A stretch of DNA of 64,000 nt from Candidatus Latescibacterota bacterium (GTDB taxonomy: Bacteria; Latescibacterota; UBA2968; GCA-2709665). Every line of letters begins with the position of its first letter. The first letter of the stretch is position 1. The stretch is from positions 3,776,001 to 3,840,000 of the forward strand of contig OZ242180.1 in assembly GCA_965205485.1 (NCBI GenBank). Reading direction: 5' to 3'. Below, piece after piece: positions 1 through 64,000 of this stretch. Below the pieces are notes generated by a model. It was not told the DNA's origin and made no database searches. It saw nothing but the letters and a program-made list of their open reading frames with translations. The position numbers were made by a program, and so were the translations under genes.

Positions 1-7
1 GGCGGTC

Positions 8-1084
8 GTGGACTGCGTCCATGAACTGGGGGGCGTTCCTTTCGTTCTCGCGTCGATGGGCAGTCACGGCGGGGCCACGTCCAGCGGACAGAAAGCGATT
101 CTCGCCTCGTACGGCATTGACGAATCCACGATGGGAGCACCGGTCGACGCCACGATGGACGTGGTACAGGTCGGGGAAACGGACGACGGCGTTCCGGTTG
201 TAGTGAACCGATTGGCAAGAGAGGCCGATGCGGTGGTGCTGGTGAACCGGGTCAAGCCCCACACGTCGTTTCGCGGACCGTTCGAGAGCGGGCTGATGAA
301 GATGATGACGATCGGGCTGGGGTCGCACCGGGGGGCCACGCTCGCGCATTCGATGGGTGCGGCGGGATTGCCCCGGATGATACCGGCGTGGGGCCGCATC
401 ATACTCCGGGAGGCCCCCATCGCGCTCGGCGTGGCGATTCTGGAAAACGCTTACGAGCAGACGGCAAGAGTGGTTGCCGTGGAGCCGGACAAGTTGACGG
501 CGGTCGAGCCGGAGTTGCTGGATGAGGCCCGGGTACTGATGCCCCGGATACCCGTGGAACGGATCGACGTCCTGATCGTGGACCGGATCGGCAAGAATAT
601 CAGCGGTACGGGAATGGACCCCAACATCATCGGACGGATATGGCTGGAGGGCGTCGAGGAGCCGGATTCACCGCGTATCGAACGCATCGTCGTGCTGGAC
701 CTGACACCCGAGACGCACGGCAACGCCAATGGAATCGGGCTGGCCGACGTGACCACCCGCCGCCTTGTGGACGATATCGACTTCAAGGCGACGTATGCCA
801 ACGCAATGACCAGCACGTTCCTGAACCGCGCGTACATACCCATCGTTGGCGAAAACGACAGGGAGGCGATTGAGATCGCGCTTGGCGCGTCGGGCAACGG
901 AGGGAACCCTGATGCGAGAGTGATGCGGATACGCTCAACGCTGGAGCTGGAACACCTCCGGGCGTCAGAGTCGCTGCTCCCGGAGCTCTCCGGGATGCCG
1001 GAGGTAGAGGTATCGGGCGAACCGGAAGAGATGGATTTCGACGGCGAGGGCAACCTGGGGACGTCCGGAACGCGGTCCGGGTGA
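8..1084 (+). CDS. LarA/DUF362-like (lactate racemase domain) protein, 5' end probably outside the window
   Basis: PFVLASMGSHGGAT, NRVKPHTSF, ESGLMKM..IGLG, GKNISGTGMDPNIIGR and HGNANGIGLAD motifs of this family. Confidence 0.75.
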   Translation: MDCVHELGGVPFVLASMGSHGGATSSGQKAILASYGIDESTMGAPVDATMDVVQVGETDDGVPVVVNRLAREADAVVLVNRVKPHTSFRGPFESGLMKMMTIGLGSHRGATLAHSMGAAGLPRMIPAWGRIILREAPIALGVAILENAYEQTARVVAVEPDKLTAVEPELLDEARVLMPRIPVERIDVLIVDRIGKNISGTGMDPNIIGRIWLEGVEEPDSPRIERIVVLDLTPETHGNANGIGLADVTTRRLVDDIDFKATYANAMTSTFLNRAYIPIVGENDREAIEIALGASGNGGNPDARVMRIRSTLELEHLRASESLLPELSGMPEVEVSGEPEEMDFDGEGNLGTSGTRSG

Positions 1085-1157
1085 CGACCGGCTACGGGCG
1101 GACGCGATAGTGCGGAACGTTCAACCCTTACCGAGGTAAGGGAATCGGAAGGGGGTG

Positions 1158-2108
1158 CTAAAGCACCCCCTTTTTCTTGAGCAGACGTCGGACCCTGGCT
1201 CGGTCTCTTGCCGCGAGGATACGGCGGGCGGGGGTCGCGGCCGTTTGGGGCTGCGCCTCGCCCCGCATGGGGCCGCCCGCCAGGCCCATCATTTCCAGGC
1301 CGGCCTTGAGCATGGGCGTGCCGAGTTCGCTCCGGAGGGACGTCAGGGGTTCGAACCAGTCCCGGAGGTCCATCGCCGTCTTCCATCGACGCCGCATTCC
1401 GGCATTGTGCATTTCGATGGACTTCGGCAGGGTAAGGTTGGCCATTCCCGTCGTGAATCCGCTGGCGCCCGCGAGGTAGTAATAGGGCGCCATGTTCTCG
1501 CCGCCTCCCGTGATAATGGGAACGCGGTGATCCACGGCCCTGCAGCCGGTGCGTACCCAGTCGACGGCATTGCTCTCCTCCTTGATGGCGACGACCTTCT
1601 CGAGTCCGGCAAAGCGCTTCACGAGGTTGATCGAGAGGAGTTGCCGCGGCGCCCGGAACGGGATGACTCCGATATCCACCGCTTTCGCGATGGCCTGGTG
1701 GTGCCGCCAGATCGCCGCCTCGCCGCGGGCGACGACCGGGTCGTGAGGCATCACAAGCAGGGCGTCGCAGCCGGCGGCCTGTGCGTTCTCCGCCATCTTC
1801 ACGGCTGTTCCCGTGCTCCATCCGATCCCGCATACGATCCTGCACGACCTCCGGACGCCCGCAACCGCCGCCGCGGCCAGGTCTTTGACTTCGGATGTCG
1901 AGAGGTCGTAGAATTCCCCGGATCCGCCGCAGATCACCAGGGTCTTCCGTCCCCTGACCCCCGCAAAATAACGCGCGTTTTTCTCCAGGCCCGCTGCATC
2001 GATCCGGTATGCGCCCTTCCGGTTCAGGGCGGTCTTCATCGGCGTCATCACAAAGACGTAGACCCCTTGCGCGTCCGTCGACCTTCGCCTTGTTGCGCTA
2101 TGGTCCAT
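1158..2108 (-). CDS. Dihydrodipicolinate synthase (DapA/KdgD)-family lyase
   Basis: GGSGEF motif, AIKE Schiff-base Lys, G..TGMAN, LKAGLEMMG. Confidence 0.85.
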   Translation of the reverse strand: MDHSATRRRSTDAQGVYVFVMTPMKTALNRKGAYRIDAAGLEKNARYFAGVRGRKTLVICGGSGEFYDLSTSEVKDLAAAAVAGVRRSCRIVCGIGWSTGTAVKMAENAQAAGCDALLVMPHDPVVARGEAAIWRHHQAIAKAVDIGVIPFRAPRQLLSINLVKRFAGLEKVVAIKEESNAVDWVRTGCRAVDHRVPIITGGGENMAPYYYLAGASGFTTGMANLTLPKSIEMHNAGMRRRWKTAMDLRDWFEPLTSLRSELGTPMLKAGLEMMGLAGGPMRGEAQPQTAATPARRILAARDRARVRRLLKKKGVL

Positions 2109-2159
2109 AGCTGAGTTTCTCCGGCGCGAGTACGAGGTCTCTACACATTCGTGCGTCGG

Positions 2160-2927
2160 CTACGCCGTATGCGGATCGAACGCGGCCGCGATGTTCTGCA
2201 TGCCGGCCGCAACAAGGCCGCCGTCCGATCCGAGCGCAATAAAGGTGAATCCGTCACGTACCGCGGCGTCGAGATGACCGGGGTCCAGCAGAAGGATTCC
2301 TGCGGCTTTACCCGCCCGCCTGGCGGCTTCGGAAACCCTTGCCCTGGCATCCAGAAAGCGGGGATGGTCGAATTGCTGCGGAATCCCCAGGTTGACGCTG
2401 AGGTCCAGGGGGCCGATGAACAAAACGTCCACGCCGTCTACAGCGGCGATCCCGTCAATGGCGTTCACGGCTTCCGGGGTTTCAATCTGCACGACGGTTG
2501 TCAGCAACTCGTGCGACGAACTGAAATAGTCATCGAAATCCCGTCCGAACTCGCTGCCCCGGTTCAACTTGGCAACGCCCCGAATACCCCTCGGCGGATA
2601 GCGGCTCGAAGCCACCGCCCGCTCGGCCTCGGCCGCCGTACTCACGTAGGGCACCATCACACCCGAAGCGCCCATATCCAGGACGCGTTTGAACCGGGGG
2701 GGTTCGTTGGCCGCGATTCGCACGATGGGCACGGCGGGCGTACCCGAGACCACCTGAAGCTGGACACGAAGCGTTTCCAGGTCCGACGCGCCGTGTTCGA
2801 TGTCGATCAGGACCCAGTCCAGACCGCTCTTCCCGGCGATTTCGGCCGTGACGGCGGATCCCAGGTTCAGGAATGTCCCGGCCACGACTTCGCGCTCGAG
2901 CGCGCGCCGGCGTATACTCTTTACCAT
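2160..2927 (-). CDS. HpcH/HpaI (2-keto-3-deoxy sugar acid) aldolase
   Basis: DWVLIDIEHG, RYPPRGIRG, QIET, LFIGPLDLS; start set to ATG at 2927 (MVKSIRR). Confidence 0.9.
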   Translation of the reverse strand: MVKSIRRRALEREVVAGTFLNLGSAVTAEIAGKSGLDWVLIDIEHGASDLETLRVQLQVVSGTPAVPIVRIAANEPPRFKRVLDMGASGVMVPYVSTAAEAERAVASSRYPPRGIRGVAKLNRGSEFGRDFDDYFSSSHELLTTVVQIETPEAVNAIDGIAAVDGVDVLFIGPLDLSVNLGIPQQFDHPRFLDARARVSEAARRAGKAAGILLLDPGHLDAAVRDGFTFIALGSDGGLVAAGMQNIAAAFDPHTA

Positions 2928-2982
2928 GGCGGAGCCTTTCTGCAGGGTGCTGTGGATCCCCGGGCGCGGCGTACGGGCGCGA

Positions 2983-3228
2983 TTATGTATCGTCGCAGTC
3001 GGGGCGGTCCGGGTCCTCGATGACGACGCCGTCGCGGAGGTATTCCAACGCCTTGGTGTAGCTTCTGTTTTGCAGGAAATGATCCAGTTGCCGGGACGTG
3101 AAGGGGGCAAGTTTACGGTGGAGCGTGGCCAGATGGTGCAGGTGGTCGGCGATCGGTTCCCTTTTTGCAATGGCGTCCATCAGCGCTTCCAATGCGTTCT
3201 TGAGCGATTCAGCCTGTGCCGACGTCAC
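2983..3228 (-). CDS. Small helical hypothetical protein (81 aa)
   Basis: AAGGAGG SD upstream of GTG; LxHFLxxRSYxKALxYL helical motif; co-oriented with neighbours. Confidence 0.7.
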   Translation of the reverse strand: MTSAQAESLKNALEALMDAIAKREPIADHLHHLATLHRKLAPFTSRQLDHFLQNRSYTKALEYLRDGVVIEDPDRPDCDDT

Positions 3229-3331
3229 AATGACCTCCTTCAGGATCCTGTTTACGGCCGGTTCGGTCCGGTGTTCGTCCCGGAACTGGATTGACGTGTT
3301 TCGGCCGACGAGCAGCCCGGCGGGAAACCGC

Positions 3332-4105
3332 CTATCTTAAATACGCCTCCGGCCTTCCCCCAACCTCCTCGACCAGCGCGTCCACATAGGTCCGGATGGG
3401 GAAGAGCCGGGACTCGGAGTCCCCGACCGTGCCCCGCCGGATGCGGCCGTTCGCTTCCCAGAAAGCGCCGAGCTTCGTCCGGTCGATCCACGGATATTTC
3501 GCATCCGGGTCGTTTTCCCGGCGCCGGTACCAACAGATGACTTCAACGAGGTGAATGTAGGTGGAGGTTTCGTACGTCACGCCCAGCATGAGCACCTTGC
3601 CGCCGGCCGCGTACGCGCGGATCATGGGTGAATTGTCGCCGTAGGTCTTGCCCCACGGGTCGCGGTCCCACGGAGACGAACGCCCGATTCTGTCGCGATG
3701 GCCGGCAACAAACGCCCGTGCGTTTGAGCCGCGGGCGGCGACGGAATGGGAATAGTGGTCGGAGCGGTACGTTCCGGGCAGCGTGCGGAAGAATTCGGTG
3801 AGCCAACCCACCGTCGAGGGGGTCGTATTCGGGTTCCAGAGCTCGGCGCGTAACCGGCTGTCCTCCAGGAGATTGAATGAAGGCATCAGGATGAGGCCGC
3901 CGGGATCGGTCACGTCCTCGAGGGCTTTCACGACCGTAAATGCGCCGCCTTCAACCCTTCCGAGGCTCTTGAACGACGAGTGAATGAAGAGCGTATCGCC
4001 GGGTTCCACGCCAAGCGCTCTCAGGTCCCGGCCGAGGGAATCGAGCGTATGTGTCCGGGGAACGGCGACTTCCCCGGCCGACGTCAGTTCGCTGACTGTT
4101 CCCAT
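3332..4105 (-). CDS. AAC(3)/YokD-family N-acetyltransferase
   Basis: LGVEPGDTLFIHSS, MPSF, TVGWLTEFFR, RSDH..HSVAA, LMLGV...TYIHLVE. Confidence 0.85.
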   Translation of the reverse strand: MGTVSELTSAGEVAVPRTHTLDSLGRDLRALGVEPGDTLFIHSSFKSLGRVEGGAFTVVKALEDVTDPGGLILMPSFNLLEDSRLRAELWNPNTTPSTVGWLTEFFRTLPGTYRSDHYSHSVAARGSNARAFVAGHRDRIGRSSPWDRDPWGKTYGDNSPMIRAYAAGGKVLMLGVTYETSTYIHLVEVICWYRRRENDPDAKYPWIDRTKLGAFWEANGRIRRGTVGDSESRLFPIRTYVDALVEEVGGRPEAYLR

Positions 4106-4288
4106 ACTCTGTAAATGATCCTACCGGGCCGCTTCGCCCAGGGAGAATTCGGGGGATGAAAAAAGGTTCAGGCACGGGTTCCAATTCTGCAGGCGGCGTC
4201 GACCGGACGTATCTCCACGGGCGGGTCGGCGGTCATGGTTGTTTCCCTGTTTGCTGTTCTGTCGATCTCAACTCGGCGGTCGCCGATG

Positions 4289-4317
4289 AAGCTACGTTGA
4301 GTCATGCGCATTGTCAA
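4289..4317 (-). promoter_or_regulatory. sigma70-type promoter upstream of the AAC(3)-family gene
   Basis: Minus strand TTGACA-N17-TAGCTT. Confidence 0.55.
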
Positions 4318-4396
4318 ACGGAATTCAGTGTAGACGAACCGCATTCCGATGGCCCAACACGTCTTCGCCTGGAGAGTCGTCCACGACATTGCGGTG

Positions 4397-5683
4397 TCAG
4401 GACCGTGGCGGCTTCGGGTCTTCACCTCGCAGGAGACGTTTGACGTAGGGGGGGAGGGCAAACGCAGCCCTGTGAATTTCGTCGTTGTAGTATTGCAGGC
4501 CGTGGGCATCCGCAAAGCGGCGGGCCCTCGCCGGACTGAGGGCATTCTGCGGGTCCGCGCCCTGTGTTGCGGCATATGAAAAGCTGACCAGTCCGGTCGT
4601 ATACGTGGGGATGCAGGCCAGGTAGCAGTGCACGTTTCCCGGGCCGAAGACCGACTCCTGGCGTCTGTAGATTTCGGAGAAAGTCCGGCTGTCGAGCGCG
4701 GGCGGTTCAGTTTGCGCGACCATGACGCCCCCGGGCCTGAGGCATTCCCGGACCCGCGTGTAGAAAGGTCCCGAGAACAGTCTTCGGGGTCCGCTGGATG
4801 GATTGGCGATGTCGACGATCGCGAGGTCGAGGGATTCGGCGGGAAAGGTCTGCAGAAAGTCGAACCCGTCCGCAACGTGAAGCGAGAGTCTGGTGTCTTC
4901 GAAAGCAGGCGCAAGGGCCGGGAAGTGTTGTCTGCATGCGCTGACAACCATGGCGTCGAGTTCGACGACGACGACCTCCTCGATCCGCTTGTAGCGTAAC
5001 AATTCGCGCAGGGCTCCGCCGTCGCCGCCGCCCACGATCAGGGCCCGCTTCGCGTCGGGGAGGGTCTGCATGGGTACATGGACGATCATCTCATGGTAGA
5101 TGTGCTCGTCACGTTCCGTACATACGATCGACCCGTCGATCACCAGCGTCTTTCCGTACCCGTAGCTGTCCAGGACTTCGATCTTCTGATGGGGGGATTG
5201 ATGCCGGAAGAGCGCGCCGGCATGCCTGAGCGAGAGGGCGATCCCTTCCTCCCGTCTCGTAAACCAGAGATTGCGGATGTGTGCCGGAGGCGTCTCCCCG
5301 GCTGCCATCGCCGGCGCGGCGCCGGTCTGTGCCGGAATGTCGAGTTGACCGCGCTCCATCTCCCGGGTGGTGCCGTGAGCGGCTTTCAGGTCCGACTTCA
5401 GCGCTTCATACGCCGGCCACGGGTCGATCGAGTCTCCGCAGGTAAACAGATCGACGGCGGCGAAACCGTACTCCGGCCAGGTGTGGATGGAGAGGTGACT
5501 CTCGTGGATGACAACGACCCCGGAGACGCCGTATGGCGAGAAACGATGGAAGGAGGTGTTGATAACGGTGGCGTTCGCCGCTCGAGCCGCGTTGACCATA
5601 CACGCTTCAATGCGGATGACGTCGTTCAGTTCGGATGCTGGGGACCCATAGAGCTCAACCAGAATGTGTCTGCCGAGAGGCAC
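4397..5683 (-). CDS. speDE: Fused S-adenosylmethionine decarboxylase / aminopropyltransferase (SpeD-SpeE)
   Basis: N-terminal [23 protein letters not shown] and DLFTCG; C-terminal YHEMIVH, GGGDGG, VELD and YYN..IH.AAF.LP. Confidence 0.92.
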
Positions 5684-5775
5684 AGCTTACGGTTTCCACA
5701 GCGGGCGAGGGTGTCGACACGCCGGGCGGGGCGGCGGGGCGGCGGGTGGGCGTGGAAGGAGGGACCGGAGCGGCA

Positions 5776-8700
5776 TCAGACCTTCTCCCCCTCGGACACC
5801 GGGTTGGCCGCCGTCCCCCTGTCGATCAGTTCATCGCCTTCGTTCGCGTATTGACGCTGGCTTTCTTCGGGAATGGTACGCCAGATGAGGAACTGTTTCC
5901 TGATCTGGTTCATGAAGCGCTGGTTGCATCGTTTCCATGAAGCCAGGTCGCCCGAAAGCCGGTCGATGGTGATTTCCAGCGCGTGGATGCCGAAGGTGCC
6001 CGTGGGCGTGGACGTCAGGCTGATGTTCTGGCTGACCCCGAGATCGAACGGCGCCAGCCAGATGGTGGTATCGATCCGGTACCCGCGGCCCCGCGCTGTT
6101 TCATACGTGGACAGGTTGGCGCCGTGGGTGAAAAAGGTTCCCATCGAGCTTTCCGTATGAAAGTCGAAGTACCTGGTGAGAAACGTAAACAGCCCCAGGA
6201 CCTCGCCGCCGGAGATGGTGAACGGAAACTCGAAATGCCAGCGGTCCGCATCCGGCTCGGGAAGCTTCCAGCGCCGGGTGATATCGGGAACCGCCATCTG
6301 GGAAGCCCGCCGGGCGGGGTATACGGTGGACAGGATGACCACGAGCATGACAAGCGTGGACGAGGCCATCGCCGACACGGAGGAGTAGTTCAACGTGAGG
6401 CCCTCGAGGAGGCCGTGCCAGAAGAGGAGCTTGGACACGCCCTGTGCGAGCAGATAGCCCGAGACCGCGCCGAGCACGGCGTACACGCAGGACTCGGCCA
6501 GGAACAGGAAGGCGATGTGTACCGGCGCCAGTCCGACCGAGGAATAGATGCCGATTTCCCGGAATCGTTCGTACACCGAACCCATCATTGTATTCAATAC
6601 GATCAGCGCCGCGATGGCGATGGGAACGAAGAGGTTCGCGAGGCCCTGGGGTGACGCCTGTCCGTACGAGGAGTAAACGGAAACGGCAATGCGCCCGATC
6701 TTTCCCTCCGGCGAAACCTCCGGTACGCCCGCAAACAGAACCACGGACAGCCGCGAGATGAAACTCTCCACGCGAGCCTTGACCACCGTTGGGTCCCTGA
6801 ACCGGACCGCAATTGCCTGGAGCGGGCTGTTGACTTCCCTCAGGGTCTGGTAGGGGACCACCATGACGTTTGCGGGGTCGAGGTGTTCGAATTCCATGAT
6901 TTCGACATCGGTCTCCTCCAGTCCGGCCTTTTCGCGCTTCTCCTGCTGGGCCATCTGCATGAAAACGTTCTCATCGGTCAGCACGAAGTCCGCGGGCGTT
7001 AGCGGCTCGCCATCCAGGTCCTCCAGGTCCTTCATGCGCTCGGCGTCGATCAGTCCGACAACCTTGAATCGCTCTCCGAAGAGGCGTACCTCCGCCTTGC
7101 CGATGTCGGATTCGTCGATTTTCAGGAGGTCCGCCATCGCCTGGGGCAGGACGGTGACGTTTCGTTCGCCCGGAAGGAACCACCTGCCGGCGGACAGGCA
7201 GTCCTGGATCCCGATCACATCGGTCTCCTGCGCGGTCAGTCCCAAAATGCCGAGCGCGTTGGCCGACGTGCTGTCCGATACGACCTGAATGGCCTTTTTC
7301 TCTTTGGAGGCGTACCAGCTGCGCGCCGCCACGACGGCTTCCTTTCCGAAGTTGGCCTGAACATAGTCGAGGACGGATTCCTCCAGCGGCGCCCAATACT
7401 TGCTGCGGATGAGCATCCCCGGATACGGGCCCAGATTGTCCCGCGCGATCTGGTGAAACTTGAGCTGGGACTTGATGGAAGAGAATGACAGGACGGTAAA
7501 GGTGAGCAGGACGAGTGTGGTAAAGGTGAGCAGCGTTCTGAGTTTGCGACGCTTCATATTGGCGATGCCCAGCTGAAAGGCGGCCAGCGAGGCGGAAATC
7601 CGACCCACGTCCACGTCGTGGATGACGGCGGCCTCCGTGCGGAGGTTGCGCATCTGACTGTTGAAGCGGGAAAATACCAGGCTGATCACGAAGCTGGCCA
7701 GCGCCAGCAGCACGAAGGCGAGGAGTATGACAAAAGGATTGGAAAGGTCGAATGCGGGATGGACGATCGACAGGAAGATCCAGATCACCATGAAAATGCC
7801 GGCAAAACCTGCAATCTGTCGCCTGATGTCAACCGCCGTAAATATCAGCCGCTCCCCGAAGAAGGCGCACGGCAGAACCAGCGCCATAAAGAAGATGATG
7901 CCGCGGATCACGTCGTTCTGCGTCCCCTTGACATCGGGATACGCGCGGGACTCGAGGCCCAGCGCGGCACGCGAATGCCTGATGAAATCGTCCCACCGCA
8001 GCTGGTCCCGGGCCATGTCCGCCTGGTCCAGATGTTTCTTCGCCCGCGTGTGCAGATCGGCAAGGCGATCGTTTTCGATTCCGTAGGCGTGAAGTTCGCG
8101 CATCCTGGCGTGGTCCAGGACCCACATGTCTTTGGCGGCCTGGTACGCCGTATGCGTGATTGCGCCGTGGGTGGCGGCGACGAATCCGCTCTTGTGCGCC
8201 GCCTCGACGCTGGTTGTATCGGTTGCATTCAGCAGCAGGTAGCGGATGCCGATACCACGCGTATGCATGGTTAGTTTGAGTCTTGTTCCGGGAGGGGTGA
8301 ACACGACGCCCACCGGCTCGTTTTGGCCGTAACCCAGGGTATAGCCATATTCCCGCGGGGCGGTGTTTCCGTCGCCGTACAGGGATAGACTCGGGAGCTT
8401 GGTGAGGTAGCGCGGGTCCACGGTCTCATAGAAGTCCGTTGAAACACAGGGAAAAAGGATGCGCGTGGCGCGCGTAATCCACCAGTCCATGCCGAATTCA
8501 GGCTTGTAGATCCGCGCTGCCTGCCCTCGATCCCACGCATAGGTGATCTCGCCGCTTTCCGGGTCGAGATAGAAGGCGTCGAGGCCAACCCAGCGTACCG
8601 CCAGGCCGGGAACGTAGAACTCGCCGTTTTCGTCGGCCTGATCGTAGAAGATAGCGCGTACGCCCTTGACCGACTTCTCGTAAGACATTCGCAATACCGC

Positions 8701-10314
8701 CACCGCGCCCTTGCGGGGCCGGTCCGGCGTGATGCTGCGCCGGGGAAAGGTGAGGATGCGTCCCTTCAGCGCGCGCATTCGATCCTTCATCTTGACGCGG
8801 TAGTCGGGCAGGAAGCCGGGATCGTTCAGCGCCTTGCTGAGCGCCGCGGTCAGCAGCCTGATCTGGTTTGTCAGATTGGCCAGATTGACGTGTTCGACGG
8901 TGTCGTAGGGGGTGTCCACCCGGAATCGGGCGTCGTTGATGGTCACGAATGCCAGCGTCGGCATTCCGGCGGTCAGCACCACCTGCGAGTCGGTCTTCAG
9001 ATTTCCGCCGGGAATGAACATGCTCCAGCTCATGCCCGAAGGCGGGTTGATGCCGTCAACCAGCGACCGCTTTGCGTCCATGCCGAATGCCGGAGCGAGG
9101 TCCGCGCCGAGGTTGCTGAAGCGTTTGCCCAGCGGCGTGAAGAATCTCTGAAAATAGAACGCGGTGGAACCGTTCCAGACGGCCATCTGGTCGGTCTGGG
9201 AGGTTAGGTCCAGGGAGATCCACAACCGGATATCGATGGGATCCGTCATCAGCGCGGCGAAGTGTTCCTCTTTCCGCGCATGCCGTCCCAGGAAGTCGCA
9301 CACGCCGCGAAAACCGAGATGATGCGCCGAGGTTGCCAGGAAAAGGACGGTGTGGGCGGGCGGATGCGCCTTGAAGTATTTCGCCATTTCCAGCATGGCG
9401 GCGATTCCGGATGCCTGTTCGGCGCCCGGGGCGAGCGCGGGCACCACCGACATGGCGTCGTAATACGCGTCGATGAGTACCACGCGTTCCCGTAGCTGAG
9501 GGTCAGCGCCTGTGATCCAGCCGATGATGTTTTGCGTGGGGTGCCGCTCCCAGTCCATCCGCGACTTCAATTCAACCTCGATCCGCTCGCCGTCGGCCAG
9601 CCGGCGCCGGAGGCGTTCCCCTTCGGACTTGCCGATCCAGAAGCGGGGCGCATTGAGTGGGACCTGGAAGAATTTCTGCTCTGCTTCGGCCGTTGTGGTG
9701 GAGTCCGGCGCCACGAAGACAATCGCCCTGGCGCCCAGCATGGAGGCGTTCATCCAGCGGTTCCAGGAGTTGAAGTCCAGCAGCACGACGCTGCCGCCTG
9801 GCTCTTTGCCGTTGAAATCGGCGAACTCCCCTGCGCCGCCGTCGATCAGCGGGGCGCGCAGTCCGGCGCCCGGCAGGGTGGACGTGCGAACCAGGTTGGG
9901 CCAGACCGCATGGATGGGGACAACGCGGGACTCGCCGATGATCCGAAGACCGCCGCCCTTGTCGACGGGCGACGTGACGTCGTAGGTTTCCACCGAGACG
10001 TTTTCCAGACCGATACGTTCGAATTCTTCCCGAATATAGAGAGACGCCTCCCTGTGGCCCGGATAGCCGACCACCCGCGAACCCGATCCGCTGAGCCGGA
10101 GCAGACGGGATTCGACTCCGGCAGGCGTGATCCGCTCCCGGATGCTGTCGGCCAGTTGCTGTTGGCCGGTGGCCACCCTGGCGGGCGGGGGTTCCGGATA
10201 GCGGATATCGAACCATTCGAACAGGCGGTCGGTCAGCGCCTGCGGAGAGACCAGGGTCATCGCGAGAAAGGCAATGAGGATGACCAGGCCGATGGCGATA
10301 TTATTTGTTTTCAC
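5776..10314 (-). CDS. 1512-aa membrane protein: M28-peptidase-like (PA insert) domain plus FtsX/MacB-like permease
   Basis: SRVVGYPG, NIIG, AYYD, GAEQASG; then TM helices, N..RRKLRT.LT, IVLNTMMGSVYERFREIGIYSSVG and YPARRAS FtsX motifs. Confidence 0.85.
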   Translation of the reverse strand: MKTNNIAIGLVILIAFLAMTLVSPQALTDRLFEWFDIRYPEPPPARVATGQQQLADSIRERITPAGVESRLLRLSGSGSRVVGYPGHREASLYIREEFERIGLENVSVETYDVTSPVDKGGGLRIIGESRVVPIHAVWPNLVRTSTLPGAGLRAPLIDGGAGEFADFNGKEPGGSVVLLDFNSWNRWMNASMLGARAIVFVAPDSTTTAEAEQKFFQVPLNAPRFWIGKSEGERLRRRLADGERIEVELKSRMDWERHPTQNIIGWITGADPQLRERVVLIDAYYDAMSVVPALAPGAEQASGIAAMLEMAKYFKAHPPAHTVLFLATSAHHLGFRGVCDFLGRHARKEEHFAALMTDPIDIRLWISLDLTSQTDQMAVWNGSTAFYFQRFFTPLGKRFSNLGADLAPAFGMDAKRSLVDGINPPSGMSWSMFIPGGNLKTDSQVVLTAGMPTLAFVTINDARFRVDTPYDTVEHVNLANLTNQIRLLTAALSKALNDPGFLPDYRVKMKDRMRALKGRILTFPRRSITPDRPRKGAVAVLRMSYEKSVKGVRAIFYDQADENGEFYVPGLAVRWVGLDAFYLDPESGEITYAWDRGQAARIYKPEFGMDWWITRATRILFPCVSTDFYETVDPRYLTKLPSLSLYGDGNTAPREYGYTLGYGQNEPVGVVFTPPGTRLKLTMHTRGIGIRYLLLNATDTTSVEAAHKSGFVAATHGAITHTAYQAAKDMWVLDHARMRELHAYGIENDRLADLHTRAKKHLDQADMARDQLRWDDFIRHSRAALGLESRAYPDVKGTQNDVIRGIIFFMALVLPCAFFGERLIFTAVDIRRQIAGFAGIFMVIWIFLSIVHPAFDLSNPFVILLAFVLLALASFVISLVFSRFNSQMRNLRTEAAVIHDVDVGRISASLAAFQLGIANMKRRKLRTLLTFTTLVLLTFTVLSFSSIKSQLKFHQIARDNLGPYPGMLIRSKYWAPLEESVLDYVQANFGKEAVVAARSWYASKEKKAIQVVSDSTSANALGILGLTAQETDVIGIQDCLSAGRWFLPGERNVTVLPQAMADLLKIDESDIGKAEVRLFGERFKVVGLIDAERMKDLEDLDGEPLTPADFVLTDENVFMQMAQQEKREKAGLEETDVEIMEFEHLDPANVMVVPYQTLREVNSPLQAIAVRFRDPTVVKARVESFISRLSVVLFAGVPEVSPEGKIGRIAVSVYSSYGQASPQGLANLFVPIAIAALIVLNTMMGSVYERFREIGIYSSVGLAPVHIAFLFLAESCVYAVLGAVSGYLLAQGVSKLLFWHGLLEGLTLNYSSVSAMASSTLVMLVVILSTVYPARRASQMAVPDITRRWKLPEPDADRWHFEFPFTISGGEVLGLFTFLTRYFDFHTESSMGTFFTHGANLSTYETARGRGYRIDTTIWLAPFDLGVSQNISLTSTPTGTFGIHALEITIDRLSGDLASWKRCNQRFMNQIRKQFLIWRTIPEESQRQYANEGDELIDRGTAANPVSEGEKV

Positions 10315-10411
10315 AAAGACACCTGCGCCGTGTTAAGGATTCGCGTCGATTGAACGCGAGTTTTCGCATGCGCCGACGTTTGCGTTTCGACCCGAAGCCG
10401 GATCGCGGACG

Positions 10412-12421
10412 CTAATACCATTTATGCACCACGTGGCCATCCGGCTGGAACCAGACAGCGTCCACGACAACGCCCGCGGCCACGGACAATATGTAACCCA
10501 CAAGCATCCCGATGAAGAACGGTCTGGATTTCCGGTAGAAGGCGGCGCCGGCGAGCTTGAGCATGGTCAGCTTGACCAGCCATGCCACAAATATGGTCGC
10601 GCTGGTAAGCCTCGAGAGCGCCGTGCCGGAAAGGGCGAAGCCGATCGGATGCAGCGGCCACCAGACGAAGCGGTACCGCATCAGATTCAGCAAAGCCATG
10701 ACGGCGGCCCCGGCGAAGAAGAACCAGTAGTTGACCGGCTCGATGGGGCTGTCCACGGCCTTGATGGAGTTGGCGATGCCCTGAATCTGCCGGACGCCGG
10801 CGTGGATGATCAGCCAGTTGGGCTGGATATTGTATCCGCCGATAGTGTATCCGAGCCAGACGGTGTAGAGCGTGGATGTAACCATACCCACCACGAACGC
10901 CGCGCAGACGGCTCCGAAGAGCCGGCGTTTGCCCCCGGGCAGGAACTCCGCCAGGCGGTTGATGTGCGTCATCGTCCCCATGGAAAGGCCGCGGTAGTGG
11001 TTTACCGCGCGGGAGGACATGCTCAGCGCCATTTTGGTGTACGCGGTAAACGTGTGGGAACCGCCCAGAAACCGGCTGAGGAGACCCCACGCCGACGTGG
11101 GCGGGTTGAGGTAGACGATTCCGGAGTCCGCGAGCATTTTCGATACGGTCGTATACACGACGAGCATGCACAGGATGAGAAGGACGATGACCTTCACCTG
11201 CATGCCGATCCATCCCAGCCAGAGCGCCATGTAGAGACACCCGGCAATCAGGCCGATTACGGCGTGCCGGTACGAGAGCAGTTCGTTGCTGTCGTCGGGA
11301 GTCGGTCGATCGGGGTTGAAGGCTTTCCTGATGACGTCGCGCAGGTGGTGTCTTGCGACCCAGATCCCCCAGAGCGCGAAGGCCGTAAACCCGCCGGCCG
11401 TCTGCCAGATGTAACGCCCGCGGCCATAGTAGGGTGAGATGGCCGAGACGCCGAGCCCGCTGAGTATACCGCCCTCGAGAATGAAAAGGACGTCGAAAAA
11501 CCAGAGACTGAAGAGGATTTCCAGGCTGGCGAAGTACGAGAAGCAGATGACAACCGTACTCAAAAAGAAGAAACCGGGCGGGAAATCCCGCGAGAAAAAG
11601 AACCAGCGGGCGGAAGCGGTAGGGAAGCGCGGGAACTGGGGATAGAACCAGGCAATCATGTTCCAGCCGAAAACGAACGTGGTGAGCATGAACCCTGCCC
11701 AGAACGCCTTTCCCTTCATGAATTCAGGGAACCATCGTCTTCCCGTTCCGCCCTGTGTGGTAAACTCGACGATGGGTTCCATCGCGGGGAAGACGAGACG
11801 CTCGTATTCGGACCACTGCTTTCGGAAAATGACGGACAGGCAGGCCGCGGCAAGTGCGACGGCGCAGAGAAAGGTGAACCACCAGAAGAGGGGCACGGCC
11901 CAGACGCCCCAGGGAATGGACGCGCCCTGGGGCAGACCTTCGTAGAACCAGGCCATCGCGTTGCCTTCGTTTTCCGGAATCAGCCAACCCGGCAGGTACG
12001 GATGAAGGTACCGCGCCCATTCGTTCTCCTGGGTGACGAAATAGTGCGGCGCGACCATGATACCCACGAGGTAGCCGCTGATCCCGTAGGTAGGCCCCAG
12101 AGAACTGATGAATCCCATGCAGAAGATGGTGATCCATTCGGAGGACGAGAAGAGGAACCGCCGGCCGAACCTGTAGGCCAGCATCGAACAGACGATGATG
12201 GATACCAGCGTCAGGATCAGGTTGCCCATGGGCATATGGCTGTACGCCATAAACGACGCGTGGAGGACATAGCGCACCGTGTCGCCCAGGATACCGATGG
12301 CCACCGAAAGCAGGAGACCGTAGACGATGGACCTGACGGTCACGCCGCGATTCCTCGCTGCTTTCCGGCCGGTATCCATCCCGGCATCGGAATTCATCGA
12401 TTTCGCCGATGGCATTGACAT
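10412..12421 (-). CDS. DUF6785/DUF6784-like polytopic membrane protein (putative transporter)
   Basis: Many TM segments; W..P...W, RKQW...ERL.FP, RF.WWPLHPIG and PFFIG motifs; start uncertain (12421 or 12469). Confidence 0.75.
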   Translation of the reverse strand: MSMPSAKSMNSDAGMDTGRKAARNRGVTVRSIVYGLLLSVAIGILGDTVRYVLHASFMAYSHMPMGNLILTLVSIIVCSMLAYRFGRRFLFSSSEWITIFCMGFISSLGPTYGISGYLVGIMVAPHYFVTQENEWARYLHPYLPGWLIPENEGNAMAWFYEGLPQGASIPWGVWAVPLFWWFTFLCAVALAAACLSVIFRKQWSEYERLVFPAMEPIVEFTTQGGTGRRWFPEFMKGKAFWAGFMLTTFVFGWNMIAWFYPQFPRFPTASARWFFFSRDFPPGFFFLSTVVICFSYFASLEILFSLWFFDVLFILEGGILSGLGVSAISPYYGRGRYIWQTAGGFTAFALWGIWVARHHLRDVIRKAFNPDRPTPDDSNELLSYRHAVIGLIAGCLYMALWLGWIGMQVKVIVLLILCMLVVYTTVSKMLADSGIVYLNPPTSAWGLLSRFLGGSHTFTAYTKMALSMSSRAVNHYRGLSMGTMTHINRLAEFLPGGKRRLFGAVCAAFVVGMVTSTLYTVWLGYTIGGYNIQPNWLIIHAGVRQIQGIANSIKAVDSPIEPVNYWFFFAGAAVMALLNLMRYRFVWWPLHPIGFALSGTALSRLTSATIFVAWLVKLTMLKLAGAAFYRKSRPFFIGMLVGYILSVAAGVVVDAVWFQPDGHVVHKWY

Positions 12422-12517
12422 GGATTGCCGTTTCCTGAGACGATGCTGCGCGGGACCGACCTCCCGCACGGAAGAAGGCGCCGGATGCCAACCGTCACAA
12501 TTCCGCGGCAGGGCCGC

Positions 12518-13528
12518 TCAGAAGGGGTCTCGTACAATGGCTTCCGCGGTCGCGGCGGCGAGGGGGTTCAGCGCGGTCGCCCTTTGCAGGCACGCCGCTG
12601 CAAGGCTGTCCCGCCCCGACAGCATGTAGTAGTGCGAAAGGGTCTGAAAGCGTTCCGCCGTGGGATTCTCCGCGGCGTCACGTTCCAGATGGCGAATGCG
12701 CGCGGCCAGCCTGCTCTGGCGTTCGAAAACAGTCAACTGCGCCCCGGCCTCCCCTTCACGCCCGAGGGCGAGCAGAGACCGACCCGTCAGATATCGCGTG
12801 CGGGTGTGGTGAGGATCCAAAACGGCCGCCCGACGGAGATGAGACAATGCTGTGCGCGGACGTTTCGCCATGAGTTCGGCGCTGGCGACGTCGCAGAGCA
12901 GATCGACGTCTCCCGGGGAGTCCTCAAGGGCCTGCCGGAAACAAGCCGCAGACGAATCGAGTTCGCCACGGCTGAAGTGAACGCGCCCCAGGCCGGCGAG
13001 AATCCGCCCGCGGTCCCCGCCGAAAGCCCCGGCGCGCCGGAAATGGGTTTCCGCGTTGCCGAGGTTTCCCGCCGCGAGGTAGAATTCGGCCAGTTCCAGG
13101 GCGTGGGCGGGGTTGTCCGGCACTTCCTCGACGGCTCTCAGATAGGCGGCCTCGGCCTCCCGGTCCGCCCGTGCGTTGCGAAGGGCCCGCGCGTATATTA
13201 ACCACTCCTGCGGGCTCGATCCAGGTGGAGAAATCGCGTTGAGGGTTTTCTTCGCTTCGGCGAACCGTCCCCGTGCCGCCAGGAGATCCGAAAGACCGTA
13301 CCGCGCGCGCGCGGAGGGCGAGTGGATGGCGATGGATTCCCGGTACGACGCCATCGCTTCTTCTACGTCGCCGTGTTTCAACGCAGTTTCGGCGCGAATG
13401 CAAAGATCGGCGGCACGCTGTTCAGGAGTCCCGGACGTCGGCCGAAACCAGACGACCGCCAGCGCTACCGGAAACAGCACGACCAGAGTTCTATAACTCC
13501 GTACCGCAGAATTGACAAAATTTCGCAT
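12518..13528 (-). CDS. Membrane-anchored tetratricopeptide repeat protein
   Basis: N-terminal hydrophobic anchor; repeated A...LG......G...A...F..AL...P TPR units. Confidence 0.85.
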   Translation of the reverse strand: MRNFVNSAVRSYRTLVVLFPVALAVVWFRPTSGTPEQRAADLCIRAETALKHGDVEEAMASYRESIAIHSPSARARYGLSDLLAARGRFAEAKKTLNAISPPGSSPQEWLIYARALRNARADREAEAAYLRAVEEVPDNPAHALELAEFYLAAGNLGNAETHFRRAGAFGGDRGRILAGLGRVHFSRGELDSSAACFRQALEDSPGDVDLLCDVASAELMAKRPRTALSHLRRAAVLDPHHTRTRYLTGRSLLALGREGEAGAQLTVFERQSRLAARIRHLERDAAENPTAERFQTLSHYYMLSGRDSLAAACLQRATALNPLAAATAEAIVRDPF

Positions 13529-14327
13529 CGGGCTCCCGTGTCACGGCGTTGCATACCGCGCAGGACCGCGTGCCGGACCGGCCCTGCGCGGCCTGGAAGA
13601 TTTCGACCGACAGGATGCTCGAGGGCACGGCGATGATGCTGAACCCCAGTAACATGACAACAATCGCAAGGAGTTGGCCAGGTGCGGTTTTGGGAGATAT
13701 GTCGCCGTATCCGACCGTTGTGAGCGTCACGATGGCCCAATAGATGCTTCGGGGAATACTCGTAAATCCGTTATCCGGTGTTTCTATCACGTACATCAGC
13801 GAGCCAAGGACGACAACCGTCGTCATCACCGTGACCAGAAAAACCGCGACCTTTCGGTAGCTGGTTTGAATCGCCCGAACCATCAATTGGGCCGCGTTCA
13901 GGTATTGCACCAGTTTTAGTACGCGAAATACACGCAGGACACGTAGTATACGGATGACCACGAGATAATGACTGCCGGGCAGAAGCACATCGACATAGGT
14001 GGGAACGATGGCAAGCAGGTCAACAATGCCGAAGAAGGACGTCGCGTATCGCAATCGGCGTTCGGCGCAGACAAGCCGCAAAATATATTCGAGCGTGAAA
14101 ACGAGCGTAAAGAACCACTCAATGCCGTAAAGAAGGTCACCGTGGGTTTTCCGGACGGCGTCGACGCTGTCCAGCATCACGGTCAGGACACTCAAAATGA
14201 TGGTGAAAATGAGAACGAGTGCGAAACGGCGCCCCGCATGCGTTTCCGAATCGAACATGATATACCGGAGACGCAGGCGCCATCCGGAGGCCGGCCGGCC
14301 TCCGTTTTGTACGTGTGTCATTTGCAT
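13491..14327 (-). CDS. Voltage-gated potassium channel (ion transporter) with C-terminal zinc ribbon
   Basis: S4 segment RILRVLRVFRVLK, filter TTVGYGD, C-terminal CAVC...CQFCG. Confidence 0.92.
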   Translation of the reverse strand: MQMTHVQNGGRPASGWRLRLRYIMFDSETHAGRRFALVLIFTIILSVLTVMLDSVDAVRKTHGDLLYGIEWFFTLVFTLEYILRLVCAERRLRYATSFFGIVDLLAIVPTYVDVLLPGSHYLVVIRILRVLRVFRVLKLVQYLNAAQLMVRAIQTSYRKVAVFLVTVMTTVVVLGSLMYVIETPDNGFTSIPRSIYWAIVTLTTVGYGDISPKTAPGQLLAIVVMLLGFSIIAVPSSILSVEIFQAAQGRSGTRSCAVCNAVTREPDAKFCQFCGTEL

Positions 14328-14364
14328 TTCAGGATTTAATGTCCTGTCGCAAAAATTCCTCGCC

Positions 14365-14472
14365 ATTCGACCGCCGATTTATCCCGTCTCGCTGCGTTCC
14401 CCTCGCTCGCCGACCATACGCAGGTCGCCTGCGCTCCGGCACCTTGCGAGCCGGGCGACTCGGCGGTCGAAT
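14365..14472. repeat. 108-bp element bounded by 13-bp perfect inverted repeats
   Basis: ATTCGACCGCCGA (14365-14377) and TCGGCGGTCGAAT (14460-14472); internal CTGCGTT...CCTTG core. Confidence 0.6.
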
Positions 14473-14629
14473 TCAGGCAACTTATTTCCGGGACAGAACA
14501 TTAAGCCGAACATGATCGCAACCGACCCCTCGCTTTTCTCACCGCAATGGCAGCCTCGAATGCACGGATCGGGCGATTGCGGTCTGCGGCTGACCCAGGG
14601 CCGGAACGCCTTTACGGGACAGCGCCTCG

Positions 14630-15421
14630 TCAGTAACGGACGTCCACAAGCCATGCTTCTTTGGGATGGGATTCCCAGCGTTTTCTCAGGGCCGTCTCGT
14701 TGGGGCTGAACCTTCCGCCGTAGGAAATGCCGCCGTGCGAGATGTTGACGCTCACGGCGACACTGTCGCCGGCGGGCACCCAGTGGGGCGTGAGCAGTTG
14801 ATTCCAGAGCAAAACTCCTTTTTCCATCCTGTACGAGAGAATGTCGTCGGGGTCGTGATCCGGCGGTCCGTTCGGTCCTCTGAGCGCCTCGCGGTTGTTG
14901 ACGGCATCGTGGAGGGGTGCGTATTTGTAGGGATCCTTGAATGCATTGAAGTACTTTACGCCCCAGACCTGCCACGCCACGACGTGCGAGGTATCCATGT
15001 GGTACGACGAGCTGCAGTTCCTTCCGGAAATGAAAATGATGGGATAACAGCGTTGCCAGGTAAAACCGTTCGAGGCCAGAAAGGTGCGCCAGGGAATCAT
15101 GATCCTGTTCTGGAATTCCCGAAGGAACTGACCCTCGCCGTAGAAATTCTGCAGGTGAAAGTGTGCGAGCGAAAAGGGGCGGTCGATAACGTCGGCGATG
15201 GGTAGCGTTTTGAATTCCTCAGCCCTCGTTTTTTTCTCATCTTCCGAGATGTCGCCTGGAATGTTGATTCGTGCCTGACCGTCCTTTCGAAGGATGTCCA
15301 CGATTTCGTCCGCGGGTGGAAACGCCATTTCAAAACGGAAGAACTCAGGGTCGATCAGGAAATTCTGAAGGCCGTTCCAGCGATGCTTCAGTTCGTCTTC
15401 GTTCCGGACGATGATCCGCAT
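14630..15421 (-). CDS. JmjC/cupin-like Fe(II)/2OG oxygenase candidate
   Basis: YHMD (HxD), QVWG.K, PHWV distal His, SVN. Confidence 0.7.
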   Translation of the reverse strand: MRIIVRNEDELKHRWNGLQNFLIDPEFFRFEMAFPPADEIVDILRKDGQARINIPGDISEDEKKTRAEEFKTLPIADVIDRPFSLAHFHLQNFYGEGQFLREFQNRIMIPWRTFLASNGFTWQRCYPIIFISGRNCSSSYHMDTSHVVAWQVWGVKYFNAFKDPYKYAPLHDAVNNREALRGPNGPPDHDPDDILSYRMEKGVLLWNQLLTPHWVPAGDSVAVSVNISHGGISYGGRFSPNETALRKRWESHPKEAWLVDVRY

Positions 15422-15446
15422 GTTTCCTCCTGTTCAGACGCTGAAC

Positions 15447-16016
15447 TCAACTGGCGCAGGCCTCGCAGACGAGACCGAACCGCATCTGGCCGCTGTCCGG
15501 AATCTCAGTCTCGAAGTCGGTCCTGACGAAACCGTCCGTTGAGCCGCAAAAGTCGCATTTCCCGCGTTCGCGTCCGTCGGTTCGCGCATCTGCCTGACGT
15601 GCAGATTCCGCGGGGCCGGCGCAGGCTTTCAGATAGGCGGCAGCCTGACGCCGGATCCCCTTGTCGGGCTCCTTTTCCACCGCGCGTTCGAAAATGGCGG
15701 CAAGAGCCGGGTCGTCCGGTCGTCCGCCGTCTTCCAGGGTGTGCCACGCGGCTTTGCGCACGCCCCGATCGGGGTCTTCGAGCATGCGGTAAAGCGCCTG
15801 CCACACATCCTCACGGCGCCGTCTGATATGGCAGGGGCAGAGGAATCTGGCGGCGGTTTCCCGGTCTTCCGGGTCGTGGCTGCGGGAGAGTTTGACGAGC
15901 TTCCCGATGTTCTCGCCGCTGAAGCGCGCCTCTCCTATCCTGAATGCCCGCTTCTGAAATCTGTTCAGCCCGTGCTTCTTCCGTCTCAAGGTTTCACCCG
16001 TTCTACGATCCGGCAC
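15447..16016 (-). CDS. HEAT-repeat protein with CPCH motif and C-terminal CxxC...CxxC zinc ribbon
   Basis: DPEDRETAA, LEDPDRGVRKAA, D..IRRQAA; CDFC...CEAC. Confidence 0.7.
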   Translation of the reverse strand: MPDRRTGETLRRKKHGLNRFQKRAFRIGEARFSGENIGKLVKLSRSHDPEDRETAARFLCPCHIRRRREDVWQALYRMLEDPDRGVRKAAWHTLEDGGRPDDPALAAIFERAVEKEPDKGIRRQAAAYLKACAGPAESARQADARTDGRERGKCDFCGSTDGFVRTDFETEIPDSGQMRFGLVCEACAS

Positions 16017-16310
16017 GAACCTCTACCTTCCGTGCGACTGCCGGGCCGGACGAAAAGAGTGGACGATTGCTGACAATTGCGGCTACAATATAACATATGG
16101 CGTACCATTTTCAAAATTCTAGTCGCCTGGTACATGCCGGAGGAATTCACGCGCGTATTTCGTCAAAACAGAATCACCCATGCGCCGAAAATGGAGCACA
16201 CCGGGGACGGCGGCGCCCCGTGGCGCACTCGGAAGCGGGCCGCCGAAATTCCATCGGTCACCGCGCTCGCAGCAGTTGCAATCTCACCCTTATAGAGGGA
16301 GCCAGTAACC

Positions 16311-17576
16311 ATGGAACGAGTTCCGGATGAAGTTCGGTTGGATCTGCTGCTGAAGGGCGGGTGCGTCATCGATCCCGCGAACGACGTCGAAGGCATTCGC
16401 GACGTGGGAATTCGGGACGGAAAGATCGCCGAGGTCGCAGTCGGTATCGACCCGCAGCGGGCGAAGCGCGTCATCGACGTATCGGGCCTTCTGGTCGCGC
16501 CGGGGCTGGTGGATATTCACGTCCACGCCTACGACACCCGTGTGGAGCCGGCGCCCGGAAAATTCACCGCCAGCCTGAATGCGGACGCGCATTTTCTGAG
16601 CGACGGCGTGACGACCTGTGTGGATACCGGGACGGCAGGATGCGACGAAATGTCGCACTTCAGGCAGACGGTGATGGAGAAGAGGATCTGCCGGATATTG
16701 GCGTTTCTGAACATCTCGGCGCCGGGAATGGGGAATTCGGAGCAGGATATCCGCACGTTTGACGCAGCAGGCGCTGCATCAGCCGCGACGGACCAAAGGG
16801 ACGTGGTGGTCGGCATCAAGACGGCTCACTACTGGCCGCGAGGGCCGTTCGATGCCGACCATCCTCCCTGGGCCTCCGTTGACGGGGCGGTGGCGGCCGG
16901 GGACCTGTGCGGGATGCCGGTGATGGTCGACTTCTGGCCCCGCCCGCCGGAGCGTTCCTACAAGGAACTGATCCTCCGCAAGCTGCGTCCCGGCGACATA
17001 CACACGCACGTTTTCGCCCGGCAGTTTCCCGTTGTCGACGCGCAAGGCAAGGTGCGGGACTACATGTTCGAGGCCAGAGACCGCGGCGTCTGGTTCGATC
17101 TCGGCCACGGCGCGGCCAGCTTCTGGTACCGCAACGGCGTCCCCGCGATAGCGGACGGGTTCCCGCCGGACTCGATCAGTACGGACCTGCATACCGGAAA
17201 CATCCGCGGGTCCGTAGTCGGCATGACCGACACGATGTCCAAATGTCTCCTGATGGGAATGCCGTTGCGGGAGGTGATCTACCGGTCGACGGCGGCGCCG
17301 GCGGAGGCGATTCGCAGGCCGGACCTGGGCACGCTCGGGGTTGGGGAGGAGGCGGACGTTGCCGTACTCGCCCGCCTCAAGGGAGCGTTTTCCTTCCGGG
17401 ATTGCGGATGGGGACGGATGGACGGGAACGAGCGGCTGGCGTGCAAACTGACACTGCGAAAGGGGGAGGTTGTGTGGGACGGAGACGCCCTGACGGTCGC
17501 GGCGTGGCAGGACCTGCCCGACGACTACTGGGAGACGACGATTGTGCCGGTACCGATTCGGCGGCACTGGCGTTAA
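16311..17576 (+). CDS. Amidohydrolase/deacetylase-family (dihydroorotase-like) metallohydrolase
   Basis: PGLVDIHVH, GVTT.VD.G, LRPGDIHTH, DLGHG, ISTDLH. Confidence 0.9.
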   Translation: MERVPDEVRLDLLLKGGCVIDPANDVEGIRDVGIRDGKIAEVAVGIDPQRAKRVIDVSGLLVAPGLVDIHVHAYDTRVEPAPGKFTASLNADAHFLSDGVTTCVDTGTAGCDEMSHFRQTVMEKRICRILAFLNISAPGMGNSEQDIRTFDAAGAASAATDQRDVVVGIKTAHYWPRGPFDADHPPWASVDGAVAAGDLCGMPVMVDFWPRPPERSYKELILRKLRPGDIHTHVFARQFPVVDAQGKVRDYMFEARDRGVWFDLGHGAASFWYRNGVPAIADGFPPDSISTDLHTGNIRGSVVGMTDTMSKCLLMGMPLREVIYRSTAAPAEAIRRPDLGTLGVGEEADVAVLARLKGAFSFRDCGWGRMDGNERLACKLTLRKGEVVWDGDALTVAAWQDLPDDYWETTIVPVPIRRHWR

Positions 17577-17657
17577 CTTGAAATGCACCGCGCAATCACC
17601 CGCGCGGTCGACGGCCCACGCCCCCGTTTTGGCGTTCATCGGAAGAATTGGATTCAC

Positions 17658-18800
17658 CTACCAGTCGGCCACGCTCCCGTCGGACTCATACGTGTATTCG
17701 CCGCCGAGTTCCTCCGTGTACCTGCACGCTCTCCGGACTTCGCGTTCATCGAGTTCAATACCCAGTCCGGGTTCTGCGGGGAGCGCAATGTGTCCGTCCT
17801 TCACCCGCCAGGGGTTCTTCAGCAAACCTTCTCCCAGGCACGCGTCGACCTGCTCCTGAATCAGAAAGTTGGGCGCGACGGCGTCGACGTGCAGGCATGA
17901 CGTGAACGCGACGGGTCCGATAGCGCAATGGGGCATGATGTGCATATAGTAAACTTCGGCCATGTTGGCGATCCTGAGGGTCTCCGAAATGCCTCCGGCG
18001 TGCGAAACGTCCGGCTGGATGTAGGCCGCGGCCTGATTTTCGAAGATCCTGCGAAATTCCCATCTGCTGAGCAGTCGCTCACCGGTGGCGATGGGAAAGG
18101 GGACCCGCTCGGAGACGCGCTTCAGGGCATCCACGTTCTCCTGCGGCACGGGTTCTTCCACGAACATCGGGCGCATCCCCTTGAGTTCGTGGCAGATTTC
18201 AATCGCCAGCGCCGGCGTCATTTTTCCGTGGAAATCGAAACACAGCTCCACATCGGGGCCGACCCACTCCCGCATCAGGTACGCCCGGCGGACGAATTCA
18301 TCGATCACGGCGGGGGGTTCATGGCCCCGCCACTTTCCTCCGGGCCCGGTCTTGAAAGCCTTGTAGCCCCCGGCCTTCCGGAGGCTGTCAAGGCGTTTCC
18401 GTGAAGCCGCCTGTTCCTCTTCCGAAAGCCCCCCGATTCCCCAGTGCGCGTAGACCCGAATCCTGTCCCGTACCGGGCCGCCAAGCAACCGGAACACGGG
18501 CGCGCCATGGTATTTGCCCGCGATGTCCCAGAGCGCCTGGTCGATCCCCGACAGGGCGGTCATCAGGACGGGGCCTCCCCGATAGAACGCGGATCGGTAG
18601 ATATGCTGCCAGTGGTGCTGGATTCTGAGGGGGTCTTTTCCGGAGAGATAGGTCGCGAGTTCCTCGATAGCGGCCATGGTGCTTCCGGGCCTTCCCTCCA
18701 GCGTGGTTTCCCCCCATCCCGCCAGGCCGTTATCGGTCGTGATTTTCAGAAGGCGGGTGCGCGGCCTTGGAAAGAACTGTTCGATGCGATCGATTTTCAT
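17658..18800 (-). CDS. dgoD: Galactonate dehydratase-like enolase-superfamily enzyme
   Basis: GWGE..LEG, FYRGGPVLMTALSGIDQALWDI, DFHG, FVEEP, TGERL, IQE. Confidence 0.8.
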   Translation of the reverse strand: MKIDRIEQFFPRPRTRLLKITTDNGLAGWGETTLEGRPGSTMAAIEELATYLSGKDPLRIQHHWQHIYRSAFYRGGPVLMTALSGIDQALWDIAGKYHGAPVFRLLGGPVRDRIRVYAHWGIGGLSEEEQAASRKRLDSLRKAGGYKAFKTGPGGKWRGHEPPAVIDEFVRRAYLMREWVGPDVELCFDFHGKMTPALAIEICHELKGMRPMFVEEPVPQENVDALKRVSERVPFPIATGERLLSRWEFRRIFENQAAAYIQPDVSHAGGISETLRIANMAEVYYMHIMPHCAIGPVAFTSCLHVDAVAPNFLIQEQVDACLGEGLLKNPWRVKDGHIALPAEPGLGIELDEREVRRACRYTEELGGEYTYESDGSVADW

Positions 18801-18850
18801 GCGGTTTCCTTCATGAGCAGGACCGCTCCCTGCTCTTTACGTCCGTTTCT

Positions 18851-19531
18851 TCAGACATGGCGGTCCAGGGTTGAGAGACAGGCGCGCGTGTGTGGAATGG
18901 GATCCGCCGTGCCGCCCTGGAAACGCGTACGGGTGTCGTCGACAAGATGGTCGAGTTGCTCAGGGGTGTCCACGTCGTACCAGGACGGCAGGATGCCGGC
19001 TGTGAGACCCAGGGACCGCACCCGTTCAAGCGTCTGGTCGAAAACGCGCTCCGTACTCCATGCGATGTCCTGGAAGATCTCGCGCAGGGGCCTTGCGAGG
19101 CCAACCAGATAGTACCCGCCGTCCGTGCTGGGACCGAGCACGATATCGTGACCCTGAAGGAGTTCGAATGCACGGTTGACGTGGCGGGGCGGCAGCGATG
19201 GCACGTCGGTTCCGATGATCACGACGCGTCCGGCGCCCAGATCGAAACAGTGGCGGGCCGCCTGATACATACGTTCGCCGAGATCGGCACGGGCCTGCGG
19301 GAAAAGGATCCAGCCCGGTCCGGCCAGATCGGAAAGATCGGCTTCGGACCCGGGCGGGTCGCAGGCCACGCAGCGCCGATCCGCGGTTGCTTCGTTCGCG
19401 GCTTGTACGGTGTCCAGGATGAAAGCGCGATAGATTGCCGCTGCCTGATTCGGCGTGTACCTGGAATGCAGTCTGGTCTTGACCGAGCCGGGTTCGGGGT
19501 TCCTTGCAAAGATAATGAGACAGGTGCTCAC
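18851..19531 (-). CDS. DUF2064/TIGR04282-family glycosyl/nucleotidyltransferase-like protein
   Basis: FAR.P.PG.VKTRL, DLGERM, IIGTD.P, LGPS.DGGYYL, DVDT. Confidence 0.85.
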   Translation of the reverse strand: MSTCLIIFARNPEPGSVKTRLHSRYTPNQAAAIYRAFILDTVQAANEATADRRCVACDPPGSEADLSDLAGPGWILFPQARADLGERMYQAARHCFDLGAGRVVIIGTDVPSLPPRHVNRAFELLQGHDIVLGPSTDGGYYLVGLARPLREIFQDIAWSTERVFDQTLERVRSLGLTAGILPSWYDVDTPEQLDHLVDDTRTRFQGGTADPIPHTRACLSTLDRHV

Positions 19532-19570
19532 GGCTGCCCGGGTTGATTGGGTTGTTTGACGCGGGCGGAT

Positions 19571-21037
19571 TCAGGCGCGGGCGTTCCCGTCCTCCAGCTT
19601 CCGGCGCAACAGTTGATTGGCCACTTTGGGGTTCGCCTGGCCTCTCGTCGCCTTCATGATCCGCCCCATGAAGAATCCCAGCAGCTTTCTGTCGCCATTT
19701 CTGTATCTGGCAACTTCGTCCGGGTGTTCCAATATCAGGCCGACGATCAATTCCTCGATCTCGGATGAATCGCTGATCTGCGCCAATCCCTGCTGTTCGA
19801 CGACCGCTTCCGGCGACGCACCGGATTCGGTCATCTTCGTGAATACGTCTCTGGCGATGTTTGCGCTGATGGCGCCCGCCCCGATCAACTTGAGCAGCGC
19901 GGCGAGGCCTTCCGGGGTGGCCTTGAGTTCCGCAATGCCGATCTTGCGCTCGTTGAGTGTGCGCAGGACGTCGCCCTGCACCCAGTTCGCGGTGGCTGCG
20001 GGTTCGGCCCCGGCCGATACGGCGGCTTCGAAATAGTCGGCCACTTTCCGGTCCGCGACGAGCGTGTCGATCTGATCCGTCCGCAGACCGTAGACAGTCG
20101 CGAAACGGGTGCGTCTCGCATGGGGCAATTCGGGTACGGTGGCCCGCACCCGGTCGATCCACTCCCGGTCGACGACAACCGGAACCAGGTCCGGCTCCGG
20201 GAAATAGCGGTAGTCGTCTGAAGACTCCTTGCCCCGCATCGCGCGCAGCCGGCTGCGGTCCGGATCGAACAACAGGGTCTGCTGCGCGATTTCGCCCCCG
20301 GCTTCGGACGTGTCGATCTGACGCAGTATTTCGAGTTCGAGTGCGCGCCGGCAGTTGCGTATGGAGTTCATGTTCTTGATTTCGACCTTGGTGCCGAGCC
20401 CGCTCGTTCCGCGCGGCCGGATCGACACGTTGGCGTCGATCCGGATGTGGCCCTTTTCCATGTCCCCTTCGGAAACCCCGGTGTAGGTCAGCAACTGGCG
20501 AAGGCGGGACATGAAGTGGTAAGCCTCTTCCGGCGATGCGATGTCCGGTTCTGTGACGAGTTCGATGAGGGGGACCCCGCACCGGTTGACGTCCACAAGA
20601 GACTCGCCGGCTGCCACAAAAGCTTCGTCGTGGATGCTCTTGCCCGCGTCTTCCTCCATGTGGATGCGAATGAGGCGCACGGTCCTGGTGCCGCTCCCGG
20701 AGGGGATGTCGATGCTTCCTCCCGTGGCCAGGGGCATTTCTTCGTTGGACTGAAATTGGGAAATCTGATACCCCTTCGGCAGATCGGGATAGAAGTAGTT
20801 CTTCCTCAGGAAGCGGCTTCGACGCTGGACGGTGCAGCCTACAGCCAGGGCGATGCGTATGGCGTGTTCTACGGCCTCCCGGTTCAACACGGGCAACGCG
20901 CCCGGCAACCCCAGGCAGACAGGGCAGGTGCGCGAATTGGCTTCGTCTCCGAAAGACACGCCGCAGCCGCAGAATATCTTGGTCCTCGTGGCGAGTTGGG
21001 CGTGAACCTCAAGACCGATGACGGGCTCGTACTTCAT
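19571..21037 (-). CDS. gatB: Asp/Glu-tRNA amidotransferase subunit B
   Basis: [42 protein letters not shown]. Confidence 0.97.
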
Positions 21038-22494
21038 CGGATCAACTCCTGTTCGACCACGTAGGCGGCCCTGAGCAGAAGATCTTCCTTGAAGGCCGGA
21101 GCGAGCAGCTGCAGTCCGATGGGCAGGTCTTCCGCCGAAACGCCGCACGGTACGGAAATACCCGGGATTCCGGCCAGGTTTACCGAGACGGTGTAGATAT
21201 CGGACAGGTACATCTGAAGCGGGTCGCTGGTCTTTTCGCCAATGCGGAACGCCGGCGTCGGCGACACGGGTGCGGCGAGAAGGTCGCAGTATTCGAAGGC
21301 CTTTTCAAAGTCCTGCCTGATGAGAGTGCGCACCTTCTGGGCTTTCAGGTAATAGGCATCGTAATAGCCGGCGCTGAGGGCATAGGTGCCGAGCATGATG
21401 CGACGCTTGACTTCCTCTCCGAACCCGGCACTTCGGGTCCGGCAGTACATGTCGATCAGGTCGTGTCCCTCTGTTCGACGGCCGAATTTGATGCCGTCGT
21501 ACCGGGAGAGATTCGAGGATGCCTCTCCGGTGGCGATGATGTAGTAGGCGGCTACCGAGCAGGCCGGATGGCAGGCTACGGGGAGGTCGACCTCACGGAC
21601 TTCCGCACCGGCGTTTTCCAGGACTTCAACGCTTCCGATGATCGCCGCGCGCACCTCGTCGTCAAGGCCCTTTCCGAAATACCCCGACGGAAGCCCGATC
21701 GTCAGCCCCGCGACGCCCGCTCCAAGGCCCGCCGTATAGTCCGGTACGGGTAAATCCACGGACGTGGAATCCCGCGCGTCGTGTCCGGCAATGACGTTCA
21801 GCAGGAGGGCGGCATCCCTTACGTTTCGTGTCACGGGGCCGATCTGGTCCAGTGACGACGCGTAGGCAATGAGGCCGTATCGGGAGACGCGGCCGTAGGT
21901 GGGCTTGAGGCCGACAACGCCACAGAAAGAAGCGGGCAGACGAATCGACCCGCCCGTATCCGTACCAAGGGCGAGTACGGTCTGATTCGCTGCCACGCTG
22001 CCGGCGCTGGCGCCGCTTGAACCGCCGGGAACGCGCGTTGGATCGTGGGGATTGCGCACGGGTCCGTACGCCGAGTTTTCGTTGGAGGAACCCATGGCAA
22101 ACTCGTCCATGTTGAGTTTGCCGACGATCACCGCATCGGCTTCCCGCAGCCGCGCAACGGAGGTCGCGTCGTACGGTGGAACGAAGTTTTCGAGGATTCG
22201 GGAGCCTGCTGTGGTGAGCAGGCCGCGTGTGCAAAGAAGGTCCTTCAGGGCGACCGGGATACCCGCCAGGGGACCCACGGGGTCACCTGCCGATACCCTG
22301 GCGTCTACCTCCTCAGCTTTGCGGATCGCTTCGCTTTCATTCAGGGTAATGTAGGTATTGAGCGCCGGATTCGTCGCCCGGATGCAATGAAAAACGGCCT
22401 CGACAAGCTGTCTGGACGTAATATTGCCCGACAGAATCGACGCCGTGAGTTCGTGGGCGGGCCGTTCGTTCAGTGGCTTCCCTGAAACTGCCAC
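21034..22494 (-). CDS. gatA: Asp/Glu-tRNA amidotransferase subunit A
   Basis: Amidase signature [29 protein letters not shown]. Confidence 0.97.
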
Positions 22495-22515
22495 CTTTCC
22501 TCCCTGAAACGGTTT

Positions 22516-22740
22516 CTACGGTTTGGCGGTTTTTTCCGAATCCGGAGTCTTGTTATCGGACTTGGAAGGGGGATCGACTCCGGTTTCGATTTCGTCCTGG
22601 ATATCCCGAAGCCCTCGCTTGAATTCCGTAACGCCCTTGCCCACGCTCTTGGCGATGTCGGGAATGCGTTTGGCCCCGAACAGCAGAAGGATAACCAGGA
22701 AGATCAGAAGAATTTCCCAGGTTCCGATGCCACCCAGCAT
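22516..22740 (-). CDS. tatA: Twin-arginine translocase TatA/TatE
   Basis: GIG..EIL......LLFGAKRIP.....GKG..EFK. Confidence 0.93.
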   Translation of the reverse strand: MLGGIGTWEILLIFLVILLLFGAKRIPDIAKSVGKGVTEFKRGLRDIQDEIETGVDPPSKSDNKTPDSEKTAKP

Positions 22741-22874
22741 GAATTGCCTCGCATTCGTAAAGAACCGCGGTCCTGGCGTCGTGCGAGCCCGCCGGCGATG
22801 TTTCCGCGTCCCCCGAACCTCCAGGACGCCGCATCGCACGGCAGCCCCGACTGACAAACCGGGACGACAGTGAA

Positions 22875-23156
22875 TCAGTAGGAGTATTTGACGTAATAAT
22901 ACGCCGTTCCAATGCCGATCAGGCTGAGGACGTTGAAATCGAGCGAAAACCCCAACGTGAGCGTCAACACCAGCAGGTTCACGCGCATCGGATAGAATTC
23001 GTAAGCGACCAGGGGATCCACCAGCACCCTGGACACCATGTTGTCCTCCAAGCCCAGGCCGCCGAAGACCAGGTTCAAGACCGCGCCGAACACCCGGCTG
23101 GCAAGAATCCCAACGAAGATCGCAACAATCAGGTGACCGACGCTCTTGTTCTTCAT
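22875..23156 (-). CDS. DUF4321-like small membrane protein
   Basis: Hydrophobic; L....LGFSL.FN.LS.IGI C-terminal pattern. Confidence 0.65.
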   Translation of the reverse strand: MKNKSVGHLIVAIFVGILASRVFGAVLNLVFGGLGLEDNMVSRVLVDPLVAYEFYPMRVNLLVLTLTLGFSLDFNVLSLIGIGTAYYYVKYSY

Positions 23157-23187
23157 CGACCCCACTCCACTCCGGTTCCTGCGGGAT

Positions 23188-23904
23188 TTACATATCCGCG
23201 ACTTCCCGATGTACGATCAGATGCGAAAGCCACCGTACCGCGCCGGAGATCGAGAATGCAAACGCGATCGGAAAGAACGCTTCGTCCGGAAAGATCGCGA
23301 CCGGGATAAACGCGGCGACGGCGATCCCCAGTCTCCAACGGTCCCTTCGCGTTTCAATGCTGAACCTGGGAAAGGCGGGATATCCGAACTGGCTGACCAT
23401 GAGCAGGCCCAGAACCAGGCACAATAGAAGGCCGACGTGGGGTTCGCGGGTACTCTGCCAGACCCGTTCCGCGAAGACGATATAGGCCGCCATGGTAGCG
23501 GCCGCCGAGGGTATCGGAAGTCCGACAAAGTCTTCCTTGTCGTCTCCTTTGACCTGAACATTGAACCTCGCCAGGCGCAGCGCACCGCACAGCAGGAAAA
23601 GAAAACAGGCCGCAAACGGCAACCACACCGCGTCCAGCATTCCCTGCAGGTATTGAAACATCAGCACGGCCGGCGCCACGCCGAACGAGCAGACATCGGC
23701 CAGGGAGTCGAACTGAACCCCGAAGTTGCTGGGCGAGTCCATCAGCCGGGCGAGTTTGCCGTCGAAGGCGTCGAGAAAACCCGCGATGACAATCAGCCAG
23801 GCCGCCGGGACCAGTTTCCCGTCCATCGCATACGCGATCGCAAGGAAACCGCAGCAGAGGTTGCAAAGTGTGACCATGCTCGGGACGGCGGCCCTCTTTC
23901 TCAT
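23188..23904 (-). CDS. pssA: CDP-diacylglycerol--serine O-phosphatidyltransferase
   Basis: D..DG..AR......FG...DSLAD..SFG.AP, RLARFN, F.GLP.P. Confidence 0.92.
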   Translation of the reverse strand: MRKRAAVPSMVTLCNLCCGFLAIAYAMDGKLVPAAWLIVIAGFLDAFDGKLARLMDSPSNFGVQFDSLADVCSFGVAPAVLMFQYLQGMLDAVWLPFAACFLFLLCGALRLARFNVQVKGDDKEDFVGLPIPSAAATMAAYIVFAERVWQSTREPHVGLLLCLVLGLLMVSQFGYPAFPRFSIETRRDRWRLGIAVAAFIPVAIFPDEAFFPIAFAFSISGAVRWLSHLIVHREVADM

Positions 23905-23945
23905 GTCGCATCGGCTCCGAAATTCGGCTGTTCTTCGTTCGTTGT

Positions 23946-25091
<1,146 letters not shown>

Positions 25092-25094
25092 GTC

Positions 25095-25841
25095 CTATTC
25101 TTCCGGTTCTTCGTAGGTGACTTCTTTCAAAAACAGGCCATGGGGCGGGGCGTTGGGCCCCGCAACCTGCCTGTTTCGGGCCTGCAGAATCGCGTCCATC
25201 GCGTCGGGCGCACGCGCGCCCCGTCCCACCTGAACCAGAGTGCCCACGATTCCTCGTACCATCGATCGGAGAAAGCGGTCGGCCGAGATTTCCACGTGGA
25301 CGGCGTCGTCGTTGCAGTCCAGGAAACACTCGAAGACACGGCAGTTCCGGTTCTCCTTCTCGGACGCGGCAACGCAGAACGACGTGAAATCGTGATATCC
25401 CAGCGTTCGCCTCGCGGCGGACCGCATCGCGTCGATATTCAGCCGGCTTCGCAGGTGCCACGCCTCTTTGCGGCCGATGGCCCTCCGGCGGTAGACAATG
25501 CGATACAGGTACGTCCGCCGCCTCGCGGACCGTCGGGCATGAAACGTGGGCGGAACTTCGCCTGCATCCAGAACGGCCACATCGGGCGGCAACGTGCCAT
25601 TGAGCGCGGCGCCGATCCGTTGTAAGGGCAAGGGATTGGACGTTGTGAAATTGGCCACCTGCCCAAGTGCGTGAACGCCCGCGTCCGTGCGCCCCGCGCC
25701 GATGGCGCGAACGGGATGCCCCAAAAGCGAAGTCAGACTGGTTTCCAGCGTTCCCTGGACCGTGCGCTGGCCGGGCTGAACCTGCCAGCCCTTGAAGTCT
25801 GTACCGTCGTATTCCAGTTGGAGCCGAATATTCCGTTGCAT
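25095..25841 (-). CDS. truA: tRNA pseudouridine(38-40) synthase
   Basis: YDGT.F.GWQ.Q, AGRTDAGVHA, FL..MVR, AP..GL.L. Confidence 0.96.
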   Translation of the reverse strand: MQRNIRLQLEYDGTDFKGWQVQPGQRTVQGTLETSLTSLLGHPVRAIGAGRTDAGVHALGQVANFTTSNPLPLQRIGAALNGTLPPDVAVLDAGEVPPTFHARRSARRRTYLYRIVYRRRAIGRKEAWHLRSRLNIDAMRSAARRTLGYHDFTSFCVAASEKENRNCRVFECFLDCNDDAVHVEISADRFLRSMVRGIVGTLVQVGRGARAPDAMDAILQARNRQVAGPNAPPHGLFLKEVTYEEPEE

Positions 25842-26195
25842 TCCAGCTGGTTCGGCTTGAATTTTCGGGGACGACGCGTCCGGCGGCCTCGTTTCGGCAC
25901 TGACATGGGCACCTGGCGACGCCACCAGCGAATATCGAAACTGAATCTGCCAGAAGGCAGACCCGTAACCGTCGAGAATTCTACGAAATATAGCATCTCC
26001 AGCCGACAATGTCAATGGATTGTTCAGGTGGCGTTCCGTCCCCGGGGGACGGGTCACGGATGGACATTTCGATGCATCGATTGGACGTTTCTTTCAATTT
26101 GGCAGCGCATTAACCGGCAGTTTCGCCGGTATCTGACGTGGTACGGATTTTGCATCTGGATTCATGGATCTTGGGGCGAAACGGAGGGGGCAAAG

Positions 26196-28562
26196 ATGCG
26201 GCGTCCGGCGCTGCTGTCCGCGGCGTTCTTTGCCGCGGGGGTGTTCGTGGCACATCGTTTGGACGTGCCCCTGTGGGCGCTGTGGACCGGCGGTCTCGGG
26301 CTCTGGATGGTGTGCCTGATCAGCGGATGGAGCCATTGCGTGTGGCAGGGAGCCCTGCTGCTCGTTCTGGGGGCGATGCGCTACGAAAGCGTGATGCAGG
26401 GGTTGCCTGGAGACCACGTCGCACACTTTGCCGCAGGAGACCGTCCTGTCGTGCTTGAAGGACGCGTGGCTGAGGAACCTGAATGGATGGAAGACGGGTT
26501 GCGCCTTCGGATAACCGCAAAGCGGGTCGCCGTGGGCGATACCATGTTTGCGATTCAGGGAACGGTTCTCTTGCGGTTCCGCAAGTTCCGTCCGGACGTG
26601 GATTATGGAGACCGTCTGACGGCGCGGCTGCGCCTTCGCCGGCCGCCGCCGGCCAGAAATCCGGGCGCATTCGATTACGGCGCCTTCCTGAAACGGAAGG
26701 GAATCCATGCCATGGGCTCCGTGTCGAGACGGGAACAGATTCTTGAGATCCGCGCGGGCAGGGGAGGCTGGCTGTGGACGTACGTGGTGCTGCCGGTGCG
26801 CAGGGGCGTGCGCGCCGGCGTGGCGTGCAACCTGTCAGGAGGTCCGGCAGGGTTGTTGAACGGGATCCTGCTGGGCGAAAAACGGGGGGTTCCCGACCCC
26901 GTCCGTACCGCGTTTACCCGGGCCGGGGTCAACCACGTACTCGCGGTTTCGGGCCTGCACGTGGGCCTGATTGCCGCAGTGGTGTTCTTTGCGCTCGGTG
27001 CGGTCGGATGCGGCAGGAAGACGACTGCCTGGGCCACGATTTGCGCCGTGATGCTTTACGCACTGGTTACGGGCCTGCCGCCGTCGGTTGTCAGGGCCTC
27101 CATGATGTGCGCGATTACCATCTGCGGCCGCCTTGGAAACACGCAGGGCGAGGGACTCAATTCTCTCGGCCTGGCCGCCCTCGTTATCCTGATTTTCCGG
27201 CCTCAGGACCTGTTCGACGTTGGCTTTCAGCTCTCTTTCTCCGCGACCGGTGGAATCCTGATCTTATATCGGCCCGTCCGCGGGTGCATGCCCGGCGGCG
27301 GCGGGGGCGGCATCGGTCATTGGATCTGGGCGCCGCTTGCGGTGTCGTTGGCCGCACAGGTGGGCACACTCCCGCTCGTGCTGACCTATTTCGGGCTTCT
27401 CTCAGTTGTCTCTATCCTCGCCAACCTGGTTGTGGTACCCTTGATGGCGGCCGCCGTCGCGCTGGGGTTGCTTGGGGTCATCGTCTATCACGTGTCGGCT
27501 CCGGTCGCGTCGTTGTTGAACGGCGCGAACTGGATTGTGCTGAAGGGCGCCATCCAGGCCGCGGAATGGTTCGCCGCGCCGGCGTGGGCCGCCGTGGAAG
27601 TACAGGGACCCGGATGGACTGTGACCGGGCTGTATCTGTGTGCAGTGCTTCTGATCCTGCCTGAGGCGAGGTCAGGACCGTGGGGCCGGCGGCTCGTGCT
27701 TGCGGGACTGTCACTTGCGAATCTCTGGGTCTGGTCGGGCGCCTGGCAACGGCCCGCGGACCTGAGGATTCTGGTGCTGGACGTGGGCCAGGGCGATGGG
27801 ATTTTTCTGAGGTTTCCGAACGGGAGGACGCTGCTGGTAGACAGTGGCGTGCGCGCGGTCAACATAGACATGGGCGAACGTGTACTGATCCCGTTCCTCA
27901 AGGCTGAGGGAATCGACCGGATCGACGCCGTGGTCGCGACGCACCCGCACAGCGATCACATTGGCGGATTCGTGACGCTTCTGGAGCGGGTGGAAGTTGG
28001 CTGGTACCTCGACGCCGGGCAATTCTACGATTCATGGACGGCCCGCAGGATCCGGACTCTGATCCGGGAGAAGGGCGTGCGCTATACGGCAATCGAGGCG
28101 GGAGACCGGCTTGGTGGACTGGGCGGCGTGGACGCCCTCGTACTGCATCCGACGCCGGACTACGTTTCGCGGCATGGCCCTGCGCCGCTGGGCCTGAATA
28201 ATAGTTCCGTGGTGATCCGGCTGACGTACGGTGGCTCGGCCGTACTGCTGACCGGCGACATTGAGCATGAAACGGATCCGGATCTCCTGCGGTGGGGGGA
28301 CCGGCTCCGCGCCGAGGTGCTGAAGGCGGCGCACCACGGATCCCGGACTTCGTCCACAGCTGCTTTTCTGGGCGCCGTACGTCCCGATCTCGTGGCGATT
28401 TCGTGCGGGGTCCGGAACAAATTCGGTCATCCATCCCGCGAGGTGATCCGGCGTTACGAGAAGATGGGGATTTCCGTCTACCGGACCGATGAGATCGGCG
28501 CAGTTGAAATCCGAATCGATGAAAAGGGAATCGACGCGTGGGGATGGCTGGAAGGGCGGTGA
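26196..28562 (+). CDS. comEC: Competence protein ComEC/Rec2
   Basis: NPG.FDY, HVLAVSGLHV, GFQLSF, LDVGQGD, THPHSDHIGG, HHGS; start set to 26196. Confidence 0.95.
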   Translation: MRRPALLSAAFFAAGVFVAHRLDVPLWALWTGGLGLWMVCLISGWSHCVWQGALLLVLGAMRYESVMQGLPGDHVAHFAAGDRPVVLEGRVAEEPEWMEDGLRLRITAKRVAVGDTMFAIQGTVLLRFRKFRPDVDYGDRLTARLRLRRPPPARNPGAFDYGAFLKRKGIHAMGSVSRREQILEIRAGRGGWLWTYVVLPVRRGVRAGVACNLSGGPAGLLNGILLGEKRGVPDPVRTAFTRAGVNHVLAVSGLHVGLIAAVVFFALGAVGCGRKTTAWATICAVMLYALVTGLPPSVVRASMMCAITICGRLGNTQGEGLNSLGLAALVILIFRPQDLFDVGFQLSFSATGGILILYRPVRGCMPGGGGGGIGHWIWAPLAVSLAAQVGTLPLVLTYFGLLSVVSILANLVVVPLMAAAVALGLLGVIVYHVSAPVASLLNGANWIVLKGAIQAAEWFAAPAWAAVEVQGPGWTVTGLYLCAVLLILPEARSGPWGRRLVLAGLSLANLWVWSGAWQRPADLRILVLDVGQGDGIFLRFPNGRTLLVDSGVRAVNIDMGERVLIPFLKAEGIDRIDAVVATHPHSDHIGGFVTLLERVEVGWYLDAGQFYDSWTARRIRTLIREKGVRYTAIEAGDRLGGLGGVDALVLHPTPDYVSRHGPAPLGLNNSSVVIRLTYGGSAVLLTGDIEHETDPDLLRWGDRLRAEVLKAAHHGSRTSSTAAFLGAVRPDLVAISCGVRNKFGHPSREVIRRYEKMGISVYRTDEIGAVEIRIDEKGIDAWGWLEGR

Positions 28563-28695
28563 CGAAGCGAACGGAACCGTCGTCGTGGGCGCTGCGTGGA
28601 GGGTTGGACGCTGACCCCGCTAAAATGGGCGGCTAGCCGTACAGGAATGCCGAATCAGCACAGAGCCACGATGCATGAGAAGAAAAGCAGCAGTT

Positions 28696-28932
28696 CTAAT
28701 TGATAGGTATAGCCGGCAGTATTATCTCCCCCAATAAGACTGCCGCCAACCAAAGAGCCGATGCTTTCAACTTCCCCCGGGCTGGATCAGGTGCTGAAGC
28801 GAACCCCGGTAACGGCCATACCGCCCATTCATATACCAGGCGTAAAAACAAAGCGCCGAAGATGCGCAATCTCAAACGAAGGGACCGGTATGCTGCGGGT
28901 TCCGGCCCAACGTCAAAACGAACCGCGGCCAT
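28696..28932 (-). CDS. Possible small hydrophobic protein (78 aa)
   Basis: Two hydrophobic stretches; downstream of a predicted minus-strand promoter; no recognised motif. Confidence 0.25.
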   Translation of the reverse strand: MAAVRFDVGPEPAAYRSLRLRLRIFGALFLRLVYEWAVWPLPGFASAPDPARGKLKASALWLAAVLLGEIILPAIPIN

Positions 28933-29063
28933 CCCCCGGTTCCCTTTCCAATCCAGGCGAAATCGCCAGGGGAGTTCTATGGAAAAGGCGCACGGGTTCG
29001 GCGATGTAACTTGCTCCAGGACAACGTCTTATGAGCAGACGGCCTCCTTGCAAGCACGTTTGA

Positions 29064-29092
29064 AATATATAATCCGATTGTGGGGTCGTCAA
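29064..29092 (-). promoter_or_regulatory. sigma70-type promoter reading into the comEC-accA gap
   Basis: Minus strand TTGACG-N17-TATATT. Confidence 0.5.
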
Positions 29093-29309
29093 GGGGAAAT
29101 TTGAGAAAAAAGCACGTGCGGAACCGGCGACTTTGGCATAAGATGCTGAAACTCAATCGGCTGCACGTCGAGAGGTTTTTTTTTAGGGTTCAGACGGTTT
29201 CGGTGGCGCCTTTTTCACGAAAAAATATCGCCAATTTCGGTCGAATTACGGAACCTCCCACGTAAACAGCAAGTTAGTGTAATCCAGTGACGGGCGGACG
29301 TCATGTATC

Positions 29310-29342
29310 AAAAAAAAACGGGCAACCAGTGGCCCATTTTTT
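29310..29342 (-). terminator. Rho-independent terminator of the ilv-leu...accA operon
   Basis: Minus strand ATGGGC-loop-GCCCGT followed by a long T run. Confidence 0.75.
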
Positions 29343-29398
29343 GCTGAATTTTATATGTTCATTTGTCGCAGTACGGATGCCGCGGGAGCGCATAAGGG

Positions 29399-30364
29399 TC
29401 ACTCGTCCCATACGCCCATCCGCCCGAATTTGTCGACCCGCTCGCGGACCAACTCCTCCGGCCGTTTGCGCAGTAGATTCTGAAACTCGTCCGATAGGAT
29501 TCGCTTCAGGTTCTGTCCGGCCGTTTCCGGGTCCCGGTGCGCGCCGCCGAATGGTTCGGGCACGATTCGATCGACGATCCCAAGAGGGACGAGGTCCTGC
29601 GCGGTAATCTTCAACGCCTCGGCGGCCTCTTCTCTCTTGTCGCGGTTCCTCCAGAGAATGAGTGAGCAGGATTGCGGATTGATAACGGAGTACCAAGCGT
29701 TTTCCAGCATCAGGATTCGGTCGCCGACGCCAATGCCGAGCGCGCCGCCGCTTGCGCCTTCCCCGATAATGACCACGATGACGGGGACCGGAAGACGCGA
29801 GATCTCGAAGAGATTCCTGGCGATGGCTTCGGAGACGCTTCGCTCCTCCGATCCGATGCCGGGGTACGCGCCCGGCGTATCGATCAGACAGAGTACCGGG
29901 CGATTGAATTTGGCGGCGAGTTTCATCACGCGGAGGGCCTTGCGATACCCTTCCGGGTGGGCCATGCCGAAGTTTCGATGGATGTTCTCCGTCGTGTTGC
30001 GTCCCTTTTGCGTACCCAGGACCAGAAGTGGCTGACCGTCGAGACGGGCGAAGCCGCTTACGACCGCCGGATCGTCCCGATAGTTCCGGTCTCCGTGAAG
30101 CTCCATGAAGTCGGTGAATATCAATCGAATATAGTCGAGCGTATGAGGGCGCTGGGGGTGCCCCGCAACCTGGTATATCTGCCACCTGCTCATGTTCGAG
30201 TAGATTTCCTTTTCCGCCTTTTGCAGCCGTTTTTCCAGTGCGGACAGCTCGGCCGTCACGTCGCCCGGCTCAGCTTCGGCGCGCGCCCTGAGTTCTTCGA
30301 TTCTCCTGTCCAGGTCGGCAATGGGACGCTCGAAATCCAGGTAGATCTTCTTCTTGCCATTCAT
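29399..30364 (-). CDS. accA: Acetyl-CoA carboxylase carboxyltransferase alpha subunit
   Basis: [41 protein letters not shown]. Confidence 0.97.
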
Positions 30365-30386
30365 GTTCGGTTATCCTCTTTGGCGT

Positions 30387-31580
30387 TCAGATCCTGCTGA
30401 CGGCATCCTCGATGCGGTCCATGGCCTCGTGAATCATCGGCAGAGACGCGGCATACGAAAACCGCAGGTGGTTACCGGAGCCGAAACCGCTGCCGGGAAC
30501 GCATCCCGTCATTGCCTCTTCCAGCAGATAGTTCGCGAGTTCGACGTCGTTCCTGACGCGTTCGCCGAAAAGACCGGCCACGTCTGGAAAGGCGTAAAAG
30601 GCGCCTTGAGGAAGGCGGCACGAGACGCCCGGCAGGCGATTCAGGCGCTCGACGATCAGATCGCGGCGTTTTCGAAATGCTGCCCGCATGGCTTCCACGC
30701 TCTCCTGGGTTCCCGTGAGCGCTTCGATGGCCGCATACTGGGAAATCGTGCAGGTGTTGGTGGTTTCCTGGCTCTGTACTTTGGCGATCAGTCGCATCAG
30801 TTCGGGTGGTCCCGCGCCATAGCCCACGCGCCAGCCCGTCATCGCATACGCTTTGGAAAAGCCGTTGACGACGAGGGTCCTGCTTCCTGCCCCGGGATGC
30901 ACGGCGGCGATGGAAACGTGCCGTGCCGGATCGTAGATGATTTTTTCGTATATCTCGTCTGAGATCACAAAGATGCCGGCGTCCGCGATGACGTCCGCAA
31001 GTGCGCCCAGTTCACCGGGCGTGTAGACTTCGCCGGTCGGATTGCAGGGGCTGTTCAGAAGGATGATCTTGGTCCGCGACGTGATGGCATCCGCAAGGGC
31101 GCGGGGGGTCAGGCGGAAACCCGTCTCCCCGGATGTCCGCAAGATGACCGGCCGTCCACCCATCAGCCTGACCTGATCAGCATAGCTGACCCAGAACGGC
31201 GAGGGGATGATGGCCTCGTCGCCGGGGTTGATCAGCGCGACCACCGCGTCGAATATGACCTGCTTGGCGCCGCACGTAACGACAATCTGGGACGGGTCAT
31301 AGTCCAGATTGTTCTCCCTCTTCAGCTTTTGCGCAATTGCCTGTTTGAGTTCCGGCAGGCCCGATGCGGGCGCAGTGTACTTCGTGCAGCCCCTGTCAAT
31401 CGCCTGGATCGCCGCTTTCTTGATATTTGCCGGGGTATCGAAATCGGGTTCGCCGGCAACCAGTGAAATGAGGTCCGCGCCCCCGCGTTTCAGTTCCCCC
31501 ATTCTGGCGAACGTGGCTACCGTAAGCGATTCGTCGACGTCGAGTACGCGATTGGAAAAAGGGGATAATTCTTGGTTCAT
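30387..31580 (-). CDS. Class I PLP aminotransferase (aspartate aminotransferase-like)
   Basis: GEPDFDTP, GAKQ, NSP.NPTG, SDEIY, SKAYAMTGWR.GY. Confidence 0.92.
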   Translation of the reverse strand: MNQELSPFSNRVLDVDESLTVATFARMGELKRGGADLISLVAGEPDFDTPANIKKAAIQAIDRGCTKYTAPASGLPELKQAIAQKLKRENNLDYDPSQIVVTCGAKQVIFDAVVALINPGDEAIIPSPFWVSYADQVRLMGGRPVILRTSGETGFRLTPRALADAITSRTKIILLNSPCNPTGEVYTPGELGALADVIADAGIFVISDEIYEKIIYDPARHVSIAAVHPGAGSRTLVVNGFSKAYAMTGWRVGYGAGPPELMRLIAKVQSQETTNTCTISQYAAIEALTGTQESVEAMRAAFRKRRDLIVERLNRLPGVSCRLPQGAFYAFPDVAGLFGERVRNDVELANYLLEEAMTGCVPGSGFGSGNHLRFSYAASLPMIHEAMDRIEDAVSRI

Positions 31581-31682
31581 CGTCCGGATTGACATAGAGG
31601 TTTGGACGTATCCGAGGATCGGGGACGGCGTTGGCGTGAACCGCTGTCCGGTTCCTGACCGGCAACCGGGCCACGCGTCCTG

Positions 31683-32876
31683 TTACGTCGTGTATTCGGC
31701 GTTGATACGGACGTAGTCGTACGTCAGGTCGCAGGTGTATATTGTGGCGGACCGGTTTCCGGCGCCGAGGTTGATTTCGATGTCAATTTCGTCTGCCGAC
31801 AATGCCCGTATTGCGTCGTCCGTATTGAACGGCAGCCCGCGTCCCTGACCGTAAATCGGTATCCCGGCCATCGAAACGGAGACTTCGTCCGGATCGACGG
31901 GAACGCCGGCGTACCCGATCGCGCAGAGAATACGGCCCCAATTCGGATCCCGGCCGAAGACGGCGGTCTTGACGAGCTTGGAATTGCCCACGGAAAGCCC
32001 GACGGTCCGGGCGTCGGCGGTGGACGCGGCTCCGTCGACCCGGATGGTGATGAGCTTGGTTGCCCCTTCGCCGTCGCGGGCGATCTGTCTGGCCAGACTG
32101 ACGCAGACCGCGTTCAGACCTGTCTGAAATGACGCGATTTCGCCGCGGGAAAGCGGGCGTTCGCCAGCGGCGCCGTTGGCCAGCAGGAGAACCGTGTCGT
32201 TCGTACTCATGTCGCCGTCCACCGTAATGCAGTTGAATGACCGGTCCACGGCCTCTCGAAGGCATGTGTCCAACCGGTGCGGATCCATTCCTGCGTCCGT
32301 GGCGACGAATCCGAGCATGGTGGCCATGTGCGGAGCGATCATGCCCGCACCCTTCGCGATGCCGCAGACGGTGAATTCGCGCCGGTCCACGCGGATACGG
32401 ACCGATGCCATCTTCGGCACCGTATCGGTGGTCATAATGGCGGCGGAGGCGTCCGCCCAGCCATCGTCGCGAAGGTCCCGGACCGCCACGGGGATGCCGG
32501 ACCGGATCCTGTCCATTGGAAGGGGTACGCCGATAACGCCCGTGGAGTTGACAAGTACGTTTTCCGGCGCAACGCTGAGTTCACGAGCCACCTCGCGGGC
32601 CGTCTGCCGGGCATCGGCCAGTCCCCGTTCGCCCGTGCAGGCATTGGCGTTCCTGCTGTTGATGACGATGGCCTGGGCGGTATTGTCCGCCAGGTGTTCC
32701 CTGTTCACCTGAATCGGCGCCGCCTGTACCCGGTTGGTGGTAAACACGCCTGCCGCTGCCGCCGGTCTGTCGGACGCGATGAGCGCCAGGTCCCTGCCGT
32801 CCGGCTTCAGTCCGCACGCCACGCCGGCAGCGCGAAACCCTTCGGGGCGGATGCAACGGCCTTCGGTGACTTTCAA
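31683..32876 (-). CDS. argJ: Ornithine acetyltransferase / N-acetylglutamate synthase
   Basis: NANACTG, STGVIG, IMTTDT, KGAGMI.P.MATML, DGEGATK, YV.INAEY.T. Confidence 0.96.
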   Translation of the reverse strand: MKVTEGRCIRPEGFRAAGVACGLKPDGRDLALIASDRPAAAAGVFTTNRVQAAPIQVNREHLADNTAQAIVINSRNANACTGERGLADARQTAREVARELSVAPENVLVNSTGVIGVPLPMDRIRSGIPVAVRDLRDDGWADASAAIMTTDTVPKMASVRIRVDRREFTVCGIAKGAGMIAPHMATMLGFVATDAGMDPHRLDTCLREAVDRSFNCITVDGDMSTNDTVLLLANGAAGERPLSRGEIASFQTGLNAVCVSLARQIARDGEGATKLITIRVDGAASTADARTVGLSVGNSKLVKTAVFGRDPNWGRILCAIGYAGVPVDPDEVSVSMAGIPIYGQGRGLPFNTDDAIRALSADEIDIEINLGAGNRSATIYTCDLTYDYVRINAEYTT

Positions 32877-32887
32877 AGCCGGTCCTT

Positions 32888-34060
32888 TCAGAAGAATGCC
32901 CGCTTGATGTTCCGCACGGCCTGTCGGATACGGTGCTCGTTTTCGATGAGGGAGATTCGCACGTAGCCCTCGCCCATGTCGCCGAAACCGATCCCGGGGG
33001 AAACGGCGACTTCCGCTTCCTCCATCATTTTCAGCGAAAACCTCATCGAGCCGAGGTAGCGGTATTTTTCGGGAATCTGAGTCCAGATGAACATGGACGC
33101 TTTGGGTTTGAAAACAGGCCAGCCGATCCGGTTGAGTCCCTCCACCAGAACATCGCGCCTGGATCGATAGATATCGGCGGCCTGGGCGACACAGTCCTGA
33201 GGACCGTCCAGAGCGGCGATGGCGGCGACCTGGATGGGCGTAAAAATACCGTAGTCGTAGTAGTGCTTGATGGTTTTCAAGGCTTCGATGACTTCCGGGT
33301 TGCCGAGGCAGAAACCGACCCGCCAGCCCGCCATGTTGTAGGTCTTGGACATCGTGTAGAATTCCACGCCCACTTCCCTGGCCCCTTTGACCTGGAGCAG
33401 GCTGGGCGCCTCGTAGCCGTCGAAAACGATGTCGGAATACGCCATGTCGTGGATGATGACGATTTCCTGCCGGCGGGCGAAGTCCACGATTTCTTCAAAG
33501 AAAGCAGGGTCTACCGTCGCGGTGGTGGGGTTGTTTGGGAAGTTGAAGATCATCATCTTCGGCTTTGGCCACAGCTCTCTCGCCACCATCTGAATCTCGG
33601 GAATGAACTCCTTTTCCGGCCTTAGCGGCAGACTCAGCACATTGCCGTTCGCAATGGCGACGCCGTAGAGATGCAGCGGGTACGCGGGGTTCGGCACGAT
33701 TGCGAGATCGCCGGGGTCCAGAAGCGCCAGGCAGATGTGAGCGAGTCCCTCCTTCGAACCTATGGTGGCGAGGGCTTCCGTGTCGGGGTCCAGGTCGACG
33801 CCGAAGCGACGCCTGTAATGTCTGCAGATGGCCGCACGCAACGCGGCGATGCCCTGCGAGGGTCCATAGCGGTGGGTCTTCGGATCACCGGCAACTTCGA
33901 CGAGTTTGTCTACAATATGCGCAGGGGTCGGCTGGTCCGGGTTTCCCATCCCCAGATCGATAATGTCCATACCCTGCCGGCGCAGGCGCATCTTGTGCGC
34001 GTTGACGTCGGCAAATACATACGGCGGAAGGCGTTCGATTCTGCGTGACGTGATTTTCAT
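32888..34060 (-). CDS. PLP aminotransferase (AlaC / LL-DAP aminotransferase-like)
   Basis: RI.RLPPYVF, DLGMGNPD, GSKEGLAH, SKTYNMAGWRVGF, ENEHRIRQA. Confidence 0.88.
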   Translation of the reverse strand: MKITSRRIERLPPYVFADVNAHKMRLRRQGMDIIDLGMGNPDQPTPAHIVDKLVEVAGDPKTHRYGPSQGIAALRAAICRHYRRRFGVDLDPDTEALATIGSKEGLAHICLALLDPGDLAIVPNPAYPLHLYGVAIANGNVLSLPLRPEKEFIPEIQMVARELWPKPKMMIFNFPNNPTTATVDPAFFEEIVDFARRQEIVIIHDMAYSDIVFDGYEAPSLLQVKGAREVGVEFYTMSKTYNMAGWRVGFCLGNPEVIEALKTIKHYYDYGIFTPIQVAAIAALDGPQDCVAQAADIYRSRRDVLVEGLNRIGWPVFKPKASMFIWTQIPEKYRYLGSMRFSLKMMEEAEVAVSPGIGFGDMGEGYVRISLIENEHRIRQAVRNIKRAFF

Positions 34061-34112
34061 TTGCGAAACCTGAAAACAGAGCCGACCCCGTTCGGCCCGG
34101 GTCAAGGGGACG

Positions 34113-35720
34113 TTATGCGAGCGCTTCCTGACGAATCTGTTCGCTGGCGGTCAGATAGCCCTCCCTGAGCAGCTTGTAGGTAAGGCTGTCCACCAGAGCG
34201 ATCCAGCTGGCTTCAATGATGTTCTCGGATACGCCGATCGTATTCCACACCCGATGACTGTCGGACGACTCAATGAGCACGCGTACCCTTGCGGCGGTGC
34301 CGTCCTGGGTGGAAAGGACGCGCACCTTGTAGTCTTCGAGATGGACGTCCTTGAGGATAGGGTACACGGGTTCAAGACCCTGCCTGAGCGCCGCGTCAAG
34401 CGCGTTTACGGGCCCGTCGCCATCGGCCACGGTGTGATAGACATGGCCGTCGACCTCGACCTTGACGATTGCCTCAACTTCCGTTCCTTCAGCCGACTTC
34501 CGGTTGATTGTGCGGAATCCGATGAGTTGGAACGGGTCGGAAATGCCGCCGAGCGCTTTTCGGGCCAGGATTTCGAAGGACGCTTCCGCCGCTTCGAAGA
34601 CGTATCCCTCGTGTTCGAGTTGCTTGATCTGGCGGAGAAGGCGCTGAAGCGCGGGATGTCTCTTGTCGAGTCCGGGAAGGATATGGTTCAGCTTGGCGGC
34701 GATGGTGGCGCCTCCGGATTGCTCCGACAGCAGAAAGCGACGCTCGTTGCCCACCTGTTCGGGCCGGCAGTGTTCGTACGTCGCCGGCTGTTTGACCATG
34801 GCGTCGATATGTACACCGCCCTTGTGCGCAAACGCGCTCTCCCCCACATAAGGCTGCCGGTGATCGTGATGGACGTTAGCGACTTCGCTGAGAAAACGGG
34901 AGAAGTCCATGAGTCCCGCGAGTCTTTCCGGGCCGATACTGGATTTGTCGAGTTTCAGTTCGAGGCTCGGGATGATCGAACAGAGATTCGCGTTGCCGCA
35001 GCGCTCCCCGTATCCGTTGAACGTACCCTGTACCTGAATGGCGCCCATTTCGACGGCCACGAGCGCGTTGGCGACGCCGACGCCGGCGTCGTTATGGGTG
35101 TGGATCCCGAAAGGCGCAGTGATTTTTGTCTTTACGTCTTCGATGATCTTCCCGAGTTCCGAAGGCAGGGTGCCGCCGTTCGTGTCGCAGAGGACCAGAA
35201 CGCCGGCGCCGCCCTCCTGCGCCGCCAGGAGCGTGGCGATGGCGTATTGAGGATCGGCCCTGTACCCGTCGAAGAAATGTTCCGCGTCGTAGACGACCTC
35301 CCGTCCGTTTGATGCAATGAACGCGACCGAGTCCCGGATGAGCCTCAGGTTCTCGTCACGAGTGGTCCGAAGGACGTGGGTGACGTGCAGTTCCCATGAC
35401 TTGCCGAAGAGCGTGACCACGCCGGTGCCCGCTTGCAGCAGCGTATTGAGGATGGCATCGTCCTCCGGATGATTGTTCGCCCGGCGTGTACTGCCGAAGG
35501 CGGTTACCTTCGCGTTCTTCAGCGGGAGTTCGCGAACGCGATTGAAAAACTCCATGTCCTTCGGATTGGTGGGATTCGGCCATCCGCCCTCGATGTAGTG
35601 GACGCCGAGGACATCCAGTCGCTGCGCGATCGTGAGCTTGTCATCCAGCGAGAACGCGATCCCTTCGGCTTGCGCGCCGTCTCTGAGTGTGGAATCGTAT
35701 ATCTGAACCTGGTTGGACAT
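34113..35720 (-). CDS. cimA: Citramalate synthase
   Basis: YD.TLRDGAQ.EG, YDAEHFFDGY, LCDTNGG, QGTFNGYGERCGNAN, AFAHKGG.H. Confidence 0.92.
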   Translation of the reverse strand: MSNQVQIYDSTLRDGAQAEGIAFSLDDKLTIAQRLDVLGVHYIEGGWPNPTNPKDMEFFNRVRELPLKNAKVTAFGSTRRANNHPEDDAILNTLLQAGTGVVTLFGKSWELHVTHVLRTTRDENLRLIRDSVAFIASNGREVVYDAEHFFDGYRADPQYAIATLLAAQEGGAGVLVLCDTNGGTLPSELGKIIEDVKTKITAPFGIHTHNDAGVGVANALVAVEMGAIQVQGTFNGYGERCGNANLCSIIPSLELKLDKSSIGPERLAGLMDFSRFLSEVANVHHDHRQPYVGESAFAHKGGVHIDAMVKQPATYEHCRPEQVGNERRFLLSEQSGGATIAAKLNHILPGLDKRHPALQRLLRQIKQLEHEGYVFEAAEASFEILARKALGGISDPFQLIGFRTINRKSAEGTEVEAIVKVEVDGHVYHTVADGDGPVNALDAALRQGLEPVYPILKDVHLEDYKVRVLSTQDGTAARVRVLIESSDSHRVWNTIGVSENIIEASWIALVDSLTYKLLREGYLTASEQIRQEALA

Positions 35721-35906
35721 CAGAAGCTCCTTGTGCATTGGGTCGGAGATTCGGTGAATCCGGAACAGACGCGCCCGATCGGCTTGACGGCCGCGTCCAC
35801 GTATTCAGCAGACCGCCGTTCCAATGCGGCCCGGGCGGTCGGAGCCGCCCGGTCGATTCCACTTCCCTTCTGAAGAATTCAGGTGTGTCATCCTGTGTTT
35901 CCCCGG

Positions 35907-36971
35907 CTACGCGCGCGCGACCTCGTTGGCGATGAGATCGCCTACTTCGGAGGTGTTGAAGCCCATTTCTCCTGCGCCCATGCCTTTGAGTTTCGTGCCG
36001 ACGACCTGGATGATGGCGTTTTCCAGGATGACAGCGCTTTCGGTCTCGCCCAGGACGTCGAGCATCATCTGTGCGGCGGCGATGCCCGCGACGGGATTGA
36101 TGACGCCCATACCGGTGTACTTGGGCGCCGATCCGCCGATGGGTTCGAACATGGAAACGCCCTCGGGGTTGATGTTGCCGCCCGCCGCAACACCCATGCC
36201 GCCCTGAATCATGGCGCCCAGGTCGGTGATGATGTCGCCGAACATGTTATCGGTGACGATAACGTCGAACCACTCCGGGTTCTTTACCATCCACATCGTG
36301 ATGGCATCAACGTGGGCGTAGTCCCGTTTGACGTCGGAATACTCGGCATCACCGATTTCGTTGAACGTACGCTCCCACAGGTCGAAGGCGTAGGTGAGCA
36401 CGTTGGTCTTGCCGCAAAGGGTGAGGGTGTTGGCTCGACTGAGTCTTCGCGTGTATTCGAAGGCGTACCTGAGGCAGCGCTCCACGCCCTTTCGGGTGTT
36501 GACGGATTCCTGGACGGCGACTTCGTCTGGGGTACCCTTCTTGAGGAATCCCCCCGCGCCGGAATAAAGGCCCTCGGTGTTTTCGCGCACGACGACAAAA
36601 TCGACGTCGGCGGGTCCCTTGTCCTTTAAAGGGCAGTCCACGTTGGGGTAGAGCTTGACCGGACGCAGGTTGATATACTGATCCAGCTCAAAGCGTGTTC
36701 TGAGGAGAATACCCTTCTCAAGGATCCCGGGCCGGACGTCCGGATGACCTATGGCGCCAAGGTAGATGGCGTCGAAGCCACGCAGCGCTTCAAGGGCGGA
36801 GTCGGGCAGGGTTTCACCGGTTCTGAGATATCGCTCGCCACCAAAGTCGAAGGTCTCGGTCTCAAAGTCGAAACCGCATTTCCGGGCGGTGGCGTCTATG
36901 CACTTCAGGCCTTCCACCACAACTTCCGGACCCGTGCCGTCACCGGGGATGACTGCGATCTTGTAGGACAA
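35907..36971 (-). CDS. leuB: 3-isopropylmalate dehydrogenase
   Basis: IPGDG.GPEV, RENTEG.Y, NMFGDI..D, FEP..GSAP. Confidence 0.93.
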
Positions 36972-36988
36972 AGGCTTCCTCCAATGGT

Positions 36989-37585
36989 TTAGAATCCTGA
37001 GATATACGGGAGTCTTCGTGCGACGGAACGGACGCTTTCACGGCCTTCAAGAAGCATCCCGGTGGCGTCCCACGTCCCTTCCAGAAGTTGAATGCGGTCG
37101 CCGTCGGGGATCCGGACGTCAAACGCGAGTTCGCCGCATGACAGGGTCCTTGCTTCCAGGTCGACGGTTATCTCGCGCTCCGGATCGGATTCGACGGCAT
37201 CCATCAGTGTCTGAATGCTCCCCGCCGCCGCGGTGACGCAGGGAAGTCCCATTGCCGTGCAATTGCCCTGGAATATTTCCGCAAACGATTCGCCGACGAT
37301 TGCTCCAATGCCCCGCCGCATAATCGCCTGCGGCGCGTGCTCCCGGGAAGAACCGCATCCGAAGTTGGCGTTCACCACCAGAATGGACGCCCCACGGTAC
37401 CGGTCGTCGTCGAAGGGGTGCTGTGTAGACTTCCGGTCGTCTTCGAAGGCGAATTCCCCGAGGCCCTCGAAAGTGATGTTGCGCAGGTACCTCGCGGGGA
37501 TGATGCGGTCTGTATCTATGTCGTTGCCCCGCAACGGAATACCCCGACCTTCCGCGCGGGTCACTGAGGAAGATGCACCGTTCAT
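36989..37585 (-). CDS. leuD: 3-isopropylmalate dehydratase small subunit
   Basis: DIDTD.IIP, NFGCGSSREHA, SFA.IF. Confidence 0.96.
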   Translation of the reverse strand: MNGASSSVTRAEGRGIPLRGNDIDTDRIIPARYLRNITFEGLGEFAFEDDRKSTQHPFDDDRYRGASILVVNANFGCGSSREHAPQAIMRRGIGAIVGESFAEIFQGNCTAMGLPCVTAAAGSIQTLMDAVESDPEREITVDLEARTLSCGELAFDVRIPDGDRIQLLEGTWDATGMLLEGRESVRSVARRLPYISGF

Positions 37586-37597
37586 CTACTGGTCCTT

Positions 37598-39001
37598 TCA
37601 CCTGAGCATGGCGCGCACGTCCGTCACTTCACCTGAAACGGCCGCAGCCGCGACCATCGCGGGACTCATCAGAAGGGTGCGGCCGGTCGGACTGCCCTGG
37701 CGGCCCTTGAAGTTCCGGTTGCTGGAGGAAGCGCATATCTGTCGGTGCTGCAGCTTGTCCGGGTTCATGGCCAGGCACATGGAACAGCCGGCGTCTCTCC
37801 ACTCGAACCCTGCTTCGCGGAAGATTTCATGCAGGCCTTCGGCTTCCGCGTCTTTGCGTACCGCCGAGGAGCCGGGTACCACCAGGGCCTTGACGCTGCC
37901 CGACACCCGGTTTCCCTTGGCGATGCCGGCGGCCTCCCGGAGGTCGGAAATCCGGCCGTTGGTGCATGACCCGATGAACGCGACGTCAATGGGCGTTCCG
38001 GCGATCGGGCTTCCGGCGTCCAGATCCATGTATTCGTAGGCTTCGGCGGCGACATCCCGTTCGTCTTCGCGCAGATCGCGCAGGGCCGGGATCTTTTCGG
38101 ATACATAGACGCCCTGCCCGGGGGTGATGCCCCACGTGACGGTCGGCTCGAGCGCGGACCCGTCCAGCTCGAAAACGTCGTCGTAGTGGGCGTTGGAGTC
38201 CGAGGCCATGGACTTCCACCAGTCTACGGCCCGTTCGAATCCGCCGCCGGAGGGCGAGTACGCCCGGCCCCTGAGATAGTCGAACGTGGTCTGGTCCGGA
38301 TTGACGTATCCCGCGCGCGCTCCGCCTTCGATGGACATGTTGCAGATGGACATGCGTTCTTCCATACTCAATCGGTCGACGACAGGCCCGGCGTATTCAT
38401 ACGCGTAGCCGACGCCGCCCTTGACGCCGAGACGACGGATGATGTTGAGGATGACGTCCTTTGCGAAAACGCCCCTGGAGAGGCTGCCGGTCACCTCGAT
38501 GCGCCGGACCTTGAGCGGGTGCAGGGCCAGGCACTGCGTTGCCAGAACGTCGCGTACCTGGGACGTCCCGATGCCGAAGGCGATGGCGCCGAACGCCCCG
38601 TGTGTCGACGTATGACTGTCACCGCAGGCGATGGTCATGCCCGGCTGCGTGAGTCCGAGTTCCGGTCCGATGATATGAACGATGCCCTGGCGGTCATCGT
38701 GAAGGTTGAATAGCGGGATATCGAACTCCCGCGTGTTTTCCTCGATTGCGCCGAGCATCTCCTCGGCCATGGCGTCCATCAGTGGACGGGTGCGTATATC
38801 GGTGGGGACGATATGGTCTACCGTGGCATAGGTGCGTTCCGGATATGCGACCTTGAGGCCGCGTTCGCGCATCATCTGAAACGCCTGGGGGCTGGTTACT
38901 TCATGAATGAGATGCAGGCCGATAAACAGTTGGGTCTGCCCAGACGGAAGTTCGCGAACGGCGTGGGCGTCCCACACCTTGTAAAACAGACTCTTGCCCA
39001 T
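37598..39001 (-). CDS. leuC: 3-isopropylmalate dehydratase large subunit
   Basis: [41 protein letters not shown]. Confidence 0.97.
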
Positions 39002-39072
39002 GGGTGATGTCCACCTCCGTGACTTGCGTTTCAGGCGCCGGAATCGGCGTCGGTTCGTCCGAATGCGTGGTG

Positions 39073-40617
39073 CTACACCGCTTCTGTTCGATGCCGCCGT
39101 ACGCCCGCGCGCAGGGCCAGATGGTTCAGGGCATCGATGTACGCTTTCGCACTGGCCTGGATGATGTCCGTGGACGCGCCCCTTCCGGTGGCGCCGTCAC
39201 CCTTCCGGCTGACCTTGACGGTCACTTCACCCATTGCTTCGGCGCCGTGCGTGACGGATCGGATGTGGTATTCGTCGACCTGGACGTTCGTCGAGGTGGC
39301 CTTCCCGATGGCCTTGTACGTGGCGTCGACCGGACCGTCGCCCCACGCGGACTCCTGGATTTCGCTTTCGCCGTCGATGCTGATCCTCACGGTGGCCGAC
39401 GGAATGGTTCCGGTGCCGCTCGTGGTGTGCATGTATAGCAGTTGGAATTTCTCCGGTATGTCCCGAATCTCGTCCTCGACGATGGCCATCAGGTCTTCGT
39501 CGTACACTTCCTTCTTCTTGTCCGCCACTTTCAGGAATCGCTCGTATGCCTTGTTCAGGTCATTCTGGTCCAGGTGATATCCCAGTTCTTCCAGCCGGTG
39601 CCGAAGGGCGTGCCGCCCCGATCTTGCCGTGAGTACGATGCTGGTGGCTTCCAGACCCACGTCTTTCGGGTCGATGATCTCAAAATTCGCCCGGTTCTTG
39701 AGGACGCCGTCCTGGTGTATCCCTGAACTGTGGGCGAAGGCGTTGGCGCCCACGATGGCTTTGTTCGGGGCGACGGGTATTCCCATCAGGCGGCTGACGA
39801 GCCGGCTCGTCGGGCAGATTTCCTTTGAATCTATTTTCGTATAGAGTTCGTAATAGTCGCCCCGCGTACGGATTGCCATCACGATCTCCTCCAGCGAGGC
39901 GTTTCCGGCGCGTTCGCCCAGACCGTTGACAGTACATTCCGCCTGCCGGGCGCCGTTTAGGATGGCTGTAAGGCTGTTGATGACCGCCATGCCGAGGTCG
40001 TCGTGACAATGAACGCTGATTACGGCCCGGTTGATATTCGGGACGTTGTCGCGGATATTGCGAATCAGGCCGCCGAATTGTTCGGGCACAGCGTAGCCCA
40101 CGGTATCGGGAATGTTGACCGTGGAGGCGCCGGCATCGATTGATGCCTCGATGACGGCATAGAGATAATCGGGTTCGGTACGGGCGGCGTCCATTGGAGA
40201 AAATTCCACGTCATCGACATACGCACGGGCCCTCTTGACGGCATCCACGGCCATTCCGAGCACTTCGTCGGGGGACTTGCCGATCATGGCGATGTGGTTG
40301 GGCGAGGTGCCGATAAAGGTGTGGATTCTGGGTCTGACGGCGCCGCTGAGCGCTTCGCCGGCCCGGTCGATGTCCTTCATTACGGCTCTGGCAAGACCGC
40401 AAACGGTCGGTCCTTCGACCTCCTGTCCGATTCGCCGGACCGCCTCGAAGTCCTCGTCCGACGAGATGGGGAAGCCGGCTTCGATGACGTCGACTTTCAG
40501 CTTGCCGAGCTGCTGGGCGATTTCGATCTTCTCCCGAACGGAGAGTTTCGCGCCGGGCGTCTGTTCGGCGTCGCGCAACGTGGTGTCGAATATGAAGACG
40601 CGGTCTCGATTGTCCAT
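39073..40617 (-). CDS. leuA: 2-isopropylmalate synthase
   Basis: [38 protein letters not shown]. Confidence 0.97.
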
Positions 40618-40652
40618 GGTGTTCTGTCGCCTCCTGCGTGCGGTGCGTCCTG

Positions 40653-41165
40653 CTATTCCCCGCCTCCGGCATCCTGCTTCAACTGGGAGTCGCGCAGAAG
40701 CGCAACCGTGCCCGTCCTTGCGATTTCGTTGATACCGTAATCCTTAAGCATGTTGATCATCGCCGCGATTTTGTCTTCTTTTCCCGTGACTTCAATCGTC
40801 ATCGAGTTCGTACTGACATCCACGACGCCCGCCCTGAATATCTCCGCGATCTGAATGATCTCGGAACGTGTATCGATGCGGGTCTTTACGTTGATGAGCG
40901 CAAGTTCGCGCTCGACGAATTCACCCTGCGTGATGTCGATGACCCTGATGACGTCCACAAGTCGATTCAGCTGCTTGACCACCTGCTCCAGCACGCGGTC
41001 GTCACCTCTCACGACAATGGTCATTCGGGAAATGGTTGGATCTTCGGTTTCTCCAACGGAAAGGCTGTCGATGTTGAATCCTCGGCTGGAAAACAAGCCT
41101 GAGATACGGCAGAGAACGCCGAAGTGGTTCTCGACCAACGCGGAAATGGTGTGTCTTGTCGGCAT
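40653..41165 (-). CDS. ilvN: Acetolactate synthase small (regulatory) subunit
   Basis: EN..GVL.RISGLFS.RGFNI.SL.V, KQLN.L.DV, EIARTG. Confidence 0.95.
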
Positions 41166-41293
41166 ATTAAGGTCCTCTTTGGCCGGTATATGACAGGGCA
41201 GTAACCTGGCGATTGCCCGAGAGGCTCGTTCCGGGACCGGCGTTTACTGAATTTTCAGGGGATTCGACGTGGAAGAGAGCCTCTTGAATGCGT

Positions 41294-41452
41294 TCAATTG
41301 TCCGGAAGGATGGCGGACAGTAAGAGGCTTGAGGATGCGGGGAGAACAAGAATTCGCGGACGTGCGACGGCGTGCGCCGTGGAAGGACGCGGTGCAGGGA
41401 AGGGCCAAGCGCCTGAGGACACTGGTGCGCATGTTGGGGTGTAGGGAATCAT
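41294..41452 (-). promoter_or_regulatory. Putative ilv-leu leader peptide (52 aa) of an attenuator
   Basis: GGAGAG SD, then MIPYTPTCAPVSSGAWPFPAPRPSTAHAVARPRILVLPASSSLLLSAILPDN; C-terminal I/L/V cluster; alternative pairing segments downstream. Confidence 0.65.
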
Positions 41453-41492
41453 CGTCGCACTCTCCATTTGGATCCGACCATCCTGATCTTAA

Positions 41493-41680
41493 GAAGCTGT
41501 TTTAAAATTACCGGTGAGTTCCCGAGCGCGAGCGAAAAAGTGGCGGTCAAGGCGGGAGAATCCGCCCATATCCAATGTATCGTGGCTGCGCGCCCCTCGC
41601 CACTCTTGGGTGGATTTGAACAACGCCGGCCAGCGCTTTTGCAGCCGCGCGAAGTCCGCTGGGAATTTTAAGACAGCTTC
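41493..41680. mobile_element. 188-bp MITE-like element, copy 1
   Basis: TIR GAAGCTGTTTTAAAATT / AATTTTAAGACAGCTTC (1 mismatch), flanked by TAA on both sides; near-identical copy at 63375-63563. Confidence 0.85.
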
Positions 41681-41690
41681 TAAAATACGA

Positions 41691-41719
41691 ATATTACAGG
41701 ATTTGTAAAGGCGTGTCAA
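41691..41719 (-). promoter_or_regulatory. sigma70 promoter of the ilvN-leu operon
   Basis: Minus strand TTGACA-N17-TAATAT. Confidence 0.7.
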
Positions 41720-41935
41720 GGAAAATCAAGTAACCTTATAAATGCGTCGTCACGCTTTCGCTTAAGGGAACGTGAAGTATGGGCGCCGGACCTGCCGTTT
41801 GAGGCGCAGCGGACCCGCACCGGCGCGTTTTTCTGTTCGGGGGCTTGACACGATTCGACTTTTTATATTAATTTTCCGGTCGAATTCAAGTGCGCCGGGT
41901 GTTTTCCGCTACCATGGGTTGAAGGAGGACCGTAC

Positions 41936-42880
41936 ATGATCCGGGTGGAGAACCTAGTCAAGAACTACGGTGAGGTCCGGGCCGTTCGGGACATCAGTTT
42001 CCAGGTCAACGATGGCGAGATTCTGGGGTTCCTGGGTGAGAACGGGGCGGGCAAGTCAACGACGCTGAAGGTGATGACGGGGTATCTGTCGGCAACCGCC
42101 GGCAACGTTTTCGTGGACGACATGAACATCGTGGACGATTCACTGGAGATCCGCAGACGCGTGGGATACCTGCCTGAGTTGAATCCGCTCTACGGTGAGA
42201 TGATCGTCTATGACCTGCTTTCGTTCATTGCAACGATCCGGCGCATGGAAGGCCGGACGTTCCGGCAGGCGCTGGAGCGCGTCGTCGAGCAATGTGGGCT
42301 TGCGGGCGTTGTTCACAGGGCCGTGCAGGAATGCTCAAAGGGATACAAGCAGCGAATCGGCCTGGCAACGGCGATGCTTCACGATCCGGATATCCTGATT
42401 CTGGATGAACCCGTGACCGGGCTGGATCCCAACCAGATTGTGGAAATCCGCGAGTTGATTCGTTCGCTCGGGCGCGAGAAGACGTTGATCATGTCAAGCC
42501 ACATCCTGCAGGAAATCGAAGCGACCGTGGACCGGATCATCATCATTCACAACGGGGAAATCGTGGCGGACGGTCTTCGCGAGGAACTGATGTCCAGCTT
42601 CAGGGGACAGACGCAGTTGACGCTTGAGGTCAAAGACGCGCAAGAGGAGAGCGTTCAGGGGCTGCCCGAACAGCTGCAGGGGGTCGCGCTTTCAGGCGTG
42701 GCCGAGAACAATGGATCTCAGACGCTCGTTCTGGAATACGACCGCGACACGGATCCCAGGGAACGTATTTTCCATTATGCCAGAGACCACGGATGGGTGA
42801 TTCTTGAAATGAGCCAGGCCCGAGTTCAGCTTGAGGACGTATTCAGGAATCTCACGGGAGAGGGGGCGTCCAATGCATAA
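41936..42880 (+). CDS. ABC-2 exporter ATPase (GldA-like)
   Basis: GENGAGKST, SKGYKQR.G, ILDEP..GLDP.Q, SSHIL. Confidence 0.93.
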   Translation: MIRVENLVKNYGEVRAVRDISFQVNDGEILGFLGENGAGKSTTLKVMTGYLSATAGNVFVDDMNIVDDSLEIRRRVGYLPELNPLYGEMIVYDLLSFIATIRRMEGRTFRQALERVVEQCGLAGVVHRAVQECSKGYKQRIGLATAMLHDPDILILDEPVTGLDPNQIVEIRELIRSLGREKTLIMSSHILQEIEATVDRIIIIHNGEIVADGLREELMSSFRGQTQLTLEVKDAQEESVQGLPEQLQGVALSGVAENNGSQTLVLEYDRDTDPRERIFHYARDHGWVILEMSQARVQLEDVFRNLTGEGASNA

Positions 42881-43586
42881 TACGAAGGCGATCTATCTGA
42901 AGGAAATCCGCTCCTATTTCAACAGTCCCATGGCCTACATCTTTCTGGTCATTTTCGCGGTGTTGAGCGGGTACTTCTTCACAAGCACGTTCTTCCTTAT
43001 CGGACAGTCCGATATGCGCGCGCTCTTCAACATCGTGCCGCTGGTGTTCCTGTTCTTCGTCCCGGCCATCTCCATGGGACTGATCGCGAAGGAAAAGAAT
43101 CTGGGCACGATGGAAGTCCTGTCAACCATGCCGATCCAGGACATAGAATTCGTCACGGGCAAATACCTGGCATCGGTGAGTCTGATCGTTGTGGGGCTGC
43201 TGTTTACGCTGGTACATTTCCTCACGCTCCTGGCTGTTGGCACGCACGTCGACGTCGGCGCGGTGATTACCGGTTACGTGGGCCTTGTACTCGTGGGCGC
43301 ATTTTACGCGGCCGTTGGTACGTTTGCAAGCAGTCTGGCGGAAAACCAGGTGATTTCGCTGATCATCGCAATTTCAATCATCATGGTGTTCTTCCTGCTC
43401 GACAAGCTGCTGTTGTTCATACCGGCCGGGCTGGCGACAATTGCGCAATTCATCAGTGTGGACTTTCATCTGTCGAATATCGCACGGGGCGTTGTGGATT
43501 CCAGGAATCTCGTCTATTTCGCCGGGATGATCTGGTTGTTTCTGGCGCTCACCCTTCGGGTTCTGGAGATGAGAAAGTGGAGGTAG
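42873..43586 (+). CDS. ABC-2 permease (GldF-like)
   Basis: KE..SYF.SP.AY, E...GT.E.L...P, GK, ENQ, RGV.D. Confidence 0.9.
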   Translation: MHNTKAIYLKEIRSYFNSPMAYIFLVIFAVLSGYFFTSTFFLIGQSDMRALFNIVPLVFLFFVPAISMGLIAKEKNLGTMEVLSTMPIQDIEFVTGKYLASVSLIVVGLLFTLVHFLTLLAVGTHVDVGAVITGYVGLVLVGAFYAAVGTFASSLAENQVISLIIAISIIMVFFLLDKLLLFIPAGLATIAQFISVDFHLSNIARGVVDSRNLVYFAGMIWLFLALTLRVLEMRKWR

Positions 43587-43589
43587 TCG

Positions 43590-45092
43590 ATGTTTGCGGT
43601 TCACAATAGGCGATCGTTCACCATCTATCTGCTTCTTGCGGTTGTCATCGTCGGGGCGCTCAACTTCGTGTCCAGGGACCTGTTCTTTCGTCTGGACCTG
43701 ACCGCGAACGGGATCTATTCACTTTCCGATTCCAGCAAACGCGTGGTGGCGCAGGTCGAAGATCTGTTGACGATGAAGGTCTACTTTACGGACAACCTGC
43801 CGGCTCAGTACGGCAACAACCGGCGTTACCTGCAGGACATCCTGGAAGAATACGAGGCATTCGGCGGAGGCCGCGTGCGTTTCGAGTTCTTCAGGCCCGA
43901 AGACGACCAGGCGCTGGCCGACGAAGCACGGAAATACGGGATTCAGCCCGTGCCCCTCCAGGTGATTGAAAGTGATAAGATGGAAGTAAAACGGGTCTAT
44001 ATGGGAATGGTGTTTATATACGGTGACGGACGGGAAGTGATCCCGGTCATTGAGACCACAACCGGCCTCGAGTACGAGATCACCACCCAGATCAAGAAGC
44101 TGATCGATACGGAGAAACAGGCGTTGGCGTTTGCGATCATCGGTTCCGAGCCGCCCCGGGTGCGGAACATATCCGCCGTGCTCCAGCAGTCGTACCTCGT
44201 CCGGAACATCAGACTGGCCTCACCGGTGCCCGATGACATCGGCCTGCTGATGATCAGCGGGGTGACGGATTCGTTGAGCGAGGATGAGCTTGCGAATCTC
44301 CAGGCGTTCGCGGACCGCGGGGGCAATCTGTTCATCGGCCAGGGGCGGGTCACCGGCGACCTGAACGGTCAACGCGGCACACCTGTAAAGTCGAATCTGT
44401 TCGACTTTCTGGAGTCGACGGGCCTGCAGGTGAAGGAAAACCTGGTGCTGGACCAGCGGTGCAGCGCGATCACGATCAGCCAGCGCCACGGATTTCTACA
44501 AATGAGCTCCCAGATTCAGTATCCATTCTTCCCGGTGGTGCACCGCTTCGGCGAGCATCTGACGGTGGACGGGCTCGAGCAGGTGCGCCTGCTCTTCAGC
44601 AGCGAGATCGCGCTCGCGGATTCGACCTCGACCGCCGCGCAAACGACGCCGTTGATGTATACGTCCGACCGGTCCGGCGTGATGACCGGATTCTTCAATC
44701 TGCGGCCCCTGGAGAATCCGTTCTTCAACACGTTGAATCAACCGGGAAAGGTGGTTGGAGCGCTGGCGCGGCGGGAGGGCCCGCGGGGGATGAGCCAGGT
44801 CGTGCTGGTAGGTGATTCCGGTCTGTTCGAAGACGAGTCGGGAGGAACCTTTCCGGAGAATTTCGTCTTTATTGCGAATGTCGCCGATTTCCTGATGGGG
44901 GACAGCGATCTGGTGGCGCTCCGATCCCGTGAGATTACGACCCGCCCTCTCGCGGAACTCGACGACGCCGAGAAGGCGCGTTGGAAATGGCTGAACGTAT
45001 TGCTGCCGCCGGTCCTGATCGTTGCGTACGGACTGCTGAGGTGGCGACGGGAAGCCGGGCGTGCAAGGACGTTGGAGGAGCAATATGGCTAA
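43590..45092 (+). CDS. GldG-family ABC auxiliary protein
   Basis: R.DLT....YSLS, LEYEIT..I, C-terminal TM. Confidence 0.88.
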   Translation: MFAVHNRRSFTIYLLLAVVIVGALNFVSRDLFFRLDLTANGIYSLSDSSKRVVAQVEDLLTMKVYFTDNLPAQYGNNRRYLQDILEEYEAFGGGRVRFEFFRPEDDQALADEARKYGIQPVPLQVIESDKMEVKRVYMGMVFIYGDGREVIPVIETTTGLEYEITTQIKKLIDTEKQALAFAIIGSEPPRVRNISAVLQQSYLVRNIRLASPVPDDIGLLMISGVTDSLSEDELANLQAFADRGGNLFIGQGRVTGDLNGQRGTPVKSNLFDFLESTGLQVKENLVLDQRCSAITISQRHGFLQMSSQIQYPFFPVVHRFGEHLTVDGLEQVRLLFSSEIALADSTSTAAQTTPLMYTSDRSGVMTGFFNLRPLENPFFNTLNQPGKVVGALARREGPRGMSQVVLVGDSGLFEDESGGTFPENFVFIANVADFLMGDSDLVALRSREITTRPLAELDDAEKARWKWLNVLLPPVLIVAYGLLRWRREAGRARTLEEQYG

Positions 45093-45771
45093 ACGGGCAA
45101 AACTGTGGCTGATTGTAATACTGGCGCTGGCCGCCGGCGTGGCGTACGTTCAGTTTTCCAAGACGAAACATACGGCTTCCGGCGTGCCGATTTACGCGGG
45201 CAGCCGGGACGACGTTCAGCAGGTTGCGATCGAACGGGGGGGCGAGCGCGTCGAACTGCGACTCGACGGCGACGTGTGGCGGCTCGTGGGCCACGATACC
45301 CTGGAGGTTCGGGAGGCGCCGATTGACAATCTGTTCGACAGGGTCCTGAAGGTTGAGCGCACAACCCTGATGACGCGGAGCGCGGACCGGTGGAGCGTAT
45401 ATTCGGTTGACGATTCAGCCGGGACCCGGTTGTCCGTGAGGAATGCGGGTGGCGAGGAGCTTGCCGCATTCGTGTTCGGCCAGTCCAGGCGGGACTGGAG
45501 CAAGAATTATGTGCGGATCGGGTCTGACAAGGCGGTATATCTGACCAACAATAACATTACGTACTATCTGAATGCGACGCCCGACTTCTGGGGAGCGAAG
45601 CCGGAACCGGCAGCGGCGGACACGACGGGTCCGGATATCGACGTGGGCGCGGATGCCCATTCCAGTGCGCCGCCGGCGTCTCCGGTTCTGATCGACGCGA
45701 AGCGCGATACCTCGGGTCCGCTGAAGCTGAATCTGGATTCAGTGGCGGATACGGCAAAAACGCAAGAGTGA
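45085..45771 (+). CDS. DUF4340-like exported protein
   Basis: N-terminal anchor; typical fourth gene of GldAFG-like operons; G......YVR motif. Confidence 0.7.
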   Translation: MAKRAKLWLIVILALAAGVAYVQFSKTKHTASGVPIYAGSRDDVQQVAIERGGERVELRLDGDVWRLVGHDTLEVREAPIDNLFDRVLKVERTTLMTRSADRWSVYSVDDSAGTRLSVRNAGGEELAAFVFGQSRRDWSKNYVRIGSDKAVYLTNNNITYYLNATPDFWGAKPEPAAADTTGPDIDVGADAHSSAPPASPVLIDAKRDTSGPLKLNLDSVADTAKTQE

Positions 45772-45993
45772 GCTCACGGCACCTGATTCCGCCTGCATCG
45801 TCTGGGCAGGATTCGAAAGGTTTCAATGCCCAACTGGCGCGAGAATTCAATTCTCGCGCTTTTTTCGTGTCCGGAATCCGGTTGCATTGACCTCCCAGGA
45901 TATTATCTTGCGGTCGGCAGGCGCACAAAAGCGCAATCCGATCGCCGGCGCCGCCATACATATGAGTCTGCCGGACGTTTTCGGAGGGTGGTT

Positions 45994-46857
45994 GTGCAGA
46001 TTGCATGGAGCGGCCTGTCTCAGTGTTACGAGTTCGATACCGGTGAAATCATGGGCGGCATCCAACCCTTTACGAACTACCACGGTATCTGCGGGCTGAT
46101 GCACCGGGGCTACATGGCAGGCGTGGTTCGGCACAACAAGGCGTTTTTGAATGCCGAGTATTATCTCAGGCCGGGATCGGGGATGGTGATGTACCCGCGG
46201 CGACTCACCATGGCGAGGGAAGTGGCCCACGAGTTGAAGCACGACGGCGTCACGATCCGATTCCCGCCGGAGCCGGATTTCGGAATGGAATTGGATCTCC
46301 ACTATCGGCCGTTCGGAGATGCGGTGGATCTGAATACGACGATACGGCCGTCGGTGGATATCCGGCGCTTCGAGATTTTCTTCGCCTCGTACATTGCCGA
46401 GATCTTCGACGAGACCTGGGTGCCGATAGCGAATGCCGGGGGGACCCGGTCCTGGACCCGGTTGGACAACCGGGCGGTGATCAACAGGACGTTCGGCGTC
46501 GCCAGAAACGACCTGTCCCGCGAGATGATTCAGGACGGGCGATACGGTGAGCGGGACCGGGCCCTGCATCGGGACCTGGAGGAAAGGGACTTCAGTCTGC
46601 CCATCCTGGCCGCCAGGAACTCGTCCAACGGGTTTACGCTGGTTTTCCTCTGCGACCCCGTCCACACGACCTATCTGACCGGACAGTACCACGGTTGGGA
46701 CACCGCGCACGACTGGTGCTATGGCGGGGACCTCGCGGCGGGCGCGGAGATGGTGACGCGAACGAGAATGGTTTATCGCTGTTTTCCGGAAATACGGGCG
46801 ATGGGAATGGATATCGAATCGTTGTGGACAGCCTTTGCAGGCCCCATTTCCCAATAA
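45994..46857 (+). CDS. Hypothetical beta-rich protein
   Basis: Long ORF co-oriented with the downstream operon; GGAGG 6 nt before GTG 45994; no recognised motif. Confidence 0.6.
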   Translation: MQIAWSGLSQCYEFDTGEIMGGIQPFTNYHGICGLMHRGYMAGVVRHNKAFLNAEYYLRPGSGMVMYPRRLTMAREVAHELKHDGVTIRFPPEPDFGMELDLHYRPFGDAVDLNTTIRPSVDIRRFEIFFASYIAEIFDETWVPIANAGGTRSWTRLDNRAVINRTFGVARNDLSREMIQDGRYGERDRALHRDLEERDFSLPILAARNSSNGFTLVFLCDPVHTTYLTGQYHGWDTAHDWCYGGDLAAGAEMVTRTRMVYRCFPEIRAMGMDIESLWTAFAGPISQ

Positions 46858-46875
46858 ACCTCAGGAGGCAGGAGT

Positions 46876-48114
46876 ATGCTGGCGATCGATGGCGGTGAGA
46901 AGGTTCGTAAAGCGCCCATGCCCGCGCGGCGTCTTTTTGGAGAAGAGGAGAAGCAGGCCGTGATGGCGCTCTTCGACGAAAGTATCCGGACGGGTAACGC
47001 GTTCGGGTACGATGGGCCCGAGGAACGCGCGTACGAACGGGACTTTGCGGATTTCATGGGCGGCGGATACGCCGACCTCGTGAATTCGGGCACGACGTCT
47101 CTCTACTCGGGGCTCGGCGCCCTCGAACTGGAGGTGCCCGGCGAGGTCGTGGTGCCGCCGATCACCGATCCGGGTGGGGTGATGCCCGTGGCGCTCCTGA
47201 ATCTGGTACCTGTCGTGGCGGACGCGGACCCCGGCACGTTCAACGCCGGAGCGGAACAGATCGAAGCCGTGCTGACCGAACATACGCGTGCGATCATCGT
47301 TGCGCATATCGCCGGGGAACCGGCGGACATGGACCCGATTCTGGAGTTGGCCGGGTCGCGCGGCTTGCCGGTGATCGAGGATTGCGCGCAGGCGCACGGC
47401 GCCAGGTACAGGGGGCGGCTCGTGGGCAGTATGGGGGCGATGGGGACATTCTCTACGATGAGCGGCAAGCATCACGCCACGGGCTCCCAGGGCGGCGTGG
47501 TCTTTGTGAAAGATCACGATCTCTACTGGCGGGTGAAGCGATTCTCCGATCGGGGGAAGCCCTTCAATCTCGAAGGGAGCGGCCTGTCCAACACGAGAGC
47601 GAGCCTGAATATGAACGGGAACGACCTGGCCGCGGCGATCGGCAGGGTCCAGCTGCGCCGCCTGGGTGAGATCGCGGATAACCGTCGAACGGCGGGGGAC
47701 GCGATACGGGACGGTATCGACCATCTGAATGCCGTATCCATGGGCAGGCAGGTGACGCGTACCGAATGTGTATACTGGTTCCTGCGCTTTCACCTGGATA
47801 CGTCGAAACTGAGCATGGACAAGGCAGGATTCGTCAGGGCGCTGGTGGCCGAAGGCCTGTCGGCGTCCGTGTCCTACCGGCATATCCCGTCCGAGTCGGC
47901 GTGGTTCAGGGAACGCAGGGTTTTCGGTAACAGCGACTATCCGTGGGGACTTCCCGACTACGGGGGCGACCGCAACGCCACCTTCCCGTGTCCCAACGCG
48001 GTCGAGGCCGCGGAGAGCCACTTTACGATGCCGATCCATGAGAACTACGGAGAGCAGGAGGTGGCCGACATCGTTGCCGCCCTTGAAAAAGTGGAGACGG
48101 CTTACCTGAAATAG
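46876..48114 (+). CDS. DegT/DnrJ/EryC1/StrS PLP aminotransferase
   Basis: LAIDGG, NSGT, IEDCAQAHGA, FS....K....G.GG. Confidence 0.92.
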   Translation: MLAIDGGEKVRKAPMPARRLFGEEEKQAVMALFDESIRTGNAFGYDGPEERAYERDFADFMGGGYADLVNSGTTSLYSGLGALELEVPGEVVVPPITDPGGVMPVALLNLVPVVADADPGTFNAGAEQIEAVLTEHTRAIIVAHIAGEPADMDPILELAGSRGLPVIEDCAQAHGARYRGRLVGSMGAMGTFSTMSGKHHATGSQGGVVFVKDHDLYWRVKRFSDRGKPFNLEGSGLSNTRASLNMNGNDLAAAIGRVQLRRLGEIADNRRTAGDAIRDGIDHLNAVSMGRQVTRTECVYWFLRFHLDTSKLSMDKAGFVRALVAEGLSASVSYRHIPSESAWFRERRVFGNSDYPWGLPDYGGDRNATFPCPNAVEAAESHFTMPIHENYGEQEVADIVAALEKVETAYLK

Positions 48115-48174
48115 GCGGCAATCACCGCGGCACTGACGGGGCGGTACGCACAGGAAACCGAACGGGATCGGAGA

Positions 48175-50250
48175 ATGCCCGAAGCGGATCTCAAACAGAT
48201 ACAGAGCCTCTATCCCGCACAGGAGATCTACCGTACGGCGGACGTCGCCGATCTATGGATGGGGAAAGACGATGCCGGTATCCACCTGTTCAGGGGTTCG
48301 GTGGTCGAGAACGACAGCCCCGGCGCCGGAAGGTCGGACGACCTGGACGAGGAACCGTTTATTGAGATATCCGGCAGCCTGGCGTTGAAAAAAGTACTGA
48401 CGCTTCGGCAAAGACCGTCCGGGCCGGCGCAGGTGGCCTTTATCGCACGGGAGCGGAGAGGTCATTCTGCCACGCTTCGAATCAACGTCAACGGGAGGGA
48501 GGTGCTGCGCCCGCCATCACCCGCGGCTACGCCCGACGCGAAACAATATTGGGAGTTGGCGCCAGACCAGGGCGCCTGGAGCTGGAGCCGATGGTATTAC
48601 GTGGGACTGCCCGACGGTTGCCTTCATCATGGCGAAAACCAACTGGTTTTCGATGTCGCCGGCGGAGGGGTGGGGTGGAGTCTGACGGTGGCGGACTACC
48701 GGGATTACGCAAAGGGGATGCCGGATCCGGTCGTGCTGCCGGCTTCGAGCCATTCGCGCCGAAACGGAGAGTGGGCGTCCGAACGCGGCGAATATGTAAT
48801 CCGGCTGGTCCTGGACGGGTACCGTGAAACCGGACTTGCCGTGTCGCCGGTCATCGATGCCGCGGGTGAAGGGGAGGTTAAACGGCGGCACGCCATTCGT
48901 GGATTGCGTCTGGATTGGGACGTCGACCTGCCCGCCGGTACCTGCGTCCAATGTGACGTGAGGACGGGAAGGCATCCGGTGGTGAATGAGGCGGTCTGGA
49001 GCGACTGGCAATCGTGTGAACGCGGGTCGTCGGTAACGTACATCCTGGGACGTTACGTCCAGTGGCGGATGCGGTTACAGACGTCGGACCCGTCGTACAC
49101 GCCCGTTTTGAAGGCGTTGCGGGTCCTTGCCGACGTCCGGCCGGAGGGAGTCGGGCCGCCCCGGGTCGTCAGTTCGGAAAACGCGGCCATCCGGCGGTCT
49201 TCGCACTGGATCGCGGATGAGGACTACCGGCATGACACATTGATACAACTTCGCGAGCGGTTCGAACTGGATGCCGTCGTCGCAGGGGCGCAGACCGAAT
49301 TCGAAGCGATCGAGCGCCTGATGGCGTGGGCGTATGCCGTTCCTCTGGGTGCGTGCCGGCATTTTCCCTGGGACGTCCTTACATGGTTGATGCTCGATCG
49401 GGATCCATGCGGTGCGATTGTAATGAACCGGTACCCGGAACGGCGGCGCGACAAGATGTGTCTCTATCCCAATGTCGCACTCGTAGCCGCCTGCCTGAGT
49501 TTAGGATATCCCGCGCGGCACGTGAACTTCCACAGCGAAGGTATGACCGGACACGAGATCGCGGAAGTCTGGTCGAACGACTATTGCAAGTGGGTCCACC
49601 TGGACGCGACGCGTGATTTCTATTGGTACGATCCCAAAACGCGCGTGCCGCTGGATACGCTCGAGGTGCACGAGGTCCTGGCGGACAGGCTCGAGGACGT
49701 TGAACGCTGGGATCGACCGTACCTGTTCCGGCAGGACCTCGATGCCCTCGTCCGGGACCTGCCGATTGCGGTTCGGGAAGGAAATCACGAGTTCTCTACT
49801 ACTGAGGGGGCGCACTTTCTGTTCAGGTCGTTCTGCCACTTCCGTATGATACCCCGAAGCAATGTCTTCAGCCAGCCGCGTCCGCTACCGGTGAGCCAGG
49901 GCACGGAAGTCTGGGCCTGGGACGGGTATCTCAACTGGGCCGACGACAAGGTGCCGCCGCTGCCTCACTTCACTCGTCACACGAACCGGCGATCGGATTT
50001 TTATCCGTCGATGAACCGGACCCGGTACACCGTGGTGGGGAATGAGGATGGGACCGCGTTGAGGGTCAGCCTGGAAACGCAGACACCGGGTTTCTCGGGT
50101 TTTCTGTCCAGCCTGGACCGAGACGAGTGGAAGTCTTGCCAGGAGAGGTTCGACTGGCAACTGCACGACGGGCTGAACACGATGCGGGTGCGTGCCGTCA
50201 ACAGCGCAGGCGTGAAGGGCCCGGTCAGCAGTCTTGCCGTCGCATTGTAA
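48175..50250 (+). CDS. Multidomain protein with transglutaminase-like Cys-His-Asp core
   Basis: KMCLY, GHEIAEVWSN...KWV.LDAT; N-terminal beta-sandwich region with GRYVQWR. Confidence 0.7.
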   Translation: MPEADLKQIQSLYPAQEIYRTADVADLWMGKDDAGIHLFRGSVVENDSPGAGRSDDLDEEPFIEISGSLALKKVLTLRQRPSGPAQVAFIARERRGHSATLRINVNGREVLRPPSPAATPDAKQYWELAPDQGAWSWSRWYYVGLPDGCLHHGENQLVFDVAGGGVGWSLTVADYRDYAKGMPDPVVLPASSHSRRNGEWASERGEYVIRLVLDGYRETGLAVSPVIDAAGEGEVKRRHAIRGLRLDWDVDLPAGTCVQCDVRTGRHPVVNEAVWSDWQSCERGSSVTYILGRYVQWRMRLQTSDPSYTPVLKALRVLADVRPEGVGPPRVVSSENAAIRRSSHWIADEDYRHDTLIQLRERFELDAVVAGAQTEFEAIERLMAWAYAVPLGACRHFPWDVLTWLMLDRDPCGAIVMNRYPERRRDKMCLYPNVALVAACLSLGYPARHVNFHSEGMTGHEIAEVWSNDYCKWVHLDATRDFYWYDPKTRVPLDTLEVHEVLADRLEDVERWDRPYLFRQDLDALVRDLPIAVREGNHEFSTTEGAHFLFRSFCHFRMIPRSNVFSQPRPLPVSQGTEVWAWDGYLNWADDKVPPLPHFTRHTNRRSDFYPSMNRTRYTVVGNEDGTALRVSLETQTPGFSGFLSSLDRDEWKSCQERFDWQLHDGLNTMRVRAVNSAGVKGPVSSLAVAL

Positions 50251-50287
50251 CGGGTTTCCGTTCGTTTCTCGCGAATACGTCGCCGCG

Positions 50288-50313
50288 AGCCGCCCCTATG
50301 GGGCGGCTTTTTT
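50288..50313 (+). terminator. Rho-independent terminator
   Basis: AGCCGCCCC-TAT-GGGGCGGCT followed by T run. Confidence 0.85.
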
Positions 50314-50440
50314 ATTTATTGCATGCGACCCGGCCCGGCATCGGTTTTTTTCGCATGCGCAGGATACTTTCCGCCGTGATGCGCATCTTTATTCATGTCG
50401 CGCGTGATGTTTCGCCCCTAAAGCAAGGCGAATATTTGGG

Positions 50441-51802
50441 ATGGATGAAGATCGAGACCTTGTAAGGTTTGCGTTAGCCGGCGACACGCAGGCGTTCGGC
50501 CGCCTGGTGGAGCGCTACGCCGAACGGGTTCTCGCGAGGGTCCGACGTGTGGTCAGCCGGCCGGACGATGCCGAAGACCTGGCCCAGGAGGTGTTCCTGC
50601 TGGCGTTTCGTCGCCTGGATCAGCTCCAGGATGCCAACCGTTTTTCCCCTTGGCTTTCGAGGATCGCTGAGAACATGGCCCGAGAGTGGCACCGGCGGCG
50701 GATCGTGCAGATCCGATTCGAGGAGTTGTTGTCGAAGGAGTGGTCCCGGCCCCACGCGGACGAATCGGAGGCGGAGCGGGAGGCCCGCATGATGGTCAGG
50801 GAGGCGATTCGCCGGCTTTCGGGTGCGCATCGGGAGGTGATCGAACTTCATTATTTCAAGGGTCGCTCGTACGGAGAAACCGCGCATCAGTTGGGACTGG
50901 AAGTCAACACCGTTCGCAGCCGCCTGCAGAAGGCGAGGCGGCGGATCAGAAAGGAGATGAGCGAGATGACAACCGCAGGAAACACATACGATCTTACGGC
51001 GCAGGACCTTCGGGCTCTCCATTGGGCAACCCGGTTTGTAAGCACGGACGAATCGCGACCTATACTCCAGGGTGTGTGCCTGGACACCGGCGGTCGGGTT
51101 CTTGGATGCGACGGAGCGCGGTTGCTGCTTCGCACGCTCGAGGGCACGGAGGATCTCGAGAAGCAGGTAATCCTGGGGCCAGGTTTCGATTTGCCGGCGC
51201 CGCATCCCGAGCGGGCTACGCTGTCGATCCGGGAAAACCGGGCTTTTCTGAAGGCCGTTGGAGAAGACGAACTCGTAATACCGATTCTCGACGAACCCTA
51301 TGTAAACTATGTGGCAGTGATACCGGAAAAGGGCGGCAGTTTCGTTCGGATATCCGCGGGTGAACTGCTGCAGGCAGCAAGCCTTATCACGGAGCATCTT
51401 GAGCCCAGGCATCCGGTTGCAGGGGTCTGGACGTATTCGCCACAAGTGGAGGTTCAGATTTCCAGCGAGCATCAGACGCTCTCGCTGGTCACGTCAAGGG
51501 ACCTGGGCTATCGTGCCGCCAAAGAGAATGCCGGTAAACCTGTATCGAATGACGATGCCCCGTGGGCCGGCGTTCCGTACTGGCGGTTCACGACCTCAAT
51601 AAATGGCAAGGTCAACCTGGAAGACAGTCCTGAACCGTTCAGATCCAGTGTAAATCACGCTTACCTGAGCGACGCTGTCTCCGGAATTGAAAGTGGGGGT
51701 ATGCTGGATATTCACTTTACGGATCCCATGAAGGGTTTACTTTTCACTTCATGCGACTATCCTGACCGGAAAGCGCTTGTGATGCCGATGAGAATCGAGT
51801 GA
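50441..51802 (+). CDS. ECF sigma factor fused to a DnaN (beta sliding clamp)-like C-terminal region
   Basis: Sigma2 DAEDLAQEVF...F.PWL..IA.N; sigma4 L....REVI.L.YF.G.SY.E.A..LG....TVRSRL..AR; then STDESRPILQGV, DG.RL, Y..VIP, N..YL.DA, MPMR. Confidence 0.8.
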   Translation: MDEDRDLVRFALAGDTQAFGRLVERYAERVLARVRRVVSRPDDAEDLAQEVFLLAFRRLDQLQDANRFSPWLSRIAENMAREWHRRRIVQIRFEELLSKEWSRPHADESEAEREARMMVREAIRRLSGAHREVIELHYFKGRSYGETAHQLGLEVNTVRSRLQKARRRIRKEMSEMTTAGNTYDLTAQDLRALHWATRFVSTDESRPILQGVCLDTGGRVLGCDGARLLLRTLEGTEDLEKQVILGPGFDLPAPHPERATLSIRENRAFLKAVGEDELVIPILDEPYVNYVAVIPEKGGSFVRISAGELLQAASLITEHLEPRHPVAGVWTYSPQVEVQISSEHQTLSLVTSRDLGYRAAKENAGKPVSNDDAPWAGVPYWRFTTSINGKVNLEDSPEPFRSSVNHAYLSDAVSGIESGGMLDIHFTDPMKGLLFTSCDYPDRKALVMPMRIE

Positions 51803-51850
51803 GCGTCGGCATGGAAACAGGTACCAATGCAACTCGAATGATAATACAGG

Positions 51851-51883
51851 AAACCGGGCGCTCCCTAAAGGTGCGCCCGGTTT
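51851..51883. terminator. Hairpin between convergent genes (terminator/REP-like)
   Basis: AAACCGGGCGC ... GCGCCCGGTTT. Confidence 0.6.
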
Positions 51884-52115
51884 GACTTTCTGAAGGGACG
51901 TCGACCGCATTTATCGGGCGGCCGCCCTCCACGTGGTAATCTCCTTCATGATTCGCCTCCTTTCTTTCGCGGGCAGACCACGCGCCATGACCTGTCCGGG
52001 TTCTGTCGACGCATCAACAGGATGGATACTGTACGGTCCGTATATCTACACGCCGGTGGATGCACGCGGGTGCGCGGCACTCCGTTGGACCGGCCGACCG
52101 TGGTAATTCTACCCG

Positions 52116-52937
52116 CTATGGTCCAATGTTGCGGGAAGCCGCGCAAATGTCGGCCAAAACGGCAGTTACCGGCTCCAGCGAGGTCTCTGGCGCCAGCACG
52201 ACATCATACGCCGAACGGTATTCCTGGAGGTGGTCGGAGTCGGCGGGGAAGGCGAAGGTGAGCAGTCGTGTGTGGCTGATGTTTTCAGCCATCCTCGTAT
52301 CCTCAAGCGTGTCGCCAAGGAGCAGCAGATTGCTGCGTCCTGCCATCTCCGGTGTGACATCCACGCGCCGAGCGTGTTTATTCAGGCTGTGGATCAGTGG
52401 GGTCCGGTACGCAACCGCAGTACCGTCGGCGTCGAAAGCCAGCGTGTTGGCGACGATGGTGAAATTGTCCGTGGATTGGCCTTCTTCCGCAAGTCGCGCT
52501 TCGATGATTTCCCTGATACCTGCGGACAGGATGATCAGCGGTATCCGGCGTTCGCGCACGGTCTGAAAAAAAAGGCCGGCACCGTCTCGAAGGTGCGGCC
52601 GATTCTCGCGGACAATCCGGCGGATCGTCCGTTTATTGAGTTTGAAATCCAGAAGCAGGTCGAACTGAAGGGACCACCAGCGGCGCAGGTGACGCGACTT
52701 GTCGCCTTCCGATATTTCGGGTGCGCGTTCGATGCTTCGGTATCGGTCAAACAGTTCCTGGTAACGTCGGGTGAACGCCGGCCCGAGAAGCCCGCTGTTC
52801 GCGATGACCGAACAGGAGGACTGATCACTACCGTCTTCAGCCGTGGACCGGGTCAGGGTTCTGTCCCAGTCGCTGACAACCAGGATCCTTTCGGGCCCGT
52901 CTTCCTGAAATTGCTTCAGCTTGTAACGCCATCGCAT
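52116..52937 (-). CDS. HAD-family pyrimidine 5'-nucleotidase (NT5C3/UMPH-1 type)
   Basis: SDWDRTLT, WW, LRDG, SAG, PLIH..NK, NLLLLGD..D..MA, YDVVL; start placed after the MITE. Confidence 0.8.
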   Translation of the reverse strand: MRWRYKLKQFQEDGPERILVVSDWDRTLTRSTAEDGSDQSSCSVIANSGLLGPAFTRRYQELFDRYRSIERAPEISEGDKSRHLRRWWSLQFDLLLDFKLNKRTIRRIVRENRPHLRDGAGLFFQTVRERRIPLIILSAGIREIIEARLAEEGQSTDNFTIVANTLAFDADGTAVAYRTPLIHSLNKHARRVDVTPEMAGRSNLLLLGDTLEDTRMAENISHTRLLTFAFPADSDHLQEYRSAYDVVLAPETSLEPVTAVLADICAASRNIGP

Positions 52938-52970
52938 ACGGTGTTTCGCCGCTCCGGGACGATGGTCTAG

Positions 52971-53130
52971 CAGTCCGTTGATAAAGTCGCTCTGCAGGCG
53001 AGGCCGAGGCATTGTGGTCGAAGACAAGGCGCGCAACCGAGTCCCATCCCTCGATTCGGCGAGGGCGCGCAACGCAGTATTTCGACCGCAAGGGCCGGCC
53101 GTAGCCCGGATGGGCTTTTTCAACGGGCTG
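52971..53130. mobile_element. 160-bp MITE-like element
   Basis: TIR CAGTCCGTTGATAAAG / CTTTTTCAACGGGCTG (2 mismatches in 16), flanked by CTAG and TTAG. Confidence 0.8.
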
Positions 53131-53442
53131 TTAGTCCGACGATTCGGCTTCAAGGGACTGGGACAGCACTCTTTTCAGAATCTTGCCGGGTTTGAACATG
53201 ACTTTGCGGCGGGCGGGCACATAGACCGTTTCGCCGGTGCTGGGGTTGCGCGCCTGGTTCTTTTCCTTCGTCTCCTTGACTTCCCAGGAGCCAAAGCCGC
53301 GTATCTCGATCCGTTTGCCGTTGCAGATCGAAGACGTCATGGCTTCGAACAGCACGTCGACGGCTTCCAAGGCTTTGGTTTTGGGATGACCGATGTTGTC
53401 TGAAAGGTACCGCGCCAGAGAAGCCTTGGTAATCGTTGCCAT
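53131..53442 (-). CDS. HU/IHF-family DNA-binding protein
   Basis: TK..L, IEIRGFGS, ARNP.TGE...VPA....FKPGK.LK. Confidence 0.95.
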   Translation of the reverse strand: MATITKASLARYLSDNIGHPKTKALEAVDVLFEAMTSSICNGKRIEIRGFGSWEVKETKEKNQARNPSTGETVYVPARRKVMFKPGKILKRVLSQSLEAESSD

Positions 53443-53487
53443 GCGTTTTCCTTGAATGAGGCAGTTTCCCGGAACTTCGACCCGGGA

Positions 53488-53516
53488 ACGATAACTTAGA
53501 AATCTACCAATGTCAA
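53488..53516 (-). promoter_or_regulatory. sigma70 promoter of the HU/IHF gene
   Basis: Minus strand TTGACA-N17-TATCGT. Confidence 0.6.
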
Positions 53517-53617
53517 CAGAAAAACAAGATCCCTAAATGACTGTTTTACGTTCCCTTCGGGCGACTACGGCACGAGAGATTGCGGGTGGTATATCCCATT
53601 GCCTTCCAAAAGAACCC

Positions 53618-53646
53618 TTGCCCGCATTTCGCGCCGGGTTTATATT
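53618..53646 (+). promoter_or_regulatory. sigma70 promoter of the lipoprotein genes
   Basis: TTGCCC-N17-TATATT. Confidence 0.5.
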
Positions 53647-53726
53647 GAAATTCGAAGCCGGAGCACTCCGTAAGTCGCCCGTGCTCGAGGGTTCAGTATT
53701 TGAAATCCAAAAGGAGACCGCATCCT

Positions 53727-54152
53727 ATGAAACCCGCTTTGGTGGGTCTGCTGGCAATATGCGTCTGCGTCGCGTGCGGCGGTGAAGACAACGAAAATAA
53801 CCCCGCGAGTTCCGAGTCGCTGGCCGGGTCCTACGATCTGTTGAGGTTGACCCCATCGGGCGGTTCCGCGATATCACCGCCCAACGCTTCCGGGATAATG
53901 ACATTAACGGAAAACCGGTATTCGATTGTGGCCTCCTACGTTACAGCGGGTTCGGAGGACGTAATCCGGGTCGCACAGACCGGAGGGTACGCAAGGTCCG
54001 GCGCCAGTCTGAGTCTCACTCCCGACGGTGGTGGCGGCGCCCAGTCAGGTCAGGTGGCGTCCGGTGGAAGTTCGATCACCGTACTGATTTCGGCGCAGGC
54101 GGGCGGTCAGGCACAGACGTTGACGCTGGTTTTTTCCAGGTCAGGTGAATAG
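53727..54152 (+). CDS. Lipoprotein, possible lipocalin-like beta barrel
   Basis: AAGGAG SD; lipobox CVAC-GG; LAGSY.L motif. Confidence 0.7.
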   Translation: MKPALVGLLAICVCVACGGEDNENNPASSESLAGSYDLLRLTPSGGSAISPPNASGIMTLTENRYSIVASYVTAGSEDVIRVAQTGGYARSGASLSLTPDGGGGAQSGQVASGGSSITVLISAQAGGQAQTLTLVFSRSGE

Positions 54153-54216
54153 GCCGCGGTGCGGTCTTCGCGAAGGGGTTCGGGATCGGGACACGCGTTT
54201 AAGGAATGAAGGTGCG

Positions 54217-54855
54217 ATGAGTCGAATCGGTGTGATAGCGTTACTGCTGGCCATCTTCGCGGCGTGTAAACCTTCGGAGGACACGGATCTCATCGCCATG
54301 GTCAAGAAGGGAGATGAAGAGGGCGTAAAGACGCTGCTGGACGAAGGCGCCGACGCGAACGAAGAAGGCAAGGCAGGTACGACTCCGCTGATCGAAGCCG
54401 CGAAAAAGGGCGTTCCTGAAGTCCTGCGGCATCTGCTCGATGCAGGCGCGGAAGTCAACGATGACCTTTATAGCAGAACCGCGTTGATGGCGGCGGCGAT
54501 CAAGAAGGATTCGACGATCACCGAGATCCTGCTGGAGGCGGGCGCCGACGTGGATGCCAGAGACCTGAACCATCGGACACCCTTAATGTTCGCGTCCGAT
54601 GCCGGGCTGACGGGCGTCGTCCACGTCCTGCTGGCTGCGGGGGCTGATGTCAACGCTGTCGCGCGGTCTGGCTGGACACCTCTGATCTACGCGGCCTACG
54701 GGGGCCACAAGGAGGTTGTGAGCCGGCTGCTCGACGAGGGCGCCGATGTCAACGCGGTCACCAGAAACGGGAAGACCGCCGTCTGGCTGGCGGAGTACCG
54801 CGACAAGCCCGAGGTCGCCGAGGTATTGAGAGAAGCCGGTGCAAAAGACCGTTAA
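54217..54855 (+). CDS. Ankyrin-repeat lipoprotein
   Basis: Lipobox FAAC; repeats G.TPL..AA..G....V..LL..GADVNA. Confidence 0.93.
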   Translation: MSRIGVIALLLAIFAACKPSEDTDLIAMVKKGDEEGVKTLLDEGADANEEGKAGTTPLIEAAKKGVPEVLRHLLDAGAEVNDDLYSRTALMAAAIKKDSTITEILLEAGADVDARDLNHRTPLMFASDAGLTGVVHVLLAAGADVNAVARSGWTPLIYAAYGGHKEVVSRLLDEGADVNAVTRNGKTAVWLAEYRDKPEVAEVLREAGAKDR

Positions 54856-55107
54856 CCTGCCGGCATGACGGGTCTGATTACACTCCCTAAGGCGCTCTTC
54901 GAGTGCCTTTTTCTCTTACGCGGTCCGGGATACGTAAGGATTCATTGCTTTGCCCCGAAAAAGTGAGCATTTTTCCGGCTCCCGGCACTCTTCCTGAATC
55001 AGTTTTTACTCTGCTCTCGGTTCTTGATCCTGATCCGTACCGATCCTGCTGTTGTTTTCTTATCCTGTCCATCCATGTAAGTTTGAATTCTTTAGAAAAG
55101 AGGCCGA

Positions 55108-56229
55108 GTGGCGATCCTGAATGCGGCAATTATTGGTCTCGGCGGGAGATCGGGGGCGCATCTCTCCGTGTTGCCGGTCCTTTCCGACAGGTACAGATTG
55201 GTCGGCGTGTGCGATATCGACGCGGAAAAGGCACAAGCGGTCGCCGAACAGACGGGTGCGACGGCGTATTCGGATCTTCAGTCGATGCTGGATTCGGAGT
55301 CGCCGGACGTCGCATTGATCGCTGCCTTGCCGGAGCTTCATCACCCGATTGCGCGCACGCTCGCCGAAAGCCAGATTCACATCCTTTCCGAGACTCCTAT
55401 TGCGCACACGCTTCCGTGTGCCGACATGATGATCAAGGCCGCGGAGGATAACGGCGTTTATCTGGAAGTCTCCGAGAACGCCCGTAGATGGCCTCGCGAA
55501 AGGTTGAAACAGAAAATCGTAAGGGACGGACTCATCGGAGACGTCCGGGAATTCTACGTTTCGTATACGTCCGGATCATATCACGGCATCAGCGCGATCC
55601 GGTCGATTCTCGGATCGGAACCGAGGGCTGTTTCAGGTTCTTTTCCGGACTCTCCGGAAGTGAGAGAGCGGGGTATCATACGTTGGGCGGAAGCGATCCG
55701 CGGGACATACGAACATAACACGCGTCGGAAGAATTACTGGGAGGTTATTGGTTCGGACGGAGCTATTCGTGGAATGGAACTGAACCTTTATAGGGGGGAC
55801 AGAAAGTTGCCGATTGTCAGCGGGGCATCGGCAACCGGGCAGACAAGCATGATACATCGATCCAGCGTGGGCACAAAGCCTGAGGCTGTCTGGGAGAGTC
55901 CGCTCAGGGCTTATGCGCTTCCCGATGAAGACAGCATTGCCATTGCCGAGGCCTGGTGCAGCCTGCACGATGCCGTGGTCCAGGGAGCGGCTCTGGAATA
56001 TGGCGCGCACAATGCCAGAAGAGATCTCGAAGTGTTGATGGCCGTCCGAGAGTCGGGCGGCAGGGAGGGGATATGGGTGGACCTGCCCCTCGAGCGTATG
56101 ACAGACCACGAAAAGAGGATTCACTCAGCCTTTGAAGAGAACTACGGCGTCGACCTCCTCGATCTGACGCTACACCATCCGGCGCAGCGGGGATCGCTCA
56201 CCCCGCGTCTGCGGGAACTGTTGTATTGA
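55108..56229 (+). CDS. Gfo/Idh/MocA-family oxidoreductase
   Basis: IIG.G.R, VCD, HILSETP (EKP-equivalent). Confidence 0.85.
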   Translation: MAILNAAIIGLGGRSGAHLSVLPVLSDRYRLVGVCDIDAEKAQAVAEQTGATAYSDLQSMLDSESPDVALIAALPELHHPIARTLAESQIHILSETPIAHTLPCADMMIKAAEDNGVYLEVSENARRWPRERLKQKIVRDGLIGDVREFYVSYTSGSYHGISAIRSILGSEPRAVSGSFPDSPEVRERGIIRWAEAIRGTYEHNTRRKNYWEVIGSDGAIRGMELNLYRGDRKLPIVSGASATGQTSMIHRSSVGTKPEAVWESPLRAYALPDEDSIAIAEAWCSLHDAVVQGAALEYGAHNARRDLEVLMAVRESGGREGIWVDLPLERMTDHEKRIHSAFEENYGVDLLDLTLHHPAQRGSLTPRLRELLY

Positions 56230-56309
56230 GTTTGGCAGGCCGTGCGAGCGCCAATTCTGATATCGAGAAATAAATGGGATCCTGATCCTCCTAACCGCAG
56301 GAGAACGAA

Positions 56310-56687
56310 ATGATCAACAACATTCACAAGATCGCCCTCGTCAGCGACGATATCGAAGGCGCCGTACGCTTCTATACGGAGACGCTGGGCCTGACCGAAC
56401 TCGAACGCTTCCCGAATGAGGACGATGAGGATTTCGTCTTTCTCAAGGCTGGCGACATGATCCTGGAGCTGATGCCGCAGAAGACCATGCAGGCTGACGT
56501 GGGCTTCCATCACGTCTCGTTCAAGGTTGGCAATGTCGACGAAAGCGCCGGCGAGCTCAAGGGCGCCGGCGTGGATATCGCCGTGGAGCCGTTCGACGCG
56601 GAGGGTACGGATATCCGCCTGAGCTTCTTCAACGGCCCGGATGACGTCCTCCTCCAGCTCTTTCAACGCGAATCCGATCCTGCCTGA
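56310..56687 (+). CDS. VOC/glyoxalase-family protein
   Basis: IALVS.D......FY...LGL, GFHH.SF.V, FF.GPD. Confidence 0.9.
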   Translation: MINNIHKIALVSDDIEGAVRFYTETLGLTELERFPNEDDEDFVFLKAGDMILELMPQKTMQADVGFHHVSFKVGNVDESAGELKGAGVDIAVEPFDAEGTDIRLSFFNGPDDVLLQLFQRESDPA

Positions 56688-56711
56688 AAAACACGCTGTT
56701 CGTCTGAAGAA

Positions 56712-56769
56712 GGACCCGACGCAATAAAGCCGTACGCCCTCAGGCGTACGGCTTTATTGCGTCGGGTCC
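56712..56769. repeat. Perfect 27-bp inverted repeat with 4-nt loop
   Basis: GGACCCGACGCAATAAAGCCGTACGCC-CTCA-GGCGTACGGCTTTATTGCGTCGGGTCC between convergent genes. Confidence 0.9.
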
Positions 56770-56803
56770 GCCAGTTCCTGGTTAAGGGATCTTCAAGGGT
56801 TCA

Positions 56804-58162
56804 TTACCTCGGATCCAGCACGCGTCCGACAAACAGGATGGCATCCGTGGCGTTGTCCCGGATCAGAAAGATGAACGGCCGGTCGGCCGTGAAGGCCGGC
56901 GGCAACGAGGTGACACCGATCGTGCCGCCCGTTGCAGCGCCGGCCTCGGTGCCCCGTTCGTCCACCTTGACAAACGCCTTGTGAACGACCGCCGAGAGGT
57001 AGAGTTCCTTCGTTTCGGCCATTCCTGAAAAGTCGGCCGATTCGGAGTCGAAAGCGTCCGGCATCCCCATTCCAGCCAGCGTGTCGCCCAGCCTGAATTC
57101 GGACTTGATCTCGAAGGACGGAACGGAGAGTCTGAGGCGGATGGGCCTCATTAGCTTCGAAATCTCACTGACGAGGTCCGCGCTCAACGCGTCTTCGAGC
57201 TGACCGAATTCGCCACTGGCAGGAAGAAGGATGATCAGCGACGCCTCCTCTCCCGCATAGAGCATTTCCACTGACTGGACCTGGTGTGTCTCGTGCATCC
57301 CGTAGTTGAAAGCCTCCGTCTGGTGCATCATGGGCACGTTGACGCGATCCCCGCTCAGGAGGTGAAACGAATCACTCGTGGTCCGGTTTTCGTCGAAAGG
57401 GTAGTGCCAGGCGGCGTTGAAATAAATGGCATTTGTCAGTACCAGCCGCGTCAGTTGGTCGATGACGCCCTGGGGAATCAGGTCCTGGATTGTGTCTTCC
57501 GTCCTTTTCGCGACCCAGTCGTTGATGGCCGTCCGCGATGCCTCCGGATTTTCCACGAAGTCAACCGCCCGCATTCCGGCGCCGTAGTTTTCGGCCAGCG
57601 TGTCGAGGAAGCGCGGCAGAAACGCGTACCCCTTCTGACCCCAGATGGCATTGGCGATGTTCAGCCGGAAGTTTTCGGCATCCTGACCGCCGCTGCCTTC
57701 CCCGCGGGATGAGAGCGCGAGGTCGAGGACGTTGAACGCGGGGTGCAGCTGATCCGCGGGAAGTTGAAACCGAAGGACCTCCTCCATCTGTCGCGCCGTC
57801 TCGCCCCTCGCACCGGCGTACATCATAGCCAGCGCCACGGAGATGCTGTGCGGAGAATAGAACAGATTCCCGTCCTGCTCTCTCAACGTTTCGTAGAGGT
57901 CGAACGCGAATGCGCTGTTTCCCCGCACCAGGTCGTCCAGCTTCACATCCGATGCGGACAGAGAGGTCTTTCGCGCCTTTTCGGACCGCAGTACTTCGGT
58001 CGATTGGTCTTCACTTTCGTTCGCCGCCTCGTCAATCGGCGATTCCCCTCCGCATCCGGGGTGCGTAGAGATCAGAATTGCGGCAATAAATGCGGAAAGC
58101 CAACTTCCGAGGGGGGTCCGAATCCTTGTCAGGTTTGATCGTCCTGTTGCAGAGTCCATCAT
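56804..58162 (-). CDS. Serpin (serine protease inhibitor), probable lipoprotein
   Basis: N..FAF.LY, N.FYSP.SI, LVL.NAIYF...W, hinge ERGTEAGAAT, F.ADRPF.F.I; Cys-Gly-Gly after hydrophobic N-terminus. Confidence 0.95.
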   Translation of the reverse strand: MMDSATGRSNLTRIRTPLGSWLSAFIAAILISTHPGCGGESPIDEAANESEDQSTEVLRSEKARKTSLSASDVKLDDLVRGNSAFAFDLYETLREQDGNLFYSPHSISVALAMMYAGARGETARQMEEVLRFQLPADQLHPAFNVLDLALSSRGEGSGGQDAENFRLNIANAIWGQKGYAFLPRFLDTLAENYGAGMRAVDFVENPEASRTAINDWVAKRTEDTIQDLIPQGVIDQLTRLVLTNAIYFNAAWHYPFDENRTTSDSFHLLSGDRVNVPMMHQTEAFNYGMHETHQVQSVEMLYAGEEASLIILLPASGEFGQLEDALSADLVSEISKLMRPIRLRLSVPSFEIKSEFRLGDTLAGMGMPDAFDSESADFSGMAETKELYLSAVVHKAFVKVDERGTEAGAATGGTIGVTSLPPAFTADRPFIFLIRDNATDAILFVGRVLDPR

Positions 58163-58442
58163 TTCTCGATGCTCTCCGGTGGAAAGATGTGCACGTATTG
58201 GTCGTCTGTGCCTATATTTGTGAGAAATCTCCCTATAATGCCGAATCGTCTTCAGCCGCGTCCACAGTGGCAGAAATGCAGAGAATACATCTTGCCCGAG
58301 CTTTAAACGCCTGCCATTGCGGCGGGTTTCCCGTTAATCGGTGTTCAAACGCACAACCTCAGACGTTATGTCGCTCCCGGCTCTCTGGTTCGTAATAGGG
58401 AATGGCTTGACATGTAGCGATTTTGTGTCATTTCTACCCATA

Positions 58443-58544
58443 GAACGACACCTGTTGTATGTTGCCTGCACCCGCGCTCGTGATTACCTGATGGTTTCCG
58501 GGGTCAGGCCGGCTTCCGAGTTCCTTGATGACCTTCGGGAATGA
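58443..58544 (+). pseudogene. C-terminal remnant of a UvrD/REP-type helicase
   Basis: ERHLLYVACTRARD.L...G..PASEFL (motif VI) with no upstream helicase body. Confidence 0.75.
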
Positions 58545-58612
58545 TGTCATTGGCGGGGAATTTGCGTTGTTGCATCTGGCACAGTGTGATAGAGAACCAC
58601 GAAAGCGAGAAG

Positions 58613-59272
58613 ATGATGGCGGAAAAAAGAGACGGTCTTCCGTACGTCTGGGTGACCTGGCTGACGAAGTTGCTTACCGGAGAAGCGTCATGCGAGTGGG
58701 CAGGCTGGTTTCAAGCCCAACACGACAGAAAGACGTGGACTGCGGTGCCGGATGATTTCGATGCGACGACGTGGCAGATCGAACATACGGCGGCGAGGAA
58801 TAAATATCAGGAAATGCTCGAGGATAAAGGCTTTGACGTGTCAACCGAGTCTCAGAATTCGTTCCACCTCAAGGGAAGGACGGCGACGGTTGGGGGAAAG
58901 CCTGATTTGATCGCGGTGAAGGGAAGTCGCGGCCTGATTGCAGATATCAAAACGGGTCAACCCAGGACTTCGGACCACGTACAGGTCATGCTTTATATGT
59001 ACGCCGTTCCGAAAGCATTTCATGCCAGATACAAAGAGGTTGTATTCGAGGGGCGGGTTGTCTATGGAGAGCGGGAGGTCCCGGTCCAATCATCGGCCGT
59101 TGACGGTAAATTCATCGAGCGATTTGCGGAGTTAATTGGAAGGTTGGCGTCGAACAAACCGGCCAGAAAGGTCCCGAGCTATGGAGAATGCGGGTTTTGC
59201 AGGATTCCGGTGAGCGAATGCCCGGAGCGAGCGGACAACGAAACACCGGCCGCAGAAGTCGACGATTTCTGA
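58613..59272 (+). CDS. PD-(D/E)XK nuclease, Cas4/AddB-like with putative Fe-S cysteines
   Basis: N-terminal Cys (SCEW), GKPDL, IADIKTG, QVMLY, C-terminal CGFC......C. Confidence 0.8.
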   Translation: MMAEKRDGLPYVWVTWLTKLLTGEASCEWAGWFQAQHDRKTWTAVPDDFDATTWQIEHTAARNKYQEMLEDKGFDVSTESQNSFHLKGRTATVGGKPDLIAVKGSRGLIADIKTGQPRTSDHVQVMLYMYAVPKAFHARYKEVVFEGRVVYGEREVPVQSSAVDGKFIERFAELIGRLASNKPARKVPSYGECGFCRIPVSECPERADNETPAAEVDDF

Positions 59273-59318
59273 CCCTGGAATAACACCGCGTCAAGTTAAG
59301 AGCAGGGTCCAAAGATCA

Positions 59319-59351
59319 AAGAGGAAGCCGATGGAATTCCGGCTCCCTCTT
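59319..59351 (-). terminator. Hairpin downstream of the tRNA
   Basis: Minus strand AAGAGGGAGCCG ... CGGCTTCCTCTT. Confidence 0.6.
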
Positions 59352-59359
59352 GTGTATTC

Positions 59360-59436
59360 TGGTGGGCCCTGCAGGACTCGAACCTGCGACCAACGGATTA
59401 TGAGTCCGCCGCTCTAACCAACTGAGCTAAGGGCCC
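59360..59436 (-). tRNA. tRNA with CAT anticodon, probably tRNA-Ile2 (lysidine)
   Basis: GGGCCCTTAGCTCAGTTGGTTAGAGCGGCGGACTCATAATCCG...GGTTCGAGTCC...GGGCCCACCA; paired 1:72 and no GGG/CCC anticodon stem, so not the initiator. Confidence 0.92.
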
Positions 59437-59485
59437 GTAACAGGGAAATCTACACGAAATGGGGGAAAGGACAAGGGTTTTGTGG

Positions 59486-61300
59486 TCAACGCGGCGCTGT
59501 TTCGGTTTCAGCGCGCCGGCCGGCGAACAGTTCTTTGCGCTGGCGGGTGAGATCTTTGTGTTCGGCCATCAAGGCCATCGGATCTGTCCCTCCTTCCGCC
59601 GCGCGCAACCGCGTCTCAACGGCCGTGATTCGGGCGTCGAGGGCTTTGAGTTGCATTCTGGTAAGATAATCCTGCAGCGGTATCCGCCCTTCCGGGTTGA
59701 GGATGCCGGTTTCCATGGATAGCGCGGATACGATGCCGGCAAGTTCCGCGTCCTCGCAATGATTCAGCAGCGACGCGGCTGACGCCGTCCGACCCTCCTT
59801 TCGCGCCGTCGCGATCATTCCATAGAGACGCCTGTACATGCCGTTGGTAAAGTGACGTGTGTCAATCTGGTCAAGCACCTTGTCTGCCGTCGAATCGTCG
59901 GCCATCATGAGTGTGATGAGCTCCCGTTCCATGCGAGGGCCGGGCTCGAACGACGTCGATCGGGAATCTGCGTCCGTCTCTGCAGGATTGCGCCCGCTTC
60001 GCCGGTAACGCGCGGCGCGCTGCACCGCGTCGATGACAATCGCCTCCTCGATCCCCAGCTTCTGCGCGGCTTCCTGGATCAGAAAGCCCCGCCGGGCGCT
60101 GTCCTTCGCCTGTGCGATGATTTCCGAAACGGTCCTGACGGCGCGTGTCTTGCCGTCCGAAGTGGACAGGTCATCCCGCGACCGGACCCAATCGAAGAGA
60201 AAATCCATCAATGGCGCGGCGGAATCGGTCAGTTCATTAAAGCCGTCGGAACCCCGCTGCCGCACGAAGCTGTCCGGGTCCTCGCCGCCGACCAGCGTGA
60301 CGACTCGAATATCCAGTTCGGACGACATCATCGCCCCGATTCCGCGAACGGCAGCAGCGGTACCTGCCGCATCGCCGTCGAAGACGAGCACGGCCAGGTC
60401 CGCATACCGTTTGAGCAGGCGCGCATGGTCAGTCGTGAGCGCGGTCCCTGAAGACGCGACAACGTTGCGGACGTCGAACTGATCCAGGGCGACCACGTCC
60501 ATATATCCCTCCACCACAACCGCCGACCGGGTTGAACGGATCGGTTCCCGGTTTTTCCAGAGGCCGTAGAGCGTGGCGCTCTTGTTGTAGATGGGGGTCT
60601 CGGGCGAGTTCAGGTATTTGGGCTGCTGCTCAGGATCGAGGGCGCGGGCGCCGAAAGCCACCGTCCTTCCCGTGTGCGATTCGATGGGGAAGATCACACG
60701 GTCGCGAAAGCGGTCGTAGTATCCGCCGTTCTCACGGGCCACAGCCAGCCCCGCCCGTTCGAGCATCTGCGCGCTGTAGCCGCGTCGGCCCGCCACGCTC
60801 AGCAGTCCGTCCCACGCCTTTGTGGCGTAACCCAGCGAAAAGGCTTCCATCACGGACTCGGACACGCCGCGGCCCAAAAGGTATTCGCGGGCGCTCTCGC
60901 CGGACGGGTGGCGCATCAGCATGTGGCGAAAGTATTTCTTGGCGAATTCGACCGTTCTGTAAAGCTCGTCATTCGTGTCCTTTTCCGCGGGACTTCCGGA
61001 TTCGGACTCGGGCAGGACGATTCCGACCTGATTCGCGAGCTTGCGCACGGATTCAACGAAACTGATGCGTTCGAGATCCATCAGGAATCTGAAGGCATTG
61101 CCGCCTGCGCCGCAGGAGAAACACTTGTAGATCTGTTTCTCCTGTGAGACATTCAGGGAGGGCGTCCGGTCGTCGTGAAACGGGCAGAGGCCCAAAAAGC
61201 TTTTGCCGCGCTTGCTGAGCGCGACAAATTCCGATATGACGTCGACGATGTCCACCGAGTCGCGGACCTGTTCGACGGTATCTTCAGGAATGCGGGCCAT
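59486..61300 (-). CDS. dnaG: DNA primase
   Basis: CPFH.D.TPS..CF.CG zinc finger, DRFR.R..FPI, KYLNSPET, VVEGYMDV, FDGD.AG, DPD. Confidence 0.97.
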   Translation of the reverse strand: MARIPEDTVEQVRDSVDIVDVISEFVALSKRGKSFLGLCPFHDDRTPSLNVSQEKQIYKCFSCGAGGNAFRFLMDLERISFVESVRKLANQVGIVLPESESGSPAEKDTNDELYRTVEFAKKYFRHMLMRHPSGESAREYLLGRGVSESVMEAFSLGYATKAWDGLLSVAGRRGYSAQMLERAGLAVARENGGYYDRFRDRVIFPIESHTGRTVAFGARALDPEQQPKYLNSPETPIYNKSATLYGLWKNREPIRSTRSAVVVEGYMDVVALDQFDVRNVVASSGTALTTDHARLLKRYADLAVLVFDGDAAGTAAAVRGIGAMMSSELDIRVVTLVGGEDPDSFVRQRGSDGFNELTDSAAPLMDFLFDWVRSRDDLSTSDGKTRAVRTVSEIIAQAKDSARRGFLIQEAAQKLGIEEAIVIDAVQRAARYRRSGRNPAETDADSRSTSFEPGPRMERELITLMMADDSTADKVLDQIDTRHFTNGMYRRLYGMIATARKEGRTASAASLLNHCEDAELAGIVSALSMETGILNPEGRIPLQDYLTRMQLKALDARITAVETRLRAAEGGTDPMALMAEHKDLTRQRKELFAGRRAETETAPR

Positions 61301-61416
61301 AGCGGATTCCCGATCGGGTTGGAACGAAGACAGCGTTGCGGAAGGTAAGCGTGTTGTAGACTTCGCGAACCTGGTGTGGGGGAAGTGCGGATCTTCAGCG
61401 CGGGCGCATCCGGCGT

Positions 61417-63357
61417 TCAGGCATCCACCCACCGGTTGTCTTCCCTGATCAGCTCGACCAGTTCGTCCACGGCGACGGAGGTGGGGATGTTTCGCTTGAC
61501 GATGTCCTTGCCGCGGTATAGCGTGATCCGGCCGGGGCCGCTGCCGACGTACCCGTAGTCCGCGTCGGCCATTTCGCCCGGACCGTTCACGATGCATCCC
61601 ATAATGCCGATCTTGACGCCTTTCAGGTGGTCGGTGCGTCCGCGGATCAGGGCGGTGGTCTCCTGAAGGTCGAACAGGGTGCGGCCGCAGGAGGGGCAGG
61701 AGATATACTCGGTTTTCGAGATGCGGGTGCGGGTCGCCTGCAGGATACCGAATCCGAGGCGGTTAAGATCCCCGGGTCCGACGTCCGGCGATTCCAGCCA
61801 TATGCCGTCGCCGAGGCCGTCTGTCAGCAACCCGCCGGTGTCAATCGCGGCGTGAAGGATGAGCGCGTCGTCGTCGATGCCGCCGTATTCGCGTTTGAGC
61901 ACGACGGGAATACGGATGTCGCGCTCGACGAACTCAGCCAGAACGCGGCGCAGATCCGGCATCGCGTGGATATTGTCCGTACGCAGGACAAGCACGCAGT
62001 TGGCCGCCGCCCGCAGCATATCCAGGGCGTCCGTGTCGACGTCATCGGGTTCGGCGAGCACGAAATTCAGGCGTTCTGACCGATATGGAACCTCCCGAAA
62101 GGTGGCCAGATCGAACAGGGGATAGGCGTTCGGCGCCCCGCGCCGGTCATGCCATGCATCGTGGTCCAGGATCTTGCCGAGTGTGCCCGGGAGGCCGAAG
62201 TCGATATCCCGGTTGCCCAGATAGATGAAGTCGGGCGCCATGTCCGCGATATTCCATTTGTCCAGCGTCGCGTCATATTGATAGCCGATGGAGGACAGGC
62301 AGGCCGGTGATTGCAATTCGTCAGGGGAAAGGATTACAACCGGCACACTGTCGCCGCCCACCCGGTCCACGGGTTGGGTTTGACGCCGGGTATAGGCGTA
62401 TGGGTCGATCGGATTTCTGACGATGGCGGGAATCGGTGGATGCCCCGGTCTGGCCTCGTACCGTTCGACGAGACGGATACACACGGGAATCTCGGCTTCG
62501 GGCTCCTCCGTCAGGGAGACGCGAATGGTGTCGCCCAGACCGTCTTCCAGGAGCGCTCCAATGCCCACGGCGGACTTGACGCGGCCGTCTTCGCCGTCGC
62601 CGGCCTCGGTAACGCCCAGGTGAAGGGGATAGTTGAAACCCTCGGCTTCCATGCGATTGACCAGCAGCCGGTAGGCCTGTATCATCACCTGGGGATTGCT
62701 GGCTTTCATGGACAGGACGATGTCGTGGTAGTCCAGGTCGGCGCAGATTCGCGTGAATTCAAGTGCCGATTCGACCATACCCAACGGCGTGTCGCCGAAC
62801 CGGCTCATGATGCGGTCCGAGAGGGAGCCGTGGTTGGCGCCGATACGCATCGCGGTGCCGTATGTTTTACAGATGTTGACCAGCGGCGTGAATTTTTCCC
62901 GGATGCGTTCGATCTCTGCGGCGTATTGCGCGTCCGTATACTCGACGATCTGGAATTTCTTTTTGTCCGCGTAGTTGCCGGGGTTGACCCTCACCTTTTC
63001 CACGATCCGCGCGGCGATTTCCGCCGCATTGGGCGTGAAGTGAATGTCGGCGATCAACGGGGCGATGTACCCCCTGGCCCGGAGTTCGTTCCGTATGGCC
63101 TCGAGGTTGCGCGCCTCGTTCTGGCTGGGCGCGGTGATGCGTACGTAGTCCGCCCCTGCCTCGATGATCCTGATGGACTGTTCAACCGTGGCGAGCGTGT
63201 CCATGGTGTCCGTCGTCGTCATGGACTGAACCCGTATGGGATTGTCCCCGCCAAGCGGAATATGGCCTATGGACACTTCCCTCGTCCGGTACCGGCTGTA
63301 TTCGATGAGACTGTTGCAGTACTTCCCGGGGTCGGTCTGCAGGTTGGTAATCAGCAT
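61417..63357 (-). CDS. ispG: HMBPP synthase IspG, long three-domain form
   Basis: VQSMT, ADIHF, R.NPGN, RIG.NHGSL, LHLGVTEAG, CPSCGRT, MGCIVNGPGE; large central insert. Confidence 0.96.
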   Translation of the reverse strand: MLITNLQTDPGKYCNSLIEYSRYRTREVSIGHIPLGGDNPIRVQSMTTTDTMDTLATVEQSIRIIEAGADYVRITAPSQNEARNLEAIRNELRARGYIAPLIADIHFTPNAAEIAARIVEKVRVNPGNYADKKKFQIVEYTDAQYAAEIERIREKFTPLVNICKTYGTAMRIGANHGSLSDRIMSRFGDTPLGMVESALEFTRICADLDYHDIVLSMKASNPQVMIQAYRLLVNRMEAEGFNYPLHLGVTEAGDGEDGRVKSAVGIGALLEDGLGDTIRVSLTEEPEAEIPVCIRLVERYEARPGHPPIPAIVRNPIDPYAYTRRQTQPVDRVGGDSVPVVILSPDELQSPACLSSIGYQYDATLDKWNIADMAPDFIYLGNRDIDFGLPGTLGKILDHDAWHDRRGAPNAYPLFDLATFREVPYRSERLNFVLAEPDDVDTDALDMLRAAANCVLVLRTDNIHAMPDLRRVLAEFVERDIRIPVVLKREYGGIDDDALILHAAIDTGGLLTDGLGDGIWLESPDVGPGDLNRLGFGILQATRTRISKTEYISCPSCGRTLFDLQETTALIRGRTDHLKGVKIGIMGCIVNGPGEMADADYGYVGSGPGRITLYRGKDIVKRNIPTSVAVDELVELIREDNRWVDA

Positions 63358-63374
63358 CGGCAGGTTCACGTAAA

Positions 63375-63563
63375 GAAGTTGTTTTAAAATTACCGGTGAG
63401 TTCCCGAGCGCGAGCGAAAAAGTGGCGGTCAAGGAGGGAAAATCCGCCCATATATTAATGTATCGTGGCTGCACGCCCCTCGCCACTCTTGGGTGGATTT
63501 GACCGACGCCGACCGGCGCTTTTGCAGCCGTGCGAAGACCGCTGGGAATTTTAAGACAGCTTC
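63375..63563. mobile_element. 189-bp MITE-like element, copy 2
   Basis: Same TIRs and body as 41493-41680 with scattered substitutions; flanks AAA/CAA. Confidence 0.85.
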
Positions 63564-63601
63564 CAAGGGCGGAATTCGGGGCTTGTATCCTTCACGGTAC
63601 T

Positions 63602-63630
63602 AATATAGACGAAACCCGCGGGGGTGTCAA
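63602..63630 (-). promoter_or_regulatory. sigma70 promoter of ispG-dnaG
   Basis: Minus strand TTGACA-N17-TATATT. Confidence 0.7.
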
Positions 63631-63694
63631 TCGACGGCGGATCGGTACCAGAAGACTGCGGGGGTGAATTGGTGATTGGCGGCAACGCGCGCTT

Positions 63695-64000
63695 TCAGGA
63701 ATTCACCTCCAGTGCGATCACCGTGACGCCTGCGCCGCCTTCGTTATGCAGTCCCAGGCGCTGGGACTTGATGAGCTCGTGTTCGCGTAGATGGGCGCCG
63801 ATTGCCCGGCGAAGGGCGCCTGTGCCCTTGCCATGGATCACCGCCGCGCGCTCCATGCCGGCCAGGTAGAGATCATCGATGTATTTGTCGACGGTTTCCA
63901 CCGCCTCGTCCACGGTCATTCCTCTCAGGTCCACTTCGCCGGAAACGGCGTCGCGCCTGACCTGCGCGAAACGGGCGGCATCCGAGGCGGCCTCTATGGT
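63695..64000 (-). CDS. mutS2: MutS2 C-terminal Smr domain (gene starts beyond the window)
   Basis: DLRGM...EA......ID, IHGKGTG.LR, EGG.GVT. Confidence 0.85.
   Translation of the reverse strand, partial: TIEAASDAARFAQVRRDAVSGEVDLRGMTVDEAVETVDKYIDDLYLAGMERAAVIHGKGTGALRRAIGAHLREHELIKSQRLGLHNEGGAGVTVIALEVNS

Follow-up and report, generated by a model that had tools for sequence, protein, structure and literature searches.

An ECF sigma factor fused to a half-clamp homologous to beta clamp domains II and III, with a possible role of the half-clamp as built-in regulator

Bacteria use ECF sigma factors as one of their main signalling devices, and to our knowledge the control of those that work without an anti-sigma factor is largely open. 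A sliding clamp acts together with a sigma-like protein in the late transcription of phage T4, where the gp45 clamp activates gp55, and both gp45 and PCNA consist of two-domain protomers that form trimers. Within the ECF family, fused C-terminal extensions are described as SnoaL-like in ECF41, ECF56, ECF294 and ECF295, as TPR in ECF42 and as Cys-rich in ECF238 (PMC8999054 and PMC7826278, in the portions consulted), and the extension of ECF41 contacts a linker motif (same portion of PMC8999054). A beta-clamp type of extension is not named in the searched parts of these two papers, and the terms ‘clamp’, ‘DnaN’ and ‘polymerase III’ gave no relevant mention in the searched parts of PMC7671368, PMC8999054 and PMC7826278, a scope that for the last covers the main text and the earlier ECF groups of its supplement. 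Our literature searches found no description of a fusion between an ECF sigma factor and a sliding clamp or DnaN. Here we analyse such a gene in a window of 64,000 nt (the whole stretch of DNA under study) from a Candidatus Latescibacterota genome, contig OZ242180.1. That its product is a real ECF sigma factor with a C-terminal, diverged copy of beta clamp domains II and III, a ‘half-clamp’, we regard as nearly certain.

The gene occupies 50441..51802 on the forward strand, begins with ATG and encodes 453 aa plus a stop codon, so the single 453-aa frame with complete sigma2 and sigma4 that the original prediction had reported is present. Residues 1–175 form a complete ECF sigma factor, and residues 180–453 are a homologue of DnaN domains II and III. 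Sigma-70 region 2 (50504..50701, forward strand; aa 22–87) matches PF04542 at E 1.8e-13 with 50.5 bits (cut-off 24), and region 4 (50789..50953, forward strand; aa 117–171) matches PF08281 at E 1.8e-13 (aa 117–169, 50.3 bits against a cut-off of 25.7) as well as PF04545 at E 8.8e-10; no match to region 1.1 or region 3 occurs among the eight Pfam families listed at E up to 10. With the ECF model TIGR02937 the protein reaches 95.8 bits, above the cut-off of 42.9. With regions 2 and 4 present, regions 1.1 and 3 absent and a short linker (∼30 aa) between sigma2 and sigma4, the protein belongs to the ECF (group 4) sigma factors. A named ECF group was sought as well, and the 25 NCBIfam equivalog or subfamily models shown all score below their own cut-offs. 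The start of the linker carries a family-specific motif, W-x-RRR-x-VQ-I-R-F-EE-x-L (50687..50731, forward strand; aa 83–97), which is unique to this protein among the genome's 13 ECF-like ORFs; across fused members Q90 is kept in 29 of 31, and F, L or W at position 93 in 28 of 31. This segment is helical by prediction, and it matches the clamp-binding motif in the first four positions only. Another look-alike of the clamp-binding motif, QLGL in sigma4 (aa 150–153), was rejected since relatives beyond the close clade do not conserve it.

C-terminal to the sigma part, five DnaN-like motifs follow each other in the order that had been claimed, namely FVSTDESRPILQGV (199–212), GCDGARL (222–228), YVNYVAVIP (287–295), VNHAYLSDAV (404–413) and LVMPMRI (446–452). 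A profile of 16 module sequences finds beta clamps at E 6.9e-19 and E. coli beta at 3.1e-16; the first 54 of the 60 matches listed are beta clamps, and PCNA appears at E 0.024 or worse. By profile alignment, the domain II-like part (50978..51337, forward strand; aa 180–299) corresponds to E. coli beta 125–268, and the domain III-like part (51338..51799, forward strand; aa 300–453) to 312–365. With the AlphaFold2 model (pLDDT 87.7, pTM 0.60) all 33 Foldseek matches listed are beta clamps at probability 1.00, and VIA-align places residues 179–452 of the model on E. coli beta 123–366 with Z 24.6 and rmsd 2.3 Å over 233 residues. The resemblance to clamps is far above chance, and both the profile and the structural comparisons agree with the original prediction that this region represents clamp domains II and III. 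Pfam alone stays below threshold, with 18.5 bits against a cut-off of 27 for DNA_pol3_beta_3 (PF02768) and PF02767 not listed, and thus the clamp likeness needs profile or structure methods. Despite the pLDDT of 87.7, we read the pTM of 0.60 to mean that the sigma domains are not confidently docked on the module in this model. Domain I is absent from the fusion, as the structural alignment begins at E. coli residue 123, and within this genome the canonical dnaN at 1.665 Mb is the sole carrier of PF00712. This normal three-domain gene, whose separate existence the original prediction had left to be confirmed, lies 2.2 Mb from the fusion. A protein atlas returned only clusters named ‘putative DNA polymerase III subunit beta’ (score 0.90), a lead that agrees and that we do not count as evidence.

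In beta clamps, a single pocket receives the clamp-binding motif of every known partner, the loader delta subunit included (PMC11139829, in the part consulted). We mapped by hand the 18 pocket residues of subsites I and II given in that part of PMC11139829, and found 12 identical, 3 conservatively replaced and 3 changed (H175 to A226, P242 to V288 and R246 to A292). The pocket motifs are RPIL (206–209), CDGARL (223–228) and YVNYVAVIP (287–295) in the domain II-like part, and N405/Y408 and L446–R451 in the domain III-like part. Mean entropy is 1.40 for the pocket columns and 2.29 for the module, and none of 20,000 random position sets equals the pocket value. Judged by these residues, the pocket for clamp-binding-motif peptides appears mostly retained, as the original prediction had implied; since beta clamps in general conserve this pocket more than any other part, inheritance and fold constraints may account for some of the retention. 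Domain III moreover contains a family-specific cluster foreign to canonical clamps (51398..51583, forward strand), composed of L320, H324, P325, Y332, P334, G356, Y357 and W381, the lowest-entropy columns of a 43-sequence alignment, with an inserted loop at ∼360–381. This cluster starts roughly where I272/L273 of the beta dimer interface would fall, a placement that is approximate since it is extrapolated past the end of the HMM alignment. Pocket positions and cluster are conserved down to ∼25–30% identity in at least three phyla.

The original prediction allowed that homologues or reads might reveal two separate genes. Instead, a survey of the phylum found the fusion as a single gene, one copy each, in 67 of 168 genomes. 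We therefore reject an assembly or sequencing error joining two genes, or a pseudogene, as explanation and assign it a negligible probability: the same unbroken frame, of 447–510 aa, is present in 62 of the 67 matching genomes, the alignment is conserved end to end, and the fusion junction is spanned, free of indels, by contigs of three runs belonging to two studies. Among close relatives, 41 of 45 have the sigma domains and 36 of 45 a length of 453–455 aa; sigma domains were also found in 35 of the 60 representatives scanned, and members beyond the phylum occur in Candidatus Handelsmanbacteria and Lentisphaerota. Apparent free-standing two-domain forms were dismissed as mostly truncated gene calls on contigs of ∼1–3 kb, and 4 of the 10 such clusters looked up also contain members of 433–466 aa; P0065 (284 aa, on a 46.5 kb contig) is the only form that may be truly free-standing. 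Among 50,697 phage records, a protein search at E 1e-3 returned no relative.

Upstream of the gene, an intrinsic-terminator-like hairpin of 10 pairs, 8 of them G-C, followed by a T run (50287..50309, forward strand), closes the preceding gene and is kept in the upstream alignment of same-genus loci. Because this hairpin terminates the upstream gene, the sigma gene is a transcription unit of its own, and it is monocistronic. Its neighbours are a transglutaminase-like gene upstream and a convergent nucleotidase downstream, and thus the earlier statement that no anti-sigma gene is adjacent holds. When a conserved neighbour was sought across 15 loci, only the sigma-clamp gene itself recurred in all; the annotated neighbours, annotation covering part of them, are metabolic genes and none is an anti-sigma gene. 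A promoter-like element of two boxes, GGATACTTT (50362–50370) and CATCTTTAT (50384–50392), separated by a fixed spacer, lies at 50362..50392 on the forward strand. Its layout is of the ECF type, and to judge from sequence it is probably the gene's own autoregulated promoter. The element is present in 13 of 14 same-genus loci, and in 25 of 28 loci a relaxed two-box pattern closely precedes the gene, with no other match in 464,582 nt. Three exact matches to the extended motif GGATACTT-N14-16-ATCT exist in the 5.1 Mb genome: the site in front of the gene, which lies outside any long open frame, and two at 2344354 and 3425082, inside long open frames of 712 and 385 aa. The sequence at 2344354 is found again in 9 of 15 same-genus genomes. 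A genome search with the loose pattern GGATAC-N15-17-NATCT returns 36 matches against ∼29 expected by our own arithmetic, and is uninformative. With the loose and extended two-box patterns, no second target promoter or regulon was found in the genome.

The best reading of these data is a new type of ECF sigma factor, in which the C-terminal extension is a half-clamp. For the explanation as a whole, that is, a new ECF sigma type with a peptide-docking half-clamp as built-in regulator, we estimate a probability of about 0.55, and a half-clamp serving as a built-in replacement of the anti-sigma factor is plausible. The half-clamp would then not be a ring on DNA, it would be a peptide-docking domain standing in for an anti-sigma factor, much as the SnoaL-like (ECF41) and TPR (ECF42) extensions replace one. 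By the most probable mechanism, whether the cleft between domains II and III is occupied or empty would decide between an inactive and an RNA-polymerase-competent sigma factor. As ligand one would expect a short linear motif, supplied either in cis by the conserved linker motif of the sigma factor itself, VQ-phi-R-[F/L/W], or in trans by a clamp-binding-motif protein; the linker motif at aa 83–97 is accordingly named here as a candidate contact site for the module. The gene would probably activate its own promoter, GGATAC-N17-ATCT. To this switch mechanism taken by itself our analysis gives roughly even odds.

The conserved pocket residues, and the binding of the motifs of all known partners, loader delta included, to this same pocket (PMC11139829, part consulted), would equally suit a protein whose half-clamp docks the sigma factor and RNA polymerase onto clamp-binding-motif proteins, for example Pol III alpha, Pol IV, MutL, Hda or the clamp-loader delta subunit, leading to initiation at replication forks or repair sites, or to a sigma availability that tracks free clamp partners. 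We consider such docking unlikely, since no replication or repair gene is a conserved neighbour in the 15 loci and no target genes are known, and with three non-canonical pocket residues the cross-binding of the cell's clamp partners is not assured. The family might also have kept the clamp fold as a dimerisation or bulk domain, or as an evolutionary relic without ligand role. That a ligand has not been identified and that the clamp fold is a robust scaffold would agree with this, but pocket and family-specific cluster are conserved to ∼25–30% identity across at least three phyla and the fusion is retained single-copy in 67 genomes, which makes an inert scaffold improbable.

Similarly improbable in our judgement is a sigma factor that slides, where three half-clamps (six domains) would form a PCNA-like ring and the sigma factor would travel on DNA, in a cellular and covalent version of late transcription in phage T4. 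Both domain folds are intact, the clamp-loader pocket is retained, and two-domain clamp protomers such as PCNA and gp45 do trimerise. However, one of the four inner helices is lost, the second of domain II being replaced by a shorter Pro/Gly-rich loop (246–258) so that three of four are predicted, and the inner-helix positions are net acidic, whereas canonical clamps have conserved positive charges there (PMC11139829, part consulted). The four segments contain K+R of ∼4.1 vs D+E of ∼7.2, which is a weak test based on partial alignments to 8 canonical clamps. Together, the lost helix and the acidic helices make a ring around DNA less likely, as a weak argument from sequence. Further points against sliding are that LEPRHP, another conserved motif, sits at the canonical I272/L273 interface site in an approximate mapping, that the sequence affinity is to beta and not to PCNA, and that the 50,697 phage records hold no relative. 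A canonical head-to-tail dimer ring is impossible, because domain I, which gives half of the canonical dimer interface, is absent. A prediction of the three-copy module complex scored 0.22 against a mark of 0.42, a result that says nothing for or against a trimer. Thus, the PCNA-like ring of the original prediction gains no support here, helix loss and net acidic positions arguing weakly against it, and antibiotic sensing and T4-like coupling, which it had also raised, are supported by no result obtained. Ring closure or clamp-loader handling through the preserved pocket, with the ECF sigma factor riding on DNA, is in our view very improbable; if true, promoter choice would be tied directly to replication or DNA nicks, in what would be the cellular, covalent counterpart of clamp-activated T4 late transcription.

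In our preferred reading, the built-in switch, the replication machinery has supplied the regulator, which retains the surface used by every known clamp partner. If the pocket is functional, this could be a new kind of autoinhibition in which the sigma linker mimics a clamp-binding motif or, alternatively, a direct protein-level link from the replication/repair apparatus to promoter selection. The family also shows half a beta clamp persisting as a stable, independent domain.

PCNA-type clamps resemble the module in having two clamp domains per polypeptide, but their sequence relation to it (E 0.024 or worse) is far weaker than that of the beta clamps. With the T4 gp45 clamp and its partners gp55 and gp33 it shares the functional joining of a sigma-family protein to a sliding-clamp fold. 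The T4 clamp is loaded on DNA as a complete trimeric ring, and its partners attach to it non-covalently by clamp-binding tails; in the present protein the connection is covalent, the module is of beta type, the ring is hypothetical and the phage records contain no relative. Compared with DnaN, the module is a homologue of domains II and III by sequence (E 6.9e-19) as well as by fold (Z 24.6, rmsd 2.3 Å), has 12 of 18 pocket residues unchanged and retains the C-terminal MPMR strand, whereas the fusion is without domain I, stays below Pfam cut-offs, has lost one inner helix, has acidic inner helices, and possesses its own PRHP/MGY/Trp cluster as well as a sigma factor, the normal dnaN being separate. 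Like the extension-type ECF sigma factors, it consists of a sigma2–sigma4 core followed by a C-terminal extension of >50 aa (here 274 aa), with no anti-sigma gene nearby and with a group-specific linker motif; unlike theirs, its extension is of beta-clamp origin.

The sigma-half-clamp gene (window 50441..51802, plus strand) is an uninterrupted ORF of 453 aa with an ATG start, and encodes an ECF sigma factor fused to domains II–III of a beta sliding clamp (DnaN). As originally predicted, sigma2 and sigma4 are complete: Sigma-70 region 2 (aa 22–87) and region 4 (aa 117–169) were each matched at E 1.8e-13, both exceeding Pfam's cut-offs. The ECF superfamily model TIGR02937 scored 95.8 bits (cut-off 42.9), and among the matches listed 0 of 25 more specific NCBIfam models reached their own cut-offs. 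All five clamp motifs quoted in that prediction were found, in the order claimed. Eleven of 14 same-genus orthologues apparently begin at a TTG two codons further 5′, behind a GGAGG box; ATG was assigned as the start in the window and in loci L016 and L010, and those two extra codons are absent from the window and L016. Of 13 ECF-like open frames in the genome, five measure 411–625 aa from stop to stop, so several of its ECF sigma factors have long extensions.

Pfam gave a sole, sub-threshold match for the C-terminal 274 residues (DNA_pol3_beta_3, 18.5 bits, cut-off 27; aa 397–451 on profile positions 68–121), and a single-sequence search of PDB was marginal, with beta clamps making up five of six matches, the best at E 0.0093. 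A profile from 36 family members matched beta clamps at E 1.5e-9, and one from A3, a 16-sequence alignment of this module alone, at E 6.9e-19 (E. coli beta, 3.1e-16 to 8e-16); among the 60 A3 matches listed, the first 54 were bacterial beta clamps and the last six PCNA-type clamps (E 0.024–0.061). The A3 match consists of two collinear stretches, profile positions 5–139 against E. coli 125–268 (domain II) and 219–273 against 312–365 (end of domain III). The whole protein was modelled with AlphaFold2 from a 43-sequence alignment (mean pLDDT 87.7, pTM 0.60), and the proposed clamp fold held up in Foldseek, where 33 of 33 matches listed were beta clamps (E down to 7.7e-14, probability 1.00). A second structural aligner placed model residues 179–452 on E. 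coli beta 123–366 (Z 24.6, rmsd 2.3 Å over 233 residues), thus the module covers the stretch of beta that runs from the beginning of domain II through the C-terminus; domain I is absent, and identity to beta clamps in structural alignment is just 15–21% overall. A separate canonical dnaN does exist, at 1,665,025–1,666,176 of the single 5.13-Mb contig, 2.2 Mb from the sigma-half-clamp gene, and is the only match in the genome to PF00712, the domain I model.

A word-indexed search returned 45 proteins, 41 with sigma domains and 36 of 453–455 aa; module identities in the main group were 62–92%, and Gemmatimonadota was the named source of two. Conservation extends over the full length of the 36-sequence alignment, and the sigma–module junction shows no break. 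With just the module as query, an exhaustive search of 1.84 billion representatives gave 121 proteins at E ≤1e-3 (47 at ≤1e-10), and a Pfam scan of 60 of these 121 found 35 with sigma regions, 14 with the module only, 9 canonical three-domain clamps (the weak tail) and 2 unrelated repeat proteins. The module-only proteins were considered as free-standing forms and rejected as mostly truncated gene calls, because their contigs are ~1–3 kb and 4 of 10 clusters looked up contain members of 433–466 aa. Possible exceptions are P0065 (284 aa, 46.5-kb contig), perhaps a genuine free-standing module, P0069, in which a Cys-x2-Cys zinc-ribbon-like N-terminus precedes the module (its Pfam match is weak), and P0085, with a C-terminal SEC-C motif after the module.

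Of 168 genomes in the phylum, 67 carry exactly one match (E ≤1e-8), including 14 of 14 in the window's own genus; carriers by family are 17/21, 15/31, 2/3 and 32/76, with 0/36 in ten further families. Conservation of the fusion was borne out, as 62 of the 67 matches sit in open frames of 447–510 aa; the other five (268–426 aa) are partial or at contig ends, and one of the 67 has an internal TAG. Outside the phylum, homologues in Candidatus Handelsmanbacteria (OGG47072.1) and Lentisphaerota (MCP3964824.1) are annotated merely as sigma factor or hypothetical protein. The sigma4–module junction is covered by contigs of sequencing runs X1 and X4, which show 0 differences and may stem from the source sample, and by a 291-nt contig of run X5 from another study (11 differences); no insertions or deletions across it were reported in these contigs. 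We consider the chance that the fusion is an artefact, two genes joined by misassembly, to be negligible. A related-strain contig in X5 swaps window 50399–50491 (5′ end of the gene and leader) for 93 other letters, and near-identical pieces of the gene occur in runs whose labels read marine or sponge metagenome (e.g. X6, 222 nt, 1 difference). In another carrier genome (L026:3682-9218), a 471-aa sigma-half-clamp gene is flanked by two ECF sigma genes with long TPR extensions (634 and 567 aa), so that three extended ECF sigma factors adjoin.

The sigma-half-clamp gene is old, conserved, single-copy and monocistronic, and a dedicated neighbour gene is absent. The upstream gene (48175–50250), with a weak transglutaminase-core match, ends in a strong terminator-like hairpin (50287–50309), and a UMPH-1-type nucleotidase gene (52116–53153, minus strand) lies convergent downstream; thus no anti-sigma gene is adjacent, as had been claimed. 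Across 15 loci (14 from distant carrier genomes and the window), synteny is local to genera and the sigma-half-clamp gene alone recurs in all. Annotated neighbours in these loci include sulfatases, PhyH dioxygenases, a DHDPS-family enzyme, aminotransferases, ClpP and other ECF sigma genes, and none of them is a conserved adjoining anti-sigma factor or replication gene. The gene for DnaG primase (59486–61597, minus strand) is located 8 kb downstream; it has no apparent link to the sigma-half-clamp gene and is not a conserved neighbour of it in other lineages. Eukaryote-like protein types are encoded a few kb downstream, an ankyrin-repeat protein (54145–54855, plus strand) and a serpin (56804–58162, minus strand).

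Upstream of the gene, GGATACTTT, 15 nt and then ATCT[G/T]TAT are common to 13 of 14 same-genus loci, even in two with a different upstream gene, and the exact pattern stands beside the gene in 14 of 15 genomes of the genus. A looser pattern, built post hoc on the same loci (GA[TC]AC[TC]T, 15 nt, ATCT/AACT/GTCT/ATCG/GTCA), lies 37–150 nt before the start in 25 of 28 loci, and the scan of 464,582 nt gave no other occurrence; in two of the remaining three loci the spacer is, by eye, 1 nt longer. The −10-like box varies by lineage (ATCT, GTCT, AACT). This layout resembles that of sigma-E-type ECF promoters (GGAACTT-N16-TCTGA). Positive autoregulation is usual for ECF sigma factors, and the candidate two-box promoter would be compatible with it. 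Searches of the genome with the promoter pattern found no further target promoters; a 28-nt match at 2344354–2344381 of the contig, present with hardly any change in 9 of the genus's 15 genomes, falls within an open frame of 712 aa and so probably reflects conserved coding sequence. In six loci of the phylum's most distant family (L027–L031, L033) the −10-like box ends ~10–15 nt before the start codon, which points to an mRNA with a very short leader or none.

The canonical clamp domain has two channel-facing helices. In our model of the module there are three helices of this type (187–198, 306–317, 406–416), and the second helix of domain II is replaced by a shorter Pro/Gly-rich loop (246–258). 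Summed over the four inner-helix segments, family means are ~4.1 K+R and ~7.2 D+E, whereas eight canonical clamps, in partial alignments, have 2–4 K+R within the second-helix segment alone; positive charges along the channel are conserved in clamps (PMC11139829). Moreover, the missing domain I means that the canonical dimer cannot form. Helix loss, acidic segments and the missing domain argue weakly against a DNA-encircling function, and a sliding trimeric ring seems improbable.

Most pocket residues are retained. As listed in PMC11139829, the beta peptide pocket comprises subsite I (R152, L155, T172, G174, H175, R176, L177, P242, R246, V247, V360, M362) and subsite II (H175, N320, Y323, V344, M362, P363, M364, R365). 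Mapped by hand from an E. coli-numbered profile alignment, 12 of 18 are identical (R206, L209, G225, R227, L228, V293, M448, N405, Y408, P449, M450, R451), three are conservatively changed (T172 to C223, V360 to L446, V344 to M430) and three are changed (H175 to A226, P242 to V288, R246 to A292). Mean entropy in the 43-sequence alignment is 1.40 for the 18 pocket columns versus 2.29 for the whole module, and when 18 module positions were drawn at random 20,000 times, 0 draws matched pocket conservation; a caveat is that beta clamps in general are most conserved at these positions. A further conserved cluster (L320, H324, P325, Y332, P334, G356, Y357, W381; G356 and W381 invariant), to which canonical clamps have no counterpart, surrounds an inserted loop, modelled with lower confidence, in the first half of domain III; extrapolated beyond the end of the HMM alignment, its beginning falls approximately where the E. 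coli dimer-interface residues I272/L273 would be.

With this pocket, the half-clamp would be the sigma factor's built-in regulator, acting through peptide docking in cis or in trans, a reading to which we assign a probability of about 0.5. That it is instead a replisome or repair tether appears unlikely, and an inert scaffold is quite doubtful. For docking in cis, a candidate ligand is a family-specific motif at the start of the sigma2–sigma4 linker of fused members, W-x-R-R-R-x-V-Q-phi-R-[F/L/W]-E-E-x-L (Q90 in 29, F/L/W93 in 28 and L97 in 21 of 31), present in 1 of 13 ECF-like ORFs of this genome. The core of this motif, Q-phi-x-[F/L/W], is similar to positions 1–4 of clamp-binding motifs (QLxLF; Q-phi-x-[L/M]-x-[F/L]; PMC11139829), and in ECF41 the C-terminal extension acts via contact with a linker motif (PMC8999054). 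We treat this as a lead and not a finding, because the match fails at positions 5 and 6, a helix is predicted for the segment, and the model, at its pTM of 0.60, shows no sign of confident docking.

C-terminal extensions of ECF sigma factors are already known in 19 groups, including SnoaL-like, TPR, Cys-rich, DUF1835 and transmembrane types (PMC7826278). A clamp-derived extension was not found in the literature searched, which covered PMC7826278 up to the later groups of its supplement. The present protein shares with the known extended ECF sigma factors the plan of a sigma core followed by a C-terminal extension, but here the extension is derived from a clamp.
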